Positions 1-64,000 of a DNA stretch of 64,000 bases are shown piece by piece. The position numbers and the translations under genes were made by a program. Below the pieces are notes generated by a model. That model saw only the letters and a list, made by a program, of their open reading frames with translations, ran no database searches and was not told the origin of the DNA. This stretch comes from Octopus vulgaris (taxonomy: Eukaryota), in the NCBI GenBank assembly GCA_951406725.2, contig OX597838.1, positions 8,680,001 through 8,744,000 on the forward strand, read 5' to 3'. Every line of letters starts with the position of its first letter. The stretch's first letter is position 1.

Positions 1-80
<80 letters not shown>

Positions 81-140
81 GATAGATAGATAGATAGACA
101 GACAGATATATAAATAGATAGATAGATAGATAGATAGATA
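1..140. repeat. (AGAT)n microsatellite, continuing at 656-908 on the other side of a LINE fragment
   Basis: Directly visible tandem AGAT. Confidence 0.98.
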
Positions 141-655
141 TGTTTCTTTATTAGCCACACAGGGCTGCACACAGATAGAACAAATTACAAGGTAGAGCTT
201 TTCTTTTGAAGGTTTAAGAAAAGAAAAAAAAAAAAAAAAAAAGGAAGGGGGAGTTTCGATCAAAAGGGATCGTAAAAGGAGAGAAAGAGGACAAAAAAAA
301 GGGGTTAAAAAAAGGGGGGAGGAAAAAAAATTGATCAATAGGGATCGTTATCACAGAAATGTCAATATGAAGTGTAAAGGGGAGGACAGGTGAGGTTTAC
401 CCGTGCAAAGAAAAGCCTACGGAAAAGACCACGGTAACCTCGGTCAATGATGTCACATTTTATATTTCTTTTTTTTTTTTTTTTTGCAAATAAGCAACTC
501 TCTGTTTTCGATTTCTGGGTTCATAGGACTATGCTCAAGGTGGCTTCGTCATTCATACGTGCCATTCTTGCTACATTCACCCATCTTTTTTTAAAACATT
601 CGCTAGACAAAACTTGCCTCTCTACTCTCACTTTCCTTTTCAAGTGGTACTTGAA
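141..655 (-). mobile_element. 5'-truncated L1/Tx1-like LINE: ORF2 C-terminus plus 3' UTR
   Basis: Minus strand 655-521 reads [44 protein letters not shown], resembling the 'R.E....F...W' end of Tx1/L1 ORF2. The UTR ends AATAAAGAAA. The same 3' UTR recurs at 15530-15700 and a homologous peptide at 61753-61895. Confidence 0.7.
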
Positions 656-657
656 AT

Positions 658-727
<70 letters not shown>

Positions 728-760
728 GATAGATAGATAGATAGACAGACAGATATATAA

Positions 761-910
<150 letters not shown>

Positions 911-959
911 TCGAATTATTATATGTGAATAATTCTCTTTTAATCATTATATATGTCTG

Positions 960-1689
960 ACTAAAGTTGTGTAACTGCGCTTTTGGATCCCCTTATCACA
1001 AGGGGATCTCCCTTGCCCCGATGCATTTCTCCATGTTCGTCGTCCCGTTGGAGTTGGTGTACACTACCTCAGCCTGGTAGACTACAGCTTCTGTACTGCA
1101 TTGACAATTCAATTAACACTATACCGGTGCCCCTACATTTGCACTCTGCCTCTGACTCTGGTTTAGGGTCATTAACTACAATTTTTTTTCACTTTAGGTA
1201 CGTAGCTAAACTGGAACCTTACGCGATGCCTCTCGAAAATATTCCTATATCTGTGGTCAGGCGTAAAGTTTTTATTTATTAATTCACGGAATAGGTAAAT
1301 ACGCAGGTTTTCCCTTTAAGTGAGAAAGGAGTGACAAACCAGATGTCTTTTAGCAGCGCAAGAGCTAGGCATGTAGACGATGCAATTCTTAAACCTGTTG
1401 GCTGCCAAAGCCACATTATAGTAGAAAACCGCTGCATCGAAGGGTATAGGTTCGAATTCATCCAACTCATACATTTCACAAGGTTTTCGAGCTGGTCTGA
1501 TCAACGACGACTTCTCTTTCGGTTTGCAATAAGGCTTCTATGAACACGTACCTTAAGCGTTAGGTCTAAGGAATGGACTACGGTTAGGTCAATCTCTATA
1601 GCAATCTTGGGCCGTAGGGAATTGAGGATTTCTATATCGTCTTTCCTGAACCTTTCCAGGATTTGCTGGACCTGTGCAGGATTTTCCAT
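960..1689 (-). pseudogene. Decayed coding-like segment of unknown origin
   Basis: Non-repetitive, balanced composition; consecutive minus-strand ORFs (1689-1501, 1504-1316, 1479-1279) broken by stops or frameshifts; no family recognised. Confidence 0.3.
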
Positions 1690-1729
1690 GACACCATTAG
1701 AGATGATTAAAGAGTTATAGTTTTCTTTT

Positions 1730-2134
1730 TTTTTTACTTGTTTTAGTCCATTAAACTCTGGCCACGCTGAGGCACCGCCTTGAAGAATTTTTAGTCGAAT
1801 GAATCGAAGCCAATACCTGTTTTTTTTTTTTGTTTTTAATCCTGGTACTTCTATCGGTCTCTTTTACCAAAACGCAAGTGACAGGGACGTAAACACATCA
1901 ACAACGGTGGTCAAGCGGTGGTCGGAGACAAACACAAAAACAAAGACATGCATATACATATATATACATACGACGGGTTTCTTTCAGTTTCCGTCTACCA
2001 AATCCACTTGCAAGGCTTTGGTCAGCCCGAAGCTATAGTACAAGACACTTGCCCAAGATGTCACACAGTGGGACTGAACCCGTGACCATGTGGTTGGGAA
2101 ACAACCTTCTTACCACACAGCCCTACCAGCGCCT
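1730..2134 (-). mobile_element. tRNA-derived SINE, family A (with internal microsatellite)
   Basis: Reverse complement of the consensus seen at 29379-29783 and 60377-60789. Confidence 0.9.
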
Positions 2135-2372
2135 AGCCACGCCCAGCCACGCCCAACCACACCTAGCTACGTCCAGCCACACCTAGTCATGCCCGGCCAC
2201 GCCAGCCACGCCTAGTCACGCCCAGCCACGCCTAGCCACGCCTGGCCACGCCTAGCCACGCCTGGCCACGCCTAGCCACGCCCGGTCACGCCTAGCCACG
2301 CCCGGTCACGCCTAGCCACGCCCAGTCATGTCTAGCCACGCCCAGCCACGCCTTGCCACGTCTGGCCACACC
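2130..2372. repeat. 10-bp GC-rich minisatellite (GCCACGCCYA)n
   Basis: About 24 imperfect tandem copies visible. Confidence 0.95.
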
Positions 2373-2394
2373 TGCTAAAGCAGGTTGAAAAGAA

Positions 2395-2540
2395 CTTAGT
2401 AGTATAAAAAGGCCTACAAGGTCACAGATTTCTGCATCGTCGAAAGCCCGCATCGCCAACACGAAGAACGCTTGTGACTTTGTGTGTCTGACCCAGGTTG
2501 AACCATTAACAAACAGCAGGTCGGTAAGCAACTTAGAAAA
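2395..2540 (-). mobile_element. Penelope-like reverse transcriptase fragment (Naiad/Chlamys-like motif)
   Basis: LLFVNGSTWVRHTKSQAFFVLAMRAFDDAEICDLVGLFILL resembles the PLE RT motif 'LLF....W.K....FDV.MG.FDGAE.CELVGL..L'. Confidence 0.75.
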
Positions 2541-3049
2541 AATAGATACCCTATTATACAGCCGTTTGATAGCGAAACCATTCGGCCACACGTGTGTGTG
2601 TGTGTGCGCGCGCGCGCTTGTGCGATGGACCGACCAAAGCCTTGTGAGTAAATTTGGTCGATGGAAACTGAAAGAAACCCATCGTGTGTGTGTGTGTGTG
2701 TGTGTGTGTGTTGGTTATCTCATCACCACTTGACAACCGGTGTTTGTGTGTTTACGTCCCCGTAACATAGCGGTTCGATGAAAGAGGCCAATAGAATAAG
2801 CACTAGGCTTAAGAAATAAATCCTAGGACTAAAATCCTCCAAGGTGCTGCTCCAGCATGACCGCAGTCAACTGACTGAAAAAAAATACACATATAGATAG
2901 AGAGAGAGAGAAAGAAGAGAGAGAGAGAAAGAAGAGAGAGAGAGAAAGAAGAGAGAGAGAGAAAGAAGAGAGAGAGAGAAAGAAGAGAGAGATGTACATA
3001 TAAACATACCTATATATATATATGTGTGTGAGTGTGTGTGTGTATGTGT

Positions 3050-3094
<45 letters not shown>

Positions 3095-3178
3095 TTGAAA
3101 TTCATAGAAAAGCAAAAGAGGAAGACAGGTGCATGAACAACAAGTAGGTGTATTAGTTTGACGGGAAAGTGAAAAAGT

Positions 3179-3214
3179 CTTTTACGTTTCGAGCCTATGC
3201 TCTTCAGCAGAAAG
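3179..3214 (-). ncRNA. Minimal type I hammerhead-like motif (variant core CUGCUGA), in element family E (about 3090-3275)
   Basis: CTTT-CTGCTGA-A-GAGC-ATAG-GCTC-GAA-ACGT-A-AAAG; stems I and II pair, stem III palindromic. Confidence 0.6.
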
Positions 3215-3952
3215 GAACACGACGAAATAAAAAGAGAGAAAATTTAAAAAAAGAAACGCATTTAGCGGTCAATCATGGTAGTTGGACAGGAGAGCTAGGA
3301 AGACGGGGAGATAATAAAGTACTGGTGATCCCAAAACGAAGGTGTGCGTGCGTGCGTGTGTGTATGTGAGAGTGTGTAAGTGTGTGTGGATAGGGGCTAG
3401 TGACTTTGATGTCTGGATGTGTAAGTGTAAGTGTGTGCGTCTGTAATTGTGTGGGTGTGTGGATGATGGTGCCGGCGCTGGAGAGTGGTCAGTGACAGTG
3501 TGTGTGGAGTGGTGTGAGGTGGCGTGATGTCATGTGGTAGCTCTTATATATAGTCGCAAGGAGGATGTTCAAACCTGCTGTAGGGATATTTATCCAAGAT
3601 ACACTGGTTTAGTATATTATTATATTGTGAAGAGATATTTCTTCAATGTATATATTATATAGAATACCATAAGATATCAAACACTTTTATTGAGTTAGAA
3701 AACAGAGAGATCTAATGGATACAAATTAATTTATTCATTAATCAACATATTAACCAACAATTGTTTCATTTCTCAAGATTAAAATTACGAAACGTAAAAA
3801 TATGATTTTGCATTTTAAATCCCTTATAAGGAAAATCGTAAGGGTTTTCAGAGAACAATAAGGATTACACTGGGATACTTTCGGAATATACAAAACATAT
3901 AAACATGTATATATCATATATATGTATGTATGAATGTATGTATGTATGCATG

Positions 3953-3995
<43 letters not shown>

Positions 3996-4631
3996 TGTGT
4001 GTATACCTATGTATGTATACATAATTACATCCGCATTTATCTCGATATACATATATGTGTGTGTCTATGTATATATGTGTGTGTGTGTGTGCACGCGTAC
4101 GCACACACACATACACACACATGTATGCATGCATATACATATCTGCATGTATATGCATACATACCATTTTCCTGAACATATATGAAGAATAAAAACATGT
4201 TAAGAATAAGATTAAGGATCAGAAAATTCATCCAATAAATATTACACATATAAAGAGATGGATTTTGTCCCCTAATTCTTTTATTTTGTTATTTATTTAT
4301 TTATTTATTTAGTCCCCTTCTGAAAGTGAACTTGTTTGCAGCTTTAATAAGAAGCTTCTGCCAAGGTACGACTTCCTGGTAATTTGCCGATAACTTTTAG
4401 GGCTGACAAAACCATTTATTATTTAGCTGAGAACTCAGCACGGGAACAGAGTGCCTTTGGATGGGAGTCGCGCGATTACTTAGGGTATTTTTTTCCCTTT
4501 CTTCTGTTCCATTTTCATTAATTTCTTCTTCTTCTTTTTTTAAGGTAAAAACGTTATGGAAAATATCTGGAAAATATCTGGAAATAAAATATAAAATACG
4601 AGATCTGTTATGATTCATTGACATGCAGTAA

Positions 4632-4867
<236 letters not shown>

Positions 4868-4907
4868 AGGCGCATGGACGGATGGATGGATGGATGGATT
4901 GATGGAT

Positions 4908-4944
<37 letters not shown>

Positions 4945-5132
4945 TATAAATAGAAAGAGAGAGAATGTGTGTAAGAGAACTGTGTGCATGAGAAAGAGAG
5001 AAGGAAAATTTCGCTATAATCGTTGAAAAAACAGTTCTTCACATGGAATAGTGATTAAATATTTATGCATACTTACATATACGCGTGTGTGTGAGTGTGT
5101 GTGTGTGTGTGTGTATACTTGCGCACACACAC

Positions 5133-5181
<49 letters not shown>

Positions 5182-5498
5182 TGGCATTTTCAATTACATC
5201 CGGACATACATATTTAAGCATACAATACAGAAAATATACCACATGAATCTATGCATATAAATATATTCTTTAAAATGTATACGCGCAGATATCTCTGTAG
5301 ATTTACTCACACACACACACACACAAGTTGGTTTTTCTTTTCCTTTTCAGTATTTAGTTCTTTTTTTTTTCTTACCAAGAACCTTTTATATATTTACAAC
5401 AACAGAACCATGGATGTACACGGAGGAGAATTTACTGAATCTATACGTGTGTATGTGTGTGTATGTGTGCACGTGTGTGTGTGTGTGTGTGTGCACGT

Positions 5499-5538
<40 letters not shown>

Positions 5539-6030
5539 ATACATATCAACGCGTAAATGAGTGATTTATAAATATTTTAGATTGCATTATTTTCTTGGAG
5601 AAAATATTTGTTTACAAAGTATGCGCAGAAACGATGTACGCAAACATATAAAGTAGTGCACCCATACACACACACACACAGATACTCGCATACACCCACA
5701 TCTACATACATGCACACATTTATACATAAACATATTTGTACATACACACATGCGTGGCCTTCATGTACACACATTACAGGACAGAGAAGACAGCTCACAT
5801 CACAATTTCTCCAAATATTTCCTGAAAAAGAGCTCCTAATCGCGAAATATTGAAATTCGAGGTAAAAGTACAAAATATCGACTTGTATTATTTCTTATAA
5901 CTTGCAATGTCTTCAATTTAGACAAAATCAAAAGCATATATGTGTATGCGCGTATGTGTAATCATCTACAGATACACACATATATATAGGTATAAATGTG
6001 TGTCTGTGTGTGTATTTGTATAAAGATATG

Positions 6031-6125
<95 letters not shown>

Positions 6126-6134
6126 GGTGGTGGT

Positions 6135-6431
6135 GACCCCCTTCGGTCAGACACTGACCATGGGTTTGCACCTAGAGAGTTACCCTCTGAGGCACAAGTC
6201 TGGGCAAGGTTGTTTTTTATGGAAGACCAGCAGTCGCCCATGCATACCGGCCTCCCCTCTCCACGTCACCGATGTTGTCCAAGGGAAAGGCAAGGGCCGA
6301 TACAGCTTGGCACCTGTTAACTGGAGCAACGTGAGATAAAGTGTCTTGCTCAAGAACACAACACGCAGCCCGGTCCGGGATTCGAGCTCACAACCTCACG
6401 ACGCTCTAACCACTGAGCCACGCGCCTTCAC
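6135..6431 (-). mobile_element. tRNA-derived SINE, family D
   Basis: Head GTGAAGGCGCGTGGCTCAGTGGTTAGAGCG; near copy at 30604-30918. Confidence 0.85.
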
Positions 6432-6446
6432 TATATATATATATTA

Positions 6447-6502
<56 letters not shown>

Positions 6503-6617
6503 CAAATATTGTATATATATATGTGTGTGTGTGTGTGTATGTGTGTGTGTGTGTGTGTATATGTATCTATATATGTTATGTATATATATATGTGTGTGTG
6601 TGTTTGAGAGAGAGAGT

Positions 6618-6648
<31 letters not shown>

Positions 6649-6906
6649 CGTGTGGAGAGAGAGATGCAATTATGTGGATAAATAAATGAGATACATTAAG
6701 TATATTAAATATATTAAATATAACAGGTATGAAATACAAAATATGGTATCTATGTATACATACAAAACGAGAGAAAGTAAAAGGAGGAACCTTTCAGATG
6801 ATGAATTTGTAAGTTTAAATATCTAGATGTTTATATTAATAGATTCAACTTACACAGAGTACAAAGGACAGAGAAAACTAAAGGGGTGGAAGAAAAGTGT
6901 TATAAA

Positions 6907-7029
6907 TCCAACAGCTGTTTCTGGGGGCTCGGAGATACGTAATAATGTTGATAGATGTAGTTCATCACAATATGCGGCCGTAATGGACGCAATTAACACT
7001 GGATAAGGCGAGCCTCCGTCATCAGAGTA
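6907..7029 (-). ncRNA. Type I hammerhead with about 77-nt insertion in stem II loop, weak stem I
   Basis: CTGATGA-C-GGAGGCTCG...CGAGCCCCC-A-GAA-ACAGCTGT-T; same palindromic stem III as the 58323 motif. Confidence 0.6.
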
Positions 7030-7174
7030 GAGAAGGTCTTACATTTCAGATCTTAATGCAGAGAAGTTTAAAAGATGGCAGTCGAACCAAGTAATCATAG
7101 TTTGAATGCATTTAATACGTACGTTTCAGAACAATGTGCAATATCTTTCTCAGTTAAGACATATTTGTGTGAGA

Positions 7175-7370
7175 AAGCAGTATCGTTACCGCGCTGGACA
7201 AAATGCTTAGCGGCATTTCGTCCGTCTTTGCGTTCTGAGTTCAAATTCCGTCCAAGTTAACGTTGCGTTTCATCGTTTCGGGGTCGATAAAGTAAGTACC
7301 TGTTGGACACTGGGGACGATATAATCGACTAGTCCCGAAAATGCTGGCCTTCTGCCAAAACTCGAAACCA
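7175..7370 (+). mobile_element. SINE family C (diverged copy)
   Basis: GTTCTGAGTTCAAATTCCG...TTTCATCGTTTCGGGGTCGATAAA..AAGTACC core. Confidence 0.8.
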
Positions 7371-7575
7371 GTGTGTGTGCGTGTGTGTATGTATGTTTGT
7401 GTGTGTATACTTGTGTGTGTATGCTTTTGTGTGTGTGTGTATGCTTGTGCGTGCATGTGTGTGTGTGTCTCGATGAAGCTTTAAAACCAGAAGTTACAGT
7501 TTTCCTTTTCAGTTCTGTTTTTCAGCTATTATATGATAACTTCTATTCATTTACCCTTATACTAGTTTCAGCTCG

Positions 7576-7961
7576 GTGGAGGCGCAATGGCCCAGTGGTT
7601 AGGGCAGCGGACTCGCGGTCATAGGATCGCAGTTTCGATTCCCAGACCGGGCGTTGTGAGTGTTTATTGAGCGAAAACACCTAAAGCTCCACGAGGCTCC
7701 GGCAGGGGATGGTGGCGATCCCTGCTGTAGTCTTTCACCACAACTTTCTCTCACTCTTACTTCCTGTTTCTGTTGTACCTGTATTTCAAAGGGCCGGCCT
7801 TGTCACTCTCTGTGTCACGCTGAATATCCCCGAGAACTACGTTAAGGGTGCACGTGTCTGTGGAGTGCTCAGCCACTTACACGTTAATTTCACGAGCAGG
7901 CTGTTCCGTTGATTCGGATCAACCGGAACCCTCATCATCGTAACCGACGGAGTGCTTCCAC
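7576..7961 (+). mobile_element. tRNA-derived SINE, family B, full length with target-site duplication (TSD)
   Basis: A/B boxes TGGCCCAGTGG and GTTTCGATTCC; 12-bp TSD AGTTTCAGCTCG (7564-7575 and 7962-7973). Confidence 0.93.
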
Positions 7962-8647
7962 AGTTTCAGCTCGAGAGCCATGACCATACTGGGGCATTGC
8001 CAATGTTGATTTTTTTAAAGCTATCGGCAGCCATAAACTGGTTATTCCGATATTTTGACAGACCAATGAGATAAGCTTAAATTTATCTATTTATTTATGT
8101 GTACATTGAACTGAATATTCAAAACTCGTATTATAGTTTGATAAATCGAAAGCGAAATGTTGAGAATATCGATTGTAAAGTTTCGGTTATAATAAGATAT
8201 TGCACTCAGTTTCCGGTATTGAGTACAGTTTTTCTCAACTAAATAAACCAGGAATTTACAGACAGTTTTCTGAAGCTACAACATTGCATCTGATATTGAT
8301 AGCATAATCGTACCCCACATATAAAGGTACTGAGATCTGATACAAATAGAAAATTAATGCAAGATAACGACAGCAAGATTAGAGAAATAATTAAAAAGAT
8401 ATGAAATCTTGAACAACGATATTATTTTTTCTCAAAGAGCATAACCAACGTTGCCAACTTCACAAATACACTGCTTATAACTACCAAACCTTTCCCATGT
8501 TCACCATGTTACTGAATCAATAAGCTATCGCATTTTTTCTTATGGATATTTCTCTTTTATCAATGTGAAGAAGAACAAACAGTCCGAAACGTTAATATCT
8601 CTCACTTTTTCTTCACAGCGTACGGGTGGATGGATGGATAGAGAGAC

Positions 8648-8693
<46 letters not shown>

Positions 8694-8694
8694 T

Positions 8695-8770
<76 letters not shown>

Positions 8771-8843
8771 CAGAATTAAATTCGTTTTTAAATTGTTAAC
8801 AGGTACACACATGCTTATGTATATATATCTGAATGTATGTATA

Positions 8844-8889
<46 letters not shown>

Positions 8890-8997
8890 CACACATACAT
8901 ACTTACATATTTGTATACACACACACACATATATATATACATATATATACACACACACACACCTACATACGTACATATTCGTGTATGCATGTATATG

Positions 8998-9065
<68 letters not shown>

Positions 9066-9392
9066 TATTTATGCATGTATGTGGTGTATGTGTTTAAGAA
9101 TATACACGTTACATATCGTAAACATATACTTATATCCCCATGTGTAACCATGGCCCCGATAAAATATATTTTGTTTCGCCCAGTGGTTTACACACTAACT
9201 AGAGAAAGTGGTGTTCTTCCGCTAGTTAAAGAGAGACCTATATAGAAGGTTAGCTGTATGGAATGGATGAAGGAATGGATCAAAATCTTCACTCTCAGAT
9301 TTCTTGCCGAAGGTTCTTTATTCTACGGTGACTGATAACAATGGTCCTTTGAACCTATCACTTCCGCCAACATATCATTACATATACATACA

Positions 9393-9423
<31 letters not shown>

Positions 9424-9440
9424 CTATCAATCTTTCTTTC

Positions 9441-9488
<48 letters not shown>

Positions 9489-9518
9489 TACTTACATATG
9501 TGTATGCATGTATATACC

Positions 9519-9584
<66 letters not shown>

Positions 9585-10129
9585 GGATGAGTAGTGTGTG
9601 CATGTGTGTGTTGTAAAATCGTTGAAACCAAATTAAAAACTCTAAAAGCTCTGTTTCTCATTTGCAGCCCTTTTTCACATTAACAATATCGTCTCGCTCG
9701 ATGACATTATTTTCAATGAAAAGGGACAAATATGACCCCTGAGGGATTTTACCTCTCTCACTGTTACCCGACACGCCACCCCCCGCTAATTTTTTCGATT
9801 TTAATGGTGAACTAAAATACAATTAAGTTTTAATTGATTTAATTAGGATAAGGGGCTAAAAAGGTAATTAAAAACGGTCTTCGGCTGATTCAACTTATTC
9901 TGAATAGAATAGACAGCAGACACAACAGCATTGCTGTGAATGTGTTAGTGATAGGGTGGATATTTTAATATCTACCGGCGTGTATATGTATGTATTATGT
10001 GTGATCAGTGTGAGCACGCACATGTGTGTGTGTGTGTGTGTGCGCGCGTGGCGCGCGCACAATGTGTGCATGCATTTTCTTGTAGCATTGTGCGGTTTGT
10101 GTGTCTGTTAGAAGTAACCAGGAGATACG

Positions 10130-10170
<41 letters not shown>

Positions 10171-10175
10171 GTATG

Positions 10176-10246
<71 letters not shown>

Positions 10247-10290
10247 ATGTATCTACGTATGTATGTATGTACGTATATATATACACGTAG

Positions 10291-10453
10291 AGGTGCAGGG
10301 GTGGCCGTGTGGTAAGTAGCTTGCTTACTAACCACATGGTTCCGGGTTCAGTCCCACCACGTGGCACTTTGAGCAAGTGTCTTCTGCTATAGCCTCGAGC
10401 CAACCAAAGCCTTGTGAGTGGATTTGGAAGACGGAAACTGAAAGAAGCCCGTC

Positions 10454-10497
<44 letters not shown>

Positions 10498-10715
10498 GTG
10501 TGTGTGTGTGTGTGTCTGTGTTTGCCCCCCCCTCCATCGCTTGACAACCACCACTGCTGGTGTGTTTACGTCCCTGTAACTTAGCGATTCTACAAAGAGA
10601 CCGATAGAATAATTGCTAGGCTTACAAATAATAATTCCTGAGGTAGATTTGTTCGGCTAAAGGCGGTGCTCCAGCATGGCTGCATTCAAATGACTGAAAC
10701 AAATAAAATAAAGGA
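10291..10715 (+). mobile_element. SINE family A
   Basis: Consensus match with internal (TA)n(TG)n. Confidence 0.9.
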
Positions 10716-10845
10716 ATATACATGTATGTATGTGTGTGTATGTATTTATGTATACATGAATGCATGTTTGTTATATATATATATATATATACATACATAC
10801 ATACATGTATATATATATGCATGCATACATATATGCGTGTGTATG

Positions 10846-10913
<68 letters not shown>

Positions 10914-10982
10914 GATGTGTGTACGTCATAATATCTATCGTAGCTGTTTGGTTAAGAAACGTTCTCCACAACCACAAGCAAG

Positions 10983-12500
10983 TCGTTCGTCTTAACGTCA
11001 TCGGTCTTTACGTTGTCCGCCTTTACGTTGTCCGTCGTTACGTCGTTCGTCTTTACGTCGTCCATCTTTACGTCGTCTGTCTTTACGTCGTCCATCTTTA
11101 CGTTGTTCATCTTTACGTCGTCCATCTTTACGTCGTCTTTCTTTACATCGTCTGTCTTTACGTCGTCCATCTTTACGTCGTTCGTCTTCACGTCGTCCAT
11201 CTTTACGCCGTCTGCCTTTACGTCGTCCATCTTTACGTCGTTCATCTTTACGTTGTCCGTTTTTACGTTGTCCATTTTTACGTTGGCCGTCTTTACGTTG
11301 TCCATCTTTACGTCGTCTATCTTTACGTCGGTCGTCTTTACGTCGTCCATCTTTACGTCGTTCGTCTTTACGTTGTCCGTCTTTACGTCGTCCATCTTTA
11401 CGTCGTCCGTCTTTACGTCGTCCGTCTTTACGTCGTCCGTCTTTACGTCGTTCGTCTTTACGTTGTCCGTCTTTACGTCGTCCATCTTTACGTCGTCTGT
11501 CTTTACGTCGTCCATCTTTACGTCGTTCGTCTTTACGTTGTCCGTCTTTACGTCGTCCATCTTTACGTCGTTCGTCTTTACGTTGTCCATCTTTACGTCG
11601 TCTATCTTTACGTCGTCCATCTTTACGTCGTTCGTCTTTACGTTGTCCGTCTGTACGTCGTCCATCTTTACGTCGTCTGTCTTTACGTCGTCCATCTTTA
11701 CGTCGTTCGTCTTTACGTTGTCCGTCTGTACGTCGTCCATCTTTACATCGTTCGTCTTTACGTTGTCCATCTTTACGTCGTCTATCTTTACGTCGTCCAT
11801 CTTTACGTCGTTCGTCTTTACGTTGTCCGTCTGTACGTCGTCCATCTTTACGTCGTCTGTCTTTACGTCGTCCATCTTTACGTCGTTCGTCTTTACGTTT
11901 TCCGTCTTTACGTCGTCCATCTTTACGTCGTATGTCTTTACGTCGTCCATCTTTACGTCGTTCGTCTTTACGTCGTCCATCTTTACGTCGTCTGTCTTTA
12001 CGTCGTCCATCTTTACGTCGTTCGTCTTTACGTCGTCCGTCTTTACGTTGTCCGTTTTTACGTTGTCCGTCTTTACGTTGTCCGTCTTTACGTTGTTCGT
12101 CTTTCGTCTGTCTTTACGTCGTCCATCTTTACGTCGTTCGTCTTTACGTTGCCCATCTTTACGTCGTTCGTCTTTACGTCGTCCGTCTTTACGTCGTCCG
12201 TCTTTACGTCGTCCGTCTTTACATTGCCCGTTTTTACGTCGTCGGACTTTACGTTGTCTGTCTTTACGCTGTCCCTCATTACGTCGTCTATCTTTACCTT
12301 GTCCGCCTTTACGTTGTCCGTCTTTACATTCTGAGTTAAAATTCCGCAGAGGTCGGCTTTACGTCGTCCATCTTTACGCTGTCTGTCTTTTCGTCGTCCG
12401 TTTTTACGTTGTCTGTCTTTACGTCGTCCGTCTTTACGTCGTCCGTCTTTACGCCGTCCGTCTTTACGCCGTCCGTCTTTAGGTTGTCCGTCTTTACGTT
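10983..12500. repeat. 15-bp minisatellite (CTTTACGTYGTYCRT)n, about 100 copies, SINE-derived
   Basis: Visible periodicity; runs into SINE-C sequence at about 12325 and 12495. Confidence 0.97.
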
Positions 12501-12711
12501 CTGAGTTAAAAATCCGCAAACCGCTTTACCATTCATCTTTTCCAGGTCAATAAAATAAGTACCAGTTATACAGTGGGGTCGATGAACCAACCACCTCCGA
12601 AATTGCTAGCCTTGAGCCAAAATGTGAAACCAATACTTTAAAACAAATTTCAAAACAATAACGGAATGTTTGAAGATGTGCTGACTAATAAGAAAATAGA
12701 GTGAAGACCGA

Positions 12712-12778
12712 GTTGACTCTTGGTTTTGACTCTCGGTCTTGACTCTCGGTTTTGACTCTCGGTTTTGATTCTCGGTTT
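12712..12778. repeat. 12-bp tandem repeat (TTTTGACTCTCGG-like)
   Basis: About 5 copies visible. Confidence 0.85.
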
Positions 12779-13583
12779 GTTTTACCAGTGAAGGACTCAT
12801 TGCCTCTGATATCGTTTTTTATAAAGGAAGAAAAAAATTCGTCAAATGAATTGGGGTTATGTAGAGAGGAGGGATTAGGTGAAAGGAAATGTTAGGAAGG
12901 GATGGGGGCGGAGAGAAGACCGAAAGGGAACGCTCACCGGGTATGAGAAAGAGTGAGAACAACAGGAGGAGAAGGAGGTGGTGGTGGTGGTGGTGGTGGT
13001 GGATGAGGAGAAGAAGAAAAAGAAGAAAGGAAGAGGAAGGGGAAGAAGGTGAAAGGAAGAATAGATAAAAGGGAGGGGAAGAGAGAAAGAGCTGGAAAGT
13101 AAGGAGGTGGAAAAGAAGGAATAGAAGACAAAAACTTAGGAGGAGGAGGAGGAGAATATAGAGGAGGCGGTGGGGGAGGCTGACTTAAATATGTAATATG
13201 TACGCGGTAATATTCTACTTTACAATTTGATGATGAGATATCATTGATTGGTGATGACGACATTAGCAATGACGGTGGTGGTGGTGGTGGTGGTGGTGGT
13301 GGTAGTGGTGGTAGAGGCGACGTCAGCGGCGGCAAACTGAAAACAATAAGAACAAAACAGCTACATATATGTAGAGAGATATAAGATATAGATACGTATA
13401 TCTGTATATGTATATACGTACGTATATGTGTATGTATGTATGCATACATATGTCATACATACATATTCACATGCATACATGCATTCATGCATACGTACAT
13501 ACATACATACATACATGCAGTCATATATATATACACGTATATACACATACAAGCATATATTCATTTATACATATACACACATG

Positions 13584-13619
<36 letters not shown>

Positions 13620-13631
13620 CATACGCACATG

Positions 13632-13717
<86 letters not shown>

Positions 13718-13869
13718 TATACACATATATATATTCACATGTAGATATATACAAACATATATATATATATATACATTCATACAGACATACAAACTTACAT
13801 ACACACAAACATATCAAACACACACACACACCCTCACTCACACACACACACACACACACACACATACAT

Positions 13870-13909
<40 letters not shown>

Positions 13910-14191
13910 ATATATATATATACACATACACACATGCAGATATTCATACTATATATACACCCACCGACCACCTTCCACCTGAAACTACGCACTCCACCCA
14001 TCCACCGCCCTCCACCACTTCCCTCCACCACCAAAGAACTAATTTTCCCAGGCTATATAATTTGGCAGGAAAGAAAATAGAATTACAAGGAAATATATTT
14101 ATTCGAAGAATTTCTACATACGTGTCAAATGATTGCTTGTACAATTTGACGACGATACCCAGAATAATTTCATCGCAACGTATCTGCATAT

Positions 14192-14271
<80 letters not shown>

Positions 14272-14550
14272 TGTGTGTGTGTGTGTGGTTTGTTTGAGGA
14301 GATAGAGCAGAAATTATGAATAAATAATTCTTCTTTATGCTTCTAATATAGGTAATATACATGATATATGGGTGAGTGTGTGTGTATGTGCACGTATGTA
14401 TGTATGTATGGGTGTGTGTGTATGTATGCATGCATGTATGTATGCGTGAATGTAGGTTTTGCATAAGTTTATATGTATGTATGTATATGTATGAATTTAC
14501 GCGATGCATGTTTGTATGTATGCAGGTGAGTATGTATGAATGTATATATA

Positions 14551-14608
<58 letters not shown>

Positions 14609-14727
14609 TGTATGTATGTATGTATGTATGTATATGTATATATATATATATATATATATGTAAATGTATATATATATATATGTATACAAATATATATATA
14701 TTTATATAGATATATAGATACATACAA

Positions 14728-14767
<40 letters not shown>

Positions 14768-14772
14768 AAGAG

Positions 14773-14815
<43 letters not shown>

Positions 14816-15280
14816 GACAGAGAGAGAGACTTTTTATGCTTCCTATATACCTAGTATACATATATGTTAGTATTTGTATAGGAATGGAGGAGGAGGAGGG
14901 GGAGGAGGAAGAGGAGGAGGAGGGGAAGGAATCGAAGGGGAAGGAGGAGAAATTGTGTGGGAGGAGAGGTGAGGGATAAAAGACAGTGATAGAGAGGGGA
15001 GAGAGAGAGGGGGAAAGGGAGAGGCAAAGGAAAAAGATGATAGAGATGTAGGGGAGGAATGGAAAGAAACGTGTGAGAGAGAGATGGAGAGGGAAAGAGA
15101 GAGAGAGAATGGCTGTGGGAGGGAGAGGGGGAACGAAAGAAAGAAAGAAAGAAAGAAGGAAGGAAAAAGGAGAAGAAAAGAAAAAAGAAGGAAGCCTTCA
15201 AGTAGACTGAGAAACAGACACACAGACAGACAGATAGAAAGGCAAACATTCAGACAGACAGACAGACAGACTGACAGATT

Positions 15281-15312
<32 letters not shown>

Positions 15313-15356
15313 TACACAGAAGGATAGACAGACTGACAGATAGACAGACAGTCACG

Positions 15357-15700
<344 letters not shown>

Positions 15701-15760
15701 AGATAGATAGATAGATAGATAGATAGACAGGTAGGTAGACAGACAGACAGGCAGGCAGAC

Positions 15761-15837
<77 letters not shown>

Positions 15838-15962
15838 CAAAGGAACAAAAAAGGAAAGAAAGATGAAAGAAGCATAGAAAGAATGAAAGAAATCTGATGA
15901 ATTTATCTCTTTAAGAACTTATCTTGTTTCATCACCATAGCAATTAACCTAATTACCAGCAA

Positions 15963-15994
<32 letters not shown>

Positions 15995-16828
15995 CTACCA
16001 TTATCAACGTCATCGTCGTCGTCGTCGTCAGCATCGTGAGAAATCATCTTTGTAACCAATCACGATCATCACCATCACCATCATCAACATCATCAACATC
16101 ATCACCATTATCATCATCATCAACATCATCATTAAGGCAAGCAAGTTTTATTATCATTATTGTCGCAATGATTGGATGGCATATTTCAATCTTCGACAAA
16201 TTGCTTAAAATTTCATTGGTAGAAAACTCGCTAAGTGGGGATATTTGCACAAGCAGACGATAAGAGACGGAAAATGCGGCTTTTTTCAATTGGATTGTTT
16301 CATTCGCCATTTTTAATATTGCAATCAGGTGCAATTTTTGTGTCAATCTAATGTTTCTTCTTCTAATTAGCATCATCTAATCAACGAATGTTAATCAATA
16401 AATCAACGAATGTATTTTGTAAATACATTTCGAAGCAGCCGGTTTATTATTTTGTTTTTTTTTTCCTTTTCTTCTTATCATTATTGTCGTTAGCTCTGTT
16501 GTTGTTGTTGTTGTTGTTGTTGTTGCTCTTCTTTTTTTTTGTTTTTTTGTTGTTGTTATTGTTGCTGAAGCTGCTGCTGCTGCTGTTTCCGTTTTGTTTT
16601 TGCTTTCTTTGGTTGTTTGTTGTTTGAATTGTGACTTTTTTTTTTATTTTTGTTGCTTTTTTGTTGTTTGTTTGTTGGTTTTATTACATCGTTAGGAAAT
16701 TATTCTCATCACACTTCGGTACACATTCAATTTTCGAAACTTCTCGCAAACAACTTCTTTCTTCAAAAACAAATCTCTCTCTCCCTCTCTCTCTCCCTCT
16801 CTCTCTCCCTCCCTCCCTCTTTCCCTCT

Positions 16829-16868
<40 letters not shown>

Positions 16869-16976
16869 ATGTATGTATAGATGTAAGCAATCATGCGTAC
16901 GGAAATCATTTCGTATATAAATATGTGTGTGCGTGTATATACGCGCATATATGTGTCTATGCATATGTTTACACAC

Positions 16977-17032
<56 letters not shown>

Positions 17033-17067
17033 TACACATACATACACACAGTATCAATAAACATGCA

Positions 17068-17155
<88 letters not shown>

Positions 17156-17160
17156 GTAGG

Positions 17161-17258
<98 letters not shown>

Positions 17259-17433
17259 TTAGTATATACCTATGTATACATATACATATGTGTGTGTTTG
17301 TGTGTGTGTGAGAGAGAGAGAGGGGGTATTTATATGTATCTATGTATGTATAATTTTTTGTGCTGCACATATAATTACTAAGCATGTTTATACAGATAGT
17401 TAATGTATGTAAAATACATAAGATGCATCGTAC

Positions 17434-17481
<48 letters not shown>

Positions 17482-17754
17482 ACATCTGCGTGTGTGTGTG
17501 TGTGCGTGTATGTATAGCTATTTCGTGCGACGTCGTCATCGGAGAAGATTAGAGCGAATAGATATCTTCACACATATACAGACACGTGTTTCGTGAAACC
17601 AAACGAAAGGTGTAAATAGACTTGCACATATTTCCAGCAACGAAAATTACCACTCAGTCACGTACACGTACAAAACACGCACAAAAAACACACACTACAT
17701 ACATACACACATACACATACATACATAAACACATACATATTGATACATACCTAC

Positions 17755-17812
<58 letters not shown>

Positions 17813-17951
17813 ATATGTATGTACGTAAGCACACATTGCAAAAACACGTATGTATTTTAATATGTAATAAGCAAGCTATTATTCTAGTGTGTTAATCCTA
17901 TTTAAATACGAAATATCTAATATATTAAATACACTGAACGAGATTATGTGT

Positions 17952-17993
<42 letters not shown>

Positions 17994-18802
17994 TTACTTC
18001 GTTGATTGAGTTCTTTGTAAAATGCTTTTACACATGAAATATGTCTTGTTCTGCCAAGAAATGATATTTCGCTATTAATTTCATTGTACTTCATGTTTAA
18101 ATTGGTCCGAAATTACATTTTGCTTTCAATTCTCGAGATTAGAATTCTTTCTGTAAAAATCTTTGTTGCTCAGATTAACTACGACTCGTTAAGATGTTTT
18201 CGGCTCAAACGAAAGAATTCCAAGCCGGGAGTGCTGGTCGTGGTGGTGGTACTGTCAGCGAAAGACTGACCAATCCATTAAACGAGTAAGAAGTTCCCTG
18301 TACAACCCCCAAAGCCCCGGGTTCAAGCCCAATGCGTAGCATCTTGCAGAAGTGTTCCCTTAGCATTTTTTTTTTTCCTTTTACCATAAACTTCGAATTG
18401 ACCCAAATGGATGAGATTAGGGAGACAAAACTGTGTGGAAGGAAACTGCCCAAATGGCCTGTCCTTATCGGCAAAATCCCAGCCTTCTCACATACCGTAG
18501 AATACTGCCTCTGCCCATTTATTGTGTTAACGATGTACATGACTATGGAATACTCAGCCACTGGCGCGCTAATTCAATGAGATGGGGAGCTTAGTTCAGT
18601 AAACATCTCGAACATCATTCTCAGAATTATAACAGAGAATCGTGTAGAGTTTTTTGTTTTTTAGTAATCAAGCAACATCTTCGAATCTGCTAATTAAGCT
18701 CATTTACAAGATATCTGGGAGTGTCTGCAACTTAGTGCCGAACAAATATAACAAAGGTATTTAATAGAAGAGCACCGATGATATTTCCATCATTTTTCGA
18801 TA

Positions 18803-18964
18803 TTGTGACTGTGTGGTAAGAAGCTTGCTTCCCACCTACAGGGTTCCGAGTTCAGTCCCACTTTGTGGTGCCCTAAACAAGTGTCTTGTACTATAGCCTC
18901 CGAGTGACTAAAACCTTCTGAATGGATTTGGTAGGCAGAAACTGGAAGAAGACCGTCATATATA

Positions 18965-19005
<41 letters not shown>

Positions 19006-19170
19006 GGAAAGTTTACGAAAATAAACAAAAGACGAAGGCAGGTGGTGTACAGACAAACAGATGTATTAGTATAACGCTCAGGAATGGAAAAAGTCTTTAA
19101 TGTTTCGAGCCTACGCTCTTCGACAGAAAGGTACACAGAAAAAAATGTGTGTAGTGGCTAACGATCTATC

Positions 19171-19202
<32 letters not shown>

Positions 19203-19211
19203 ATATATATA

Positions 19212-19298
<87 letters not shown>

Positions 19299-19530
19299 GT
19301 CTTAGTGTCGTTGTATCTGTATTTATCCCCCACCAGCGCTTGACAACCGGTGCTGGTGAGTTTACGTCCCCGTTACATAGCGGTTAGGCCAAATGGACCG
19401 ACAGAGTCAGTAACACGCTTAACAAACACAAATAAGTACAGAGGCCGATTCCTTCAACTAAGAATTCTTCATGGTGGTGCCCCAGTATGGCCCGCAGTCT
19501 AAATGACTGAAACAAATAAAAGAAAAAAGA
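18803..19530 (+). mobile_element. SINE family A interrupted in its internal (TA)n by a family E hammerhead element (about 19002-19170)
   Basis: 5' half 18803-18958, 3' half about 19300-19530. Confidence 0.8.
19095..19130 (-). ncRNA. Minimal type I hammerhead-like motif (variant core CUGUCGA), family E
   Basis: CTTT-CTGTCGA-A-GAGC-GTAG-GCTC-GAA-ACAT-T-AAAG. Confidence 0.55.
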
Positions 19531-19918
19531 AAAAAAACATATATATCGAAGAGACTTCTCCAAAGTGCCATTCGATTAGATTGAACCCGAGAACAAGTGA
19601 TTGGAAAGCGAACTTCTTAACCATGCTTCGATATATATCGAAGGCTTGGAATAACTACTTTCAGGTCCGAGAGATGTTAAGCAGAATACTATGTGATTCT
19701 TGTGTAGATTAGTGGACGACTTATGTGGCAATTGGCTGTCCAAGATGGCTGCGAACAACCAAGGCCACGGCCGCCATTATCTCCAGTAACACTGACCCAC
19801 CACCAAGCTGCCGCCATCATCATCTCCACCATTTTAAATTGCCGAAGATACACAACAGGAAAAGTGAGTCGTTTCCTCATGTCATAACAATCCATTAAGG
19901 CACATATAGATGTGTATG

Positions 19919-19958
<40 letters not shown>

Positions 19959-19963
19959 TACAT

Positions 19964-20027
<64 letters not shown>

Positions 20028-20056
20028 ATATACACATATACATATATATATAAATA

Positions 20057-20096
<40 letters not shown>

Positions 20097-20203
20097 CATA
20101 TGTATATATATACACAAATACATATATATATATACATATATATATATACATAAACATGTATATATGCATATAAATACACATGTATTATATATACGGTATG
20201 TAT

Positions 20204-20235
<32 letters not shown>

Positions 20236-20341
20236 CACACCCACCCACATATATCTATATATATAAGTGCATATACATGTGGATATAAACGTGTGTGCGT
20301 GTGTATGCATTCATACACATATACCTATATGTATATATATA

Positions 20342-20401
<60 letters not shown>

Positions 20402-20744
20402 TGTATGTATGTATGTATGTATGTATATGTACGTACATTTGTGTGTGTCTGTGTGTATATATATCTATGTGTGAATGTATGAATGTAAGTATGTATATGA
20501 AACTAAATGAAATCTACATATAATCTCCTTATTTGTTAACTAATGTAAAGTGACACGTAATATATACATATATATATATATATTTATACATGCACATACA
20601 TACATATATACATATATATATATCTACATATACACATATCTATATATACATGTATATATACACATACACATACAAAACATAAATGTTGCTATATGCCTAT
20701 AATTTTATATATTCTGATACACACATACACGCACTTGCGTACGC

Positions 20745-20797
<53 letters not shown>

Positions 20798-21097
20798 CAC
20801 ACACACACACAGAAACACACACACAGAGACACACACACACACACACATGTTAAATGCCAGTATTGAAAGTTAAAGAAAGAATCCTATCGTTATTTTAGAA
20901 AAAAAATTTGATCGGAATTTTAAATCTAAGAGAAATACAATGAAATTATTGTATTCTGTTGAGCTTTCAACTTCAATCAGTCCACCAGCTTAACGCTAAT
21001 GTATATATGTGGGTATATGTATGTGTGTGTGTGTGTGCACGTGCGTGTATGTAAGTATACACACGCATACATATATAGACATATGTGTATGTATGTT

Positions 21098-21184
<87 letters not shown>

Positions 21185-21451
21185 GTACGTATGTATGTAT
21201 ATGTACATGTATGTATATATATGACGCACACACACATATATGGCATAAATGTATATATATACATATTTATATATATATATGCATATGTGTTTTTGTATGT
21301 GTATATATATATATATAGATATGTATGTATATATAGAGAGAGTGAGAGAGATAGATAAATATATACATACATATATATGTATATGTTTATATATATATAT
21401 GTATAAGTATATACGCATATATATGTGTGTGTGTATGTAGATAGATAGATG

Positions 21452-21500
<49 letters not shown>

Positions 21501-21764
21501 ACAGGTAGGTAGATAAGTATCTATATGCACTTATTTGTGTGTGTGTGTGTGTGTATCTATATTTTTGCATATGAAATACATATGTATTATAAAAATACGC
21601 ATGTATTACATATATTATACATATGCATTATATATAAAATACCGGTGAGATATGTAATAAATCTAATAGGTTTTTATTGATAGCAATAAGTCGAAAAAAT
21701 TACATTTTAACATCAGTTCTACATTCTTATCTGCCTACACATGTTTCTGTTATATATATATACA

Positions 21765-21877
<113 letters not shown>

Positions 21878-22472
21878 CATATATATATACACATATATAT
21901 ATACACATATATATATACATACATACATACAAATATACGTACATATATATGTCTGTGTGTGTATGTGTGTATGCGTGCATTCCCACAAGAGTGCGCCTAC
22001 ATGTATATCACGTGATCGGTGAGACTATCGGTCGTTGTTATACATCGCTGGTCACAGTGCACTTTTGCATCGTTTCAGGTTTCGAATGATGTTGCCCCGC
22101 AGGTTAGGCGAGCGGGACAGCATTCCACCCCACCTTCAATCCCAAAGTTTGTCCATTGTAGTGTTGCCCATCCCCCTCACTCCCACCCGCATTCTATCCT
22201 TTTTCAGCTGAGTGGAATGGAGTAATGTAAAAGTGAAGTGTTTTGCTCAAGAACACACAACACGCCGCCTGGTCTAGGGATTGAACCCACTGTCTAGCGA
22301 TCGGGAGTGCAATACCCAAAGCACTGGGCCACCTTCGCAAATGTGTATGTATGTATGTGTGTATGTGTGTATGAGTGTATTTGGATATATTTGGGATACT
22401 TAGGTCCGCTCAAGACTTAGTGCTTGCTTTTTCCATGGGTATGAATAAGTATTTCATCTATGTCTTACGTAT

Positions 22473-22533
22473 TTATCGCTGAGGAGGGGAAAATTTTTAT
22501 GAATTAACTCTGAAATTGGGACCAATACGGTAA
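22473..22533 (+). ncRNA. Type I hammerhead ribozyme
   Basis: TTATCG-CTGAGGA-GGGG...CTCT-GAA-ATTGG-GA-CCAAT-A-CGGTAA; stems I and III pair, stem II has G-U pairs. Confidence 0.7.
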
Positions 22534-22712
22534 TAACGGAACTTTTTAGAAATTTCTATCGGCTTGTTTCGAGACGCATAAATTATAATGGTTATCGACA
22601 ATTTGTCGTTTTTCGGCATATTTGGCATTAGAATTTTTCTTTTGCCTTAATTGGTAAATATATATATATATTAATAGTTATCGCTAACATGACATATATA
22701 TATATGTATGTA

Positions 22713-22809
<97 letters not shown>

Positions 22810-22816
22810 ATATGTA

Positions 22817-23003
<187 letters not shown>

Positions 23004-23112
23004 TTCGAGACAAAACCACTATTTTGCAAAACAAACAAGGAAATACTTAATCAATACATCATTATAACCTTCGAACAGGGGAGGTCAGCAGCTTCCCCTG
23101 GCTGGTTTGACA

Positions 23113-23155
23113 TCCACAGACTAGATTCGAGGTAGTTGCCATTCATCAATGTGGA
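23113..23155 (-). ncRNA. Degenerate type I hammerhead
   Basis: TCCACA-TTGATGA-ATGGCAACTACCTC-GAA-TCTAGT-C-TGTGGA; perfect 6-bp stem I, two core substitutions. Confidence 0.5.
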
Positions 23156-23300
23156 GTAGCCGAACCCATAGCTAGCAAGAGGCGATGGCCTCTTGGAGCT
23201 AATCTATTATTTCTGGACTGCCATGTTAGTATGGTGATAACTATTATCAAGTACCGCTGCCGTAGTCTCCTTTAGAGAGATTTAGAAATATTAATATTTC

Positions 23301-23361
<61 letters not shown>

Positions 23362-23639
23362 CATACATACATACATACATACATACATACATACATACAT
23401 ACATACATACATACATACATGCATGTATATATTTATGTGTGTGTGTCTGCCATCACCGCTTGACAACCGGTGTTGATGTATTTACATCCCTGTAACTTAG
23501 TAGTTCGGCCAAAGAAACCGATCGAGTAAGTACTAAGCTTAAAATATGTCCTGGGGTCGATTTGTTCGACTAAAGAAAAAGAAAATCATTTCAAGGCCTT
23601 GCTCCAGCTTGGCCACAGTCAAATGACTGAAGCAAGGTT

Positions 23640-24184
<545 letters not shown>

Positions 24185-24605
24185 CTTTTCTCTTTTTTGA
24201 CCAGACCATCAGATGTTGTTACACATCGCTGGTCACAATGCGTTTGCATTGTTTATATATATATATTTATAAACATCAATATATAATATTAGATATGCGT
24301 GTATGCTTGTGTGTGCGAGTGCGAGTGCGTGTGTGTGCGTGCGTGTACGTGTGTATGTGTGCGTGAGCGCGTGTGTGCGAGCGCGTGTAAATTATTTTAA
24401 AAGCATGTGATAATTTCATGCGCCTAATTATACACACGCACACACACACATGCACTCTCATACTCAGTCACGTTCACACACACACACACACACGCGCACA
24501 CACACGCATACAGACGCACACACACATACACACACACAAAACACTTTGTTGCAGAATGACGAACCACCATGTAAAGCTTCCGAATTTTGTTTCTGTGTGT
24601 GTGTG

Positions 24606-24638
<33 letters not shown>

Positions 24639-24841
24639 ATACGATTGCGTGTTGAAATATGCGTGTATATGTATGTGTGTCAACAGACGCACATAAATAC
24701 ACTCACGTATATGTATGTATATGTGTGTGTATATGTGTGTGTGTGTACAAATGTGTGCACGTGTGTGTGTAAATACATATATGTACATCTATACACATAC
24801 ACACACATTCATACATACAAATATGTCTCTATTTGCATGTG

Positions 24842-24879
<38 letters not shown>

Positions 24880-24990
24880 CCTGCGTGTGTTAGTGCGTGC
24901 GTGTGTGGTAGTGTGTGTGCGTGTAAGTGTGTGTGTGCGTGTGTGTGTGCAAGTGTGTGTGTGTGCGTGTGTAAGTATGTGTGTGTGTGT

Positions 24991-25045
<55 letters not shown>

Positions 25046-25866
25046 CGTGTGTGTGCCGTAGAAGGAGAAGGTGCCGGCGGCTAGGAGCTATAAGCTGGTA
25101 AAATTGAAGCGCCTCCATCTTGAATTGTAATTCAGGCGAATTACTCGTGTGAACAAGCGTTCACGCTTGATTTCCGTTCTCTTGATACTTTTGACAGTTG
25201 GCTGGCTTTGAACAAATCACAACAAGGCAACCCTTGACTGGGAGGCACAAGTGGCGGAGGACTGTCGTGAGGAGGGAGGGTGGAGCTGATTACGGCGGCG
25301 GCGGTGGTGGTGGTGGTGGTAGTGGTGGTGGTGGCGTTGGTAGTGTTGGCTGTGGCTGGTGGTGTTGCTGGTGGGTGGTGGTGGTGGTGGTGGTGGTGGT
25401 GGTGGTAGTGGTGGCTGTGTTGCTCGTGGTGGTGGTGGTGGCTTTGGTGGTGGTGGTAGCTGTGTTGTTGGTGGTAGTATTGGTGGTAGCTGTGTTGTTG
25501 GTGGTAGTATTGGTGGTGGTGGTGGTGGTGGTGGTGGTGGTGGTGGTGGCGTTGATGGTGGTGGCTGTGTTGCTCGTGGTGGTAGTGGTGGTGGTTGTAG
25601 TAGGAAACGGAGAAGAGGAGACCACTAGATGTCACTATTATTATGAGCTGTCGTGGTAGTGATCGTTGAAGTTTGTGGTAGTGGCGGTGGTAGTGGTAGT
25701 GGTGTCGTCGTGGCGGTCGTGGCGATGGTTGTGATGGTCATATGTAGGGATGATGACCCCGTTGTTGGTCATATTAATCTGTGTAGTCTTTGATGTTGCT
25801 GTTGTTGTTGTTGTTGGCCGTGGTGGTAGCGGTAGCCGTAGTAGTGATGGTGGTGATGGTGATGGC

Positions 25867-25910
<44 letters not shown>

Positions 25911-25926
25911 AAGCAGCAGCAGCACC

Positions 25927-25960
<34 letters not shown>

Positions 25961-26723
25961 TGGCGATGGCAGTGGTGCTAGTGTTGCAGCTGATGTTGTG
26001 GCGGTGGTGGTGTCGGATGTGCTGCTGGTGGTGATGTGGAAGGAATGATGACCATAAAAATGTCATTTTTGGTGGGGTCTAAACCTCGCTCCTCGGTCGG
26101 GTTTGGATAGGCTCGGACTATCTAATTGCAGATCTTTCAGTTTCTCAGTCATTCGAGTGGTTTCTGCCCTTTTTGGGGACTTAGAGAAATAATTAGTCCA
26201 TACCAAGGACCGAAGCGGAAGATCCGGCGATTTTGGGGTCCTCCTCGGATCTAGTTTTTTTGTTTTTTATTTTTTCATTCGCAAAATATGCATTTTTTAA
26301 AAAAGACAGTAAAAATCTGAAAATCGGTTATGATATAATAAAGTTTTACAGTCTAATTGCTATGAAGGTATGTTGTGGACGAAAAAAATTGAAGGTTTAT
26401 AAATAGAAAAAAAATGTGTACAGAAATTTTCTGCGTTTAGCGAAGCGGTGTCGACTTTAAGGTTGTACCCTGTGAAATTTATAGTTTAGCGCCTGTGAAA
26501 TGACCTCTTCATTGTAGGTTTCTAAATAAACAGAAATACCTAATAAAATCAACATGTATCATCTCACTGTTTCTTTGTCTCTTCATTGATTGAATGTTTT
26601 TATTATTTTTTATTTTAATTTGTAATATAAATATATTTGTTTGCATGGGTTTACGTTATGCGTATTTCAGTATTATGGTTACCTGTCATGTATTTGTGTG
26701 CATCAATAATATATAAATGCGTG

Positions 26724-26792
<69 letters not shown>

Positions 26793-27178
26793 AGGGGGCG
26801 TCTGTCTCCAAAACTTCAAAGTTGAGTAACGTTTTCATGCTTGGATTTGTATCCTACGATAAGAATAACACTGGTCAACAAAGAATTTGTTCGAAGAAAA
26901 AGAATACCTGTATCTTATATGTTTTAGCATGCAGAATTCAAAAACAATGTCAAATTATCTGTACCAAGTTCCCATATTCCATTCACCTTCATAATGCCAA
27001 GAAACTGTATAAACATCGCAAACATCTTTTGCTATATATGAAAATTATGTAAAATATTAAGACAATTGGCGAAACACATCTATAATAAAATTCTAATTGA
27101 TAAATATAAATTTTTATTAAAACAAATCACACAGGTGAAGTAAATCTCGTGGAGTGAAGCATCAACACAGCATGTGCA

Positions 27179-27226
27179 GTTGTCATGGTAACAAGCCGTT
27201 AATGCCTCGCTGTCTGTTGATTGGCT
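27179..27226. promoter_or_regulatory. RFX X-box-like palindrome plus CCAAT box
   Basis: GTTGTCATGGTAAC (27179-27192) and TGATTGGCT (27218-27226); motif match only. Confidence 0.35.
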
Positions 27227-27231
27227 AAAAA

Positions 27232-27290
27232 ACAGGACAAGGAGAAACCAACAATAAGGGCCCCTTATTGTTGGTTTCTCCTTGTCCTGT
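27232..27290. repeat. Perfect inverted repeat, 29-bp arms with 1-nt spacer
   Basis: ACAGGACAAGGAGAAACCAACAATAAGGG-C-CCCTTATTGTTGGTTTCTCCTTGTCCTGT. Confidence 0.97.
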
Positions 27291-27430
27291 CTTTTACTGT
27301 TTTTATCGTTATTTGTACTGTTTTTCCTTATTTTTATTGCTTTTACGTCCTGTTCTTGTCACCTTTTTTTACCCCACCGCAAAACTGTTTTATTTAATTC
27401 GCTTTGCGGGAAGGATTGTTTCAACGTAGT

Positions 27431-27493
27431 CGTGTTCTGCCCTTACCTTCGAAACACGCAATGAGTCGAAACAGGGGCAGCTGAAGAAGGGGT
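27431..27493 (+). ncRNA. Non-circularly permuted (rearranged) hammerhead ribozyme candidate
   Basis: CGTGT-T-CTGCCCTT / A-CCTTC-GAA-ACACG / 14-nt linker / AGGGGCAG-CTGAAGA-AGGGGT; intact core, stem I 8 bp, stem III 5 bp, stem II 4-5 bp with G-U. Confidence 0.7.
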
Positions 27494-27727
27494 ATGTCCC
27501 TTGTGTTGTTTGTCTTGTACTCTGTTCTTTCGTTGTTAAAAAAAGTCCGTTTCCTTGTTTCGTATTTATGTTTTCGTTTCTCGTTGTGTTCTACGTTTAT
27601 TTGAGGCGTCCTGTACCCATATATGCATGTATATATACATATAGATGTAGGTATGTACATATATGTATGTATGCATATGTTTTATTTATTAAATTGTTAT
27701 ATATATATGGATCTTTCCGTCTCCTAT

Positions 27728-27762
27728 GTTTCCGACGAAGAGGTCCGCTCGAAACGTTAAAC
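27728..27762 (+). ncRNA. Minimal type I hammerhead-like motif (core CCGACGA), family E (about 27710-27852)
   Basis: GTTT-CCGACGA-A-GAGG-TCC-GCTC-GAA-ACGT-T-AAAC. Confidence 0.6.
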
Positions 27763-27848
27763 CCTCCTTCTTTCCTGAGCATCCAATAATACTATATTTG
27801 TTCCACGTCCTCGCGTTGTTGTGTTTTTTTGTGCTTTCTTGATTGGAT

Positions 27849-27899
<51 letters not shown>

Positions 27900-28630
27900 C
27901 TATGGCACATTTACATGAACAAATATGTAGATATAGACACGCACTCATATAAAATACGTATATGTGTGTCTGTGTGCATGTGTGTGTGTACGCGCTAGCG
28001 CGAATATATATGTGTGTATGTGTGTGCGTGCTTGAGTAAGTATGTATGTGTGCGGATGTGTTACGCATGCGTACATATGTTTAGATACATACGTTCTGAA
28101 TCAGTGCAATTTCTCCGGTTGTGTGTATGCTTGCGTGTATGTGTACGTGAGTCTGTATATGTGTGTGTATGCGTGTACATGAGTGTGTGCATATACATAT
28201 ATGTATGTGTATGTCCATGTATATATATATTGTGTGTGTGTGTGCCTGTGCATGAATGTGTATATGCATATGTGTGTACGTGTGTGTGTATATGCATGTA
28301 TGTATGCTTATGCGTGTGTGTACGTGTGTATGCATGTATGTATGCTTATGCGTGTGTGTACGTGTGTGTGTATGCATGTATGTATGCTTATGCGTGTGTG
28401 TACGTGTGTGTGTATGCATGTATGTATGCTTATGCGTGTGTGTATGTGTGTGTGTATGCATGTATGTATGCTTATGCATGTGTGCACGTGTGTGTGTACG
28501 TGTGTGTGTATGCATGTGTGTGAGAGTGTGCGTACGTTAGTGCGTGTGTTTATGCGCCTGTATTTTCATGGTTGTGCATGCATGTATTCGTGAAATATGT
28601 GTGTATTTCTGTGTGTATGTGTGTGACGCA

Positions 28631-28666
<36 letters not shown>

Positions 28667-29292
28667 GCGTTGTGTGGTGTCAACTAAAAACTCAAGCTTC
28701 CGGTTCAGCAACCTCTCTTCATGGACAACATTGAGTTAACCAAGCTTATGATTAAGTGCACTTGCCCCCGTGTTTGCCCGCGGATAACGATACGGATTCA
28801 CTTTACACTCATGCTCACACACACACACGCAGAAACATACACACGCACACACTCACACACACGGGGGGGGGGCAAGGTCGCGTTCTCTGTGATCATGACT
28901 TGATCATTTCATAAAGAAAGCCAATATATTCGTAGTCGCTCCATATGGTAGCCAAAAAACAAAACTGGTGGAAGGGGTGGGTTGGCGGTTAGCTCAGTAG
29001 TTGGAGGTTGGGGGCCATGTTGATAGATAGGATGGGGAGAGGTGGTGGTGGTAGAGAGAGAGAGAGAGAGAGGGAGGAATGTGGAGAGGGTGTACGAGAG
29101 TGAAGTGGAGTAACAGCGAAGAAGTTTGAGGAAGAGATAGAGAGAGAGAGAGACATAGGGAGAAAAGATGAGTCAAGACGGGGAAGGAAGATGCGTGGAG
29201 GAGAAGAAAAAGAGGTAAAAAAATGCTGAGGAAGGATGAGCGGAAGCTCACATGAGAGGGAATGAAAATATGAAAGAAGAAGAAGACAGGGG

Positions 29293-29342
<50 letters not shown>

Positions 29343-29378
29343 CTGCGTCATACATTATATATAAAGACTTACATATAT

Positions 29379-29783
29379 AGGCGCAGGAGTGGCTGTGTGG
29401 TAAGTAGCTTGCTAACCAACCACATGGTTCCGGGTTCAGTCCCACTGCGTGGCACCTTGGGCAAGTGTCTTCTGCTATAGCCCCGGGCCGACCAATGACT
29501 TGTGAGTGGATTTGGTAGACGGAAACTGAAAGAAGCCCGTCGTATATATGTATATATATATATATGCGTGTGTGTGTTTGTCCCCCTAGCATTGCTTGAC
29601 AACCGATGCTGGTGTGTTTACGTCCCCGTCACTTAGCGGTTCGGCCAAAGAGACCGATAGAATAAGTACTGGGCTTACAAAGAATAAGTCCCGGGGTCGA
29701 TTTGCTCGACTAAAGGCGGTGCTCCAGCATGACCGCAGTCAAATGACTGAAACAAGTAAAAGAGTAAAAGAAAAGATTAAAGA
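29379..29783 (+). mobile_element. SINE family A, full length
   Basis: A/B boxes TGGCTGTGTGG and GGTTCAGTCCC; (TAAAAGAG)n-like tail. Confidence 0.92.
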
Positions 29784-30041
29784 GTATATTATGTTTGTGT
29801 GTGTGTGTGTGTGTATGTGTGTGTGTGTGTGTGCAGTTTATAATTTATGAAAAAATTTAGCTTGAGAATAAATTTTTTGTTTAATTCCAAAGCCATTTAA
29901 CGCTATTATTACTTGCTACAACCGATGTATTTTTTGTTGTTATTATTATTATCAATTATTTAAATTTACCGCTGATAATAAATATCAATAAAAAATATCT
30001 ACATAAATATTCATTTGAATATTCACTCCTTATGTATAAAC

Positions 30042-30103
<62 letters not shown>

Positions 30104-30295
30104 ATACATTATATATATATATATATACATGTGTATATATATATATATTTACATATATACATACATACATATATATATGTGTGTGTGTATGTATGTATAC
30201 TGATGTATATATTTATGTATGTATATATATATATATGTGTGTGTGTATGTATATATATATATATTGATATAAATATATATATGTGTGTCTGTGTG

Positions 30296-30342
<47 letters not shown>

Positions 30343-30499
30343 TGATACATATATTTATGTATATATATATATATATACATACATACATATACATGTATAT
30401 TTATGAGGGTGGAGTCTTCGACTTGGCCTGAGCATGGACTCAAACTCAAATGAAATGAAATATACATATATATATATAAATGTATATTTATATATATAT

Positions 30500-30561
<62 letters not shown>

Positions 30562-30603
30562 GTATGTATGTATGTATTTATATATACATACATATATACA
30601 TCG

Positions 30604-30918
30604 GAGATCCCCTTCGGTCATGATTGACCATGGGATTACACCAAGGAGGTTACCATCCCAGGCACAAGTCCGGGTAAAGTTGTTTATGGAAGACAAGCAT
30701 TCGCCCATGCATACCGGCCTCTCCTCTCCACGGCACTGATGTTGTCCAGGGGAAAGGCAAAGGGGGCTGATACAGTGACGTCACAACTCATTTCTACAGC
30801 TGAGTGAACTGGAGCAACGTGAAATAAAGTGTCTTGCTCAAGAACACAACACGCTGCCCGGTTCCGGGAATCGAACTCACAACCTCACGATCGTAAGCTC
30901 GACGCTCTAACCACTGAG
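30604..30918 (-). mobile_element. SINE family D
   Basis: Homologous to 6135-6431. Confidence 0.85.
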
Positions 30919-31068
30919 CGCATACACACACGCACTAACGTACGCACACTCTCACACACATGCATACGCACACACACACACACACACACATACAGACAAT
31001 TATGCATACACACATGCATAAACACACACGTACACACATATGCATATACACATTCATGTCCACGCACA

Positions 31069-31139
<71 letters not shown>

Positions 31140-31624
31140 CACAATCAAGGAACGGCCATAATAGGCCATTCACCCACTAGAAATAACAGCCAAAGCTTTA
31201 ACCGCAAAATAACATTAATTCCGTAAACCAGGAGAAAATTAAAAAAACATTTACCCTGTAATTTCTTATACGATGCACCGTTTCATCTACTGTTTAATGG
31301 TAAACTAACCTGATTAAATTAAATCAAGCCAATCTTCCATAGGCCCTTAGATTCCTCAGTAAGAAATAGCCAGAACGGAACAGATATTTTCACGAGGCAT
31401 TTCCGTCCCTGCCTCGGCAATATCTGACCTAAAATTTTCAAATCATCGCACTCGCGCCAAATTTATCGGCAGCAAATAAATATAAGCCGCCGATTCCATT
31501 ACGGAATTAATTCCGTATATATATATATAGTTAATCAAAACACAAAAAACAAAAAAACAACAACGCGAGGACGTGGAACAAATAAAGTATTATTGGACGC
31601 TCAGGAAAGAAGGGAAGAAGGAGG

Positions 31625-31659
31625 GTTTAACGTTTCGAGCGGAGCTCTTCGTCGGAAAC
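31625..31659 (-). ncRNA. Minimal type I hammerhead-like motif (core CCGACGA), family E (about 31530-31720)
   Basis: GTTT-CCGACGA-A-GAGC-TCC-GCTC-GAA-ACGT-T-AAAC. Confidence 0.62.
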
Positions 31660-31782
31660 ATAGGTGAGGGAAAGATCCCCAGAAGGGAAGACAGAGGGAA
31701 AAAATCACCAGCGGTACTCAATCGACATACAAATACATATGTATATATATATATGTACATATATACATATATATATATACAT

Positions 31783-31983
<201 letters not shown>

Positions 31984-32177
31984 AAAAGTCTTTATGACGA
32001 TTACTTGATACAGTTTTATAAAGTATAAAAAATATCTATTTTTGTGGGGGCTGTTATAAATTCTTTATCAGAACGTCACTAAACCTGTGTGGAAGAAGTT
32101 TCTTTCTAGTATGTGTAAGCACTTTCGATTATCCTTTCAAACACCGGTCTTCTTGAATAATATATGAAAGAGGAACT

Positions 32178-32299
<122 letters not shown>

Positions 32300-32367
32300 T
32301 AGAGAGAGGGGGGAGAGACAGATAGATGGATGCATACATACATATGTATATATATTTATATGTGTGT

Positions 32368-32434
<67 letters not shown>

Positions 32435-32674
32435 TTGGAATCCCATAAAGCTATGAAGAATAGCATATTCTTTACAGCTTCATGCGCTTCGAGATTACAA
32501 AAGTTACAGCAGTAACGAATTAATTACCATTTCATTGTATATTCTAGGGGGTACGACACAGCGCATCTTAGAATGCGAGTAAGTTGGGTTTGTCTGAGAA
32601 ATCTACATGATTTATTTCCGAAACGCAAAACGAAACTGCATCAGTGGAAAGTGCATTTTGCTTCTTTTCCAAGT

Positions 32675-33073
32675 GTGTGGAAGCACTCCGTCGGTTACGA
32701 CGACGATGAGGGTTCCGGTTGATCCGAATCAACGGAACAGCCTGCTCGTGAAATTAACGTGTAAGTGGCTGAACACTCCAACACTCCACAGACACGTGTA
32801 CCCTTAACGTAGTTCTCGGAGATATTCAGCGTAACACAGAGAGTGACAAGGCCGGCCCCTTGAAATACAGGTACAACAGAAACAGGAAGTAAGAGTGAGA
32901 GAAAGTTGTGGTGAAAGAGTACAGCAGGGATCACCACCATCCCCTGCCGGAGCCTCGTGGAGCTTTAGGTGTTTTCGCTCAATAAACACTCACAACGCCC
33001 GGTCTGGGAATCGAAACCGCGATCCTATGACCGCGAGTCCGCTGCCCTAACCACTGGGCCATTGCGCCTCCAC
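32675..33073 (-). mobile_element. SINE family B, full length with TSD
   Basis: 12-bp TSD TCTTTTCCAAGT (32663-32674 and 33074-33085). Confidence 0.93.
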
Positions 33074-33419
33074 TCTTTTCCAAGTATGACTATTTTGTAT
33101 CGAACATCGTTCAAAATATCAACGGCAATCATTTCTTCTTAAGTATAATATCGAATATTAAATTTGAAATATTTCTTTCCTTAAATGTTTCACAATTTGG
33201 CGAAGTTCATTTGTTAGACCTTATTGATACTGCCGATAATTGCATTATGTAAATTGAAACGTTTGTGTTAAAATTCACATCGTTTAGAATTGTGAAAAAT
33301 ATCCATTTTTTATGTCTATATAATGGGAACGGGGGTGCGGTGATTAAATAAACAGAATTCATTAACGTTTAATCGTCGTTAAATTGTTATCTTCAAAATA
33401 AGTGACGCCGATGTATATA

Positions 33420-33532
<113 letters not shown>

Positions 33533-33551
33533 TTATGTGTGTATATATAAG

Positions 33552-33607
<56 letters not shown>

Positions 33608-34460
33608 ATAAGAGTAGATCGTATACGAGTGGGTATATATTTGTAAAAAAGAAGTTTGAAAACGCCACTATATTAGATAAATTTTAATTTTCTTATGAAT
33701 TTTACATGTTTCTGTTCTTGAAAAAACGAAACTTATCAAAAATATTATTAAAAAATATTATAAAAAGTGTAATGGAGAAGAAAAGTGTAATGGAGAAGTT
33801 TATAATCGGTTCTAACTGGTCTCGAACCTTATCAAAAATATTATACAAAGTGAAAATTGAAAAGTTCATAATCGTTTCTTACTATTAATCGCTACACACA
33901 CATGTGTGTGTGTGTATGCATGTAGATGTGTGTGTGTCTGCTTGTGTGTGTGTATGTAAATGTGTGGTTGAGTCGGTGTACATACATCCAAGTGTGTGCA
34001 TCTATTCACATAAGAATCTCAGGTGGAGAATTTTAAGAATGTCTTACAGATCTTCACTGTGCCATTAATACATCGGATTTAGAGAATCCGCGTCATTTTA
34101 CTGTTCCTTTTTCTTCGTAACGCACCGAGTATTTCTATTTGTTGATACCTAGCCTAATGCACCTACGAAAAAAGATACAAATGAGAATTCATAGCCAGGT
34201 TACAAGAGCTGTAAGTTCCGCATTAATTCGCCATAAACTTTCCCTTTTTCCTAGACTTTTGATTGTACATTCACGTCTGATGGGCAGCGGATAGGAAAGC
34301 CCACTTTCTTCCTGTCGAAGGCTTATATGACCCATTATTAGACTATTTCCCTTAGTCATTGCACGGTGATCGCTTTTAAGCTTTAAGCTTATATAAATAA
34401 ATTCCATTATTATTATTAGTTACAAGACTGTGAAACCCGACACCGTATAACAAAACGATT

Positions 34461-34519
<59 letters not shown>

Positions 34520-34521
<2 letters not shown>

Positions 34522-34680
34522 CGCAGGAGTGGCTATGTGGTAAGAAGCTTGCTTCCCAACCACATGGTTCCGGGTTCAGTCCCACTGCGTAGCAACTTGG
34601 GCAAGTACCTTCTGCTAAAGCCTCTGGCCGACCAAAGCCTTGTGAGTGGATTTGGTAGACGGAAACTGAAAGACGCCCGT

Positions 34681-34728
<48 letters not shown>

Positions 34729-34829
34729 TATATATATAATAGATATATATGTATATATATATATATATACATATATATTTACATATATATATATATATAC
34801 ATATATTTATATGTATATATATGTATATA

Positions 34830-34877
<48 letters not shown>

Positions 34878-35089
34878 GCATGTGTTTGTTGTTTGTGTCT
34901 GTGTTTGTCACCCCACCACCACCATCGATGTTGGTGTGTTTACGTCCCCGTAACTTAGCGATTCGGCAAAAGAGATCGATAGAATAAGTACTATGCTTAG
35001 AAAGAGTTGGTCTTGGAGGTCGGTTACTTCGACTAAATGGTAGTGCTCCAGCATGGCCGCAGTCAACTGACTGAAACAAGTAAAAGAAT

Positions 35090-35090
<1 letters not shown>
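34520..35090 (+). mobile_element. SINE family A with expanded internal (TA)n
   Basis: Consensus match on both sides of an AT-rich microsatellite of about 190 bp. Confidence 0.88.
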
Positions 35091-35136
<46 letters not shown>

Positions 35137-35526
35137 TATAGATAGATAGATAGATAGACATATATAAACATATTAAGGGTTTAAATATTAAAAGTAATAA
35201 TTTATACCAGTGGCCAACATGCATAAAAATTGTCCATAAACTGTAAATTATTTTGATATAAGTGTGTGTAACCATGGGTAATTATACACGAATAGGAAAA
35301 CCACTAAGTGGCTTCCATGCTTGCTGTAAGAAAATGTGAGATCTTCAAACCATGAAAAACGCATTGTCATACATATGGCGTTGGATGTAAGCGGGCAAGA
35401 CAATATGAAAAAAAATTTTAAGACCAGTTATTTCTATACTTCACTTTCACCATTAATAATTAAACAATTATCTGTGGATCTTCAGTAGAAACTACCGGAA
35501 GATGGAAGATACGAGAATTTTTATTA

Positions 35527-35632
35527 ATCACGACAATTGTTTCGACACATCTAGCATGGATCCCTCACGGGTGGGACACCCAACAACTGGTTCAGGAGCA
35601 TCCGGTGGTGCAGATGTGTCTCTTCAGGTGAT
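35527..35632 (-). ncRNA. Type I hammerhead ribozyme, canonical core, extended stem II
   Basis: ATCAC-CTGAAGA-GACACATCT...AGATGTGTC-GAA-ACAATTGT-C-GTGAT; GUC cleavage triplet. Confidence 0.85.
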
Positions 35633-36289
35633 GAATAGATATAAATCGTTAAAATAACAGTTCCGCAATGCAACTTCTGAGTTCGTGTAAAGAAAAGCAG
35701 CAAAATAAAGGGGACAAACACACACACACACACACACACATACGCAGAAGAGAGGGAGAGAGAGAGAAGCAACAGAGTCAGAGAAACGGAAGATGTGGCT
35801 GAGAGGCCGGTTAGCAATAATACGGAAATGCTGACAGATGTCGTCCGCAGTGCAAAAGATTGGTTGTGTTGAAGGAGGAGAAAGTAGAGAATTTTGAGGA
35901 GTAGATAGAGTAATAAGGAAGAGAGGGGGTAGAGAGAGAGAGAAAATGGAAAAGAAATGTGTAAATATACGGCGGGGTGGAAAGCGAAAGTGAAAGTAAG
36001 AGAGAGAGAAGAGAGATAGACAGATAGAGAGACTGAGAGGGGAGAGCTAAGGTAAAGATGAAAGAAGAGGGGGGAATTGAGAGAAGTAAAGACAGGGTGT
36101 GATAGAAGAATGAAAGAGCGAGAGGAAGCGTGAAGAAGGGAGGGGGAATGAGGGAGACCGTGAGAGGAGAGAAAGAAAAGGAAGGAAAGAATGATTGAAA
36201 GGGAGCGGAAGAAAGAAGAAATAAAGCATCAACGGGAAGAAAGATAATAAAGGGGACAGAAAGGGAAAAAATATTGCAAATATAAATAA

Positions 36290-36922
<633 letters not shown>

Positions 36923-37251
36923 ATAGAAGCTAAAAATGATACTGTGACGTGATGGCTGGCATGGCAATTGAGTGAAAATGAAAAAGGAAATTAAGAGATG
37001 TTAATAAAGAGTGTAAACTAGCGGAAAATCATAAGAAGTCGTTTTGGAGAGGGCAACGTGAGAGATGGCGCTGGGTATTGCGAGCGGGAAGAGATACGGA
37101 CGCATCGTCACAAAATGGCGCCCAAAGGAAGTAAAGATGGCGATTGCCCTAACGGATACACGTGAATAACACACGAACACACACACACGCATACACGCAT
37201 ACACACACACACATGCACATACATACATAAATATATGTGTATGTGCCTATG

Positions 37252-37327
<76 letters not shown>

Positions 37328-37372
37328 CATACATACATACATATATACATACACACACATACATCCATGCAT

Positions 37373-37423
<51 letters not shown>

Positions 37424-37528
37424 CATATATATATATATATTTGTATCTGTGTGCGTGTATGTGTGTGTGTATTCGCGCAGTGTGCAGGCGCGCTAGTCTA
37501 TTATTGTAAGATGTGTGAATGTGTGCAT

Positions 37529-37581
<53 letters not shown>

Positions 37582-37620
37582 TACACGTATGTAACCATGT
37601 GTAGATGTATATATATATAT

Positions 37621-37671
<51 letters not shown>

Positions 37672-37848
37672 GCGTGTGTGTGTGTGTGTGTGTGTGTGTG
37701 AGTGCGTGTGTGTGTATACACTCATATATACGCATATATATACATACACACATATACACACTCACATATGTTTCCACATATATATTTATACATACTCCAC
37801 ATACACACGTGTCTATATTAGCATATGTCCGTATAAGCACACACGTAT

Positions 37849-37904
<56 letters not shown>

Positions 37905-38061
37905 CGGGGCACACACTGGTTTCGCCTATAAACATTACACAAAAACAGGTTTAAAGAAGTGGGAGTAAATATAAATGGCGGAAATAAGGGCCAGTGAATG
38001 AATGTGTGTGTGTGTATGTGTATATGCGTGTGTATATATGTGTGTTGTATATGTGTGTGTG

Positions 38062-38104
<43 letters not shown>

Positions 38105-38312
38105 GCATATATATGTGCGTGTGTGTATGTATTTATATATCTATATCTATCTATATACATATATATATATATGTATATATAAATATATATGTATGTATAT
38201 ATATATATATATATGTTTATGTGTGTGAGTGTATATGTACGTATGTATGTATTAGTATATATATGTGTGTGTGTGTATGTATGTATGTATGTATGCATGC
38301 ATTTGTGTGTGC

Positions 38313-38348
<36 letters not shown>

Positions 38349-38375
38349 GCGTACATTTATATATATGTAGATATA

Positions 38376-38436
<61 letters not shown>

Positions 38437-38558
38437 CAAGAGGAGGAGTATTTTCGTGTTATACAAACTATTTAAGGGTCTCGTAATTGATGTTTTCATC
38501 AATGACCCCTGAAAAAATATATTAATAAGACTTATAAAACACACACACACATACACAG

Positions 38559-38594
<36 letters not shown>

Positions 38595-39144
38595 CCACGC
38601 ACACACACACATATATCGTGACGCATACACAGTCAAGTAAATACACACGGAAAAACATTTTCCCGGCAATATTCTGGTTGAGCGATTTAAAGGAGTTTGT
38701 GGTATAAAAGGAAGGGCGGGGGTGGAAAGGCGGAGTATGTGTTTAGGGGTGGAGGCAGAAGATGAGGAAGGGGACGGCAGCTGGCGGCGGGGAGGGGGTG
38801 GGGGGAAATAGTTTAAAGGGGAATTGATGGAGAGAAGAAGCATTAATGGAACGGGGTGTGTTAGTGTAATGGTGGGGGGGATTGCGATGGGAGGGAAAGG
38901 CCGAATGGTGGGGGGGTGACGGTGACGGACGTGGAGGCGGTGGTGACTATAAGCGGCAGGCGGAGGTGCCGTTGGAGGCGCTGTTGTTGTTGGTAGTGGT
39001 GAAGGTGGTGGTGGTGGTGATGATACTGTTGTTATTGTTCCTATCGTTGTTGTTGTTGGTGGTGGTGGTGGCGGTGGTGGTGGTGGAGTTGTTGTTGTCG
39101 TTGTTGTTGTTGGTTGTGGTGGTGGTGGTGGTGGTGGAGTTGTG

Positions 39145-39176
<32 letters not shown>

Positions 39177-39593
39177 GGTGGTGGTGGTGGTGGTGGTGGT
39201 GGAAAGAAAGGAGGCGAAAAAGAACGAGTGAATAGAAACTTGTGTGTGAACGTGAACATGTTGAATGTGGGTGTGAACAAGGGAGAGAGAGAGAGAAGGA
39301 GAGAGAAATATATGGAGAGACAGAGAGCGAGAGGGGGGAGAGAAATATATGGAGAGAGAAATATATGGAGAGACAGAGAGAGTGGGGGGGAGAAATATAT
39401 GGAGAGACAGAGAGAGGGAGGGAGAGAGAGGGGGAGACAGAGAGAGAGAGAAGGAGGGAGAGAGAGACAAACAGACAGACAGAAAGAGATACACAGAAAT
39501 AAAAAGAGAGACAGAAATAGAGTGTGTAAGAGCATGTGCGTCTATGTATGTAGATAAGAAAGTAGGAATGTGTGTGTGTGTGTGCGTGCGTGT

Positions 39594-39635
<42 letters not shown>

Positions 39636-39878
39636 ATGTGTGCGTGCGTGTGTGTGTATGTGTGTGCGTGTATATGTGTGCTTGTGCGCGTGTGTGTTAT
39701 CTGCGTGTGTGTGTGTGTGTGTTATCTGCGTGTGTGTGTGTGTGTGTGTGTGTACGTGTACGACAGTTGAAGTGTTACAGTCTAGTATGTATGTGCTTGT
39801 GTGTGCGTATGTGTGTGCATGTATGTGTGTGCTTGTGCGTGTGTGTGTGTATTTGCGTGTGTATGTGTGTGTGCATGT

Positions 39879-39913
<35 letters not shown>

Positions 39914-40584
39914 TGTGCGTGTATGTGATTGTACGTATACGACAGTTGAAGAGTTATACAGTCTAGTATGTATGTGTGTGTTTGTGTGACTGCCTGTACT
40001 TAGAAATGTGTGTGTGCGTTTGTGTGTGTGTGTGTGTGTGCATGTGCGTGTGGTGTGTGTGTGCGCACGACTGCATGCATGAGCGAATGTGTGTTTGTAT
40101 TACAGAGAATTCTCCAGACAAAGTGAGTGGACGCGAATCGAGTGTGCGTCCGCGCAAGTGTGTGTGTGTATGTGTCTGTGTGCGTGTGTGAAATGATGTT
40201 ATTGTGCGCATGCGTGAGTGCACGAGTGATTATGTACGGATGAATACACAACCGTAAACTCGGGCGTCTGTCAAGACGTGCAAACATGGCGAAATGAAGA
40301 ACCTCCGTCCGAACATATGGACGTCTCTATACATTGAAACGAGAAAAGGGGGGGGGGGCTGTCCGCCGTTTTGCACATTGGGAGGTCCATAATGCAAATT
40401 ATACACTATATACTCTCTTTTACTTGTTTCAGTCATTTTGAGCAAATCGACCCCGGGACTTATTCTTTGTAAGCCCAGTACTTATTCTATCGGTCACATT
40501 TTGCCGAACCGCTAAGTGACGGTGACGTAAACACACCAGCATCGGTTGTAAACCGATGCTAGAGGGACAAACACAGACACACAA

Positions 40585-40707
<123 letters not shown>

Positions 40708-40887
40708 TACGACGGGCTTCTTTCAGTTTCCAAATCGAGACCAGGACTTATTTTATTGGTTTCTTTTGCCGAACTGCTATATTACGGGGACGTAAACACA
40801 CCAATATTGGTTGTCAAGCGATGGTGAGGGACAAACACAGACACATAAACACACACACACACGCACACACATATATATATGTATACA

Positions 40888-41040
40888 TGAGTGGCTGTAT
40901 GGTAACTTGCTTACGAACCACATGCTTCCGGGTTCAGTCCCACTGCGTGGCACCTTGGGAAAGTGTCTTCTACTGTAGCCTCGAGCCGACCAAAACCTTG
41001 TGAGTGGATTTGGTAGACGGAAACTAAAAGAACCCCATCG

Positions 41041-41108
<68 letters not shown>

Positions 41109-41298
41109 TCTGTTGTTGTCCCCCAACATCGCTTGATAACCAATGCTGGTGTGTTTACGTCTCCGTAACTTAACGGTTCGATCTAAGAAACCGATAGAAT
41201 AATTACTAGGTTTACAAAGAATAAGTTATGGGGTCGATTTGTTCGAGTAGAGGCGGTGCTGCAGCATGGCCGCAGTCAAATGACTAAAACAAATAAAA

Positions 41299-41300
<2 letters not shown>
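40888..41300 (+). mobile_element. SINE family A; inverted partial copies lie at about 40413-40850 and 41470-41600
   Basis: Consensus match. Confidence 0.88.
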
Positions 41301-41339
<39 letters not shown>

Positions 41340-41353
41340 ATTAATCAGATTAA

Positions 41354-41403
41354 TCAAGATTAATCAGCCGAAATTGCGAGGATGATCCGGTTCTTGACTG
41401 AAG
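41354..41403 (+). ncRNA. Truncated rearranged hammerhead-like motif
   Basis: TCAAGA-TTAAT-CAGCC-GAA-ATTGCG-13 nt-TCTTGA-CTGAAG; both outer ends missing. Confidence 0.45.
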
Positions 41404-41642
41404 TTTTTTGTATCGTCTTCTAAATGTTTTGTGTTCTTGTCCCAGTTTGTATTTTTTTTACATATATATATACGACGAGCTTCTTTGATTTTCGTCTACC
41501 AAATCCATTCACAAGGCTTTTGGTCGGTCCGAGGTTATAGTAGAAAAAACCTGCCCAAGTTGCCCCGGAACCATATGGTTAGGAAGCAAGCTTCTTGTCA
41601 TATTAAGTAATATGGTGTACGTACTAAACAATGGTTAGTATA

Positions 41643-41849
41643 CAGTAATCCCACGACTATCGCACGTGTTACGTTCCAAAACTTCCCACAGAAACAATTA
41701 AAATCTAAAAAAAATATAAATACCTATCGGCCGCAGAAACCCGCGATATACTGAGGAGTCCGCGATATAAATTTACATATATTGGCCAGAACAATCCGTG
41801 ATGTACTGAGTGCGCGATTGGTGAAGCGCGATATGGCGAGGGATTACTG
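41643..41849. mobile_element. Tc1/mariner (Tigger-like) MITE
   Basis: Terminal inverted repeats (TIRs) CAGTAATCCCACGACTATCGC and GCGATATGGCGAGGGATTACTG; TA at the left flank. Confidence 0.8.
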
Positions 41850-42384
41850 TTTTGGAATTTTGGAACAAGGTCAACAACTTCAGGGGATTACATCGGCCCC
41901 AGTATTTTACTGGTACTTAATTTATCGACTCCGAAAGGATGAAAGGCAAAGTCGACCTCGGCGGAATCTGAACTCCGATTGTAAAGACAGACGAAATGCC
42001 GCTAAGCAACAGTTCGACTAAAAAAGCCTCTGAAGGCAGTGCTCCAGCAAGGCCGCAGACAAATGATTGAAACAAGTAATAGAATAAAAGAATAAAAGAA
42101 CTGCAACCCCCACTCACTCCACCCCACCACAACGATCGTCACATTCGCCTCCTTCAGTTGATATGGTCACGGAAGGACAGTCGTTTGGCTATTATTTCTA
42201 AGAGTAAACCTGGCAGGAGAGATGTTGAGGGATACGGTTATCGACAAGACTTACACTCGAAGACATACGGACAAAATGGCAGAACAAAATGGCCGCCAAT
42301 AATGGTAGCGGGATGAGGAGAGCAAAAGTACGGAGGAGGAGGAGGGCGACAACGGTGAGAAGGTTGTTTCGAGGTTGTTATTGC

Positions 42385-42415
<31 letters not shown>

Positions 42416-42586
42416 GGTAGTGGTGGCGTTGGCGATAGAAAGAATATTGATAATGTTGTTGCTGTTATTGGTGGTGGTGGTGGTGGTGGTGGTGGTGGTG
42501 GTGGTGGTGGTGGTGGTGGCGGAGGTGGGTCATTTTCACTTTAATAATGGGGGTGGCCATGATGGATTTGATACTACTACTACTAC

Positions 42587-42631
<45 letters not shown>

Positions 42632-42660
42632 TAATAATAATAATAATAATAATAATGATG

Positions 42661-42717
<57 letters not shown>

Positions 42718-44059
42718 GTGGTGTTAATGGTGGTGGTGATGGTTACTGTCATTGCAATAATAGTGGTGGCCACGGAAGGATTAACAACGATAATTAGGGT
42801 GATTTTAATGATTGCGATGATGGTGATGGATGGAGTAATAAGGCGACAGCGGCCTTAGTTGTGGTGGCCATTTGCAGTAGTGATGGTGGTGGTGTACCGA
42901 AGCTGGTGTTTGCGTTGTAGTGGTGATAGTGACAGTAGTCATAGTGGTGGTAGTGGTCTCCCAAAGGACCCCCCCACGTCCACCACCACCCCGGTCCACC
43001 CCACCACTTGTCCTCCATTCCTGTTCATTCATTTACTGCAAATTGCCCCATGATTGCTTATAAAAAACCACTTTGCCAAGTCCAGTGTGGTATGGACAGC
43101 ATTCACGACTCCCGCTCTGGCCATGACCAACCTGCCGCCTGCTCGGTGTGACAAGGGGAATGGTATAGCAGCAGTTGTCATGGTGACGGTGATAGTGATG
43201 GTGAGGATAGTGGCGTAGTTGCTGCTATTGTGCCTGATACTGTTGCGGCGGCAGCGGCGGTGGTGGTGGTGGTGGTGGTGGTGGTGGTAGTGGTGGTGGT
43301 GGTGGTAGTGGTGGTGGTGGTGGTGGTGGTGGTGGTGGTGGTGGTGGTAGTGGTGGTGGTGGTGGTGGTGGTGGTGGTGGTGGTGGTTGCGGTAGTGGTG
43401 GTGATGTAATATTCTGAGGTCGTCGATAGTATGGTTTTATCTAGCATTGTACCCTCCCCCAGTCGTACATTGTTATTATTCTCAAATGGTTGGATCGTTA
43501 TAACGTCCACACAGTATCACAGTATATTTACTATGTCAGCCCAGACACGACTATCAACACAGTCTACACCTACTCTCTACCTTCTGACCTTCTCTGTCGA
43601 CCGGCTACTGATCTATTTATAATGACTGGTTACTACCACGTTTTACCAGGAGGGGTGTACAGTTTCGCTATACAATATAAACTGTGTTGCTTAAGAACAC
43701 AACGCGCCGTCGGGAATAGAAACTACCCCCTTACGATCGTGAACCGAACCCCCTAACCAGTAAACCGCGCGTTTTCACAGTGTCCACACGCAAACACACA
43801 CAAATGCTTCGATTCCCACAATCAGACCAAAAAGAAGAATGAATTATAAAGAAACCTGCCAAGACAAATATATCGATTTCTGATTTAAGCATAAGGGCAA
43901 CAATTTTGAAGATACGACCGTCTATATGAGTGGTACTTTTTATTTTTTCAACCCTGAAAGGATGAAAGGCAAAGTTCACTCCAGCACAATTCGAACACAG
44001 AACGTAAAGACCCGGCAAATATTGCAAGGCTTTTTTTTTTTTTTTTTTTTGTTAATCCT

Positions 44060-44375
44060 AGAACCGTAAATCAGTTTTGCTGGACGCCTGCAACAGGAGT
44101 ATGATGGTCGTGGTCCTCACAAGTGACCGTTTTGCGTCCTGACTGGACCAAACAGGCCAGATGTTTTTAGACGTCCCGAAATATTCTTAGGAACATCTAG
44201 CTTCTAAGTGTTGCTGGGCGACTGGAATGGCATTTTGGACGCACGCATGGCTTTTATGAAAATGGCCGATAGACGGGAGTGCACAATCCATGAAAAACTT
44301 CTCAGGCTCTTTCAACTCACTGACAGGTTTTACCTTCGTTTCTTGAATAGGCCAATACGGATTTGGACAACGAGT
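44060..44375 (+). mobile_element. Decayed LINE (L1/Tx1-like) AP-endonuclease fragment
   Basis: From 44208: VLLGDWNGILDAR...LLRLFQLTDRF...IWT, matching the GD(F/W)N and L.D..R motifs. Confidence 0.75.
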
Positions 44376-45614
44376 TAGACTGGCAGAATCACTGCTTCGG
44401 TTCCTTGTGCTCTGAGTTCAAATCCCGCTGAGGTCAGATTTGCCTTTCATAATTTCTAGGTCGATGAAATAAAGTACGCGTAAAGTACAAGAGTCGACGG
44501 AGCTGACAGCTCCGTTTCCGCGCAAAAAGTTTCTCCATAATGAAGATGCGCCTTCTAAACAAGGCGCGTCGTTATCACTTTCATCATCATCATCATCATC
44601 ATCATCAATATCATTATCATAATTATCATCATCATCAGTGTGAATATCATCACAAATTCGTCGTCGTCGTCATCATCATCATCATCATCATCATCATCGT
44701 CATCATCATCATCTTCATCATCTTCATCATCATCATCATCATCATCATTATCATCTTCGTCATCGCCGTCATCGTCGTCGTCGTCATTGACGTTGTCATC
44801 ATCATCATCATCACATTATTCCTATCAGAAACGTTATCATTATCGTAATCTTTTTTTTCAAAGAACTTGTTACAACCACCACCACTACCACCACCACCAC
44901 CACCACCACCACCACCACCACCACCACTACTACTACTACTACTAGAAACACTTTAACTCCTAATTGCATTTGTCTTTATCCGACTTTATTCAGAGTGACT
45001 CCTTAATCGTTTCTTCCAGCTCACACACACACACATAAATATATGAATTTCTTGGGGGGGGGGTTCCTTCCCGTTTCATTTACTTTCTAACTCCCTACCA
45101 CCCCACCCCACCCCCGGTCCCCCCGGCCCCTCCATCAATATAAGTCTTACGATTTTGCATTCCGAACATGCTTAATCACATCGTTAACAGTTATTGAACA
45201 ATCGCTATAGATATCATCACTATCATCATCATCACCGTCATCATCATCATCAGTGTCATCATCATCATCATCGTCGTCGTCGTCGTCGTTATCACTAACA
45301 CCACCACCGCCATCAGAGGCCTCACGATCACCACCTCCACCACCACCATCATCGTCATGATTGTCATCACCATCATCACCATCATCACCATCCCCATCGT
45401 CATCGCTACTGCTATCACCACCACCACCATCCGAGGCCTCACGACGACCACCACCATCACCACCACCATCATCATTATCGTATTGTCGACCAATGAAAAG
45501 TGACAGCCAATCAATCAGAAAACGCAAAACGCAAACCAATGAAAACAGAGAAATATAGGACCACACCCCTACCAACGAATATAAATATAGCACCCGAAAG
45601 CGAGTTGTAATAAT

Positions 45615-45657
45615 TCTCGCCTGATGAGCGCAATGGCGTGAAACCAAAGTCGCGAGA
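45615..45657 (+). ncRNA. Minimal type I hammerhead ribozyme, canonical core
   Basis: TCTCGC-CTGATGA-GCGC-AATG-GCGT-GAA-AC-CAAA-GT-C-GCGAGA; GUC triplet. Confidence 0.85.
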
Positions 45658-46616
45658 TTAGAATCCAATTTCCATAAACTACATACATAGATAAATACCT
45701 ACATACATACATACATACATACATACATACATACATACATACATACATACATACATACATACATACATACATACACACACATAAACACACGTTTAATTGA
45801 GCTTGCATGCTTACAAACTCCTACTAAATCGATTTTTTATGTACACAACAGCTCGTGTGTGTTTGTATGAATCAGTTTTTGAGTGCGTGTGGTATATGTA
45901 AGTGTGAGTACGTGTGCATGTGTATGTGTGTTTTTGCGTGTATGCGTGTGTGCGTGTGTGTGTGTGTGTGCGTGCATCTGTACGCCATTAAACATTTATG
46001 ACTCGTCATATTCGCAGGTCTGACAAACTATCAACAGATGCTAATACGATCGACACTGTCTATTGATTATCGAAATTTAATCAACCCAAACACACTTCGG
46101 TAAAACAAAAACATTAAAAAAAAACGAGAAAAAAATGCCAGAGAGAAAACAAAAATTGTGGAATAATAAAAAAAAAAGAAGAAAAGAAATTAAGCGAAAC
46201 GATCGCAAGTCAGTGCGTTCTTAATGAGAGGAGTAGGTTGAGGGTGTAGAGCAATTAGCCCCGTCCCCCGCCCACCGTGCCGCATCCAACCCACTCGCTC
46301 CCCCCCCCCCCCCGCACGTAGTGCACACCTATCTACCTGTCTATCCTTCTATCCACTCAATGCCATAACTTACTTTAACGAAATTCTAACTGACGAACGA
46401 CTCACATTGCACGCGGTTGGAAAGGTTTCTTAATTGGTTAATCATAATTAAATGTATTTATGTGCGTGTGTGTGTGTGTGTGTGTGTGTGCGTGCGTATA
46501 GATATGTATAGACACACACACACATATATTTATATATGTATCTATATATGCATGCGTGTATGTACATATTCATGTATGTTTACATGAATAAATACATTCA
46601 TATATAAATAGAAGTG

Positions 46617-46649
<33 letters not shown>

Positions 46650-46914
46650 ATAAATATATATATATATACATATATATACTTATATACACATATATGCATA
46701 TACATATATATATACATATGTGTGTGTATGTGTATATATATACATATATATACATATTCACGATATCTATATACGTATGTGTGTGTACACGGAGAGTGAG
46801 ACAAAAAAAACTGAATATATATAAACAGAGATACAGAGCCAGGAAAACAGAGAAGATATATAGATAGATAGAGAGATAGATAGATAGATAGATAGATAGA
46901 GAGATAGATAGATG

Positions 46915-46953
<39 letters not shown>

Positions 46954-47032
46954 TGATTGATTGATAGATAGATAGATTAGATATATAGAGGGGCAGAAAG
47001 AGAGCTCGGTGTATACATGCATACATACATGC

Positions 47033-47198
<166 letters not shown>

Positions 47199-47581
47199 AC
47201 ATGCATTCACACTTATACATACCTACATTACATACGTGCAATACATTCTTACAAAGTAAATAAGGGAGGGGAGACAGCTATGTGACTACGGGTAATTAAT
47301 CCTAATTAATCTTCATTAATATTTAGTAGATTTCTGATTTACAGTCGTGCACACATGCACACACACACACACACATATAAACTCACACACAGACACACAC
47401 ACACACGCATACACACACACACCTCTTTGCTCGTATAGAAAAATCACAAACATGCTCTTAATTATAACATATTTTACGCATAAACACTCACCCGACTTCA
47501 AACCCTACCCCCCCCCCATACACACACAGATTGCAGCATGTGTGTGTGTGTGTGTGTGTGTGTGAATGTGCATAAATGTAC

Positions 47582-47644
<63 letters not shown>

Positions 47645-47661
47645 TATATAAATACACACAT

Positions 47662-47722
<61 letters not shown>

Positions 47723-47734
47723 TGTATATACATA

Positions 47735-47779
<45 letters not shown>

Positions 47780-47867
47780 GATATCTGTATATAAATATGT
47801 ATGTGTATGTATACAGAAGTATTTATGTATATATATGTATATATACACATATCTATATGTATGTATA

Positions 47868-47921
<54 letters not shown>

Positions 47922-48404
47922 CATGTGCGTGTATATATGTATATATGTATGTATGTATGTATGTATATACCTACACACAAACTACACACTGTAGGTAACC
48001 GTGCTATTAACACCTCGAATTATTAACCTAACTCTATCTCCCCCACCACCACCACCAACAACAACCCCACCCCCATCCGTTCAATACAATTTTTTTTTAT
48101 ATATTTTCAGGAAAAAAAAATAATAAAATAAAATAAAAATGTTTAAATAAAAAAAAAAATCTAAGACCCACCGAGAAAAGTTCGAAGCTCACCTCTCCAG
48201 CAGCCCTAGCTTCGTATCTTTTGCCACCGTAATATTTAATTTCGCTCATAACCCTTGATTAATCCACTAATTAACAATTAGACTTCGACCTGATATCATT
48301 AACCAGATTGCAGCAATCTTACAACACTTTCGCTTAACGTTCGTCGCCTCCTCTACTTTCGCTTTACGTTCTACTCTCTCTCTCTCTCTCTCCGTCTCCC
48401 TCTT

Positions 48405-48453
<49 letters not shown>

Positions 48454-48848
48454 ATATCTCTATGTCTCTCTCACTCTCTCTCTCTCTCTCTCTATTTCCT
48501 CTTCCTATCTCTCTATCTATCCGTCTATCTATATCTGTGTCTCTCCCACTCACTTTTTCTCTCCCACCATCTCCCCCGCTCTATTTATCTATCTTCCTAC
48601 TCTCTCGCCTACTTTCTCTCCACATTCTCTATAGTTTCTCTCTACTATCTCCCTTCCCTCTCTGTCCCCTCTTCTCAACTCTCCCCTTTCTCTATTCTCT
48701 CTCTTTATCTCTCCATCTCTCTCAGTCTCTCTCTTCTGTATTTCTCTCTCTCTCTCTCTCTCTCTCACTCGCTCTTATATTCCCCTCCCACTTGGTTTAA
48801 ATGTTTCACTCCCCCCTCATTTTCACCCATATTCCTCTGCCTTATTCT

Positions 48849-48904
<56 letters not shown>

Positions 48905-49065
48905 GACTTTCATCGATTTATACTCAGCCATTGTTTTCTCCCAGTATTCCAGGTTTTTTTTATGAGGATGTAGACGACCAACTTGATAAAGCCAACAAGA
49001 TACTCTACATCCACCCGACAGATCGTCAGTTCGTCTCCCACCAGCGGTACTCTTACAGCCAATAT

Positions 49066-49883
49066 AAGGCGGCGAGCTGGCAGAACCGTTAGCACGCCAG
49101 GCGAAATGCGTAGCCGTATTTCGTCTGCCGTTACGTTCTGAGTTCAAATTCCGTCGAGGTCGACTTTGCTTTTCATCCTTTCGGGGTCGATAAATTAAGT
49201 ACCAGTTACGCACTGATGTCGATAAATTAAGTACCAGTTACGCACTGGGGTCGATGTAATCGACTTAATCCGTTTGTCTGTCCTTGTTTGTCCCCTCTGT
49301 GTTTAGCCCCTTGTGGGTAGTAAAGAAATAGGTATTTCGTCTGTCCTTATGTTCTGAGTTCAAATTCCGCCGAGGTCGACTTTGCCTTTCATCCTTTCGG
49401 GGTCGATAAATTAAGTACCAGTTACGTACTGGGATCGATATAATCGGCTTAATCCATTTGTCTGTCCTTGTTTGTCCCCTCTGTGTTTAGCCCCTTGTGG
49501 GTAGTAAAGAAATAGGTATTTCGTCTGTCCTTATGTTCTGAGTTCAAATTCCGCCGAGGTCGACTTTGCCTTTCATCCTTTCGGGGTCGATAAATTAAGT
49601 ACCAGTTACGCACTGGGATCGATATAATCGACTTAATCCATTTGTCTGTCCTTGTTTGTCCCCTCTGTGTTTAGCCCCTTGTGGGTAGTAAAGAAACAGG
49701 TATTTCGTCTGCCGTTACGTTCTGAGTTCAAATTCCGCCGAGGTCGACTTTGCCTTTCATCCTTTCGGAGTCGATAAATTAAGTACCAGTTACGGACTGG
49801 GGTCGATGTAATCGACTTAATCCGTTTGTCTGTCCTTGTTTGTCCCCTCTGTGTTTAGCCCCTTGTGGGTAGTAAAGAAATAA
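49066..49883 (+). mobile_element. SINE family C as a head-to-tail array (one 5' head, four body units, period 184 bp)
   Basis: Units start at about 49122, 49338, 49522 and 49706; core resembles the Meta/Sauria SINE central domain. Confidence 0.9.
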
Positions 49884-50258
49884 GTACTCCACAGCCACTT
49901 TACTCTAAGGACACTTATTTTTCAATTGCCGAATTTACTTCAATCTTCCGCACCACCACCACCAGATAAACGTATATACACACATATATACGACGGGTTT
50001 CTTTCAGATTCTGTCTACCAAATCCACTCACAAGGCTTTGGTCGGTCCGAGGCTATAGTAGAAGACACTTGCCCAAGGTGCCACACAGTGGGACTGAACC
50101 CGGAACCATGTGGTTGGTAAGCAAGCTACTTACCACACAGCCACTCCTGCATGTCTTATCTCCTTGCCTGAGTTTCGTTAAGCCAATCTGCTTAATTCTA
50201 GCTTAATTATTTAACATTTTCTCCATCATTCACGTCATTCAATATATATATATATTTA

Positions 50259-50352
<94 letters not shown>

Positions 50353-50410
50353 GTATATGTATGTAGCGTTTGTAAGAGTCTAGATTGAATTGATATATCG
50401 GTTCCATTCT

Positions 50411-50464
50411 AGCAAAAACTGTCTGATGAACGGCAACGAGAAACTCAGAGTAACAGATTTTGTT
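50411..50464 (+). ncRNA. Minimal type I hammerhead ribozyme with long stem I
   Basis: AGCAAAAACTGT-CTGATGA-A-CG-GCAA-CG-A-GAA-ACTC-A-GAGT-A-ACAGATTTTGTT. Confidence 0.8.
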
Positions 50465-50488
50465 GAATTTTCTGCTGCTTTAAATAAA

Positions 50489-50560
<72 letters not shown>

Positions 50561-50629
50561 TCTTTTACTTTTTTACTTGTTTCAGTCATTTGACGCAATG
50601 GGACTGAACCCGGAACCACGTGGTTGGGA

Positions 50630-50710
<81 letters not shown>

Positions 50711-50761
50711 TATCATTTTTAAATCTCTCCACAAGAGACATTCAGTAACAGTACGTTACAG

Positions 50762-50870
50762 TAAAGATCATTTGCCAACATAATGTGGCAGTCCCGGTAA
50801 TATTAACATCGGGTTGCTGTAACGTTCGTCCCAAACAGGACTGCCACATTATGCTGGCGAATAATCTTTA
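50762..50870. repeat. Imperfect inverted repeat, 33-bp arms, 43-nt loop
   Basis: TAAAGATCATTTGCCAACATAATGTGGCAGTCC and GGACTGCCACATTATGCTGGCGAATAATCTTTA (3 differences). Confidence 0.9.
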
Positions 50871-51569
50871 TAATATATATATGTATATAATACGATGTGC
50901 TTCTTTCAGTTTCCGCCAACCAAATCCACTCATAAGGCTTAGGTCACCCTGAGGCTATAGTAGAAGATACTTGCCCAAAGTGCCATGCAGTGGGACTGGA
51001 CTCGGGATCATGTGTTTGGCAAGCAAACTTCAGACCGTACAGAAACGTCTGTACTTATAAATTCCATTCGTTTTCTGATAAGACTGTGAAGTTCTAGAAA
51101 CGTCGAATATGGATTTAAGGATTGAATTGTTCAAAAGCGACAGTAAAACGTTAATAAAAATAATATGAAAAATATAAAATAAAAAAATTATAACTCGACT
51201 ATGTTCAAGTGTAGTGTGGTGACACTTGTCTTAATGGAAACCAGAGTGGAGGGGGTGCTTGGTCGCGGGTGGAGTGAGGTGAATGGAAATGTGTGACATG
51301 TGTTGCTAACGAAGGAGAAATTAGCAAATTACAATTCGCAATAAAATTAAGAAAATTCACGACTCTTACCCACGTTCAATAAAGTAATTAAAGGAAATTT
51401 TAAACTGTTTTCTAAAGTGTTATGCGAGTGCATGAGGGGTGGGGTGGGGCGGTGAAACACATGCAAACATGGATGTGGGCACTGGTATGGGTGCAGGTAA
51501 CTTTTTTTATCTTTATTTTCGAGTTTCTTGGTAGTTAAATATATAAATAGGTATATTTAGACATCTACA

Positions 51570-51603
<34 letters not shown>

Positions 51604-51833
51604 TGTGCGTGTGTTTGTATCTGTGTCTGTGTGCGCGTGGGTGTGAGTACGTATATACGTGTGTGTGTGTGTGTATGTGTGAATGTATACGTGTTTGCTT
51701 GAACGCAGATACATACATACATGCACACACACACACACATATGTATGCATATGGATATTGACACAGATGTGTATATATATATATATATGTATGAATATAC
51801 ATATATGTGTGTCTGTATGTATATGCATGTATG

Positions 51834-51864
<31 letters not shown>

Positions 51865-51887
51865 GTATATATACATATGTATGTATA

Positions 51888-51918
<31 letters not shown>

Positions 51919-51983
51919 GCATACATGCATATCTATAAAAAAAAATATACATATATCAGTACGATATTTTTATATATATATAT

Positions 51984-52035
<52 letters not shown>

Positions 52036-52354
52036 GCATACATATACACATATGCACATGTATGAATAGGTGATGTGTGCATATGTATAGAACTATAAAC
52101 ACACACACACACACATACGAATATATATACACTATGCATGCACGTATGTGTATGCATACTTGTACATAATACATATATATATATATATATATATCTATAG
52201 AGAGAGAGAGAGAGAGAGAGAGATATGTATGTATGTATGTATACACACATACACGCATACATACACATAATCGTTTGTAAATGTATGCAAGTATGTTTCA
52301 CGTCCATGTACATACGTATATGTATGTGCATGCATGCATACGTTTGTATGTATA

Positions 52355-52430
<76 letters not shown>

Positions 52431-52441
52431 CATACATAAAC

Positions 52442-52495
<54 letters not shown>

Positions 52496-52670
52496 ACATA
52501 TATATATCATCTACATATATATCAATATAAATATATATATATACATACATGCATACACATACAAATTTATGTGTGTGTGTGTGTGTACGTTTACGCATGA
52601 GTGTATGTATGTATATGTATGTATGTAACATCTGCTATTCACTATCGACATGGATAAGTAGCGTGTGTGG

Positions 52671-52701
<31 letters not shown>

Positions 52702-53068
52702 CGTGCGCCATGACCTCCACTCCATATGCATATACACTCTGTCCGTGTGCGATATGTATATGTGTATGTGTGTGTGTGTGTGTGTGCACAAAGCTGACAC
52801 GTGATTCCACCCGTTACGCTGAGTCACCACCACTCCCACCACCCCCAATACTTTTGCCATCTTCAATTAGGATTGCAATTAATCTCGCCGTTCATTAAGG
52901 CGAGTATTTCCACCACCACCACCATCACCACCACCACCAACACCAACACCACCGCCGCTATCCCTTGTCTTCTTCGATCTCCGCCACCGCCATCGTGAAA
53001 AGTTGGTATAATTTGTTAATAAAAAAAAAAACTTGAGAGACGACGACTACAGAAAAAAAGAGGAAGAG

Positions 53069-53111
<43 letters not shown>

Positions 53112-53239
53112 GTAATAAAGAGAGGGAGGAAGAGAGAGAAAGAAAGAAAGAAAGAAAGAAAGAAGAGAGATACAGACAGAAAATAAACGCACCCAATAAT
53201 CAAATACACACACACACATACACATACACACACTCACAG

Positions 53240-53270
<31 letters not shown>

Positions 53271-53975
53271 AAAGCACAGACCCCCAACACAAACGTATAT
53301 ACATGCATCTATGTATATAAATACTTACATACACACACTCACATACACACACATATATGTATTTATACATACATCTATAGGTATATATATATATATACCT
53401 ATAGATGTTTGAATAAGTGAATGGGTATATACACACACACATACACACACATATACATACAGAAACATATATGTTTGCGTGTATATTTCGGCTTTTACAT
53501 AAATATACACAATTATATATCTATATGTGTGTCTGTGAGTGAGTGAGTACGCGTGCGCATAAACACACACACACACACATATATTTATATGTTTATGTAC
53601 GTATATTATATTTTCTATACCAATAATGTGCAAAAGAAAAAACGTGAGGAAGTCTCCTGACAGACCGTTTCTTCGTTTGTTCACCACTCCTAAAAACAAA
53701 AATACCAGCTTCCTTCCTCAGTGAACGGCACAGATTGGCTCCTATGTACAGCAATCATAACTTGAGCTGCCATTCTAAGGGATAGACTAATTTACATATG
53801 TGAATTTGACGTTTCGTCACTTATTTTAACAATATCTTCTTTATTTGCGCCAAAGACATCATAATTCGGAAGAACTGAAATACATTTACGTATTATAAAA
53901 CCCTGGTGTGAGTGTAGTAAGAATGGAAACACATTTTTTCTATGCTGTTGATACGCAGAAAAGGTGGTGGTGGGG

Positions 53976-54033
53976 GGGAGTCTCTTGAAGGGGCGTTTCG
54001 CAGGTAGTTAACCTCTCTTCAGAGAAGACTCCC
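53976..54033 (-). ncRNA. Hammerhead-like motif lacking stem III pairing
   Basis: GGGAGTCTTCT-CTGAAGA-G-AGGT-TAACT-ACCT-GC-GAAA-CGCCCCTTC-AAGAGACTCCC. Confidence 0.5.
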
Positions 54034-54286
54034 TGTCCACAATCAATAGCATATATCTATTACTTTATTAAATCCTGTTGCTGTTACAATGGTAGAGTTT
54101 CTATTTCCAAGTGAAAATGGAGGCCACTCTGTCGGGTATGACCCATGGAATGCTGAGGAAGTCGTTTCTTTGGTCATGGAGCTTTCAGATGATGCACGAC
54201 GGGGGGATGGAGTTTTCTTTACCCCTCCGCCCGAAGGACTACATATATTGCTTGAATATTTCCTAAAATTCAAAATCCTTTGTTGC

Positions 54287-54655
54287 AATGGATGGAACCA
54301 CTCCGTCGGTTACGACGATGAGGGTTCCGGTTGATCCGAAATTAACGTGCAAGTGGCTGAGCACTCCACAGACACGTGCACCCTTAACGTAGTTCTCGGG
54401 GATATTCAGCGTGACACAGAGAGTGACAAGGCCGGCCCTTTGAAATACAGGTACAACAGAAACAGGAAGTAAGAGTGAGAGAAAGTTGTGGTGAAAGACT
54501 ACAGCAGGGATCACCACCATCCCCTGCCGGAGCCTCGTGGAGCTTTTAGGTGTTTTCGCTCAATAAACACACACAACGCCCGGTCTGGGAATCGAAACCG
54601 CGATCCTATGACCGCGAGTCCGCTGCCCTAACCACTGGGCCATTGCGCCTCCACG
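54287..54655 (-). mobile_element. SINE family B with an internal deletion and TSD
   Basis: TSD CTTTGTTGC (54278-54286 and 54656-54664); about 24 nt missing relative to the 32675 copy. Confidence 0.9.
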
Positions 54656-55803
54656 CTTTGTTGCTATACCAACAAGGAAACGGTACACTACAAAAACACA
54701 TATTTAGCGGGAATATTCAGCAATCATCCGATATCACGATTCGCTAGATTGTTGCCCACGTGATCGACAAAATCTAACCGATCGTGACTTCGCGTCGAAT
54801 AGGCTCAAAGCATTGACTTTTTTTTTTCTTTTAGCGCGCTTCTTTCTGAGCTTATCGTCATGAACACTACACAGAGATCTTTGGTAGACGGAAACTAGAA
54901 GCCCATCGTGTGTGTGTGTGTGTGTGTGTGTCTATCTGTCTGTGCGCATGCGTGCATGTTTGTCTTTGTGTCTGTATTTGTCCCCCATCACCGCTTGACA
55001 ATCGGTGTTGACGTATTTACGTTCCCGTAAATTAGCGGTTCGGCAAAAAGAGGTTGAAAAAAATAATTACCAGGCTAAAAAAAAATAATAATAAGTTCAA
55101 AGATCGATTCATTCGACTAAAATTCTTCAAAGCGGTGCCCCAGCATGGCCGCAGTCTTATGACTGAAACAAATATAGAATAAAAAGATTAAAGATTAAGT
55201 TCCGACCTGATTGTAATCAATGCCATCTGAAAGGTATTTGCATAAAATTCCATTAAAAGTTACCCATTTTTCTAAAATTTACAAGACATGATCGAGACGT
55301 AGAGAGAGTACACTTCTGTACTTATACCCAATTGATGTATGTCAGTAAGAACCATATTTCTTCTTCAGTTTTCTATTTCCTCAAAAACAGCCAACAACTA
55401 TTAAAGGGTACCGCAATCAACATAATTTGGTTAACGCAGAATAAAACTTACAATTAGTAGAAAGTAGCGTTTGGGCAACCTTTATATTTCAAGATGTATA
55501 AAACCGATGTTCAACAACCCCCGTAGTCAATTAAAATATTGCATTAAATAATATTCCTGATTCACGCATGTACTTGAAATATTCAATAATAAAAGAATCC
55601 TTAAAACCGCATTTTGATAAAAAAAAAAAAAATTTTTTTAATTATTAAAACTGGAATTTATAAAATTTTTCTTTCTAGACTTTCATAATTACTTTATTTT
55701 AGAAACATTGCATAATTCCAGCTAATTAGTAAGCAGCTTTCTCCGTTATACTATATATGCACACACATACACGCACACACACAAGCACGCACAAACACAC
55801 ACA

Positions 55804-56535
55804 CGAGGGGCGGGGGCTGAAAAGTTCCTGGCTTTGGGTAAAAGAAAATACAGGAGACTCAGTAATGATTTTATTCAACACTAGCAGTATCACCCGGCGT
55901 TGCTCGGGTTTGTAAGGGAAATAACTATATAAGCATTTTTAGAGAGTTACTTCCCTTATAGATGCCAATTCGGGCTTTCTTAGCCATTTCTGTTTTGGTG
56001 TCTTCAAGCCATGAAGTCGTTGTTCTAAAAGAACGCTGGTCTCCTTGACAACGCTTTACGACGTTGATTTCCTTACACTCCCTTCCCCACAGCTTCACGA
56101 GGGAGGGAAGAAGGGGGAGAAGCAAACACAGGTGCAGGTGTTTGAGCGTGGACGCCAACTCCGCCGCCATCGCCACACGAAAAATTATGCATTAAAATGG
56201 AATAAAAAATTATGTTAAATTATTTTTAAAATCGTAGACTCATCGTAGACGCGCGTTAATACCCAGAAGGGCTCGATATGAATCACGACTATAAGATACC
56301 CGAATTTGGTTAAACTGCACCGCAAAATGTGGGAGTAGTTAGGAATCTAAATCGAAGGGGACAGACACTCACACAACTACAGTTTTATATATATAGATAT
56401 TCCTCTCTCGGATTCACACACTTATTGCAGTGGTCCTTCGTTTTTTTTTCTAAGCCCCTGTAAAAGAACTTGGAAGGTTGGCCCTCCAACTAGGCCTTTC
56501 ACGATACCCTTAAAGAACTTTTCGGCACCGCCTTG
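55804..56535. mobile_element. Mariner-like MITE interrupted by a Helitron
   Basis: Degenerate TIRs CGAGG..GCTGAAAAGTTC and GAACTTTTCGGCACCGCCTTG, followed by TA. Confidence 0.7.
55881..56397 (-). mobile_element. Non-autonomous Helitron
   Basis: Minus strand starts TC, ends CTAG, has subterminal hairpin CCCGAGCAACGCCGGG, sits between host A and T, no TSD. Confidence 0.85.
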
Positions 56536-56699
56536 TATGTTGGTTAGATATAATTTCTTATTCTACCAGGGGGCCCTAACAGTTGAGACGCCAAAATATA
56601 TTTTAAGAATTGTAGAACAATTAATAATATCAAAAAAGGTTATTCAACCTTTATCCCAGCTTTTTACCGTTCTAGCTCCAAAGAATGACATTAGACAAG

Positions 56700-57103
56700 A
56701 GGTTCTTTTTCTACTCTAGGCACAAAGCCCTGAAGTTTGGGGGAGGGGACCAGTCGATTAAATCGACCCCAGTACGCAACTGCTACTTAATTTCTCGACC
56801 CCGAAAGGATGAAAGGCAAAGCTGACCTCGGCGGAATTTGAACTCAGAACGTTAGGACAGACGAAATACCTATTTCTTTACTACCCACAAGGAGCTAAAC
56901 ACAGAGGAGACAAACAAGGACAGACAAACGGATTAAGTCGAATATATCGACCCCAGGGCGTCACTGGTACTTAAATTATCGACTCCGAAAGGATGAACGG
57001 CAAAGTCGACCTCGGCGGAATTTGAACTCAGAACGTAACGGCAGACGAAATACTGCTAAGGATTTCGCCCGGCGTGCTAACGGTTCTGCCAGCTCGCCGC
57101 CTT
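56700..57103 (-). mobile_element. SINE family C dimer
   Basis: Two cores, one head (AAGGCGGCGAGCTGGCAGAACCG). Confidence 0.88.
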
Positions 57104-57290
57104 ACATTAGACAGGAATTTATTGCTACCATGATTCTACAGATTCCAGTCCACTCCCGATCGTACGATTCTGTTCATACTATAGCCCTCTGCTCCACAAC
57201 CTTTTTTCCCTTACGGTACACATACGTAATTCGGCGTAAAAATCTACAATGAAACACGTGTAAAGATGCTATTTGTAAATACATTTTGGT

Positions 57291-57458
57291 CAGTGCTCCG
57301 CAACCTTTTTTCACACGCGGTAGACTTATATTCTTTTCAAAATTCAGCAACACGCCTGAACTAGGAATATAACTAAAAGTATAGGGGAAAAAATTGGCGC
57401 ACCTAGCATCGTCTCGTGGCACACTAGTGTGCCACGGCATATCGGTTGCGAAGCACTG
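57291..57458. mobile_element. hAT-like MITE
   Basis: TIRs CAGTGCTCCGCAACC and GGTTGCGAAGCACTG; no clear 8-bp TSD. Confidence 0.6.
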
Positions 57459-57869
57459 CTATAGTCAGCATCAATGATGCTACCAAAAGAGTTTCTTAAT
57501 TCTCCTCAGCCCAATGGTATTCCTTCTCAAAGTCTGCAACTAAAATTAGGAATGCCCATGATGATGCTACGAGATATAGATGGGGCCAAAACTCTGCGAT
57601 GATTCAAGAATAATTGTCAAAACTCTTATTCTTCATGTGATCAAACCCGCCATTATGATTTGTTGTACAAGAGAGAAGATTCTTTCATCACCCTCGTTCT
57701 CTGCATCCCATCAGATATGCTATTTCGATCCCAGCGCCTTCAGTATTTTTCACAACTACTGTCTATAACCATCAACAAATCTATAACCATAACCATCAAC
57801 CAGTCTCAAAGATAGTCCCTCAGAGAGAATGGAGCTGAACTGGTAAGGTTATGCGAGTCTCTTGTCAGC

Positions 57870-58439
57870 TTTCTATGTTGTATCTCATCTTTTGGACTAA
57901 AAATATACTTTTACGCCAAACTCGAAGAAATTTTATCAATTCAAGAAGTTTTCTTGCATAAAAAACTATTTCTGCTAAAACTACTTCTGTTAGAGACTAA
58001 AACACATATGGAATATTTTCTGAAGTCACGAAATAAAAATTATCAATAAACACAATCTCAAAAGTTTAACACATCGCAGAAACCTGGAAAAGTTCAAACT
58101 TTAGACATATTTCTGTATCACATGAGAAAACTATTAAATTCAACAAAAAATCATTTTACTCAAATGATATTGGAATATTATACATATATACCATTATGCC
58201 TATAAAACGGATTTATGAACTCAATACCCATACATATCTCACATCTATTTTCTTTCTTCCACCTCACTCTCTATTTTGTATCACATCTAAACTAACTATG
58301 ACTTCATTTTTCCTCTCACACCGTCTCTGATGAAGGGATATTATTATTAATATCCTAGAAACAGCTGTAAGACCTTCTATCTATAAATGCTCTAATATCT
58401 ACACAGCCTTGGTCTTTTATCTTATTACGCAAAAAATTC

Positions 58440-58440
<1 letters not shown>
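57870..58440 (+). mobile_element. Decayed 3' end of a Penelope-like element (possible GIY-YIG remnant plus hammerhead)
   Basis: Broken frame containing RQTRRNFINSR (compare YIGQT.R.L..R); HHR at 58323; ends in (TA)n. Confidence 0.5.
58323..58373 (+). ncRNA. Type I hammerhead ribozyme, palindromic stem III
   Basis: GTCT-CTGATGA-A-GGGATATTA-TTAT-TAATATCCT-A-GAA-ACAGCTGT-A-AGAC. Confidence 0.82.
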
Positions 58441-58473
<33 letters not shown>

Positions 58474-58474
58474 G

Positions 58475-58594
<120 letters not shown>

Positions 58595-58620
58595 TATGTG
58601 TATATATATATATAGATATG

Positions 58621-58724
<104 letters not shown>

Positions 58725-59318
58725 CAACTGCTCAAACAACAAAGGAAAATACAACAAAAAGAGACGAAAAAAGAACTAAAATAACAAAAATAAGAAAGAA
58801 AAAAATCAGTGGGCCACAGTTTCTGTTGTTTTTTTTTTCTTTTTTCTTTTGTGAAAAAACCTGATTTAATAAAGAAACCCCTCTTCTGTCCATCTCAGTT
58901 GATGAGTGAACATAGAGGAGTGGAGGGCAACGTTGGAGAGGTAGCATTGAAGAGAAAAACGGGGGTGGTAGTGGTATGGAGGAGGGATCCTATTGCAACT
59001 ACACTTAATAAACCTATCTCTTTCTCATCAGCTCAAAAATCCTTTAATTCTCCCAGAATCTTCTTCCTCCAACTTCCAGTAATGATTGTTATTATTATCG
59101 TTATTATTATCATTATTATTATCATCATCATCATCATCGTCGTCGTCGTTGTTGTTGTTATTATTGTCATTATTGTTATTATTATTATTGTCGTTATAAT
59201 CATTTTAATATAATTATTGTTTTTATTATTGGTCATATTTTTATTATTATTGTTGTTGTTGTTGTGATCGTCACTGCCATTATTGGTGTTGTTACCGTTG
59301 GTGGTAATGGTGGTAGTA

Positions 59319-59351
<33 letters not shown>

Positions 59352-59408
59352 GCAGGAGCAGCAACAGCAGCAGTAGTAGTGGTTGTAGTAGTAGCAGTAG
59401 TTGTTGTG

Positions 59409-59451
<43 letters not shown>

Positions 59452-60346
59452 AAAAGAACTACTGAAAGGTGAAGAAACAAGCTCGTCCCTCCCTTTCTCC
59501 ACCGCCCCCACCCCCACATCAACAGCCACACACACACGCACACACATATACACACACACATACACGAGCGCATGCGCGTGCACATAGACATACAGACTAG
59601 AGTGATCGGTAATAAAGATAGAAAAGTAGATAGCAGGGGAGAAGGAGGAGGAGGGTGAAGAGGAGGAGGAGGAGGGTGAAGAGGAGGAGGAGGAGGAAAA
59701 ATGAAAATATGAAAGACTGTATGGTGTGGGGTGGGGGGAAGGCGAGGGGAGAGGATCTTTTTCTATTATTTATTTATTTTTTTTTTTTTTTTTTGCAATT
59801 GATGACAATTACAAATGATTATGGCTCTAATTAATTATAAGAATTATAAGAATGAGAACTAATTAACTATAATTACAAAGGCAATCATCATCATCATCAT
59901 CATTGCAGTCGTCGTCGTCGTCGTCGTCATTATCATGATCAAAATTATCATCACCATCATCATTAACATCATCATCATCACCATCATCATCATCATAATC
60001 ATCATCATCATCATAATCGCTGCCGCCATCATATCGTCCTTGTCATCGCTGTCATCATCATTGTCGCCATCATCATCATCACCATCACCATCATCACCAT
60101 CACCATCATCATCATCATCATCAGCTTCTCATTGTGCGTTATCGATCTACATCTGAAGCAGATGGATGATTGTAAGCAATTGAGCCAATTTAATCATCTT
60201 GCAAATCATAAAGGTGGGTGGGGGGAAGGGGGAGGGGAAAAAAGCTATGGAAGACCAGACGGTAATGATTGTCAAAAAAGAAATATTTAAACAAACAAAA
60301 ACAAAAATTAAATGCAATGAAAATATGTATGGTAGCATTGACAGGA

Positions 60347-60376
<30 letters not shown>

Positions 60377-60377
<1 letters not shown>

Positions 60378-60789
60378 GGCGCAGGAGTGGCTGTGTGGTA
60401 AGTAGCTTGCTAACCAACCACATGGTTCCGGGTTCAGTCCCTCTGCGTGGTATCTTGGGCAAGTGTCTTCTGCTATAGCCCCGGGCCGACCAATGCCTTG
60501 TGAGTGGATTTGGTAGACGGAAACTGAAAGAAGCCCGTCGTATATATGTATGTATATATATATATGCGTGTGTGTGTTTGTGTGTCTGTGTTTGTCCCCC
60601 TAGCATTGCTTGACAACCGATGCTGGTGTGTTTATGTCCCCGTTACTTAGCGGTTCGGCAAAAGAGACCGATAGGATAAGTACTGGGCTTACAAAAAGAA
60701 TAAGTCCCGGGGTCGAGTTGCTCGACTAAAGGCGGTGCTCCAGCATGGCCACAGTCAAATGACTGAAACAAGTAAAAGAGTGAAAGAGT
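60377..60789 (+). mobile_element. SINE family A, full length, within an (AAT)n tract
   Basis: Near-identical to 29379-29783. Confidence 0.92.
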
Positions 60790-60864
60790 ATATAATAATA
60801 ATAATATGGGCTTCGTATATTTTACCCCAGTGTCGCTTTGATGGCATGCACTGCTCTCTCACTC

Positions 60865-60907
<43 letters not shown>

Positions 60908-61544
60908 GTTTCAAATTTTGGCACAAGGTCAGTAAATTTGTGGGGAGGGGACTAGCCAATTATATCGACCCCAGTGCATGACTGGTACTTAATTTATCGA
61001 CCCCAAAAGAATGAAAGGCAAAGTCGACCTCGGCAGAATTTGAACTTGGAACTTAAAGACGGGCGAAATGCCGCGAAGCATTTCGTCCAGAATACTAAAG
61101 ATTCTGCCAGCTGGCTGCCCTAATCATCATCATCATCATCGTTTAACGCCCGTTTTCCATACTGGCATGGGTTGGACAGTTCTAGTGGTGTCTGGGAAGC
61201 CAGGAGGCTGCACCAAGCTCCAGTATGATCTAACGCCAACCACTCCGAGAGTGTAGTGGGTGCTTTTTACGTGCCACCGGCACAGGTGCCAGAGGAGACT
61301 GGCAGCGGCCACGATCGGTTGGTGCTTTTTACGTGCCACCGGCACGGAAGCCAGTCAAGGCGGCGCTGGCATCGGCCACTACCAGCACAGGGATCACAAC
61401 TACAATTTCGATTTGATTTTGATTTTGATGTACTTGACTTTATAGGTCTCCTCAAGCACAGCATGTCGCTGGAAATAATATTAATGATTTCTTTGCGGTG
61501 GTGCCCCAGCATGGCCGCGGCCTTCGGGCTAAAACATTTTAAAG

Positions 61545-61905
61545 GATTTAACCACAAAGGGTTTACATTAAAAAAAGAACATTATGGCCAGCACAGGACA
61601 TAGATAAAGTGGGGTTAGATGAAAGTCGTGCAAACCATGCATGAATGAAACAATAAAATTCCCCAAAAGAATGAGACCTCTTAGAACGCTCTTGGAAACC
61701 CCACAAATCCATGACAGTCCTGACCACCAGGGTAAGTACCCTCTCCACTTTGTCTACAGGTGCATGCTTAGAGTAGGCCCATTCACTCGGGTCATTCTTG
61801 CAACATTCACAGAACCCTTTAACAAAATTGTTGGGGGCCATAACTTCCATCTCCGCCCTCACTTTCTTTTTCAAGTGAAATTTGAAAAAGTGGATGAAGG
61901 GCATC
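61545..61905 (-). mobile_element. Diverged relative of the L1/Tx1-like LINE 3' end
   Basis: FFKFHLKKKVRAEMEVMAPNNFVK, frameshift, then VNVARMTRVNGPTLSMHL*; aligns with the 521-655 peptide. Confidence 0.75.
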
Positions 61906-61906
61906 A

Positions 61907-62095
61907 TGGCGTTAGGAAGGGCATCCTGGCGTTAGGAAGGGCATCCTGGCGTTAGGAAGGGCATCTTGGCGTTAGGAAGGGCATCCAGCTGTAGAAACTC
62001 TGCCAGATCAAGATTGGAGCCTGGTGCAGCCATCTGGTTCGCCAACCCTCAGTCATTCGTCCAACCCATGCTAGCATGGAAAGCAGATGTTAAAC

Positions 62096-62125
<30 letters not shown>
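61907..62125 (+). mobile_element. Retroposon 3' end with (GAT)n tail, preceded by four copies of a 20-bp unit
   Basis: (TGGCGTTAGGAAGGGCATCC)x4 ... CCAACCCATGCTAGCATGGAAA...TTAAACGATGATGAT; related inverted tail at about 61125-61200. Confidence 0.75.
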
Positions 62126-62128
<3 letters not shown>

Positions 62129-62868
62129 TGAGAGTTTGGTCAAAGAGAAAAGTATCTGTCTTCATCCCTTTCAATCTGATCCACCACACGTCTCTCGCTA
62201 AGGCCACCAGGCAAAATAATAACCATTTACATCTGTTTTTCCGTGTTATCATGGGTTAGACAGGCACCACAGCCTCTCACAGGGTTGTCATAGTTCTGCA
62301 TCATCTCCAACACACATCGTCAGGAAAAACCAAACCCCATTTATACACTAGAGATGTTGCCTCCATCACTGTACATCATTCTTTTCTTGGATATTTTTTT
62401 TCCATTTTTTTGGCAAAGAGGGTATCAGGAGTATTCCCTATTAGCTAAAAACCTTTCCACTTTATAACAGTGAGAGTATTTAATTGAACCTTTTGAACTT
62501 TTACTTACTCTCATCTTTGGCCAACCATTTTAAAGAATGGTCTGCATATGTGTTACTCTGCCACCAGCACCAGAGAAGGTGTCTCTGGCGGAAAAAAAAA
62601 AGAAGAAAAATAATATTAAGAACAAAGCCTTCTGTTATATAAATATTTATTTCAAATAAAAAGGCACTCACACACATATATATATATATACATAAACTGT
62701 TCTATAGCTATAGACAGACAGACAGATAGATAGAGAGGAATCTTGCAACATATAGATTTATATATATATATATATATAGTTAATCCAAACATGAAAACAC
62801 AAAGAGAAAACACAACGCGAGGACGTGGAACAAGTATAGTATTATTGGACGCTCAGGAAAGAAGGAGG

Positions 62869-62903
62869 GTTTAACGTTTCGAGCAGAGCTTTTCGTCAGA
62901 AAC
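62869..62903 (-). ncRNA. Minimal type I hammerhead, canonical core CUGACGA, family E (about 62779-62975)
   Basis: GTTT-CTGACGA-A-AAGC-TCT-GCTC-GAA-ACGT-T-AAAC; first stem II pair is an A-C mismatch. Confidence 0.65.
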
Positions 62904-63296
62904 GTAGGAAAAGGAAAAATCCAAAGAACGGAAGACGGAGGAAAAAAATCGCCATGCGGATACACATGCGGTCACATATCTATATGATGGACTCTCCTGT
63001 CGTTAGACGAAATATAAGGGTTTGACAATTTCTTACTGAACAGCCACACAGATGATTTGCTTATAGTGATCAAATGCCTGTGTAGACATCAGCTCACTCC
63101 CTCCATCAGATCGATATTACCTGTACAGGTGCAATGGGTGCCAAATGTCAGATGTCAAAATGTTCGCAGAACAACATGAAATAAAGTTGCTTTGCAACAC
63201 CTGGTCTGGAAATCAAACCCACGATCTCGCAATCATGAGTGCAACACCATAAACCACTAAGCCATGCACCTTCACATATACATATATATATATATA

Positions 63297-63506
63297 TTCT
63301 CTTTTTACTTGTTTCAGTCATTTGACTGCGGCCATGCTGGAGCACTGCCTTTAATCGAGCAACTCAACCCGACTTATTCTTTGTAAGCCCAGTACTTATT
63401 CTATCAGTCTCTTTTGCCGAACCGCTAAGTGACGGGGACATAAACACACCAGCATCAGTTGTCAAACAATGCTAGGGGGACAAACACAGACACACAAACA
63501 TACACG

Positions 63507-63541
<35 letters not shown>

Positions 63542-63712
63542 ATATATACGACGGGCTTCTCTCAGTTTCCGTCTACCAAATCCACTCACAAGGCTTTGGT
63601 CGGCCCGAGGCTATAGTAGAAGACACCCGCCCAAGATGCCACGCAGTGGGACTGAACCCGGAAGCATGTGGTTGGTAAACAAGCTACTTACCACACAGCC
63701 ACTCCTGCACCT
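63297..63712 (-). mobile_element. SINE family A, full length
   Basis: Reverse complement of consensus. Confidence 0.92.
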
Positions 63713-64000
63713 GTATATATATAGATTACATTAGTCGAAGCTCATGGCTTTGTAGTTGGACTTACAATTGCAAGATTGTGGCTTTGATTCCTGGCCTGAG
63801 TGTTTCATTGTGTCCTTGAGCAAGACACTTCATTTCATGTTGCTCCAGTCAAGTAAGTTGGCAAAAATGAACAATCCTGCAACAGACTAGCATCCCATCC
63901 AAGGATTCCACAAGACCCAAGAACCAGCCCTATGAGTCTATAGCTCAGGTAGGACCTTTTGGATCCTTTTGGTAGATCTCATTTAATTAGGGTTCAGGCA

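Follow-up and report, generated by a model that had tools for sequence, protein, structure and literature searches.

The window examined here, meaning the whole 64,000-nt stretch of octopus DNA, contains a repeat copy that likely encodes a hammerhead ribozyme of a non-circular form, built of four blocks in the order D-S-G-C, with its core opened, and cutting in the course of transposition. In this naming S is the cleavage site, G the GAAA block, C the CUGAnGA block and D an upstream 10.x strand. The alignments show, as predicted pairings, that stems I and III have undergone compensatory changes and are conserved, as is the core, and that the 11.x strand pairs with the upstream D. They also show that D runs into a further helix, P0, and that the partner strand of P0 runs straight into stem I. 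An initial annotation of the same DNA had reported a complete hammerhead at this site with its strands in a pseudoknotted order, stem II being made by a GGGG stretch directly after the core and a 14-nt linker lying between stems III and I.

Strands and chance level of the motif

The strands are given below with their positions in the window.

27410-27414, + strand: block D, the proposed 10.1-10.5 strand of stem II (GAAGG), apart from the core; five Watson-Crick pairs with 27446-50
27416-27425, + strand: 5' strand of helix P0, pairing with 27465-74; 6 of 9 pairs changed on both sides, 81.7% of cells paired (14 rows)
27431-27435, + strand: stem III 5' strand CGTGT, ending in U16.1; 97.1% paired with double changes in 3 of 5 pairs in the F1 group, 94.2% paired in F6
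27436, + strand: H17, with cleavage predicted 3' of U27436 by analogy with the hammerhead core; a truncation boundary lies just downstream
27437-27444, + strand: stem I strand as initially annotated, CTGCCCTT
27437-27442, + strand: stem I strand 1.1-1.6; 97.6% paired with double changes in 5 of 6 pairs (F1 group)
27443-27445, + strand: link of 3 nt from stem I to stem II, by sequence
27446-27454, + strand: block G, the stem II 11.x strand CCTTC (27446-50) and G12-A13-A14-A15.1, with GAA at 27451-53; C11.1 and GAAA invariant (alignments A1-A3)
27454-27458, + strand: stem III 3' strand ACACG, paired and covarying in the F1 group and F6
27465-27474, + strand: 3' strand of helix P0, most of the 14-nt linker; compensatory in subfamily F1b (L093-L116)
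27473-27480, + strand: second stem I strand as initially annotated, AGGGGCAG
27475-27480, + strand: stem I strand 2.6-2.1, covarying in the F1 group
27481-27487, + strand: core C3-A9, CUGAAGA (CTGAAGA in the DNA), with N7 the variable letter
27488-27502, + strand: post-core tail with AGGGG at 27488-92, forming a local hairpin of its own (-5.4 kcal/mol) and holding the initially annotated 10.x strand at 27489-92

All strands of the reported hammerhead were found at the positions first given for them, and the intact core words and the non-circular S-G-C order (A-C-B in the first lettering) were borne out as well. C3-A9 (CUGAnGA), G12-A15.1, U16.1 and H17 are all present, and the core columns are invariant in alignments that were partly selected by pattern. 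Stems I and III adjoin the core and covary, and the pair R10.1-Y11.1 is G-C in six of the six families that use strand D. Among six family representatives H17 is U, C or A, while N7 is A, T or G in family F1 and any of the four letters in F6. Stem I strand 1.1-1.6 could lengthen to 27444 where P0 is absent. Two variants in stem I, 27440 C>T and 27477 G>A, each occur frequently in contigs of four public sequencing runs; a lone contig joint at 27436 in the same contigs was set aside as a single record. A second GAAAC at 27468-72 was rejected as block G, since it requires H=G and clashes with stem I; it belongs to P0.

How often would such a motif arise by chance? The descriptor required at least 4 bp in each of stems I and III around intact core words in the order S-G-C. 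On 100 dinucleotide-shuffled versions of the 64-kb window, with both strands searched, it gave 2 S-G-C matches and no complete four-helix match. The core word alone is little enriched, with 27 matches against 20.2 expected, and 4 of the 100 shuffles reach 27. Standard searches miss the motif, just as initially anticipated: Rfam gave no match at gathering score anywhere in the window, and around the site no hammerhead family was among 46 matches up to E=10. Unlike types I-III and the Rfam models, the block order in the window is no circular permutation of C-G-S.

The host repeat and its families in the octopus genome

The copy that carries the motif is made of two pieces.

27262-27708, + strand: 5'-truncated copy of a non-autonomous repeat of ~690 bp, family F1; matches to other copies end at 27700-27711, and the 3' end is TA-rich
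27226-27261, - strand: inverted 36-bp element piece at the 5' junction; 27226-27296 matches itself in reverse at 95.8%

The extent first proposed for the repeat was 27262-27618; the start holds, but by matches to other copies the end lies at about 27708. Full-length F1 copies are ~690 bp long with (TA)n on both sides (for example L022 and L036). The genome does hold further copies, with 2473 first-look candidates of which the best are 92-97% identical, and stems I and III are conserved with covariation among these copies and in related families. The D-S-G pattern has 745 exact genome matches versus none in the control, and the order G-then-C has 947 versus 171. Penelope-like structural traits were found, namely 5' truncation, partial tandems (an upstream partial copy at at least 9 of 30 F1 loci), inverted 5' copies and microsatellite targets. 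They match what PMC8557442 describes for Penelope-like elements, and from them we infer that the host is a non-autonomous, Penelope-like retroelement, TA-targeting and present in high copy number; the PLE-like context suggested at the outset is upheld. It does not look like a tRNA-derived SINE, as there is no tRNA-like head and 0 tRNA genes were found in 4 of 4 loci. The Naiad ORF (N-terminal GIY-YIG, CxC motif, C-terminal RT) is absent from the ~690-bp F1, and when RT pieces of Naiad and Penelope were compared by tblastn with 141 loci, none of the F1 copies had an RT in line with it.

F1 subfamilies differ at N7 and at two mutually pairing segments, 27416-25 and 27465-74, which are the strands of P0. 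Further families in the genome are F1b, F2 (Naiad type), F3, F4, F5, F6 and F7, F4 and F5 being by-catch. A 23-letter word of the published octopus Naiad 3' end, which marks F2, has 192 genome matches versus 0 in the control; F2 follows Naiad-type RT fragments (L091; Pfam RVT_1 at E=1.3e-5, under the curated cut-off), and it has only ribozyme words in common with F1, with no alignable similarity elsewhere. F3 lies 156-170 nt past the end of an RT/zf-RVT ORF in two loci. In F7, a young RT/zf-RVT family without similarity to F1 or F6, the motif comes directly after the ORF. This young non-LTR family (L642-L644; C13:24875078, C1:75552037 and 75555774) has 142 exact matches to a 73-nt word and one open frame of 1099 aa; two copies are 3.7 kb apart, and its motif tail resembles that of Naiad_EuTe.

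Two candidates for the autonomous partner of F1 were rejected: F7, which has its own version of the motif, and elements with an RT of 753-782 aa and C-terminal GIY-YIG, which have no such motif. The latter (L172-L178) are apparently intact Penelope-like elements, some of them preceded by a second ORF of 320-380 aa, and the patterns found no hammerhead near most of them.

Some other repeats were noted on the way. Many F1 copies (L225, L230-L233, L242, L246, L252) have a constant tail of 30-50 bp after the TA-rich 3' end, which joins tandem copies and is absent from the window copy. A multi-kb tandem repeat, L193 (C2:44.92-44.97 Mb), has five G-then-C matches without hammerhead stems, and a 15-bp tandem array of about 101 copies occupies window positions 10982-12499. 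At 27728-27762 (+ strand) the window has a second hammerhead, an ordinary minimal type I of Penelope style, with a GTTT stem I, the core CCGACGA (U4 read as C in this copy), an extra A, a 3-bp stem II, a palindromic ACGT stem III and H17 at 27758. The 150-bp repeat around it is a different family, with ~90% copies in L068, L040 and L057.

Which strand forms stem II

The 11.x strand CCTTC has two possible partners, the GGGG after the core and the GAAGG at 27410-14. Which of them makes stem II? In the window copy the former is possible on paper but the weaker, with hairpin-proxy energies of +0.2 kcal/mol for GGGG:CTTC versus -4.4 kcal/mol for D:CCTTC. The F1 group (14 rows) fits the four-helix model, 17 of 25 pairs having double changes (0 of 500 shuffles), yet the GGGG stem is also 96.4% paired there, with double changes in 2 of 4 pairs, and so the F1 group alone cannot choose between the two versions. 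The double changes in either version of stem II come from one family, L094.

Six family representatives from the octopus genome were compared, with significance taken from 720 label permutations. D and 11.x make 30 of 30 Watson-Crick pairs, a score reached by 2 of the 720 permutations, and the pair 10.1-11.1 is always G-C; the post-core strand makes 9 of 30, which 522 permutations reach. Stem I is paired at 30 of 30 positions and stem III at 29 of 30 in the same sequences. Within F6, D and P0 were tallied by an anchored script in 24 of 32 rows, leaving out rows that are truncated or have indels in the motif (L184, both L197 copies, L208, L214, L215, L219 and L221). Here D:11.x has 99 of 120 Watson-Crick pairs, with row shuffles reaching 90 at most (0 of 5000 reach 99), and position 10.3 is G-C in 10 rows and C-G in 8. 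P0 is paired at 118 of 144 positions (4 of 5000 shuffles reach this), and stems I and III together at 91.3% (0 of 500 shuffles). The post-core strand pairs at 23 of 120 and 21 of 120 positions, and in none of the 24 rows does its first position pair with C11.1. Kinship of the copies inflates all of these shuffle tests.

An uninterrupted block C, with 10.x within 1-2 nt after CUGAnGA, failed in F3, F5, F6 and F7, while in the window family it is feasible though weak. A helix bridging the other sides of stems I and II is present only when the 10.x strand is D, and that helix is P0; most of what had been taken for a free 14-nt spacer is thus paired, and the motif has four blocks. Taken together, the pairing counts indicate that the stem II first assigned, with GGGG after the core, is probably wrong and that 11.x pairs instead with D at 27410-14.

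Note that the single-family cases are weak, because shuffling the 47 nt upstream 2000 times yields P0 together with a D helix as long as the one observed in 16 to 233 cases, depending on the family. Core conservation across families is partly built in, because the families were found with core-word patterns. MAFFT across unrelated families failed to align the blocks, and a leader:tail helix bridging the gap between A9 and G10.1 was significant in 1 of 7 families only. For the window copy, nested folding puts stem II, P0 and stem III at a probability near 0 and yields a competing hairpin in which G12-A13 is buried; pseudoknots are beyond the program, though the competing hairpin is nevertheless real. 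The MFE z-score of the copy is -0.5.

Truncated copies begin just past the predicted cut

If the RNA were cut at H17, would the genomic copies keep a trace of it? F1 copies were picked only by the sequence 74 nt downstream of the predicted cut, and the first 90 of 1147 in chromosome order were used. The 5' ends of 31 of the 90 fall at +1 to +30 and of 2 at -29 to 0 (p=1.3e-7, 31 versus 2); of the others, 6 fall at +31 to +60, 6 at -59 to -30, 42 farther upstream and 3 past +60. The lowest end in this interval is +5, and 13 of the 90 copies begin at +8 or +9. The initial F1 sample gave the same boundary (18 of 37 pieces). For F6, where the first 60 of 115 copies were used, 20 ends fall at +1 to +30 versus 5 at -29 to 0 (p=0.004), the earliest at +2; there are 2 at +31 to +53, 1 at -59 to -30 and 32 farther upstream.

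Stalling of the reverse transcriptase (RT) on structure could account for ends at +10 to +44. However, 16 ends in F1 and 8 in F6 lie at +2 to +9, past the last helix strand (+10) that RT has to melt. An RT on uncut RNA has melted all four helices by +10, and therefore the +2 to +9 ends agree better with a template ending near +1 than with a stall. In one subfamily the peak at +8/+9 lies at a TA that has no other within 40 nt, and microhomology with (TA)n inflates the peak; some ends are inversion junctions. The boundary just 3' of the predicted cut may thus be read as an indirect sign of cleavage.

The same form in other elements and species

Is the form confined to the octopus repeat? The Naiad consensi in File S5 of PMC8557442 were inspected by eye over their 3' ~330-400 nt and at core-word matches, without the Cmel 3' end; line breaks may conceal matches in this reading. 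Ten of the 54 consensi carry D, P0, III, I and core at their 3' ends in the same order and with different sequences. They come from a ctenophore (Bfor), cnidarians (Naiad-3_Chem, Amil, Aacu, Anas, Naiad-2_Movir), an acanthocephalan (Plae), a crustacean (EuTe) and octopuses (Obim, Ovul), and so span five phyla. In the eight that are not from cephalopods the post-core strand is unable to pair with C11.1, while the octopus consensi have the same ribozyme form and hold stem I and core words in common with the window family. Weak cases are Aacu with two mismatches, Bfor with a stem I of only 2 bp, and Esco with an imperfect D; Naiad_Esco probably also bears the D-S-G-C form.

Nematode Naiads (Nbra-1, -2, -3, Hcon, Hpol and Asuum), also read by eye, have the same P0 and a short S-G link with a contiguous core, which is type CSG. 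As these elements have the same P0, the strand cycle appears fixed, and the window form would be that cycle opened at A9/G10.1. At least six nematode consensi thus appear to be of a type published from only two sequences (PMC10085705). Spider and ostracod Naiads (Ptep, Smim, Dst-1 to -4) seem to have a further order, S, hairpin, G, C, with P0 around the core; Ptep is the clearest case, and its 10.x strand may lie between S and G. The bivalve, hemichordate and Naiad-1_Movir 3' ends, in the consensi as published, show no hammerhead core to the eye, yet they have recurring conserved words. Some of these words resemble what we take to be twister ribozyme motifs; if real, Naiads would need a ribozyme, of exchangeable class.

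A pattern scan gave at least 118 metagenome and at least 120 viral loci. All four helices are present in two of the 238 matches listed, the metagenome loci L473 and L505, versus 0 of 23800 shuffles; among the 120 viral matches listed, none has the full motif. Both metagenome motifs follow the end or a remnant of an ORF with RT and zf-RVT, which by its motifs we take to belong to a non-LTR element of the restriction-like-endonuclease group. As Naiad Penelope-like elements and RT/zf-RVT non-LTR elements both carry the motif, it would have moved between retrotransposon classes.

Proposed mechanism and alternative explanations

Since D, P0 and stem I are continuous, stems I, II and P0 would join in a three-way junction distal to the core. 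The architecture could be described as a circular permutation of the SGC/CSG cycle, P0'-2.x-core-10.x-P0-16.x-H-1.x-11.x-GAAA-15.x, opened within the core so that the chain would be open between A9 and G10.1. The distal junction might take the place of the loop-loop contact and keep G10.1-C11.1 beneath A9. In tandem or read-through transcripts the RNA would cut itself after U27436 and thereby give the transposition intermediate its 5' end, as PMC4209133 proposes for Penelope hammerheads; a reverse transcription primed at (TA)n targets would then often halt at or shortly before the cut end and leave copies that start just 3' of it. Both cleavage products might stay held by up to about 20 bp (II, P0 and III), which could permit religation or circles. 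We think it reasonably probable that such an open-core hammerhead is active as a monomer, with its ends leaving between A9 and G10.1, and that it is widespread in animals, setting RNA 5' ends in at least two unrelated retrotransposon classes and in five phyla.

What else could explain the pattern? The window family might fold as an ordinary type SGC hammerhead, with GGGG 27489-92 paired to CTTC after a bulged A, and D serving as an alternative, inhibitory or switch strand. Cleavage has been proven for this type (PMC10085705), Penelope hammerheads usually have a bulged A after A9 (PMC4209133), and the GGGG stem, well paired in the 14 F1-group rows, is kept in the diverged F4. We nevertheless hold it unlikely: two of its four pairs are G-U, its energy is unfavourable beside that of D, the post-core tail forms its own hairpin, and P0, which covaries, sits directly on D. 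Moreover, it is impossible in F5, F6, F3 and F7 and in eight Naiad consensi of the same geometry.

A different doubt concerns the cut itself, for the four helices might be conserved without any single-molecule cleavage, as an element that binds or stalls RT or that needs a protein or a second copy. The core would be open at A9/G10.1, a step for which the literature searched shows no tested precedent, nested folding disfavours the four-helix structure, and minimal Penelope hammerheads are weak as monomers (PMC4209133); in addition, 15 of the 31 F1 truncation ends lie at +11 to +26, within helix strands. Against this, every catalytic letter is kept, N7 and H17 vary as in active hammerheads, the stem III of 5 bp is non-palindromic so that no dimer is required, and two unrelated families have truncation ends that stop at the predicted cut. 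We judge this explanation quite improbable. Chance complementarity of purine and pyrimidine tracts, spread by copying of the repeat, is scarcely credible: local tracts do pair in several registers and the MFE z-score is unremarkable, but every one of the four helices shows compensatory changes between unrelated families and between phyla, and the excess of G-then-C matches over the control is large. The self-cleaving open-core hammerhead is thus the reading we prefer.

If it is true, a seventh topology joins the six so far held possible, and many Naiads can no longer be said to lack hammerheads, with their unexplained 'half cores' accounted for. Earlier non-circular forms come almost solely from anonymous meta-omic sequence, while here the form has high copy number in animal genomes, where standard descriptors would undercount hammerheads. 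The truncation boundary would be rare genomic evidence for the position of a cut during retrotransposition. The form also raises the structural question whether the core can function when the A9/G10.1 step is open. The same step is a possible new insertion point for ribozyme engineering.

Comparison with known systems

In the literature searched, which covered few subscription journals, neither a hammerhead whose 10.x strand is detached nor a non-circular hammerhead in a Naiad is described, and no such form appears in passages of a 2026 retrozyme preprint, PMC13725137 and PMC3088659 or in the text of the Eckert supplement. PMC13725137 does mention unnamed variants with 'additional helices or alternative permutations'. 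Eckert et al. 2023 (PMC10085705) derived six hammerhead orders from three unbreakable blocks, and A9-G10.1, within block C, was assumed uninterruptible. That the predicted D-S-G-C form falls outside this scheme is well supported.

The closest relative is type SGC, or HRIMA-1, of the same paper. It is like the window motif in its S, G, C order, its I-II link of ~3 nt (3 nt being typical for SGC), its extra helix between the other sides of stems I and II and its full core; in the window, however, 10.x and one strand of the extra helix lie 5', splitting block C (PMC10085705). The statement in the initial annotation that rearranged hammerheads had been reported in a few other eukaryotes is right insofar as S-G-C is a published type, but its sources are metatranscriptomes and not other eukaryotes. 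According to that paper, SGC/HRIMA-1 has not been found in genomes of known organisms, and its cleavage was shown there, whereas the window form is predicted from sequence. Type CSG, with two examples in the same paper, has the same strand cycle and extra helix; it opens the cycle between 15.x and P0', and the window form opens it within the core.

Craig et al. 2021 (PMC8557442) described Naiads as without canonical hammerheads and marked some, octopus included, 'HHR_core' or 'HHR_half_core'. The window family resembles Naiads in (TA)n targets, 5' truncation, partial tandems, inverted 5' pieces and a short tail, but it has no ORF and no alignable similarity outside the ribozyme. The Penelope hammerheads of Cervera and de la Pena 2014 (PMC4209133) are likewise near the 3' end or in a pseudo-LTR, have an unpaired nucleotide after A9, and were proposed to cut precursor RNA. 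They are circular type I, often dimer-dependent and with a palindromic stem III, whereas the window form has a non-palindromic stem III of 5 bp and four crossing helices. Natural hammerheads tolerate an extra nucleotide between A9 and G10.1 (PMC3705267, PMC4209133). The CChMVd hammerhead with its extra A10 is the case in point, as there an excursion of the chain is tolerated at the A9-G10.1 step; in CChMVd it is one inserted nucleotide in a continuous chain, while in the window form it would be an open end (PMC3705267).
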